Source of the DNA: Acaryochloris marina MBIC11017
GTDB lineage: Bacteria; Cyanobacteriota; Cyanobacteriia; Thermosynechococcales; Thermosynechococcaceae
Assembly (NCBI RefSeq): GCF_000018105.1
Contig: NC_009925.1
Location: forward strand, 4,500,001-4,532,000
DNA length: 32,000 nucleotides
Direction of reading: 5' to 3'
Shown here: positions 1 to 32,000 of the stretch, in pieces
Layout: every line of letters starts with the position of its first letter
Position numbering within the stretch: the stretch's first letter is position 1
Position numbers and translations under genes: made by a program
Notes under the pieces: model-generated
Databases searched by the model: none
The model's input: the letters and a program-made list of their open reading frames with translations, nothing else
Told to the model about the DNA's origin: nothing

Positions 1-665
1 GCCTGTAGGGAAATCCCATCAATCAATTCAAATCGCCAAAAACTTCCGCCTTTTTGCTGATAAAGGGTTTGGGTGTCTAGGATAAAGTCTTTTCCTTTGC
101 GGGGAAAGGCAAACAACAATCCCTGTTCTCGCTGGGCTTGGGGGATAAAGGGAAACAGTTCTGTATCCACAATATTGGGGACGATTTCTGCCGGTTTACC
201 TGGGTAGGTCTGGGCGCAAACCCCCTGCATCAAGTCTGAGTCGGTCCAGAGGAGAACGCGATCACTACGGTAGTCGAAATCGGTCTTGGTTTGGAGCGGG
301 GATTGTTCATAGGCGATCGCAACCCCATCTACATCCTTAATCAACTGGGTGGCATAATCGGGCACCAGGCAAATATCCTCGGGCTGTCGATCTTGCCAGG
401 CGATAAAGGGCAATGGGCGCTTCACCCCAAACACATCTCCATAATTATCTTGACCACTCATGGTCGCTAGCACAGCATCCGCACCACATTGGCGGGCCAC
501 CCAACAATGACGCATGATATTCAGGGTGCCGCCATAGACTTCCGTTACATATAACCATCGCCGGAGAGACCAATTGGCTGACGTGGGTTTGCGGGACAGG
601 GTCGTCTCTAGCTTTTCCCAGAACCACCCTTGCTTTAAATCTGGAATTAAAAAGACGATGCGCAT
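1..665 (-). CDS. Hypothetical protein, N-terminal part only (ATG at 665; C-terminus runs off the window edge)
   Basis: Hand translation of the minus strand from ATG 665-663 gives an uninterrupted 221-codon frame to position 1 (MRIVFLIPDLKQGWFWEKLETTLSRKPTSANWSLRRWLYVTEVYGGTLNIMRHCWVARQCGADAVLATMSGQDNYGDVF...). It is missing from the ORF track because it has no in-window stop; the listed 445..627 ORF is a different frame. It starts 38 nt downstream of the sugar aminotransferase on the same strand. Function is not recognisable from motifs. Confidence 0.6.
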   Translation of the reverse strand, partial: MRIVFLIPDLKQGWFWEKLETTLSRKPTSANWSLRRWLYVTEVYGGTLNIMRHCWVARQCGADAVLATMSGQDNYGDVFGVKRPLPFIAWQDRQPEDICLVPDYATQLIKDVDGVAIAYEQSPLQTKTDFDYRSDRVLLWTDSDLMQGVCAQTYPGKPAEIVPNIVDTELFPFIPQAQREQGLLFAFPRKGKDFILDTQTLYQQKGGSFWRFELIDGISLQ

Positions 666-703
666 GACGGATAAAATGCCGTAAAAGAGCAGAATCAGGT
701 CAG

Positions 704-1888
704 TTAGGCCGCGATTGCCGAGGTATCTAAACTTTGGTGGACTGCCGCCACAACATCCTCAACATCTAGGTCGTTCAATTTAGCGGACAAGGGAATGCTA
801 ACGGTTTGTTGGCCAATGCGGGTGGCATGGGGATAGTCCTGAGGTTGCCAGCCAAACCGGTGTTGATAGTAGGGATGCTCTGGCAGGCTTAAATAGTGAA
901 CGCCAGTACCAATATGTTGGCGATGCATGGCAACCAGGAACTGGTCACGACTAATCCCCGTTTGGCTTTCATCAATGAGGAGGGTATAGAGGTGATACCC
1001 ATGCACCGTGTTTGGGGCTGGGGGGGTGGGCAGGGTGAGGGGCAGATCGGCCAGCGCCTGATTGTACTGCTGCCAGATCTGCTGCCGTCTATTCCAATAG
1101 GGGGTGACCCGTTGGAGCTGGTGAATCCCGATGGCAGCCTGAATATCCATCATGTTGTACTTAAACCCTGCTTCTACCACTTGGTAATGGTTATAGCCAT
1201 CATCACTAAAGCGCTTCCACGCATCTTGGCTCATGCCGTGGAGAGCCAACACTTTAATCCGATCTGTATCTTCCTGGGTTTGGGTGAGAATCATGCCCCC
1301 CTCCCCCGTCGTAATGTTCTTGGTGACGTAGAAGCTAAAGCAGCCAAAGTTGCTAAAGGTTCCGGCTTTGCGTCCTTGATATTCTGTCTCAATGGCATGG
1401 GCGCAGTCTTCGATTAGCACCAAGCTATATTGCTCTGCTAAAGCACAAAGGGCATCCATCTCGCAGGGACGACCGGCAAAATGGACGGGAATAATGGCTT
1501 TGGTGCGATCGGTAATTTTGGCTTCGACCTGAGCTGGATCGATATTCATGGTCTCCGGATCGACATCCGCCAAGACTGGGACACCCCCTGCATGGATGAT
1601 GGCATTGGCCGTGGCACAGAAAGTTAACGGCGTAGTGATCACCTCATCGCCGGGATTGAGACCCGCTGCCAACAGGCTTAGGTGTAAAGCAGCAGTACAG
1701 GAATTGACTGCGATCGCATGTTGGCTACCTTTATAGGTGCAAAAATCCTGTTCAAACCGCATCACTTTCGGGCCAGTCCCCAACCAGCCCGTTCGCATGC
1801 TAGCCATGACTTCTTGCATTTCCGCTTCTTCAATAGCGGGAGAACCAAATACCAAAAATTGGTCTTTTGAACGGGGCATGCATCTCAC
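704..1888 (-). CDS. DegT/DnrJ/EryC1/StrS-family PLP-dependent sugar aminotransferase
   Basis: 394-aa ORF with full-length family resemblance: 'FGSPAIEEAEMQEVMASMRTGWLGTGPKV', 'SCTAALHLSL', 'DEVITTPLTFCAT', 'IPVHFAGRPCEMD', and the PLP-lysine context 'FSFYVTKNITTGEGGM'. Confidence 0.9.
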   Translation of the reverse strand: MRCMPRSKDQFLVFGSPAIEEAEMQEVMASMRTGWLGTGPKVMRFEQDFCTYKGSQHAIAVNSCTAALHLSLLAAGLNPGDEVITTPLTFCATANAIIHAGGVPVLADVDPETMNIDPAQVEAKITDRTKAIIPVHFAGRPCEMDALCALAEQYSLVLIEDCAHAIETEYQGRKAGTFSNFGCFSFYVTKNITTGEGGMILTQTQEDTDRIKVLALHGMSQDAWKRFSDDGYNHYQVVEAGFKYNMMDIQAAIGIHQLQRVTPYWNRRQQIWQQYNQALADLPLTLPTPPAPNTVHGYHLYTLLIDESQTGISRDQFLVAMHRQHIGTGVHYLSLPEHPYYQHRFGWQPQDYPHATRIGQQTVSIPLSAKLNDLDVEDVVAAVHQSLDTSAIAA

Positions 1889-2101
1889 TCTCTTAGAGGA
1901 TTTAGGTTAGTCTCGCGGCAACGAAATCATCAAAGAATTGTGTTGAAGGATCAACAGTATTCTCCATACTGTAATATTCCCCATTGCAGTACAGCAGCCT
2001 GCAGTTTGTATCACGAATCAAACTCAAAATATGGCATAGGATCGTCTTGCATCGGGAATTCTAGGAAAAGACAGACTTTTCTCTAACCCACCTATTAATT
2101 G

Positions 2102-2647
2102 ATGAATCTCAATATTCGATTGGCCTGCACGGAAGAAATGGAGCAGGTCCTCGATATCCAGCAACAAGCGATTAGGATGCTATGCAGTAAAGATTACAAC
2201 CCCCATCAAGTGGATGCGATTGTCAGATCTCAGCATAAATGGCGTGGGGGCTACGAGCGCATTTATGTGGCAGAGAAGGATCAAACACTGGTTGGATTTA
2301 TTGCCATTAGCCTCTGCAAAACGAGTATTGCGGGAATCTATGTCCATCCAGATCACATTCGCCAAGGGATTGCCACACAACTACTCCAGTTTTTTGAACA
2401 TCTCGCCATTGAGAAAAAGCGCCATCGAATCTGGGTTATCTCTTCACTAACCGCTGTGGCTCTCTATCAAAGCCAAGGATATGTCGGAGTTGGCAAAACC
2501 AAGATTAACGCTTTAGGGATTTCAATTCCCTGCTTGGTCATGGAAAAATTCACGAGTGTCCCCCCACCTCAATATCCATTGGGAATTCATCCTGTAGTGT
2601 TGTGGGGCCTACTCTGTATTTGTTTTATTCTTCTGTTTTTCCGATAA
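2102..2647 (+). CDS. GNAT-family N-acetyltransferase with a hydrophobic C-terminal tail
   Basis: GNAT motif A 'IYVHPDHIRQGIATQLL' followed by 'LYQSQGYV'. The last ~25 aa ('GIHPVVLWGLLCICFILLFFR') form a predicted TM helix. The track starts at TTG 2099; ATG 2102 is the likelier start. Confidence 0.8.
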   Translation: MNLNIRLACTEEMEQVLDIQQQAIRMLCSKDYNPHQVDAIVRSQHKWRGGYERIYVAEKDQTLVGFIAISLCKTSIAGIYVHPDHIRQGIATQLLQFFEHLAIEKKRHRIWVISSLTAVALYQSQGYVGVGKTKINALGISIPCLVMEKFTSVPPPQYPLGIHPVVLWGLLCICFILLFFR

Positions 2648-2669
2648 GCGGTTGTCCCATCAACTGACC

Positions 2670-3725
2670 TTATGGCCTGTCACGCCATACCTTCGGGTCG
2701 TAAGCTTCTGGGGACAAGCGAAACCGCCCCTTAACGTTGACAAAGGCCGGTAGCTGCTTCATCGCAAAATAAGTCATTGGGGCTGGCAAATTGGGAGAGC
2801 TATCCTTACTGGCCCTCGGTTGGGTCGAAGAATGGCCATAGACCATATACGGATTCCCCTCCTGGCCAAAGACTTGCTCTGGAGGTTGCCACTGCTGTTG
2901 GGAATAAGGACGACGATACTCAAAAGTATAGATGTCTGGATTCCATATCTGTTCCAGGGTCTGATGATCGATCAAGCGATAGGGGACATCATCCCCCGCC
3001 CCTGCTTTTTCAAAATAAAGCTGCTGATCCACCGCTAGGGCAACATGATCTAAATAGGTGTGGTTGCCATGCTGGTGGTACACCAACACAATATCTCCCG
3101 TTTGGGGATTGGCCTGTATCTTCATGGATCTTTGCCACAAGGTGTGCAGCATGGGGTGACTATCAGTCACAAACAGGGTGGGGGCAGGTGGATTATCTTG
3201 CTTGGCCAGCCGCAGGATTTCGTAGAGGGTGCCCCAACAGTTGGCAGCAAGCTTAGTAGTGGTCGATCGACGCTGAGATGGGCCAGCGGACATTGGCGAA
3301 GCAGTAACCTCTTGCTCGTGAAAGCGGTGTCGGTTCCATGCCTGCATGATCGGCGGCATAAAATCCATCAGCGTGTAGTTGCGATCTCGATCGTAATGCG
3401 CCAAATTGCGCCGATTATGCCAAGTCCCATAGGTGGTCACCAACCGTTGCCATTGTCGGTAAGTTAAACGACCAAACTCAAACCCCAGAGCCGCTTCCCA
3501 TACGGGCAGCTTGGCATTAGCATCGCGATACAGATGGCAGGTATGGGGAATCTCCTCTGCTCCAGCTAAGCGCATGGAACAGGACTCTACGGAAGTCACA
3601 GGTATCTTGCGAAACTCACTTTTTGCGGGTTCTACCCAACCAACGCAGCCAAGGGCAAGAGCCAGGCTTAGCTGGGCCGAAGACCGGAGTCCTTTAGACT
3701 GTAACAACGTCAGGATTGGCTTCAT
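2670..3725 (-). CDS. Secreted hypothetical protein, possible NlpC/P60-like (papain-fold) Cys/His hydrolase
   Basis: N-terminal signal peptide (MKPILTLLQSKGLRSSAQLSLALALGCVGWVEPA). The pattern 'ANCWGTLYEIL ... GDIVLVYHQHGNHTYLDHVALAV..LYFEKAG' resembles the Cys...GD-x-V...H-V layout of NlpC/P60 enzymes. That assignment is by eye only. The start overlaps the 3' end of the upstream gene by 32 nt. Confidence 0.6.
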   Translation of the reverse strand: MKPILTLLQSKGLRSSAQLSLALALGCVGWVEPAKSEFRKIPVTSVESCSMRLAGAEEIPHTCHLYRDANAKLPVWEAALGFEFGRLTYRQWQRLVTTYGTWHNRRNLAHYDRDRNYTLMDFMPPIMQAWNRHRFHEQEVTASPMSAGPSQRRSTTTKLAANCWGTLYEILRLAKQDNPPAPTLFVTDSHPMLHTLWQRSMKIQANPQTGDIVLVYHQHGNHTYLDHVALAVDQQLYFEKAGAGDDVPYRLIDHQTLEQIWNPDIYTFEYRRPYSQQQWQPPEQVFGQEGNPYMVYGHSSTQPRASKDSSPNLPAPMTYFAMKQLPAFVNVKGRFRLSPEAYDPKVWRDRP

Positions 3726-5868
3726 CTACCTGTTCCCTCTGAGCTTGTGAGTCATTATCCACTAGAGGTGTGGACGCATCAACCAAAGGTAACAATGGCC
3801 CCACCTGTTCTTGTCCACTCACGGATAAATCACTGTGGCAGAGAAACACCTTTTCCGTTACTCGGTTCAATAAATCGAGTAACAGTCGCCGCAACTGAGC
3901 CTGGTCATTATTCATTTCTTCCTCAACCGTCAAGGGTTCCCCCGACCAATTCCGCAAGCAAAACGGTGCGCCCCAGAGAATCACGGCTCCACCACCATGC
4001 CAGAGGGCCGAACCCGCATCTAACCAGAAATGCCAGCGGTGGACCTGACGAGCCATCCGATACTGAAACGTCGTCGCCAGCATCACTGCTCGTCGGGGTT
4101 GACCATTCGGATTAACTGGAAAGGGATTGGCCGTTAACGTGCCTTGCCGTAGAAGCTGAATAAACTGACCGACGGTTTCTGGCAAAGGCGGGTGGCGGGT
4201 CTGGGTTTGCCGTAACCGCTCATCCACCTGCCAATAATGCTGGGCCGTCTCCATCAGTTCCCGCAACACCGAAAGCTGATCATAACTCAGAGCATGGGGG
4301 GCCAGAAATTCCTGGATAGCCCGATCCAAGATAAACACAGGGTTTAAGGTGAGATAGGGCTGTTGCGCCGTTGAGCCTTTTTGCTGTTGTTCCAGCCAGC
4401 TCAGCAGGTTGTCATAGGCAGTGGTGGCCTGATGGCCCAAACGATCCCACCGGGGAAAAGTCTGAACCGGCAGCAGTTTGGGGTGTTCGGGATGGGGTTG
4501 AAAGCAATAATCCGCAAGTAATCCTGCTCGCACAGGGTCGATCATGCCCGCCGCATTGGCTAAGGAGGGAGTGCGCTGATGGGTGAGAACAACGAACATC
4601 TCCGCGATTTGTTCTGCATCGACAAGACGGCCTAAGCCAGGATAGACGAGGGTTAAAAGGGTCAATAAGGCCCGGATGATGGCAGAACTATTCAGGGGAC
4701 GTTGATCTTTAAGGGATTCAACGGGAATCCCCTTAGCCGTCAAAATTTCGATCAGGGTATAGCGGGCAATTGTATCGAGACCAGGGCCAATCACAGCAAT
4801 CTCTTCGGGCTGCGCCTGCCCAGACTCAATCGCCTCAATAATGTGATCGGCCGTTTGACGTAAAAGCTGAGCGCGGGAACTGGTCTGCAAACAAGTCAAC
4901 GGCTCCGGTAGCTCAAACGTTTCTCCACTGACAAAGGCGACGATATTATGGCCGATGACCGCCCCTAAGGAAAGCGTAAAATCCTGACATAAAGATTCCA
5001 ATTGGCAGACTAGCTTGAGCCCAGCTAAGTAATCAGGATCGGCCCCCAACCCCAGGCGGATCGCACCATCAGGATTAAAACTAAAGACACCTATTGATCC
5101 ATGATTGAGCCATACCTCAAATAAATCCCGAGTGATGGCAGGATAGCTATCCACATCATCTGCAAACACCCCTTGATATCGCTGTAACAAATGGCCTTGG
5201 TAGGCTGGATCAGGCAACAAATAGCGCCAATACAGGGCTGTCAGAATGCCATAGGTAAGCAGGCCATGCTGTAAACACCAGTCCCGCCAATCCATCAGCA
5301 TTTGGGCAATGGTTTCCGTTAGAGCTCGGTCACAGTTCAGTTCCCCTAAGCCATCCTCCAAACGACGAGGTAAGTCTTCTAAGGCGATACCGCCAAAAGC
5401 GGCAAGCTGAAGGACATCTAAAATCCGCCGTACCCACCGATCCGGGGACATATTTTCCAGGTCTTGCAGTTCTTCCCAGGGGGCAGCCTGCCAAAATTGG
5501 GCAGCTAACTCTTGTTCTGTTTCTGGGCGGAGACGGAGGGGGAATTGGGCCTGGAGGCCCAGGGCTTTGAGCACCAGGGGCCAAAACAGCATGACTTCAT
5601 TTTCGAAGAAGCCCAGAGGGGTAGTGGATTGGACGATGATTTTGCCTGTTGTTGCTTGTGCAATCTCTGGCATCAAGACCTGGCGATTATCAGCATTCAC
5701 CGCAAAAACCAGGGCTGTTTTTACTGCAAGTTGAGGGGGCTCTCCTCCCATTGCAGAAGGCTGATTTGACCAGTCCACTAGATGCTGAATCAACGCAGTG
5801 GTTTTACCGCTACGCACTGGACCCGATATCCAAGTAGGAACAGAATTCACCCAGTCAGTGAGAAGCAA
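3694..5868 (-). CDS. P-loop protein of UvrD/AddB-like helicase-nuclease architecture (often annotated as recombinase family protein in cyanobacteria)
   Basis: 724-aa ORF. Walker A 'SGPVRSGKTT' lies at the extreme N-terminus and a Walker-B-like 'GVFADDVDSYP' lies mid-protein. A UvrD-C-like segment 'VMLATTFQYRMARQVHRWHFWLDAGSALW' is near the C-terminus. TTG start at 5868. Confidence 0.7.
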   Translation of the reverse strand: MLLTDWVNSVPTWISGPVRSGKTTALIQHLVDWSNQPSAMGGEPPQLAVKTALVFAVNADNRQVLMPEIAQATTGKIIVQSTTPLGFFENEVMLFWPLVLKALGLQAQFPLRLRPETEQELAAQFWQAAPWEELQDLENMSPDRWVRRILDVLQLAAFGGIALEDLPRRLEDGLGELNCDRALTETIAQMLMDWRDWCLQHGLLTYGILTALYWRYLLPDPAYQGHLLQRYQGVFADDVDSYPAITRDLFEVWLNHGSIGVFSFNPDGAIRLGLGADPDYLAGLKLVCQLESLCQDFTLSLGAVIGHNIVAFVSGETFELPEPLTCLQTSSRAQLLRQTADHIIEAIESGQAQPEEIAVIGPGLDTIARYTLIEILTAKGIPVESLKDQRPLNSSAIIRALLTLLTLVYPGLGRLVDAEQIAEMFVVLTHQRTPSLANAAGMIDPVRAGLLADYCFQPHPEHPKLLPVQTFPRWDRLGHQATTAYDNLLSWLEQQQKGSTAQQPYLTLNPVFILDRAIQEFLAPHALSYDQLSVLRELMETAQHYWQVDERLRQTQTRHPPLPETVGQFIQLLRQGTLTANPFPVNPNGQPRRAVMLATTFQYRMARQVHRWHFWLDAGSALWHGGGAVILWGAPFCLRNWSGEPLTVEEEMNNDQAQLRRLLLDLLNRVTEKVFLCHSDLSVSGQEQVGPLLPLVDASTPLVDNDSQAQREQVDEANPDVVTV

Positions 5869-5998
5869 ATTTGCTACTATACGACATACCTATTATGAGG
5901 TTATGTCTAAATTCTGGTAGGTTTTGCTTACATAACGTCTCAGGACATCATGCCCCCATGACCCATACCCCCAGATTGCAGCAGCGAGTAGGGTAATC

Positions 5999-7447
5999 AT
6001 GAGTTCTTCTTCTCCAAACCCATTTAGGCGTTCGCTTAAATTTGTTGAGCAATGGTATCGGGAGACTCCCCAGCGAGCTTTAGATGGTGCCTATGAAGCG
6101 GCTCGCGCCATCGAAGAAATCGAAAAAAAACATTTTAAAGGTCAGCCTGTTCCGCTCCGCATCCGCACGGAAAGCGTGATGACCAACTACTTTCAATCCG
6201 AAGTCCAAAAGAACCTGCAATTTATCCAAACCCGCTTACGAGAGTTCAAGTCCAGCTCCTTAGTAGTCGAAGTTGCTGACAAGCTCAAGCCCCCCAGTAT
6301 CCCCCCAGCTCCTACCCCCTTAGATACTCCCAACACCATAGATTTTACCGATGAGTACGATGTCACTTCTGAGGAGTACAGTTCCGAACTTGTTTCACCC
6401 TCTATTGATGCCCAAGGTTCATTAGATAAATTAGCGTTTATCGATGCAGTCTTGAAACGGTATCGTTCGGCCTCTATTCAGCGAGAAGCAGCTGCAGCGG
6501 CCTCTAAGGCGGCAAGAGCCTCGGCACCTAAGTCTGGCTCAGAGATGAAAAAAAATATTCCTCAGCCCCTGCCCATCCAGTCCGCCCAAAACTCCCTATA
6601 TGAATCTGAATTTATTTCAGATGACATTACTGAAGATCCATCCAAACTAGACAGCAGTAGCTTTATTCCCCGTTCCATTCTGCGTACAGCCACCCGCTTT
6701 CGCAAAGAACTCAACCCGGATCCAGGGACGGAAGATGACATCCTCAATGATTTTCGCAACTCTAGGGTGCGCACCCGGGCCGCCGTTAGCTTTGTATTGG
6801 GGTTGATGATTGTCCCCTTACTCACCCAACAAGTGTCCAAAAACTTGGTGATTGGTCCTTTTGTCGATAAATTGAAAGGCCCCGAACAAATTGAGATTCG
6901 GATTAATCCTGAGATTGAGAATGAGGTCCTGACTGAGTTAGCTCGATTTGAAGAGCGACTCAAATTTGAAAGTTTAACCAGCCCCATTCCCCTTTCGCCG
7001 GCGGAGATTCAATTCCAACTCAAGGCCAAAGCCGAAGACCTAAAAGAAGAATATCAGTGGGACCTACGGCAACCCCTAAAAAATGCCATTTCGGATTTAT
7101 TCTCGCTGGTCGCCTTAGCCATTTACTTTGTCCTGAACCGTCAGAAGATTGCGGTTCTCAAGTCTTTCTTTGATGAAATTATCTATGGACTCAGTGATAG
7201 TGCAAAAGCCTTTATCATCATCTTATTTACGGATGTATTTGTGGGGTTCCACTCACCTCATGGTTGGGAAGTGATTGTGGAAAGTGTCCTCAGTCATTTT
7301 GGTTTACCCCAAGACCGAAATTTCATCAATATGTTTATTGCAACGTTTCCGGTCATGCTAGACACGGTTTTCAAATACTGGATTTTCCGATATCTGAACC
7401 AAATTTCTCCTTCTGCTGTTGCCACCTACCGCAATATGAATGAGTAG
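5999..7447 (+). CDS. pxcA: Proton-extrusion/envelope membrane protein PxcA (CemA/Ycf10 family)
   Basis: The C-terminal membrane domain carries the CemA signature region 'FTDVFVGFHSPHGWEV...FIATFPVMLDTVFKYWIFRYLNQISPSAVATYRNMNE'. The long hydrophilic N-terminal extension is typical of cyanobacterial PxcA. Confidence 0.9.
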   Translation: MSSSSPNPFRRSLKFVEQWYRETPQRALDGAYEAARAIEEIEKKHFKGQPVPLRIRTESVMTNYFQSEVQKNLQFIQTRLREFKSSSLVVEVADKLKPPSIPPAPTPLDTPNTIDFTDEYDVTSEEYSSELVSPSIDAQGSLDKLAFIDAVLKRYRSASIQREAAAAASKAARASAPKSGSEMKKNIPQPLPIQSAQNSLYESEFISDDITEDPSKLDSSSFIPRSILRTATRFRKELNPDPGTEDDILNDFRNSRVRTRAAVSFVLGLMIVPLLTQQVSKNLVIGPFVDKLKGPEQIEIRINPEIENEVLTELARFEERLKFESLTSPIPLSPAEIQFQLKAKAEDLKEEYQWDLRQPLKNAISDLFSLVALAIYFVLNRQKIAVLKSFFDEIIYGLSDSAKAFIIILFTDVFVGFHSPHGWEVIVESVLSHFGLPQDRNFINMFIATFPVMLDTVFKYWIFRYLNQISPSAVATYRNMNE

Positions 7448-7510
7448 AGATATGCCCTTAAACCTTGCTCATACGGCCTTCAATCAACACTTGAACAATC
7501 ATTAAAACGA

Positions 7511-7541
7511 AAAAAATCCCCTACAATTTCTTGCAGGGGAT
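7511..7541. terminator. Hairpin flanked by an A-run: candidate bidirectional or minus-strand rho-independent terminator
   Basis: 7516-7526 'atcccctacaa' pairs with 7531-7541 'ttgcaggggat' (11 bp, one mismatch, loop tttc). It is preceded by aaaaaa on the + strand, which reads as a T-run after the hairpin on the - strand. It lies 64 nt after the pxcA stop. Confidence 0.5.
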
Positions 7542-8059
7542 TGAAAGCTTTTGTAACCGTTTGGTATAGCCCAAAGAGGGTATATTTCCACTCTCAGTTA
7601 TTCCCAAACAGCTTTCATTTTGATCACACAAAAAACTTCAATCGCTAAAACCCTCTACTTGTAGGCTTCTTAGGCTTCTTAAATAAAAATAAAGAAGTTA
7701 ATAATATGAAACATGAATTTGGAGATTTTTTAGCTTATCTTTCAAGATTTCTTTTGATCTATATAAAGGTCTATCTTTCAGGAAAAGTTCACTGTTTCCG
7801 CTAATCATCATCATTCGATCAAACCGATGCAAGCTATGGTGTATAGACAACAGAAGGTACTTGATCTCAATAAATTTAAGCATAGGTACCATACTTCCAA
7901 AGATGATGCGGTTCTGATCAAAATCAATGCTGCCAAGGCTACCAAAGCTGACAGGGAACTGGGCAATGTTAATTCTGTTGCCCAAACATTACATATTCAG
8001 ACTTCTTCGAATCACGTAGGATGGATAGCCCCACTTCATATCCAAAACCTTGAACAATA

Positions 8060-11000
8060 TCAGGACCGAGAATGAGTTGGAGTACAGAGTTGACGTTCTT
8101 GATCGAGCAAATTCGCCGTTGGATTATTGAGATAGAGCTGTAACCACTCACAACTTCTAATCAGCAGCTTATCTAAACTCAAGGCCTCAACTGCCCAAAC
8201 TTTCACCCCTTGATTCTCAGACGCTGTGGCCACAAACTGACCATCAGCGCTAAAGCTGAGATCAAACAAACGACTGCTGCCATGCTTAAACTCAGCTAGT
8301 TGACGCCCCTGCAGTTCCCATAGCCGCAAGGTACCATCTTCGGAAACCGTTGCCAGGGATTGACCATCAGGGCTAAACCGCACACCTCGAACGGCCCCTC
8401 GATGTCCTTCAAACTTGGCTAGAGATTGCCCCTCCAAATCCCACAGCCGTGCTGTGCCGTCATCGGAAGCTGTAGCCAAAGATTGTCCGTCAGGGCTAAA
8501 CTCCACCGTCCATACTCGGCCTTGATGTCCTTCTAAAATGGCAGTGGTTTGACCCGTCATTGACCAAAGACGAACGGTCTGATCCGCTGAGGCCGTCGCT
8601 ACAATCGGTTCGGTGGGACTAAAAGTAACGCTCCAAATGGGACTCCGATGTCCCCGCAAAATTGCGAGAGGCTGTCCCTGCCAATTCCACAGTCGAGCAG
8701 TACCATCTTTAGAGGCGGTCGCGATGCGTTGAGCAGTGGGGTTAATACTAACGCCAAAGACTTCCGACTGATGCCCACGCAATTCGGTGATTAAGTCTCC
8801 AGTATTCGACCAGACCCGCGCCGTGCGATCGCCTGATGCCGTGGCAAAATACTCTCCCTGCTGAGTAATGTCCCAAATTCGACCCGCATGGGCATCAATC
8901 CGCAGCCGTTCTTCCCCGGACTGATCCCATAGGCGGATAAACTGATCGCCACCCGCCGTCACCATGGCTGGATCTGAAGACATAAAACTAAGGCTGAGAA
9001 CGGGGCGAGCATGTTTGAGAACCTGCACTGGACCTTTCTGGCGCAAGTTCCATAAACGGGTGGTGTAGTCTTCTGAACCGGAGACTAACCATTTGCCATC
9101 GGGACTAAACTGCACGCTCCTCACCCAATCCTGGTGACCTTTCAGGGTTTCGAGTCGCTCCCCCTCCGAGTCCCAAATATGAATGAGGCGATCTGCTGCG
9201 GCTGAGGCCAGTTGTTTACCATCGGCACTGAAAACGACGCTAAACACCTGGGTACGATGACCATTCCAACTGCGGATGAGCTTGCCTGAACGACTCCACA
9301 GGTGCAGATAGCCATCATAGGAGCCAGTGGCTAGGACTTGACCATCCGGTCGCCAGTGCAAACTGCGAACGGGGCCATGCCCTACCGGGATTTTCAAAAT
9401 TCGCTGTCCTTGAAGATTGGAAATTTGGACAGTCTGATCAAAAGAAGCAGAGGCTAGGGTTTGACCATCAGGACTGAACTGAAGAGCTGTAATGGCAGAA
9501 GGATGGGGACGAAAATCGGCTAAAGGCTGCCCCTTTTTGTCCCATAGCCAAACCTGACCGTCATTGGTGGCAGTGGCGATCGCACCATCTGCCGTGGGTG
9601 GACAGCTCACAGCGTTAACGGGCTGGGGATGGGGCAATGTTGTAAGGAGGTTACCCTGTAAATCCCATAACCGAGCAGTGCGATCTGCTGCGGTGGTGAC
9701 TAGGGTTTTGCCGCTCAGGCAAGCATCCGTTACCCCGGAGCGATGTCCCACCATTTTGGCTAACAGATTGCCTTCCAAATCCCAGAGCCGCACTTCCTGA
9801 TCTTGGGAGGCTGTAATGAGCCGTTGACCATCTGGGGTAAAACGAACTCGCGTAATGCCCCGCTGATGCCCGCGAATTTGGTTCTGCTCTCGCATATCTT
9901 CCAAGATCTGCTGCAGGGCGAGCAGCGGGGTCAGGGTGGGAAAGTTAGGCGGCTCTCCCCAATCCTGCATTTTTCGTGCTGTTTTTAGGGCTAAGAGCAG
10001 GGCTTCTAGCTGTTTGAATTCAGATTGTTGCAAGGCTTGTCGAGCATCGCGCTCAATGGCTGTGACTTCCTGGGCTTTGCGAATGGAGGTGTTGGCCCAG
10101 AATGCGATCGCACCTGCTGATACGGCAATTCCCACCAACGCGATCAACCCCGTCAACACCGTCCTTCTGGCCCGTCGCTGGGCTTGAGCCAGGATGGCAT
10201 CGGCTTCTGCTTGCTGACAGGCCGCTAAATAACGATAGTCTTCATCACTGAGCTGTTTCCCAATCGACCACTGCTGAGCGGCCTGTAAGGGTTCGCCTGA
10301 TAGAAAGTTGGATTGGTTCTTTTGCCATTGACGGAGGGCAGCGGCATAGAAGGGCGGTCGCAAACGGGCTACGACGTCCTGTACCCAGTCAGCATTAAAA
10401 ATTTGGGCATAGATGCGATTGGCAACGACCAGTTTTTCAAGTCGGTTGACCACTAGCCCCGATAATCGCAGCTCTACCTGGGCGGGACTGGCATCTGCCT
10501 TGATCGACCCCTGCTGCAAAATCTGTTGATAGAGGTCGAGGACTTTGCTGGCGTATTGTTCGTTACTGAGGATGCGATCGCGGATGGTTCTCAAATGCTC
10601 TGGTTCATCCTGGGCTTCCCAGTTCGCCAGCAGTTTGTCCTGAATAAACTGGGTCACCCATATGGCAATCGCCTCAGCTTGAGTCGGCAGTTGAGCCGCT
10701 GACTGGGCAATCATCTGACAAATTTTTTGGGTCAGAAAGGGCTGTCCCCCGGTCCAAGAGAGTACGGCCTGTAAAACAGCTTGGGCTTGCGGTGTCTGGG
10801 CAGTGAGTCCGGCGACTAAAGGCTGGGCTTCTGCGATTTGAAAACCCTTTAACTCAATGGCGTGGCCCAAATTGAACGGGGTGCGCTGTTTATCCTGAAT
10901 GAGTCGCGACGGGGTGGCAACCCCCAACAGGACAAAGGCTAGCCGCTGGTAGTCCGCATTATCAGTTCGATGGTTATAGCAGGCTCGTAAAACCGCAAAG

Positions 11001-11470
11001 AAATCATCTTTAAACGGCAGCCGTAGAACGCTATCGATTTCATCGATAAAAATGACCAGCTTGTTTGTACATTCCACTAGCAGGATGGTTTCGATAAAGG
11101 TATGAAACCGCTGCACGGGCGACAGCAGGGCCTGGTCACGCCACCATTGCCGTAAATTAAAGCGATCGCTTAACTGAAAGCTGCTGACTAAACTGCGAAT
11201 CAGTCCGGCATACCATTGGTCTGGCGTAATTTGCTGGCTCCCCATTTGAGTGAGTTCAATGGCGGCGCAGGCAATGCCTTCTGCTTGGAGTTGCTGCATC
11301 ACCTGGACCCGCAGACTGGATTTTCCCATCTGCCGGGAATTCAACACGTAGCAGAACTCGCCTGCCCTCAGCTTTTGATACAGCTCCTGATCGGCAGACC
11401 GGGTCACATAAGAAGGGGCATCAGCAGGTAGACTCCCTCCCACCTGATATTCATAAGAGGAGCCAATCAT
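8060..11470 (-). CDS. AAA-like (PF14516-type, STAND-style) P-loop NTPase - single TM helix - 14 WD40 repeats
   Basis: The N-terminus '[48 protein letters not shown]' has Walker A at nt 11315-11341. Walker B '[10 protein letters not shown]' is at nt 11030-11059. '[11 protein letters not shown]' and a winged-helix-like end '[23 protein letters not shown]' follow. A TM helix '[29 protein letters not shown]' is at nt 10097-10162. After that come 14 GH...WD-type blades ([27 protein letters not shown] ... [18 protein letters not shown]). Confidence 0.9.
8150..9874 (-). repeat. In-frame WD40 repeat array (14 units, about 41 codons each)
   Basis: A strict 123-nt periodicity is visible in the DNA. 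The motif ccatcagcgctaaa / ccatcagggctaaa / ccgtcagggctaaa / tcggtgggactaaa recurs at 8241, 8364, 8487 and about 8610. This is coding periodicity, not a non-coding tandem repeat. Confidence 0.8.
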
Positions 11471-11761
11471 GTGAGCCTGCTGTCCATTCCATAGTTATTG
11501 TCATAGCACCTAAGCGAGAGACCTTCCACCCTAGATGGATGCACGACATGCCGTGAATACTGAAATGACAACGCCCTCACCCTTTGAATGATTAAGGTAG
11601 AACGGCGGCTGCACTACGTCTCGAAACATCTCTCCTCGGTCTTTGCAATCGCTCATGATTCAGCACCCTGACGTTACGACATCCACCGTTCTGCCTCACC
11701 ACTCCTCCGAACAAATGCGAAAATAAAGAGTGAACGGAAAATTTTGGTCTGATATAAATTG

Positions 11762-12280
11762 ATGAACCCAAGAATCAAGCCTTGGTTACGCACTATTTCG
11801 GTTGTTTTTGCAGTTGTTTGGCTCGTTGGCTCCTGCCTTGTCCTCAATAGCCAACCCACTTGGGCAGATGATGGTGCCCAAAACTTCACTTTTGCGGACT
11901 TGCGTTATGAAGACTTCGAAAATAAAAACTTCGAAGGGGCTTCTTTAGCAGGCGCTATTTTGTTGAAAGCCAACTTAACGAATGCCAATCTCAAAGGCAC
12001 AATCTTAACAATGGCTACCTTTCAGCGGTCTAACTTAACGAATGCAGACTTAACAGAGACCTTTGCTGATCGTGTCCTCTTCAATGAAGCAGATTTAACA
12101 AATGCCATCTTTACGGATGCCATGCTCACCAGCAGCAAATTCTACGATGCCACCATCACGGGCGCTGATTTCTCCTATGCCTTTTTAGATCGCGATCAGG
12201 TGACGATGATGTGCGAATATGCCGATGGTGTTAACCCTGTGACAGGCGTTTCCACTCGCGAAAGTTTAGAGTGTCCGTAA
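11762..12280 (+). CDS. Secreted/lumenal pentapeptide-repeat protein
   Basis: Signal peptide (MNPRIKPWLRTISVVFAVVWLVGSCLVLNSQPTWA). It is followed by A(D/N)LxX pentapeptide repeats (ANLTNANLKGTILTMATFQRSNLTNADLTETFADRVLFNEADLTNAIFTDAML). The track starts at TTG 11759; ATG is at 11762. Confidence 0.85.
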   Translation: MNPRIKPWLRTISVVFAVVWLVGSCLVLNSQPTWADDGAQNFTFADLRYEDFENKNFEGASLAGAILLKANLTNANLKGTILTMATFQRSNLTNADLTETFADRVLFNEADLTNAIFTDAMLTSSKFYDATITGADFSYAFLDRDQVTMMCEYADGVNPVTGVSTRESLECP

Positions 12281-12367
12281 ATTACGCTTGAGTTAACAAG
12301 TCCGTATGCGGTTACGTATGGCAGTTGGAGGGGTATGCACAGTCAACCCAGTAAATGATTTTTGGGG

Positions 12368-12850
12368 TCACTTAGGTAGACTTTTCATCTCTTGAACAAC
12401 CATCCAATACAACCAGATTGAGATCGCGAACCCGATTGCCCCGCTGATCACTAATTCATAAAGTTTGAAGAGGTTATGGGTGTTGGCTAGGCTATAGGTC
12501 CAGACGCTGAAGGGAACCATCAGCAAGAGTCCTGTCCAAATTCCAGGTCGCAGCTTTTGGCCTTTCCAACTCAATCCCACATGATCTAGAAATGGGTGGG
12601 TTAATCCTATGGCAGGCAAGATACCGCTGAGGATCGGCCATCGCCAGCCAGCAATAGCTAAAGCAATTACGAAAATAAAGATAATTGCATTTTCCAGAAT
12701 AAAGAAGCGAGTGGATTTTACGACTTGCGACTTTGAGGTCGCTTTTTGATATTCGGGTAGCCAGCCTTCCTCAACTGTATGGATGATAATTGCGAGAGCG
12801 ACTAACCAAATTGCTAAATCTTTAACAGCCATAAGCATTGCATTGCTCAT
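12368..12850 (-). CDS. HXXEE-domain integral membrane protein
   Basis: 160 aa with 4-5 hydrophobic helices. 'IIHTVEEGWLPEY' (nt 12767-12781) matches the HXXEE motif that names the family. The gene is AT-rich. Confidence 0.75.
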   Translation of the reverse strand: MSNAMLMAVKDLAIWLVALAIIIHTVEEGWLPEYQKATSKSQVVKSTRFFILENAIIFIFVIALAIAGWRWPILSGILPAIGLTHPFLDHVGLSWKGQKLRPGIWTGLLLMVPFSVWTYSLANTHNLFKLYELVISGAIGFAISIWLYWMVVQEMKSLPK

Positions 12851-12966
12851 CGTTGTTGTATTTGCCTATTCTACTGAGATTAAGCTGGATAGGCAGAGGT
12901 TTGCGGTGCCGATTAGACTCCGTTCATCTATCAATTGTTACGCCAAACTTGTAGCATCACCATACT

Positions 12967-13338
12967 TTAGTTTATAGCTGCAATCGTTACCGTTCCGCCT
13001 GTAGTGACATCAACGTGCAACTTAAATCCATATAGCAAGCTCATGCCGATTAGCGGATCTGCTTCAGACGCTGCCACATCAATAATCTGAGGTTTGCCAT
13101 CCCAAATTACGGTTGCTTTATGCATATCAAAAACGACCTCACTGCCATCGCCTAAAGTTCCAATATCACGGAAATACCAAGGTAGGCCAAGGCTGGTAAT
13201 GGTTGAAGGTGGAAGAGATAAAAAGCCTGTGAACCCTGTATCAATCACGGCTTCAACGATTTGTTTGGGTGCATCAGCATGACCCACTGCAATGCGAAGG
13301 ATGGCTTCACAACGTTGGTTGACGAAGCCGTGCATCAT
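12967..13338 (-). CDS. Clan AA (retropepsin-like) aspartic protease
   Basis: 123 aa. The catalytic 'AVIDTGFTGFLSLP' has D-T-G at nt 13234-13242. 'GTLGDGSEV...ATVIWDGK...DPLIGMSLLYGFKLHVD' is the typical layout of small prokaryotic retropepsin-like proteases. Confidence 0.85.
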   Translation of the reverse strand: MMHGFVNQRCEAILRIAVGHADAPKQIVEAVIDTGFTGFLSLPPSTITSLGLPWYFRDIGTLGDGSEVVFDMHKATVIWDGKPQIIDVAASEADPLIGMSLLYGFKLHVDVTTGGTVTIAAIN

Positions 13339-13610
13339 ACGGTGTTTTTACGACTTCGGGAGCCAAAACGATAGACGGCCTGATGACCTATCCGAATCAC
13401 CCAGGGTTGAGCGTTCGGAAAACGTTCATAAAGTCGATCTGTTGCTGAAATAGGGGTATCAGCTACCTCAAAAGCGCCCGTTTCGATATCAATTGCCACA
13501 ATTTTGCCATGATTGCCCGCTTCAACTTGAGAGCGTACCTGGGTTTCATAAATCTCATTGCCTTGTTTAGCAAACTCTTCTTTACTATAGCGAGGGTGTT
13601 GAACGGTCAT
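13335..13610 (-). CDS. Small (91 aa) hypothetical protein, translationally coupled partner of the aspartic protease
   Basis: Its stop TGA (13337-13335) overlaps the protease ATG (13338-13336), giving an ATGA junction. 'KEEFAKQGNEIYETQVRSQVEAGNHGKIVAIDIETGAFEVADT' recalls small antitoxin-like 'G-K-x-V-A-I ... G' proteins. That resemblance is by eye only. Confidence 0.7.
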   Translation of the reverse strand: MTVQHPRYSKEEFAKQGNEIYETQVRSQVEAGNHGKIVAIDIETGAFEVADTPISATDRLYERFPNAQPWVIRIGHQAVYRFGSRSRKNTV

Positions 13611-13836
13611 TGGCTGGTGACGTTACGCTAGTTATGCTCACTATTCTAACTTTGGAAATGGTGCTCCAGTGCTGTTGGACCAAGTTGTCAAATCTTGAAT
13701 AGTCATAAGCCTGCCACCCATCATTACGCTCGCTTGCTGGTCTTGGCTCTATGGACCCGAATGCCTTGCACCAGCATGAGTAGTAGTAAAACTCAACTGT
13801 GTACCAAGTTTTTATACAAAGATCTTTAGTAAAGCA

Positions 13837-14787
13837 TTATTCATAGGTTGTCCACTCAAAACCTAACTGCCTGACTGATGGTAAGTCACACAAATCGAAG
13901 TATTGTGTTTCCAAAATCCTTGCAATAACTTCCACCCCCAAGGTGTAACTAGGAATATGGAGTTTATCTTCTTTCCAAACACCCTCCTCTTCACCCTTGA
14001 GGAAATTATATTTATGATGCCAATCATCCAAATGAACAAGCTTTTCTAAATCTTTTGAAACATACAGAGATAGCTCTTCATCTGTTGAATATAATTCCTC
14101 TCCATAACTTTCTACTAGATGAACTAAAAGATCAAAGTCAAACTCGGGCGCTCGGTTTTGTCTGACTACATCTTTTGATGGAATTTCAACTAAGTCATTA
14201 CGAATATAGACCTCTAATTCTTGAGGGATAATAGGCGTGTGACTTTCATCATATTCAATTTCCCATTTGTACCATTCAAAAGGGGAATGCAAAACTGGCG
14301 TGTCAAATCCTTGTGCTACTTTTACACCAGGTCCATAGGCACGGAGCATCAGTCCTATCCCATCTGAAGACGGGTAGTTCATAAGTAGTTCATATACAAT
14401 CGCCCAGCTCTCTTGATTGCAAAACCCTGTTACTCTAACTGCTGCGATATCAACGTTCAGAGTGAGTAGAGGGTAATCACTCTTATCCAAATATTGAAGA
14501 ATCTCATCTGCAGTGAAGCCCCTCGATTTCTTCTGAAGCGAATATTCAGGTAGGGCCGATGAGAGTTCTTTAAGAAAAGCACTTTTAGAGCTTTCATAGC
14601 TCTGAATCCTGCGCACCTCATCCTCAAAATATTCCGGAACGATCTTGGCTTTAGCGTCATCTTGCACATTTTCAAAATCTCCCAAAATCTGTGCTGCGAC
14701 CGCATCTTGCATATTAGGAGGCAAAGTCAAAAGCGAAGCTTTGATCTTAGCAATGGCTTGTTCAGCAAGTTCTGTAAGTTCTGTCAT
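13837..14787 (-). CDS. Orphan hypothetical protein (316 aa, acidic), no recognisable motif
   Basis: Long ATG-initiated ORF in markedly AT-rich DNA. Spot counts give 18/60 and 24/60 G+C in lines 14041 and 14101. It lies 116 nt downstream of the HTH-AAA-like NTPase on the same strand. The overlapping track ORFs are shorter and out of frame. Confidence 0.7.
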   Translation of the reverse strand: MTELTELAEQAIAKIKASLLTLPPNMQDAVAAQILGDFENVQDDAKAKIVPEYFEDEVRRIQSYESSKSAFLKELSSALPEYSLQKKSRGFTADEILQYLDKSDYPLLTLNVDIAAVRVTGFCNQESWAIVYELLMNYPSSDGIGLMLRAYGPGVKVAQGFDTPVLHSPFEWYKWEIEYDESHTPIIPQELEVYIRNDLVEIPSKDVVRQNRAPEFDFDLLVHLVESYGEELYSTDEELSLYVSKDLEKLVHLDDWHHKYNFLKGEEEGVWKEDKLHIPSYTLGVEVIARILETQYFDLCDLPSVRQLGFEWTTYE

Positions 14788-14903
14788 AACTTCAATCCCA
14801 TGCCAAGGGGAAACTGCATTTTATTTAAGTACTATTTAAAGGCTAGAGATCGTGTTTCTGTAGATAATAAGCACTCTTGTTTCTAACATCTTTGATAGGG
14901 ATT

Positions 14904-16238
14904 TCAGCTCGAATATATCCTTTGAAAATAAGATTCATAGAGGTCATTGCGGGGAATAACTTGATTATTCTCTCGCTTAATTAACCCCATACTGTGGAGT
15001 TTATAGGCTTGCACAGGGTTAAGGGATGCTGTAGCCGTTAGCACACCTTGAAACGCCTGCATCAGATCAGGCGTCTGTTGCAAAGTGACCCAGTGGTGTA
15101 GGAGATGAGCACTATAAATCCCCTCATCACTAGCAGCCATTTGCACAAGCTGCATAAACGTCAGTTCCCGCGTACTTAGGGCAGATAGCGCCACCCGAAC
15201 CAAATAGGGATGCCCCCCAATCATCGCCATTAATTTAGACAATTCACCCTCACTGAGAGCCACCTGATGCAGTTGGGCCAGATGTTGGATTTGGTGAGCA
15301 GTAAACTCCGACAGACCAATAGGCACCCCTGTATTAAAAGGGGATTGATGATAATCCAGGGGAATATAGGCTTCCGTTGAATGAACCAAAATCAGACGTA
15401 ATTGCTGCCATTGCTGAGAGATACGTCCCTTCTCATGCCAGCTCCGCAACATGCCAAAAAAGTCTTCAATAATGTCTTGAAAGGGAAACAGACGATCGAC
15501 ATTATCGAGTCCTAAAACAAACGGCCCCTTCACTTCTGGGAATATATGATCTTCAAAATAAGCCGTGCAATTGTCATTACTGCCAAAAATCTCTGAATCC
15601 CAAAGTTCTGACAGGCGATTCGTTAGATGGAGTTGGCGGCTGCTCATGGCGCAGAGCCACTTTAATAGCTTCTCCAAGCTCGCCAACACAGACTTATCGA
15701 TACTACCCATATCGATATAAACCGTGGGATAGGCTTGCTTTTGGGCAAAGGCCATCAAGTGATAGAGCAACGAGGTTTTACCCATCAGTTGTGGTGCTTT
15801 AATCCGCAGTAATGCTCCTGGTTTGAGCAAGGTCTGACAGCCCAATTGCTCGACCCCCGACCGTTCTAAATAAAACGGGGACTCCGGCGAAATCGGACCT
15901 TCAATAATTGGGGCTGGACTTGAGATTACGACAGGTGGAGCGTGGACCTGCTGTTCCCAAGCCCGTCGTAACGCCTCTTTGAAATTGGTTTTACTGACCT
16001 TCTCGTTGAGTGCCTGCCCCAAGCGTTTCCACAAAGGATTGCCAATATCCCGATTGAGGTAGGCCGCTCCATAGTGCAGCTGCTCCGCCATTTGCTCATA
16101 GGTTTGGTGATGCCAAGACCCTTGCAATACCTGGACTTCTAAATCGCTGAGATGCTTGGCGGTCGCCGCAAAAATGAGTTGATTGGCAAAGTCCCGAGCC
16201 ACGGGCCAGCTAAAGTCTGCGTCGTTCTCCATACCCAA
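14904..16238 (-). CDS. HTH (sigma-70 region 4/LuxR-like) fused to an AAA-like (PF14516-type) P-loop NTPase
   Basis: The HTH is 'LSDLEVQVLQGSWHHQTYEQMAEQLHYGAAYLNRDIGNPLWKRLGQALNEKVSKTNFKEAL', followed by a Pro/Ser linker. Walker A 'KAPQLMGKTSL' is at nt 15771-15800 and Walker B is 'FVLGLDNVDRL'. 'SPFNTGVPIGLSEF', 'IGGHPYLV' and 'MGLIKRENNQVIPRNDLYESYF' parallel '[14 protein letters not shown]', 'TGGQPFLT' and '[22 protein letters not shown]' of the 1136-aa protein. The track start is TTG 16238; ATG 16232 is the likelier start. Confidence 0.85.
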   Translation of the reverse strand: MGMENDADFSWPVARDFANQLIFAATAKHLSDLEVQVLQGSWHHQTYEQMAEQLHYGAAYLNRDIGNPLWKRLGQALNEKVSKTNFKEALRRAWEQQVHAPPVVISSPAPIIEGPISPESPFYLERSGVEQLGCQTLLKPGALLRIKAPQLMGKTSLLYHLMAFAQKQAYPTVYIDMGSIDKSVLASLEKLLKWLCAMSSRQLHLTNRLSELWDSEIFGSNDNCTAYFEDHIFPEVKGPFVLGLDNVDRLFPFQDIIEDFFGMLRSWHEKGRISQQWQQLRLILVHSTEAYIPLDYHQSPFNTGVPIGLSEFTAHQIQHLAQLHQVALSEGELSKLMAMIGGHPYLVRVALSALSTRELTFMQLVQMAASDEGIYSAHLLHHWVTLQQTPDLMQAFQGVLTATASLNPVQAYKLHSMGLIKRENNQVIPRNDLYESYFQRIYSS

Positions 16239-16411
16239 TTTTTGGCAATGCTATAGGCGCTGTTAATGCCGGAACCCACTTCCCAATTAAAACCTATAAA
16301 TTCCAATAATTTGCGATCGCACTCCGTTCCAACACCCAATTAATTCCCCTTGGTTCTCCCGTTTACCTTGACCAGAATGGGGGCAATTGCATTTGGTGTA
16401 AGGAGTCTCAT
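16239..16411. promoter_or_regulatory. Divergent promoter/operator region between the HTH-NTPase gene and the VIT-vWA operon
   Basis: 173-nt non-coding spacer between divergent starts. It has a direct repeat cccaattaa at 16282-16290 and 16335-16343 (53 nt apart). A TATAAAT box is at 16295-16301. AGGAG (16401-16405) lies 6 nt before ATG 16412. Confidence 0.35.
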
Positions 16412-18538
16412 ATGTCTTATCCCAGTCAACAACCGAGTTCTTGGCACAAACCCATCTCTACTTTGCTATTACTCTCAGGCATGGTGGCGGGAACTGTGTT
16501 TGTCAGTTCCAATGTGCTGCGATTTGAATCCAAATCCCATGCCCAGTCCCCCCGGTTATCTCAATCCAAACCAGAGGTAAAGCAGAAATCAAAACCATCT
16601 CCATCCACCGGAGGGCTTTTTGCTGAGGTGGATGGCAAGAAACTATCCTTTCCCCTTAAACAAACCGATGTCGAAGCCAATATCTCCGGTAATCTGTCGC
16701 GGGTAGAGGTGAAGCAAACCTTTACTAATCCCTACGACCGACCATTGGAAGCGATTTATCAATTTCCGCTACCCGAAGATGCCGCCGTAGACGATATGGA
16801 AATTCGGATTGGCAATCGGATTATTCGCGGTGTGATCAAAGAGCGGCAAGAAGCCAAACAAATCTATGAAACGGCCAAGCAGGAAGGCAAAACCGCTGCC
16901 CTTCTAGAGCAAGAACGAGCCAATTTATTTACCCAATCCCTTGCCAATATCGTGCCAGGGGAAACCATTGAAGTGGTGATTCGCTACACCAACAGCCTGG
17001 AGTTCGAAGGGGGCGATTACGAGTTTGTCTTTCCCACGGTGGTCGGGCCTCGCTATATTCCTGGCGACCAAATTGATGCAGCGGGCAATACCACTCGGGT
17101 CGCAGATGCCGCTAAGATTACGCCTCCCTTACTGCCGCCTAGTCAACGGTCTGGTAACGATATCAGTATCACCGTCAATTTAGATGCAGGAGTGCCGATA
17201 CGGAATTTGAGATCGCCCTCCCATCCCATTCTCACCAGCAAAAAAGGCGAGCAAACCCAGGTCAAACTAGCCAATCAAACCACCATCCCCAACAAGGATC
17301 TAATTCTCCGCTATCAGGTGGCCAGCAAGCAGACCCAGGCCACGCTCCTGACCCAGTCTGACCAACGGGGCGGTCACTTTGCCACCTACTTAATTCCAGC
17401 CCTGAAATACAAGTCGAATCAGATTGTCCCCAAGGACGTAGTATTTCTGATCGATACCTCCGGGTCTCAGAGCGGGCCGCCCATCGTCCAATCTAGAAAG
17501 CTGATGACCCAGTTTTTGGACAAGCTCAATCCCAATGACACCTTTAGCATTATCAACTTCTCCAATACCACCTCTAAACTGTCTCCAAAGCCCCTCGCCA
17601 ATACCCCGGCCAATCGCAAAAAGGCCCTGGAATACATTAAAAAACTGGATGCTAATGGCGGCACAGAACTGATGAATGGCATCAATACCGTTGCCGCCTT
17701 CCCCCCGGCTCCAGATGGCCGTCTGCGCAGTGTGGTGTTACTCACGGATGGCCTGATTGGTGATGACGAAACCATCATTGCTGCCGTGCGCGATCGTCTG
17801 AAGCCGGGAAATCGAATTTACCCCTTTGGGGTCGGTTTCTCCACCAATCGGTTTTTGCTGGATCGACTGGCAGAAGTCGGTCGAGGAACTGTTGAAGTGG
17901 TTGCTCCTAAAGACTCTGCTGAGAAAGTGGCTGCCAAGTTTGTCCAAACCATTAACAAGCCCGTCTTGACCGATATCGAAGTCTCCTGGGTGGGGCCTGG
18001 CAAAGGCCCGGATATTTATCCCCTGCGAGTCCCGGATCTATTTGCCAATCAGCCCCTGGTTCTCCACGGACGCAAGCAGGATAGCCAATCTGGCAAGCTA
18101 AAAATTACGGGCCGAATAGCAGGAGGCAAGTCCTATGAGCAGGAGTTGGACGTCAAATTTGATGCCTCTGGTAATGAGGCCATTGCTCAACTCTGGGGCC
18201 GAAACCGCATTAAGAGCCTAATGAACCAAATGTATGGCCGGGAAACAGACCCCGCTGTTAAGCAGGTAGTTGATACCGCCCTTGCCTATCGCTTGCTCTC
18301 CAAATACACCGCCTTTGTCGCCGTTACCGAAGAGATTCGCGTCGACCCCAACAATCCCAACCTAAAACAACGGGTACCAGTCGATCTACCAGAAGGCATG
18401 AAGCTGACCAATCCAGCAGCCCATGCCACCCCGGAACCCAGTGAAATCCTCGGTTATCTGATTGCCCTATTCGGTATCTTCCTGGTTATGGCCAAAAAGC
18501 ATGGCTTAAAATGGCTGCCCACCCGGAGGCAGTCATGA
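16412..18538 (+). CDS. Secreted VIT-domain + von Willebrand factor A-domain protein with C-terminal PEP-CTERM sorting signal
   Basis: N-terminal signal/anchor helix. The VIT domain spans about nt 16634-17026 ('VEVKQTFTNPYDRPLEAIYQFPLPEDAAVDDMEIRIGNRIIRGVIKERQEAKQIYE...ANLFTQSLANIVPGETIEVVIRY'). The vWA domain has MIDAS 'FLIDTSGS' (DTSGS at nt 17453-17467) and 'VVLLTDGLIGDD'. The C-terminus 'TPEPSEILGYLIALFGIFLVMAKKHGLK' has P-E-P at nt 18431-18439, then a TM helix, then a basic cluster. Confidence 0.9.
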   Translation: MSYPSQQPSSWHKPISTLLLLSGMVAGTVFVSSNVLRFESKSHAQSPRLSQSKPEVKQKSKPSPSTGGLFAEVDGKKLSFPLKQTDVEANISGNLSRVEVKQTFTNPYDRPLEAIYQFPLPEDAAVDDMEIRIGNRIIRGVIKERQEAKQIYETAKQEGKTAALLEQERANLFTQSLANIVPGETIEVVIRYTNSLEFEGGDYEFVFPTVVGPRYIPGDQIDAAGNTTRVADAAKITPPLLPPSQRSGNDISITVNLDAGVPIRNLRSPSHPILTSKKGEQTQVKLANQTTIPNKDLILRYQVASKQTQATLLTQSDQRGGHFATYLIPALKYKSNQIVPKDVVFLIDTSGSQSGPPIVQSRKLMTQFLDKLNPNDTFSIINFSNTTSKLSPKPLANTPANRKKALEYIKKLDANGGTELMNGINTVAAFPPAPDGRLRSVVLLTDGLIGDDETIIAAVRDRLKPGNRIYPFGVGFSTNRFLLDRLAEVGRGTVEVVAPKDSAEKVAAKFVQTINKPVLTDIEVSWVGPGKGPDIYPLRVPDLFANQPLVLHGRKQDSQSGKLKITGRIAGGKSYEQELDVKFDASGNEAIAQLWGRNRIKSLMNQMYGRETDPAVKQVVDTALAYRLLSKYTAFVAVTEEIRVDPNNPNLKQRVPVDLPEGMKLTNPAAHATPEPSEILGYLIALFGIFLVMAKKHGLKWLPTRRQS

Positions 18539-19350
18539 GTCTGGCTCAGTCCCAAAAGGGGGCGAAGACATGGCTGATTGCCATTGGTATGACCCAAATC
18601 TTGCTCCATCTCCTCTTTATTCGTCGCAGCCAATATCCCTACCTCTTACCAGCCAGCAGTATCTTTTGGGCCGCCACCGCTATGCAGCTTTACACGCAGC
18701 GCCATCATTTATCCCTTCGCGACCATCGAGCCATCTGGGGTGGGCTGTTGTTGCTGGCAGGCGTGGTCTATCGAGGGCTCCATACCTTTGAATCTGACTA
18801 TTTTCTGCGGCTCTATCCCTTACTGGTACTGGTGAGTCTAAGTCTCTTGGCTTCGGGAGTGCAGGGATTGGCGCAATATCAAGGGGCATTTTACCTCTTA
18901 GGCTTCTTTGCCATGCCTTGGGAGCTGCTCTACTTGCTAGATTTCACCACCTGGACCACACAGCTTTCTACAATGCTGCTGCGACTAATGGGTTTTGCCG
19001 TCCATCAACAGGGCTTTACCATTGCCCTGCCAGGAGGTGCCATTGAAGTCTATAACGGTTGTTCTGGGGTACGGTCGATTACCCAGCTTCTGGGCTTGGC
19101 CTGGATATACGTCACTTTAACCGCGACGCAGGGCCGACAGAAATATCTGATCTTGCTAGGGGCAGTCAGTATTGGCTTCTTTGCTAATGGCTGTCGTGTG
19201 GCTCTCCTCGCTATTCTCTCCAGTCAGCCGGATACCCTGCACTACTGGCATCAAGGTGATGGGTCCCTCTTATTTTCGCTATTGGCCGTATTGCTACTAG
19301 GGTTGCTACTCCTCAGTTTGCCGACTCGCCAAGGGAGGTTTTCATCATGA
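18535..19350 (+). CDS. Exosortase-family transpeptidase (cyanoexosortase-like)
   Basis: Polytopic membrane protein with the exosortase signature residues: Cys in 'VYNGCSGVRS' (codon 19060-19062), Arg in 'FANGCRVALLA' (codon 19195-19197), and a later 'HYWHQGDGS'. ATG 18535 overlaps the upstream TGA (ATGA). An alternative in-frame ATG is at 18511. Confidence 0.85.
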   Translation: MSLAQSQKGAKTWLIAIGMTQILLHLLFIRRSQYPYLLPASSIFWAATAMQLYTQRHHLSLRDHRAIWGGLLLLAGVVYRGLHTFESDYFLRLYPLLVLVSLSLLASGVQGLAQYQGAFYLLGFFAMPWELLYLLDFTTWTTQLSTMLLRLMGFAVHQQGFTIALPGGAIEVYNGCSGVRSITQLLGLAWIYVTLTATQGRQKYLILLGAVSIGFFANGCRVALLAILSSQPDTLHYWHQGDGSLLFSLLAVLLLGLLLLSLPTRQGRFSS

Positions 19351-20027
19351 TCAGATGGTGTAGAAACAACCCGCTAGCGGTGGTTTGGGGAATCACGGTT
19401 CTGGTATGGGGAGTTGCGATCGCAATCTTCCAACCCCAAATCCCTCAAGTTGCGCCCTACCCATTTCCTCAAGTCATTCCCCTTGCAGATTGGACCTTTA
19501 CCGATAGTCAGCCCCTCACGCCCGATCAAACCCCAGACTCCCAAGATATTCCTGGTGAAGTGGTGTCTGGGCAGCGGTATGACTACCACCAAGGCGATAC
19601 CCATTTACATATTGAGATGAGATATCTGGCCCAGACCAATGGTGATCTCAAAGCCCTGATTAAACATCAGACCGGCAGTTTAGGCACCGTACTGAAGTCG
19701 GTAGAAAGCGTGGGGGAATTCAGCCTATTTACTCAGGGCGATGCTAGCCAGCTAGATGCCTGTATCAATCCTCAGGGAACCAGTACTGTCACCAGCGATC
19801 AGTTCAAGCGCAACCGTACCCTATACGATTGGCGATCTGGGCGTTTCCTCGGCTGGATTCTCGGCCAAACGCCTCTCCATGACAATCGTTGTCTATGGAC
19901 CCGGATGACCTTCTCGACCTCAAGTGATGCGACCTCGGCAGCTCAGGCTCAGGCTTTAGCGTCTACCTGGAAAGACTGGCATCAATGGTGGCAATCTCAC
20001 TTTCCGCCATCAGCTAAGACCCCGTGA
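19347..20027 (+). CDS. Exosortase-system-associated protein (EpsI-like, N-terminal TM anchor)
   Basis: ATG 19347 overlaps the exosortase TGA (ATGA), with GGGAGG 8 nt upstream. TM helix 'LAVVWGITVLVWGVAIAIF'. 'IPLADWTFTDSQPL...VVSGQRYDYHQGDTHLHIEMRYLAQTNGDLKALI' resembles the EpsI-type periplasmic domain found with exosortases. Confidence 0.7.
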   Translation: MIRWCRNNPLAVVWGITVLVWGVAIAIFQPQIPQVAPYPFPQVIPLADWTFTDSQPLTPDQTPDSQDIPGEVVSGQRYDYHQGDTHLHIEMRYLAQTNGDLKALIKHQTGSLGTVLKSVESVGEFSLFTQGDASQLDACINPQGTSTVTSDQFKRNRTLYDWRSGRFLGWILGQTPLHDNRCLWTRMTFSTSSDATSAAQAQALASTWKDWHQWWQSHFPPSAKTP

Positions 20028-20074
20028 TGCTCTCGGAAACCTTACTCCATCGCCTCTAAGGGTCGCATCTCTAT

Positions 20075-20092
20075 TCCCCCGTGATTGGGGGA
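20075..20092 (+). terminator. Weak GC-rich hairpin after the exosortase operon
   Basis: tccccc (20075-20080) pairs with ggggga (20087-20092), loop gtgatt, 48 nt after the stop. It is followed by ttcactatt, which is not a clean U-run. Confidence 0.3.
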
Positions 20093-20363
20093 TTCACTAT
20101 TAGTGCCGATCGTTTTTAGGTCTTTCTTAAAGAAACGGGGATGCCAACTTTTTCGTTCAACACTATTTTTTAAGATTTTATAAGGAATTGAATCAAACAA
20201 CCTTGACTGGATTGATGGGGGTACCATACGTAGCGAACTCTTGAATGCCAACGGGGGGAACTGTATATGGCATGTATTGGAGACGCGCAGCCACTGTGCG
20301 ATCGCAATCTTTGCGTTTTAGCGGATAACCGATCCGTTAGCAGCCATAGAGAAGGGGGAGTTC

Positions 20364-21389
20364 ATGGCACCACTCTCTAAAACGAATGTGGTCGTCATTG
20401 GTGGAGGACCAGGTGGCACTGCAACTGCGATTCGTTGTGCCCAGCATGGATTACAGGTCACTCTGATCGAAGGGGCCGAAGTATCCCGACCTCATACGAG
20501 TGAAACCTTACATCCCGAGATTGAGCCGCTATTGAAGAAGCTCGGGGTTAGAGATCAAGTCTTAACGGCAAACTTCCCACAATGTCCCGGACGTTGGATC
20601 GCTTTGCAAGGGGAGCGCCAATTTTACGGCTTTGGTGAGAATAAACATGGACCCAAGTTAGGATTCCAAGTCAAGCGATCACAGTTCGACACCCTGCTTC
20701 TGGAACAGGCTAAAGCGATGGGAGTCAAGGTTCTTCAACCCTGTCGGGCCATTGAGCCCCTGGTCAGCCGAGGACAAGTCCAGGGGCTGATCACCACGGC
20801 AGGGGGAATCGAGGCCACTTATGTGGTGGATGCGACAGGACGCCATCAATGGCTAGCGCGAAAACTGAAACTCAACACCACACCCTACTCTCCCTCGTTA
20901 CAAGTAGAATACGGTTATAGGATCGGACATTGTCCCGAGCAAGATTATTCTCCCTTGATTGCCTCAGCACCAGGGGGGTGGGTATCCGTTGCGAAGGTCC
21001 AACCCTTACGTTATCAGTGGACTCGTTTGAAGTGGTTCCAGCCATCGGACACTCCTTGGTATCCCCCCCACCTAGCCGAGCTTTTGCCCAGTGATACCAC
21101 CCATGTTATGGATATGACTTGGCATCTGATCAATCCAGCGGCTGGCCCTGGTTACTTTTTAGTCGGTGATGCGGCAGCTGTTCTCGACCCTATCTCATCC
21201 CAGGGAGTCCTAAACGCGATTGCTTCAGGGATGATGGCCGCCCATCTAATCAATCAACAATTTCAGCAAGCGAAACTGCCACTTTCCATAGCAGACCGTT
21301 ACGCGACTTGGTTCCGGACCAATTTTTACCAAGATCTGATGGCATTACAGCAGTTGTACACCCCTATCCTGTCGAAGGTCACGGCTTAA
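20364..21389 (+). CDS. FAD/NAD(P)-dependent oxidoreductase (geranylgeranyl-reductase / halogenase-like flavoprotein fold)
   Basis: N-terminal Rossmann 'VVVIGGGPGGTATAIRCAQHGLQVTLIEG', 'YVVDATGRH', and 'FLVGDAAAVLDPISSQGV' (GD-motif of flavin monooxygenase-type enzymes). A Shine-Dalgarno-like gaagggggag precedes ATG 20364. Confidence 0.85.
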   Translation: MAPLSKTNVVVIGGGPGGTATAIRCAQHGLQVTLIEGAEVSRPHTSETLHPEIEPLLKKLGVRDQVLTANFPQCPGRWIALQGERQFYGFGENKHGPKLGFQVKRSQFDTLLLEQAKAMGVKVLQPCRAIEPLVSRGQVQGLITTAGGIEATYVVDATGRHQWLARKLKLNTTPYSPSLQVEYGYRIGHCPEQDYSPLIASAPGGWVSVAKVQPLRYQWTRLKWFQPSDTPWYPPHLAELLPSDTTHVMDMTWHLINPAAGPGYFLVGDAAAVLDPISSQGVLNAIASGMMAAHLINQQFQQAKLPLSIADRYATWFRTNFYQDLMALQQLYTPILSKVTA

Positions 21390-21532
21390 ACAAACTTGCT
21401 GTATTGATCGGTGCCATTCTGGCACCCAGTTGATTTTTATCTATGAATCAGCTGATGAATAGCCCTGTTTCACCCCAACCGCTTACTCCAATCGACTTTT
21501 AGAAGCTAGGAGTAGATGTTGATATCGGTCAA

Positions 21533-21570
21533 GTCAAACAGACCAGAAATCACAGGGTGGTCTGTTTGAC
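21533..21570. terminator. Perfect 13-bp inverted repeat between convergent genes (candidate bidirectional terminator)
   Basis: gtcaaacagacca (21533-21545) and tggtctgtttgac (21558-21570) are exact reverse complements, with a 12-nt loop. It lies between the stops at 21389 (+) and 21606 (-). There is no clear U-run on either side. Confidence 0.4.
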
Positions 21571-21605
21571 TCAGTGATGCCCATGGGTGGAGGACGTCGA
21601 GGCCA

Positions 21606-22106
21606 CTAGCTGTCCAAAACCCCCGGCCAATTTTTATCAGCTTCAGCAATATTCCCTGGAATATCTCCCTCCCACTGCTTTTGAACATCAAGACTGTAAT
21701 TGAGATACAGTTTCCCCTCTACAATCTTCCAGGCTTGAGGATCGATAGAGGCCGTGGTGCCTTTCTTCACTGCCCAAGCGCAATAGCCCCCATACTGAGG
21801 CGCATACTTTTCTGGGTCGCTAGCAAAAGAGTCCCGATTTTCAGCACTCGCAAATTGCCAAGTGGCTCCCTGCCACTCGTGGGAGAACTCTCCTGTGCCT
21901 TTGACAGGCTTACCCTCTGTAAAATAGGCCACCGGATCATATCCTCGGATGGCTGCACCATCTGCCGAGAAAACAGCAGGCTTTGTATTGGCTTGGCTCT
22001 GTTCAGCCCCAGATCCTGCGTTAGACGTTGAAGGATCTGTACACCCCATGCTCAGGCCCATGCCGAGCAATAACACTGCAGGCCAGAGTGCAAATTTAAA
22101 TTTCAT
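21606..22106 (-). CDS. YHS-domain lipoprotein
   Basis: Lipoprotein signal 'MKFKFALWPAVLLLGMGLSMGC'. The core 'IRGYDPVAYFTEGKPVKGTGEFSHEWQGATWQFASAENRDSFASDPEKYAPQYGGYCAWAV' is typical of the YHS-domain family. The track starts at TTG 22112; ATG is at 22106. Confidence 0.8.
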   Translation of the reverse strand: MKFKFALWPAVLLLGMGLSMGCTDPSTSNAGSGAEQSQANTKPAVFSADGAAIRGYDPVAYFTEGKPVKGTGEFSHEWQGATWQFASAENRDSFASDPEKYAPQYGGYCAWAVKKGTTASIDPQAWKIVEGKLYLNYSLDVQKQWEGDIPGNIAEADKNWPGVLDS

Positions 22107-22331
22107 AGACAACCCTCATAACGGATCACGGCAAGTTAAACCTGCCCTCAGGATAATACTGTGTCTTAAATATGAGAGTAATGTGAATCTCCCCTAAAAA
22201 GATGCCGTCATCGTGGTCGCATTTTAATCCACCCTACTCTTGTGCATGATGTAGCGATACAGTTTGAGAATACTGGCTTGAGACTTGATCACGGTTTTGA
22301 TACTCAACCTTTCTAGCACGCCAAGCACGAG

Positions 22332-22934
22332 GTGATTCTAGTGATTTCTTCCGATCAGATTTGCCGTTGTTCTTGGGTGGATCTCAGCAAGCCCGATTAT
22401 GTTCAATATCATGATCAAGAATGGGGCATTCCTGTCTATGACGATCAGCACTTATTTGAACACTTAGTCCTAGAGTCTTCTCAGGCAGGCTTGAGTTGGT
22501 ATACCGTCCTGCGTAAACGCGAAAACTACCGAGCCGCCTTTGATCAGTTCAATCCCCAAAAAATTGCCCATTACGATGAAGCCAAAATAGAGATCCTGAT
22601 GGGAAATGCTGGTATTATCCGCAACCGCAAAAAAATAGAAGCCATCATTGGCAATGCTCGCGTCTTTTTACAAATTCAGGTCGAGTTTGGCAGCTTTGCT
22701 GACTATAGCTGGCGCTTTGTGGGCGGACAGCCCATCGTTAATTCCTTCAGTGCATCTGATACCTGGCCTACCACTAGTCCAGAATCCGATGCTATGAGCA
22801 AGGATCTACGAAAACGAGGCTTTAAATTTTTTGGCTCAACTATCTGTTATGCCCATATGCAGGCCACAGGCATGGTGAACGACCACAGTCTGGAGTGTTT
22901 TCGTCGCCAAGAGATTATCGACAGCTATAAGTAA
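22332..22934 (+). CDS. tag: DNA-3-methyladenine glycosylase I
   Basis: Collinear with E. coli Tag: 'CSWV...YHDQEWGIPVYDDQHLFEHLVLESSQAGLSWYTVLRKRENYRAAFDQF', 'AGIIRNRKKIEAIIGNARVFL', 'KRGFKFFGSTICYAHMQATGMVNDH'. GTG start at 22332 or 22341. Confidence 0.9.
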   Translation: MILVISSDQICRCSWVDLSKPDYVQYHDQEWGIPVYDDQHLFEHLVLESSQAGLSWYTVLRKRENYRAAFDQFNPQKIAHYDEAKIEILMGNAGIIRNRKKIEAIIGNARVFLQIQVEFGSFADYSWRFVGGQPIVNSFSASDTWPTTSPESDAMSKDLRKRGFKFFGSTICYAHMQATGMVNDHSLECFRRQEIIDSYK

Positions 22935-23505
22935 GCTTCCACTGTTTGGACTATTGAGTGATTTAGTCTAAGGCTGGATGTTACAAATGTTGAGAATGGG
23001 CAAATTTGCACTTATTTACTAGAAAAAGAGGGGCAATCTTAACAATTATCCACTTCTCTAGAGAACAGGTTCTGATAGGAGTGTGGTCAGTGGGATGGGC
23101 TGAACATATCGGCATTCGTCCTCCATTGATAGAACTTAATAAATCTAGAAATGCTTAGCTAGAATAGCCGCCAGAAATAGGTTGGCTTTTAATTTTGCCG
23201 TAAAGAAATAAAAATACAGATTAAAAATACAATATCTGTCCCAAAATAGAAGATACTTCACCCATAAACTGAATCCTTATCTCTATCAATTGATTATTGG
23301 TTGCTGTTGTGAGTTTATTACCCTTATTGCCGTGTTTACACGCCTTAGACCCTCATTCTCCTGGATATAGGAGGTTCAACGTATCTTGGTTTGAAGCTTG
23401 ATGCTTAAATCAGATACCGATGAGTGTGCTTTTTCCGCAATCCTGAGGCAGATTGGGTATTATAGTGTGAACTTCTTTCTTTAGTGTCCCATCCTTCGAA
23501 TTGCC

Positions 23506-24369
23506 ATGGCTCGATATACTCGTTCGCTATCAGTTGCATTATCTTTGAGCAACTGTCTTACACAATTGAAGGCTGTGTTAGAGAGTTGTGATTTGGAAGC
23601 GCTTTTCTCCAAAGAGGACTGCATCATTGCCCGCGAGAAACCGGGTAAGGTCCCCTTTGCCAAACTCGTTACCATTGAAGTTTTAGTGGATAGCACTCGG
23701 GCAACCAGCAACGTCACGAATATGGATGTTGTCGTTAAAAATGAGGAATTACCGCTACAAAGTAATAATCATTGTTTCCAGATTTTTGACCAATTTAGTC
23801 AAGCCATCGATCAACATTCTGGCTGGCTAGTCATCGCCGAAGAAGATAAGTCTGAGCAACCTCAAACAGCATCTTCAGTAGAACCTCCAGCGGCTTCACC
23901 AGCCGCCACTGTGCCTCAGATCCCCGTAACGTCAGAGACAAGTCCTGCGGCCAAGCCCATCGCCTCAGATCCCCTAGCGCCCTCGGCCAATACTCAACCT
24001 GAGCCTGTTGTGCAGTTACCCAAGGCCACTGAGCTTCCTTTGCCACAGCCTTTCACGGATACCACAACTTCAGAACCAGCTACTCCCCCAGAATCCCCCC
24101 TACCCAAGAACAGCGACTCGATTAACCTAGAGTCAACTGCAGAAAAACGGGTGCAAACAACGGCAAATTTAGAGGAGCTGCGGCAAAAACGCGCTGAAAG
24201 CGTAGCCAACTTGGAACGTCTCAGACAAAAACGCGCTGAAAGCATTGCCAACCTAGAAAAGATGCGACAAAAACGAGAGCGTATGTTTGCAGCTAATGAG
24301 CGTGAGGGTGCTGGAGAGGATATTAGTCCCCTCGATTTACCTGAGCGGCCTTCGACCTCCCAGGCATAA
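23506..24369 (+). CDS. Hypothetical protein: N-terminal globular domain, Pro/Ala/Ser/Thr-rich linker, C-terminal repeated coiled-coil
   Basis: 287-aa ORF. It has a low-complexity stretch 'PQTASSVEPPAASPAATVPQIPVTSETSPAAKPIASDPLAPSANTQPEP'. The C-terminus is 'ANLEELRQKRAESVANLERLRQKRAESIANLEKMRQKRERM'. Confidence 0.65.
   Translation: MARYTRSLSVALSLSNCLTQLKAVLESCDLEALFSKEDCIIAREKPGKVPFAKLVTIEVLVDSTRATSNVTNMDVVVKNEELPLQSNNHCFQIFDQFSQAIDQHSGWLVIAEEDKSEQPQTASSVEPPAASPAATVPQIPVTSETSPAAKPIASDPLAPSANTQPEPVVQLPKATELPLPQPFTDTTTSEPATPPESPLPKNSDSINLESTAEKRVQTTANLEELRQKRAESVANLERLRQKRAESIANLEKMRQKRERMFAANEREGAGEDISPLDLPERPSTSQA
24163..24281 (+). repeat. In-frame 42-nt tandem repeat (about 2.8 copies) encoding RQKRAES(V/I)ANLE(R/K)(L/M)
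   Basis: Copy 1 is 24181-24222 (cggcaaaaacgcgctgaaagcgtagccaacttggaacgtctc). Copy 2 is 24223-24264 (agacaaaaacgcgctgaaagcattgccaacctagaaaagatg). Both share an 18-nt identical core caaaaacgcgctgaaagc. Partial copies flank both sides. Confidence 0.7.
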
Positions 24370-24371
24370 TC

Positions 24372-24911
24372 CTAATCAAAATAGAACAGGGTCACTAGCT
24401 TACGCAGTTCTTCAGCTTCTTGACAGGTCTTGAGCAAAGTATGGCTGTCATGGAAAGCAAAGCAAATGAGCTGATCACATCGAGAGACGATCTCCTGGTT
24501 GCAGATCGCACTTGCTTCTGCCAGGGACAGGTTGTCATGTTCTGGTTTTTCCACCAGATGCATCACCTTCTCCAATAGCCGTTGAGACTCTGGGGGCTGC
24601 TCCGTCATGCTTTGGGGAAGTACCACCGTTAATAACTTTGGATCCGCTCGCATCGCACCTCGAATGGCCGCAGCATTGGTGCCAATCGCACCCGATGTGA
24701 GGAGGCGGTTTCCAGAAAGGGCTAATGCATAGCTCATCATTTCGATGATGTGCTGATGCATGAGGGGGACGTGGCGAGAACCCAAAATGGCAATGCGTTT
24801 GGAACTGGTCTGTTGAATCGCTGCTAGTTCTTGTAGAAACTCGTCAGCTTTGGGGTCGCCAACCTGAGGTAAATCGAGAGACTGGCTCAAAGAGGTACTG
24901 TGCCGAAACAA
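24372..24911 (-). CDS. Short DprA/Smf-like (SLOG-fold) protein
   Basis: 'IAILGSRHVPLMHQHIIEMMSYALALSGNRLLTSGAIGTNAAAIRGAM....LTVVLPQS' matches the DprA Rossmann-like core (GSR ... SG-x-x-G-x-x-x-A). TTG start, 58 nt downstream of miaA on the same strand. Confidence 0.55.
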   Translation of the reverse strand: MFRHSTSLSQSLDLPQVGDPKADEFLQELAAIQQTSSKRIAILGSRHVPLMHQHIIEMMSYALALSGNRLLTSGAIGTNAAAIRGAMRADPKLLTVVLPQSMTEQPPESQRLLEKVMHLVEKPEHDNLSLAEASAICNQEIVSRCDQLICFAFHDSHTLLKTCQEAEELRKLVTLFYFD

Positions 24912-24969
24912 CCCAGCTATTTTAACAAAGGTCAGTCAGATTTTGGGGGTGATGGATGGAGTTTATTCT

Positions 24970-25878
24970 TTACAGCCAAGGTTGACCTTGAATATCCTTC
25001 CAAACTAGAGAAAGTAAGTCAGAATTCGTGGCATCAAACCAGTGAATGCCAGAATTCGCTCTAAACCAGGTGCGTTGGCGCTTGGCGAATTGACGAGTAT
25101 GAAGAATAGTTTGGGCGGTTGCTTCTTCTAGGGTGATTTGCTGATGCAGATAGGCCTTCATTTCTTGATAGCCCAGGGTTGCTAAGAGGGGGAGTTCGAC
25201 CCCATAGTGGTCGATGAGTTTTTGGACTTCAGTCAACCAACCCTGCTCCACCATGGCAGCCGTGCGCTGCTGAATGATGTCGGTATGCTGGTCCAGATCA
25301 CTAATATCTAAGCCAATTTGCAAGATGGGATAGGACGGGGGATTCTTGCCTTGCTGTGCTGATAGGGGGATGCCCGTGGTGTAAAAGACTTCTAATGCTC
25401 TTAGGGTACGGACTTGGTCATGGGCATGAATTTTTTGGGCTGCTGGTGGATCGACTTGCTGGAGCCATTGGTAAATCTGGACCTGGCCTTGGGATTGGAG
25501 TTGCGATCGCAACTCCAGTTGCGGCGGTACCCGCGGAATCTTCAGCCCCTCCACAATCGCCCGGATATACAGTCCAGTCCCCCCCACGAGAATCGGCGTT
25601 TGCCCCTCAGTATGAAACTGAGCAATGAGCGCCTGAGCCTGCTCTTGGTAGTCGGCAACCGTCAAAGTCTCAGTAGGGTCACATATATCAATGAGATAGT
25701 GAGGAACATCTTCTTGATCCGTTACAGAAGGTTTCGCAGTACCAATATCAAACCCCCGATAGACTTGCCGAGAGTCTGCACTGAGAATGGGAGCACCTAA
25801 ACGTCGGGCCAAAGCCAATGCCAGAGAGGATTTTCCGGTAGCCGTTGGCCCACAAATTACGATCAACCCTGGCGTCAT
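24970..25878 (-). CDS. miaA: tRNA dimethylallyltransferase
   Basis: 'LIVICGPTATGKSSLALALARRLGAPILSADSRQVYRGFDIGTAKP', 'PHYLIDI', 'PILVGGTGLY' and 'FAKRQRTWF' are canonical MiaA blocks. Confidence 0.92.
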   Translation of the reverse strand: MTPGLIVICGPTATGKSSLALALARRLGAPILSADSRQVYRGFDIGTAKPSVTDQEDVPHYLIDICDPTETLTVADYQEQAQALIAQFHTEGQTPILVGGTGLYIRAIVEGLKIPRVPPQLELRSQLQSQGQVQIYQWLQQVDPPAAQKIHAHDQVRTLRALEVFYTTGIPLSAQQGKNPPSYPILQIGLDISDLDQHTDIIQQRTAAMVEQGWLTEVQKLIDHYGVELPLLATLGYQEMKAYLHQQITLEEATAQTILHTRQFAKRQRTWFRANSGIHWFDATNSDLLSLVWKDIQGQPWL

Positions 25879-25943
25879 TCCTACTGAATCCTAAAGAATT
25901 AATAATGCAACCCCACGGTAAACAGCCCTTAAGACAGGTCTAA

Positions 25944-27980
<2,037 letters not shown>

Positions 27981-27988
27981 GAGCCGCC

Positions 27989-28555
27989 ATGACTCAATCC
28001 ATCAAAGATCCACTCCGTTGGACGACAGCAGATATTGAGTCCTTAGCAGCGGATGAATGGAAACGTTATGAAATTATTGATGGAGAGTTGTTTGTGACTC
28101 GGGCACCGCATATTGGTCATCAAGGTGCTGCGGGACGCATTTATGCCAGATTATTATTGTGGTCTGAAGAAACAAACCAGGGTCAACCCATCCTGACTCC
28201 GGGCTTGATTTTCTCTGATGCCGATAATGTGATTCCCGATGTGGTTTGGGTCAGCAATCAGCGTCTGGCAGCGATTGTTGATGAAGAAGGCCATTTAACG
28301 GGCGCACCGGAGTTGATTGTGGAGGTGCTGTCAGCAGGGGGGAGCAATGAACGTCGAGATAAAGAAGCGAAGTTGAAATTGTATTCCTTAAAAGGAGTGC
28401 AAGAATACTGGATTGTTGATTGGCGATTACAACAGTTAGAAGTCTACCGACGAGACGATGCTCAACTTCAGCTTTATCAGACGCTTCTAGCAGACGATGA
28501 AATCTCATCCCCTTTGTTACCCAGCTTTTCCTGTGCAGTCAACCGTTTCTTTTAG
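27989..28555 (+). CDS. Uma2-family (DUF820) PD-(D/E)XK endonuclease
   Basis: 'YEIIDGELFV', 'PDVVWVS', 'APELIVEVLSAGGSNERRDKEAKLKLYSLKGVQEYWIVDWRLQQLEVYR' is the typical Uma2 layout. AGGAG (27979-27983) overlaps the gyrB stop codon. Confidence 0.85.
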   Translation: MTQSIKDPLRWTTADIESLAADEWKRYEIIDGELFVTRAPHIGHQGAAGRIYARLLLWSEETNQGQPILTPGLIFSDADNVIPDVVWVSNQRLAAIVDEEGHLTGAPELIVEVLSAGGSNERRDKEAKLKLYSLKGVQEYWIVDWRLQQLEVYRRDDAQLQLYQTLLADDEISSPLLPSFSCAVNRFF

Positions 28556-28646
28556 AGACGTTTTAATTGCCCTATAGGATGTCTGCTCAATCAACCTCTC
28601 CAGAGTTGAATGGTATCGGATTGATATTTGCAATACCCGGCATTAA

Positions 28647-28829
28647 TCAGCGAAGATTCTCTAAAGCCGCTAGTAAGCCGGCAAGGATGGCTAATAAGAC
28701 CAAACCCCAAATTACAAAGCCAGGGAAAAAGGTAATTACCTCTAAACCGCGAAGGACATAGACAGCGATCGCACCGGACAGAAAGAAGAAAAACCACTTT
28801 GCGGCCCATGATCGTGCAAACTGTCCCAT
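28647..28829 (-). CDS. Small (60 aa) two-helix membrane protein
   Basis: Two hydrophobic helices (WFFFFLSGAIAVYVL; FFPGFVIWGLVLLAILAGLLAAL). GAGGAG lies 5-6 nt upstream of ATG 28829. The gene starts 22 nt downstream of the polyprenol-kinase-like gene on the same strand. It is preferred over the two overlapping non-hydrophobic ORFs. Confidence 0.45.
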   Translation of the reverse strand: MGQFARSWAAKWFFFFLSGAIAVYVLRGLEVITFFPGFVIWGLVLLAILAGLLAALENLR

Positions 28830-28851
28830 GTTCTCTCCTCTGCTGCTAGGT

Positions 28852-29553
28852 CTATGTTAGCCAAAACTCATTAAAAACAAAGCCCAAAGCTGCGCTAGCA
28901 ATGGGAACAGTGAGATTATCAATACCCCATTTGGAAAAAGCTTCTAGGGTCGAAACAATCACGGAAATAGCAACGGCACTAATCCAAGTTGCCGTGATAT
29001 TCCCCTGAGTAATCCACAAAATTCCGTAGATGATCAGACAGCTAACGCCTGCCATACTCAAAGAGCCTTCCCAGCTCTTTTTCATCCCCCAGACTTGATA
29101 GGGATGTCGGCCAAATCGCTGACCAATCAGAGCAGCTAAACCATCTCCCCATGTCATGGTCAAAATACCAATGGCAGCATATTGGGGCAGCTTTAAGGGC
29201 CAAAACCAAGCAATCAAAATACCAATGCTTAAAGCATAGAAAAAAGTACCCAGACTTTTCCGCCCCACGCCACTGACACTAGACAAAATAGGGTAACGGT
29301 AAGACAACAGCGTCACAATGCTGAAGATGACTGACGCTGCAATCCCAACCCAGGTAGGCACATCCAGCCACCAAGCTAACAAAATGACATTGCCCGTACC
29401 AATGTGAACCACCTTACGGGTGATTTCAGGATCGGTGGTAATCAGCCGCTTGAGGAGTTCAGCACTCCCGATCACAATTCCCAACCATATTCCCACCAGC
29501 AGCAGTTGTAGGGTGATAGACGTAGGAGGGCTTGGTAATGCGAGCACGGTCAA
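28852..29553 (-). CDS. Phytol/polyprenol kinase-like membrane protein (VTE5/dolichol kinase/CdsA superfamily)
   Basis: 233 aa, polytopic. 'RKVVHIGTGNVILLAWW' and 'WGDGLAALIGQRFGRH' match conserved blocks of CTP-dependent polyprenol kinases. TTG start. Confidence 0.65.
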   Translation of the reverse strand: MTVLALPSPPTSITLQLLLVGIWLGIVIGSAELLKRLITTDPEITRKVVHIGTGNVILLAWWLDVPTWVGIAASVIFSIVTLLSYRYPILSSVSGVGRKSLGTFFYALSIGILIAWFWPLKLPQYAAIGILTMTWGDGLAALIGQRFGRHPYQVWGMKKSWEGSLSMAGVSCLIIYGILWITQGNITATWISAVAISVIVSTLEAFSKWGIDNLTVPIASAALGFVFNEFWLT

Positions 29554-29645
29554 TGCAATAATCCACTATCAATTCGGTCAATGACCTTCACTGTAGTGGA
29601 TTCTGCTAGTCCTGAAAAGTGGATTGATTGTACTGACAACCCTTG

Positions 29646-29690
29646 CGAGAGATCTCTGATCAACACCAATGAGAATGTTCAGATCTCTCG
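29646..29690 (-). terminator. 10-bp perfect inverted repeat after the TIR-like/FGE gene
   Basis: cgagagatct (29646-29655) and agatctctcg (29681-29690) are exact reverse complements with a 25-nt loop. It lies about 100 nt past the stop at 29793 on the minus strand. There is no adjacent U-run. Confidence 0.3.
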
Positions 29691-29792
29691 TGGTGCTAAA
29701 AAGTGCTCATGCTCAGAATACCGCTCATGTTTGTATCATTAAGGTTTCATTCCCCACCTTCCATCACACTCCAAATGTTTAAGGTATTTACC

Positions 29793-31457
29793 TCATATAG
29801 AGGTACGAACTACACGAAACCCAAGCTGGCTGCTGCTCTCATCCGGGGCATTAGAATCGCGTGATGCAGAATAACAGTTCATGGAAGATGAGAACCAATC
29901 CCCCCCTCTTTTGACACATTGAGAGCGGCCATTATGCATATCAATCCAAGCTGAACCATCTGCCGGTGCTAAGTCATAGGTTGTTTGATACGTATCAAGA
30001 CACCATTCAGAAACATTGCCATGCATATCATAGAGGCCAAAAGCATTGGCGACCTTAAAGTGGCCTACAGGCGTTGTCTCTCGGCCTACCTTACCTGCTT
30101 CTTCCCGGAATATATTGACAAAGGTCATGAGGATTGTGGAATCATAGTTAGCAAATTCAGGGCTGATTGTATTGCCAAAGTGAAAGATAGTTTCGGTTTT
30201 GGCCCGACAGGCGTATTCCCACTCCGCTTCGCTCGGCAAGCGGTAAGCCATTCCCGTTAGTCGAGAGAGACGATCACAAAACTCGACGGCCTCATACCAA
30301 GAAACACTCTCAACGGGCAGTTGACTTCCCTTAAAGTGGGATGGGTCAGCCTTTAATTCAATAGAAATTTTCTCTAGCTGGGCAACAGCACGCCACTGTT
30401 CTTGAGTGATGGGATACTTACTCATGTAGAACGGCGGAAGTTCTACAACATGCTGTGGCTTTTCATTTTTATCATGATATTTGTCATCATCTGTGGATCC
30501 CATATGAAATTTCCCCCCAGGAATTTCGGCGAGCTCTAGGTCCACGTCAGACACCAATGTCTCGACATAATATTGAATTTGATGTGTTGTGCGCTGTTTT
30601 TCTTTTCCTTCCTGGTTTATCAACACCACATCGAATGGTGTATGTGTATCTGGCTCTGAGGGGGGCCACTCTTTCAGTATTTCCTGCTGAATTTGGCCAG
30701 CGACGTCCTCCGAAATTCCTAATGCCAGACGCAGGTCATTTAGAACTTCTTGAGCTTTTTCCAACTTTCCTTGCCGATGTTGGAGTTCAAGCTGCACTGC
30801 GTTTCTAAATTCCTGACGATTAGACTTTTCAGTGTCATAGGCGGCCTTCAGCTCAATCCTGATCTGATCGATATCCCTATCAGACAGTTGATATTGTTCA
30901 GCCAACCGAGCTAACATTTTTCGCTCAGCCGGAGAGATATCACCATCTTGGAAAAACTTCTCTGCTAGCTGCTTATACTCCGTAATGCCTGTCTGCCTTC
31001 TCTGGGCTTGTTGTGCTGCCAGAATCTGTGCTTGAATATCTTGGGCGATTCGACTCACCTCTTGGACAACGGGTGTCCAAGAGGGGCCTTGAGTCATATG
31101 GGCAAACTGGGGTTGAGCCGTTTCAAGTTCTTGATCTTGAGCCACATCTTGGAGCTTGGGTAATGAAGTCTGCTCGAAGTAGCTGGAGCGGATAAAGATG
31201 GAGAGGGTTGGTGTGGCTGTTAAGAACAAAATCACATCAGCCTGGTGAAGGAGACTATCACTGGGGTGTTTTATAGGGACTCCTGTATCAGACCTGCGAT
31301 CGCACCCCAATTCAATTAACCCTTTCTGCTGCAAATCCCTCAGATGCAGTTCCAGTGACTGGCATAACTCAAGGTGCTGATCAGCATTCGAGATCATCAC
31401 TTTAACCGGCTTAAGTGCCTGGTCTAAGCAGGAATTGGGCATGGGACGTTTCACCAT
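29793..31457 (-). CDS. TIR-like N-terminal domain - helical repeat region - C-terminal FGE-sulfatase (SUMF1/EgtB/PvdO-type) domain protein
   Basis: The FGE-sulfatase domain spans about nt 29802-30545: 'IPGGKFHMGS', 'EKPQHVVELPPFYMSKYPITQEQW', 'AYRLPSEAEWEYACRA', 'NAFGLYDMHGNVSEWCLD', 'VKRGGDW', 'GFRVVR'. The N-terminal 'VKVMISNADQHLELCQSLELHLRDLQQKGLIELGCDRRS...LLHQADVILFLTATPTL' follows the bacterial TIR pattern (VFISYS...HL..L...GI..W.D......AD.VL.LVSP). The middle carries helical repeats ('ISPAERKMLARLAEQYQLSDRDIDQI', 'LNDLRLALGISEDVAGQIQQEIL'). Confidence 0.85.
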   Translation of the reverse strand: MVKRPMPNSCLDQALKPVKVMISNADQHLELCQSLELHLRDLQQKGLIELGCDRRSDTGVPIKHPSDSLLHQADVILFLTATPTLSIFIRSSYFEQTSLPKLQDVAQDQELETAQPQFAHMTQGPSWTPVVQEVSRIAQDIQAQILAAQQAQRRQTGITEYKQLAEKFFQDGDISPAERKMLARLAEQYQLSDRDIDQIRIELKAAYDTEKSNRQEFRNAVQLELQHRQGKLEKAQEVLNDLRLALGISEDVAGQIQQEILKEWPPSEPDTHTPFDVVLINQEGKEKQRTTHQIQYYVETLVSDVDLELAEIPGGKFHMGSTDDDKYHDKNEKPQHVVELPPFYMSKYPITQEQWRAVAQLEKISIELKADPSHFKGSQLPVESVSWYEAVEFCDRLSRLTGMAYRLPSEAEWEYACRAKTETIFHFGNTISPEFANYDSTILMTFVNIFREEAGKVGRETTPVGHFKVANAFGLYDMHGNVSEWCLDTYQTTYDLAPADGSAWIDMHNGRSQCVKRGGDWFSSSMNCYSASRDSNAPDESSSQLGFRVVRTSI

Positions 31458-31806
31458 TTCTCGTTAATGTTCCCCGGCCTTTATGTCTCGTGATCAACCC
31501 TGCAGACTAAACACCTATTTTGAGACAGATCACCAATCTGACTCAGATAGGAATGTCCAATAGGCTATCCCTGCAATACCTGGAGTTTTAGCGAACTTAT
31601 TAGGTTTTCTTATGCCGTTTAACCTTGACCCTCAAGCCAGCTTTAAGGATTAGCCTAAGAACATGGCAATAGTCCTTTGTACCCAGACAAAATTAGTACC
31701 CCATCTCGCAAGAGTTAAGTCTTTAGATCCTGGTATCACCCCCAAGGGATTGAATAGGCTGGGAACAAGAAATACAACCCATCCAGTCAGGAGTCACTCT
31801 ATACCT

Positions 31807-32000
31807 ATGAAGTTTCGTTCTTCGTTTTTAATCGCAGCAGTTCTTTTACCCGTCATTGGCCTAGTTGGCATGGGGCAACCCTCTCAAGCCCAACCCGGCC
31901 AGAACTCATCGACTGTGCTGGCACAACGCCAAAAGCTGAGTCCAGAAGAACGGGCGGCTAAACGAGAAAAGCGAGCTGCACAATTTAAGCAGACCCTAGG
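31807..32000 (+). CDS. Secreted hypothetical protein, N-terminal fragment (continues beyond the window)
   Basis: The frame from ATG 31807 stays open to the window end: MKFRSSFLIAAVLLPVIGLVGMGQPSQAQPGQNSSTVLAQRQKLSPEERAAKREKRAAQFKQTL. It has a signal peptide with an SQA cleavage context. AGGAG lies about 13 nt upstream. Confidence 0.5.
   Translation, partial: MKFRSSFLIAAVLLPVIGLVGMGQPSQAQPGQNSSTVLAQRQKLSPEERAAKREKRAAQFKQTL

Follow-up and report, generated by a model that had tools for sequence, protein, structure and literature searches.

The window analysed here is a stretch of 32,000 nucleotides of Acaryochloris marina MBIC11017 (contig NC_009925.1, positions 4,500,001 to 4,532,000 of the forward strand), and all positions given below are counted from its first letter. 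It contains two small overlapping genes, both read from the minus strand (Table 1). The first encodes a protein of 91 residues, called the partner in the following, and the second a retropepsin-like aspartic protease of 123 residues. The two reading frames, their ATGA overlap and the place of the DTG codons had been recognised in a preliminary description of the DNA and are all borne out by our sequence check. The stretch GKIVAIDIETGAFEVADT corresponds to residues 35-52 of the partner.

Table 1. Features of the gene pair and of its surroundings, in window coordinates.
Feature	Position	Strand	Description
Small partner gene	13335-13610	-	91 aa; DUF5678-like; candidate neutraliser, antitoxin or trans-supplied pro-domain
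Protease gene	12967-13338	-	123 aa; free-standing retropepsin-like aspartic protease; candidate toxin/effector
ATGA stop/start overlap	13335-13338	-	TCAT on the plus strand; partner stop and protease start share 4 nt
Catalytic Asp33-Thr34-Gly35 codons	13234-13242	-	From the sequence
L96-I-G-M-S-L-L102 codons, second retropepsin hallmark	13033-13053	-	From the 53-sequence alignment A2 and helix 99-102 of the model
Putative -10 hexamer TAGAAT	13643-13648	-	33-38 nt upstream of the partner ATG
Imperfect 15-nt inverted repeat	13640-13703	.	Arms 13640-13654 and 13689-13703; 80% complementary
PF14516 (AAA_35) gene	14904-16238		Pfam
PF14516 (AAA_35) + WD40 fusion gene	8060-11470		Pfam

Upstream of the partner gene, a consensus scan of this region of the window finds no full sigma-70 site. 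A TAnAAT-like hexamer is present at equal distance in 7 aligned upstream regions, which are elsewhere unalignable. One arm of the inverted repeat covers this putative -10 box, and the sequence of the second arm is identical in the upstream region of the same genus included in the alignment. We regard the repeat as a possible operator and as a weak lead. In the mechanism that we propose, the two genes would form an autonomous bicistronic module with a promoter immediately ahead of the partner gene. No Shine-Dalgarno sequence is found ahead of the protease ATG (CGTAAAAACACCGTATGA), and thus the protease is probably translated by termination-reinitiation after the partner stop codon. It would be made only by ribosomes which have just finished the partner. 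With this ATGA coupling the partner would always be made first, probably in at least equal amount. The overlap had previously been taken to imply obligatory co-translation at a fixed stoichiometry. Translational coupling is indeed what an ATGA overlap implies, but a fixed stoichiometry does not follow from it.

The protease passes the NCBIfam model TIGR03698 (clan_AA_DTGF) with 62.0 bits against a cutoff of 57.35, and none of the Pfam aspartyl-protease models matches it at E <= 0.1. Asp33 and Gly35 are invariant and Thr34 is nearly invariant in the 53-sequence alignment A2. A DTG-type catalytic motif, one per chain, is present in 51 of the 53 intact relatives. Two relatives, L090 and L114, have lost the motif although their reading frames are intact, by a D to N substitution in the former and a T to I substitution in the latter. 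At the second hallmark of the same alignment Leu96 is invariant and Gly98, Met99, Leu101 and Leu102 are nearly invariant (at least 90%). The segment Leu96-Leu102 consists of two hydrophobic positions and a glycine, followed by a short helix which covers residues 99-102 in the AF2 model. We take it to be comparable to the IIGRNLL segment of HIV-1 protease.

The AF2 model of the protease (pLDDT 94.5) predicts a single-lobe beta-barrel retropepsin fold. A Foldseek comparison of this model with the PDB returns APRc (5c9b) and the proteases of HTLV-1 (2b7f), EIAV (1fmb) and XMRV (3nr6), together with Ddi1 (7efy), all at a probability of 1.00, and the FIV protease is also matched at 1.00. The query-normalised TM-scores of the retropepsin and Ddi1 entries are 0.45-0.61. 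Sequence searches of the PDB with either protein give nothing meaningful. Neither a signal peptide nor a membrane segment is found in the protease, the maximum 19-residue hydropathy being 1.11. Judged by sequence and predicted structure, the 123-aa product consists of the retropepsin domain alone, is soluble and cytoplasmic, and shows in both sequence and fold every hallmark of an active retropepsin. As in all retropepsins, the active form would be a homodimer to which each chain contributes one DTG.

The partner is a member of a large protein family. We found 4053 homologs, and the best 120 of these 4053 are 76-98% identical to it and come from several cyanobacterial orders. Its AF2 model (pLDDT 81) contains a helix (residues 10-29), a hairpin (37-50), a second helix (53-63), a second hairpin (69-82) and a disordered tail (83-91). 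The termini are disordered in the model yet conserved in sequence, in particular Arg4, Arg7, Tyr8 and Lys10 at the N-terminal side and Phe82, Gly83, Arg85, Ser86 and Leu87 at the C-terminal side. No match to the partner is found in Pfam, NCBIfam, PADLOC or PHROGs, and no HTH, RHH or AbrB domain is matched. The Foldseek search of the PDB with the partner model gives no match (best E 0.6), and a search of the IMG/VR viral contigs yields no relatives. The best match in BFVD is a Pandoravirus DUF5678 protein, with a probability of 0.97, TM-scores of 0.55/0.60 and an rmsd of 2.7 Å over 74 columns, but with E = 0.067. P0302, a homolog of tandem-duplicated relatives of the partner, passes the Pfam model of DUF5678 (PF18929) with 26.4 bits at a gathering cutoff of 23.2 bits, and the match falls on the GK-x-V-A-I hairpin core. 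Even at E <= 10, DUF5678 is matched neither by the window partner nor by any of the 32 members of its family that were compared. A search of the A. marina genome with the DUF5678 family likewise matches neither of the two partner copies that it encodes. Judged from P0302 and the fold match, the partner appears to be a divergent DUF5678-like protein which itself stays under the Pfam threshold.

The co-occurrence and copy number of the two genes had been named beforehand as a check on their association. The two families are near-obligatorily paired, they share gene order and overlap, and they are multi-copy in cyanobacteria. In a phylum sample of 301 genomes the partner is found in 67 genomes and the protease likewise in 67. 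The partner stands directly upstream on the same strand in 90 of the 93 strong protease matches of this sample. The three exceptions are two fragments and one intact gene at a contig edge (G300:C65), where the contig of 712 bp ends about 200 bp upstream, too short for a full partner. Among intact pairs, 49 of 53 from named genomes have the 4-nt overlap, as do 24 of the 34 that are listed for loci of the phylum sample, and pairs with no more than 33-40% identity to the window pair are among them. Order and overlap thus recur far more often than expected by chance. A distant protease subfamily (28-33% identity) forms tandem arrays of three pairs, each with an upstream partner of 104-105 aa and with the overlap unchanged. 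These longer partners are homologous to the window family (hhalign probability 95.7%, E 9e-9), and the ATGA overlap is retained across subfamilies down to about 30% identity. The two proteins have also diverged together: for 87 pairs the identity matrices of partner and protease correlate with r = 0.87, a value reached by none of 999 permutations. The partner is the more conserved protein in 85% of the pairwise comparisons.

It could be argued that the small ORF is spurious, or that two functionally unrelated genes are adjacent by accident, and the label 'hypothetical protein', the only one the small protein carries in public records, would fit such a view. We give it hardly any weight. It is at odds with the 4053 homologs, with dN/dS values well below 1 between solo and paired partners and with the confident fold, and also with a pairing, an order and an overlap conserved across subfamilies and phyla. 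The pairing counts, the homology of the distant partners, the kept overlap and the co-divergence together refute it.

The pair is widespread and mobile. A profile search yields 3550 clusters at 50% identity. The close members of the family are cyanobacterial, and at least one Acidimicrobiaceae MAG also contains relatives. Genomes with the small gene have between 1 and 14 matches to it, and the genome with 14 is 100% identical to a Microcystis aeruginosa MAG over a 3.3-kb locus. Ten cyanobacterial plasmids carry the pair. On pCC7120alpha of Nostoc PCC 7120, WP_010999914.1 (hypothetical protein) overlaps WP_010999913.1 ('clan AA aspartic protease') by 4 nt, and this pair adjoins ParDE. Genes for HicAB, PIN, MazF, DUF433 or DUF4160 are often found in the neighbourhoods. 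A. marina itself has a second copy of the pair, with 64% and 53% identity and unchanged order.

In the window, the pair had been placed between two NTPase genes in an AT-rich patch, and this placement holds: PF14516 (AAA_35) genes are found on both sides, and the GC content of the region is 0.38-0.47 compared with about 0.52 on either side. According to Pfam, the interval between the AAA_35 genes also encodes a DUF7003 protein, a membrane protein of the HXXEE type and a protein with pentapeptide repeats. We considered the NTPase neighbours and the DUF7003 protein as components of the system and rejected them, since such neighbours do not recur over 80 loci. No conserved third gene is found beside the pair at these loci, whose 145 nearest neighbours match 168 Pfam families, and the NTPases are therefore placed outside the module. 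No CRISPR association is seen among the neighbours across the same 80 loci. In a same-genus genome the pair is syntenic and 98% conserved, with the whole local synteny kept, which indicates that the pair in this window is not visibly mobile.

Where the pair decays, it does so from one side. In the phylum sample, only 95 of the 138 near-full matches to the partner still have some protease beside them. At 75 informative loci from named genomes, the full downstream protease is present at 53, a remnant at 12 and none at 10. The proteases are truncated, as at L005, L021, L028 and L038, interrupted by IS630-like or IS200/IS605 insertions, as at L006 and L018, or altered at the catalytic motif within intact reading frames, as at L090 and L114. 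The converse, in which the protease is intact and the partner slightly shortened, is seen in one case only (L008). Solo partners show dN/dS values of 0.07-0.22 against their nearest paired relatives, and solo partners persist in at least one complete genome (G200) in which no family protease is detectable. This one-sided decay argues that the partner restrains an activity which is harmful when free.

Most economically, the DUF5678-like partner would be the cognate regulatory domain of the protease, provided in trans and, through the coupling, made first. The reading that we favour, at about even odds, is that the cytoplasmic protease does harm when left unchecked and that the partner neutralises it. 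The pair would then be a defence or TA-like module whose toxin belongs to a new class. In such a module, free protease activity would be deleterious to the cell, and the DUF5678-like partner would bind the protease and hold it inactive, either as a pro-domain acting in trans or as an inhibitor. A harmful protease held by its partner would make the pair behave like a type II TA, addiction or abortive-infection module. The module would spread horizontally, multiply in genomes and settle on plasmids, and its decay would run through loss of the protease, with the partner genes persisting. A TA-like module had been suggested in the preliminary description, and the suggestion stands in part. It is favoured by the patchy distribution, the carriage on plasmids, the variable and TA-rich context and the one-sided decay. 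Several points count against it. The partner is more conserved than the protease, and it has no recognisable DNA-binding or antitoxin domain. The charges of the two proteins run opposite to the common TA pattern, and the pair in this window, syntenic within the genus, shows no visible mobility. The asymmetry of decay would also be expected if a protease without its partner were merely useless and not harmful. A further point comes from natural fusions of the two kinds of domain.

In its canonical cyanobacterial form, DUF5678 is the N-terminal domain of proteins of about 205 aa, whose C-terminal half is an Asp_protease_2 domain (DSGA ... LLGRE). The two domains of these fusions score 54 bits and 32-34 bits, both above the cutoffs. 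Among 29 genomes with any such fusion, 27 have one match and two have two. Such single-copy fusions look like ordinary two-domain enzymes, which speaks against a selfish module. The same domains also occur as split pairs (L164 and L169). The A. marina genome encodes a protein of 248 aa with a C-terminal DUF5678 region of 23.1 bits, just below the cutoff, and its gene lies 7 nt upstream of that of a 137-aa protein with DTG and IGRDIL motifs. The likeness of the window pair to DUF5678 is also one of position, N-terminal to or directly upstream of retropepsin domains. An hhalign comparison of the partner profile with the C-terminal DUF5678 region of the A. marina protein is not significant, nor is that of the protease profile with the protease domains of the fusions. 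The proteases of the window family and of the fusion lineage are related at the clan level only. The link between the window pair and the fusions is thus drawn from Pfam, the fold match and P0302, not from direct profile similarity. The fusion of DUF5678 to retropepsin domains makes a regulatory domain supplied in trans a serious alternative framing of the partner.

Outside cyanobacteria, tandem-duplicated and triplicated partners are found, one from an Acidimicrobiaceae MAG, and one of them is followed by a protease gene. Tandem-duplicated partners upstream of a protease would fit a dimeric target. Two fused reading frames were set aside. A 224-aa 'partner-protease fusion' (G190:C98, L147) is not a Rosetta stone but a decayed locus, frameshifted and N-terminally truncated. 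A partner-partner-protease ORF (P0245) is a singleton whose junction (GTAATGATT) resembles a 1-nt shift of the usual stop/start overlap, and it is therefore not counted as evidence.

The natural fusions would fit well with a two-component protease, in which the partner is an obligatory and non-inhibitory subunit, for example a substrate adaptor, an activator or a dimerisation scaffold, so that the pair would be a split DUF5678-retropepsin fusion. The protease would not be toxic but only useless when alone, its role would be regulatory or housekeeping-like, and its copies would have arisen by ordinary duplication and transfer. We hold this to be rather unlikely, both for the non-inhibitory subunit and for the harmless role. 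The single match per genome in 27 of the 29 fusion-bearing genomes, the stable synteny of the pair within the genus and the lack of a recognisable antitoxin-type DNA-binding domain all agree with it. The stronger conservation of the partner is what a contact with a conserved cellular target would produce, and a protease that is never alone is predicted here as well. Such a protease leaves several observations unexplained: intact partners under purifying selection after protease loss, the excess of protease loss over partner loss by more than 10:1, active-site substitutions in intact protease ORFs, and the up to 14 small-gene matches per genome, the plasmids and the TA-gene neighbourhoods.

The conserved and disordered termini of the partner allow another reading, in which the protease would be a maturase that cleaves the partner, for example at such a terminus, and frees an active peptide or protein. 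We consider this improbable. Retropepsins classically process their own polyprotein, the coupling would bring enzyme and substrate together, and P0245 would be one ORF in which two partners and a protease are fused, although it is a singleton and may be a frameshift. Solo partners persisting under selection, as in the complete genome G200 without a detectable family protease, do not suit a precursor. A lone maturase should be harmless and sometimes be found alone, and the protease never is. Furthermore, no leader/core peptide architecture is seen, and no export or modification genes are found nearby. The conservation of the partner, its lack of a recognisable DNA-binding domain and the existence of fused relatives are the reasons why we keep the two-component protease as a minor alternative and the maturase as a still slimmer one.

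Returning to the neutralised protease, we tentatively propose, at somewhat less than even confidence, a so far unrecognised class of TA or abortive-infection modules based on a protease. A minimal, cytoplasmic retropepsin dimer would be restrained by a pro-domain of the DUF5678-like kind, which would act in trans or, in the fused relatives, in cis. Phage infection, the loss of the element or a similar trigger would free the dimer to cleave essential proteins of the cell. If this is true, the pair would be the closest free-living and partner-regulated cellular counterpart of the retroviral proteases. DUF5678 and the TIGR03698 retropepsins would thereby gain their first function, and there would be an explanation for a gene pair that reaches 14 small-gene matches in a genome of Microcystis, a bloom-forming genus, and is also carried by plasmids of the model strain Nostoc PCC 7120. 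If the protease is a partner-controlled toxin, aspartic proteolysis would join the activities of TA and abortive-infection effectors, which are mostly nucleases, kinases and translation inhibitors. In addition, a retropepsin reduced to 123 aa, with its regulatory domain as a separable part, would offer a simple model for how proteases of the retroviral type stay inactive before dimerisation.

The pair seems to be undescribed so far. No published description of it was found in the literature on retropepsin or aspartic-protease TA systems, TIGR03698 and DUF5678, and in the literature searched a single paper mentions DUF5678, an unrelated plant-pathogen study. Neither protein matches a TA or defence family in PADLOC, Pfam, NCBIfam or PHROGs, and aspartic proteases are absent as a toxin class from surveys of TA systems (PMC2701414, PMC3141249, PMC4963859). 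We regard the pair as a TA-like module in which both the effector class and the partner fold are new. It shares with type II TA systems such as ParDE, VapBC and HicAB (PMC2701414, PMC3141249, PMC4963859) the arrangement of two small genes with the putatively protective one first and a 4-nt overlap. It is also multi-copy, patchy, plasmid-borne and found in variable neighbourhoods next to other TA pairs, and its putative toxin genes decay as theirs do, with orphan partner genes persisting. It differs from them in the partner, in which no RHH, HTH or AbrB domain is recognised. This partner is also conserved more strongly than the putative toxin, the reverse of most TA pairs. The charges are different too: the partner has a pI of 8.1 and the protease a pI of 4.9, whereas an acidic antitoxin and a basic toxin are the common pattern.

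A protease held by a small dedicated protein has parallels elsewhere. In the staphopain-staphostatin, SpeB-Spi and IA3-saccharopepsin systems, a small cognate protein, adjacent or specific to the protease, shields the cytoplasm of the producer. Spi resembles the pro-domain of SpeB itself, a parallel to the fused and split forms of DUF5678. Staphopain and SpeB are cysteine proteases that the cell secretes, and their inhibitor genes follow downstream, and IA3 is eukaryotic and unlinked. To our knowledge, the window pair has no relation in sequence or fold to the staphostatin, Spi or IA3 systems. In association with TA loci, the COG2856 (ImmA/IrrE) Zn-protease forms a mobile unit with its small partner Xre, either as two genes or fused (PMC2701414). 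That enzyme is a metalloprotease which cleaves its HTH repressor partner, whereas the window pair has no HTH, a different catalytic class and the opposite gene order. A stand-alone retropepsin of about 100 aa, of the Saci_1895 type, is linked to type III CRISPR-Cas in Sulfolobales (PMC3973734), and TIGR03698 has a match in Sulfolobus acidocaldarius among our control genomes.

The bacterial retropepsin-like proteases are a further group close to the window protease. Those that are free-standing had been said to have essentially no experimentally assigned role. This does not hold, as the reports on APRc (PMC4140852), RimB (PMC11957791) and Rlo (PMC11957051) do assign roles to such proteases. None of these proteins belongs to the family of the window protease. 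APRc of Rickettsia, RimB of Pseudomonas and RloA-C of P. aeruginosa share with it the clan AA fold of a single lobe, in which each chain carries one DTG, and APRc (5c9b) is among the best structural matches of the window protease. APRc is reportedly membrane-anchored. As reported, these proteases are anchored in the membrane, secreted or encoded in the rimABK operon, and they are described without a dedicated small upstream partner. The window protein, in contrast, appears as a bare cytoplasmic domain of 123 aa that belongs to TIGR03698.

A DUF5678 domain and a retropepsin domain are also found within a single protein. Loci L154–L178 hold a natural cyanobacterial fusion of about 203–210 aa, with DUF5678 at the N-terminus and an Asp_protease_2 retropepsin at the C-terminus, the latter carrying the motifs DSGA ... 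LLGRE. These fusions were matched in 29 of 201 genomes, with a single match per genome in 27 of the 29. At L161, L164 and L169 the two domains are instead encoded by adjacent, separate ORFs.

In a divergent subfamily, three successive partner-plus-retropepsin pairs are arranged in tandem (arrays L134 and L135), the partners being 104–105 aa and the retropepsins 120–126 aa long. The ATGA-type 4-nt overlap is observed in five of the six pairs; in the third pair of L135 the overlap is longer than 4 nt, given the ORF start as called. The partner domain itself can be multiplied within one polypeptide, twice in P0134, P0142, P0144 and P0227 and three times in P0164. The P0227 gene is followed by a protease gene with a 1-nt overlap. 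One idea is that a duplicated partner would be a dimeric partner suited to a dimeric protease. An Acidimicrobiaceae MAG is the source of one relative, P0297; several others also look non-cyanobacterial in their composition.

Coordinates of the features (window, or locus with its own numbering)
Feature	Location	Strand	Details
DUF7003 protein gene	window 13837-14787	-	316 aa; PF22535, 68.6 bits
AAA_35 NTPase, longer paralogue	window 8060-11470	-	PF14516
AAA_35 NTPase, shorter paralogue	window 14904-16238	-	PF14516
Direct repeats, second A. marina pair	L002:1196-1438 and 2288-2518		
Third A. marina pair, DUF5678/retropepsin type	G000:C1:2275667-2276834 (= L153:868-2035)	-	
Fusion, example	L156:1075-1704	-	DUF5678-Asp_protease_2
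Fusion, example	L155:1435-2061	+	DUF5678-Asp_protease_2
Fusion, example	L168:1051-1659	-	DUF5678-Asp_protease_2
Three-pair array L134	G041:C1:1948400-1952200		
Three-pair array L135	G284:C86:18800-22800		
Duplicated/triplicated partner domains	L152:2798-3507		
IS630-like transposase gene	L006:450-1486		
IS200/IS605-type TnpA gene	L018:1909-2337		
TIGR03698-scoring protease ORF	L141 (G110:C2:157915-161223), 1396-1869	+	66 bits; ADTGA motif
pCC7120alpha pair locus	L150 (NC_003276.1:388878-394132)		

The second pair in the A. marina genome (C1, ~1.5712-1.5725 Mb) is flanked on both sides by direct repeats of ~240 nt, 86–92% identical, each of which is the 3' portion of a gene for an ABC-transporter ATPase, and the pair thus seems to be lodged within a duplicated gene fragment. 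At the third (L153), the upstream gene encodes 248 aa and the downstream gene, 7 nt away, 137 aa. The 248-aa product matches DUF5678 at its C-terminus (23.1 bits against a cutoff of 23.2); the 137-aa product has DTG and IGRDIL motifs and a weak Asp_protease_2 match (E 0.012). Insertions break the pair at two loci, their presumed IS types being read from the translated ORFs. The transposase gene at L006 separates partner from protease, and the tnpA gene at L018, from a Microcystis-like genome, lies within the 5' part of the protease.

The DUF7003 gene, the pair's immediate upstream neighbour in the window, lies where GC is lowest (0.38–0.40). It keeps this position in a same-genus genome, and no association with the pair was found at loci elsewhere. 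The paralogous AAA_35 NTPases stand on either side of the patch, the longer one showing a STAND-like architecture with a large C-terminal WD40 array. A link between these NTPases and the pair was looked for and none was found.

The TIGR03698-scoring protease at L141, from a small, high-GC cyanobacterial genome, differs from the window family, and no small partner is detectable at its locus. Judged by eye, its flanks hold one Xre-type-antitoxin-like gene and one PIN-domain-protein-like gene. On the Nostoc plasmid pCC7120alpha, the pair has a DNA methyltransferase/DUF1392 cluster on one side and a ParDE pair on the other. Nearby are the genes of the nuclease NucA and its inhibitor NuiA, another gene pair of enzyme and inhibitor.
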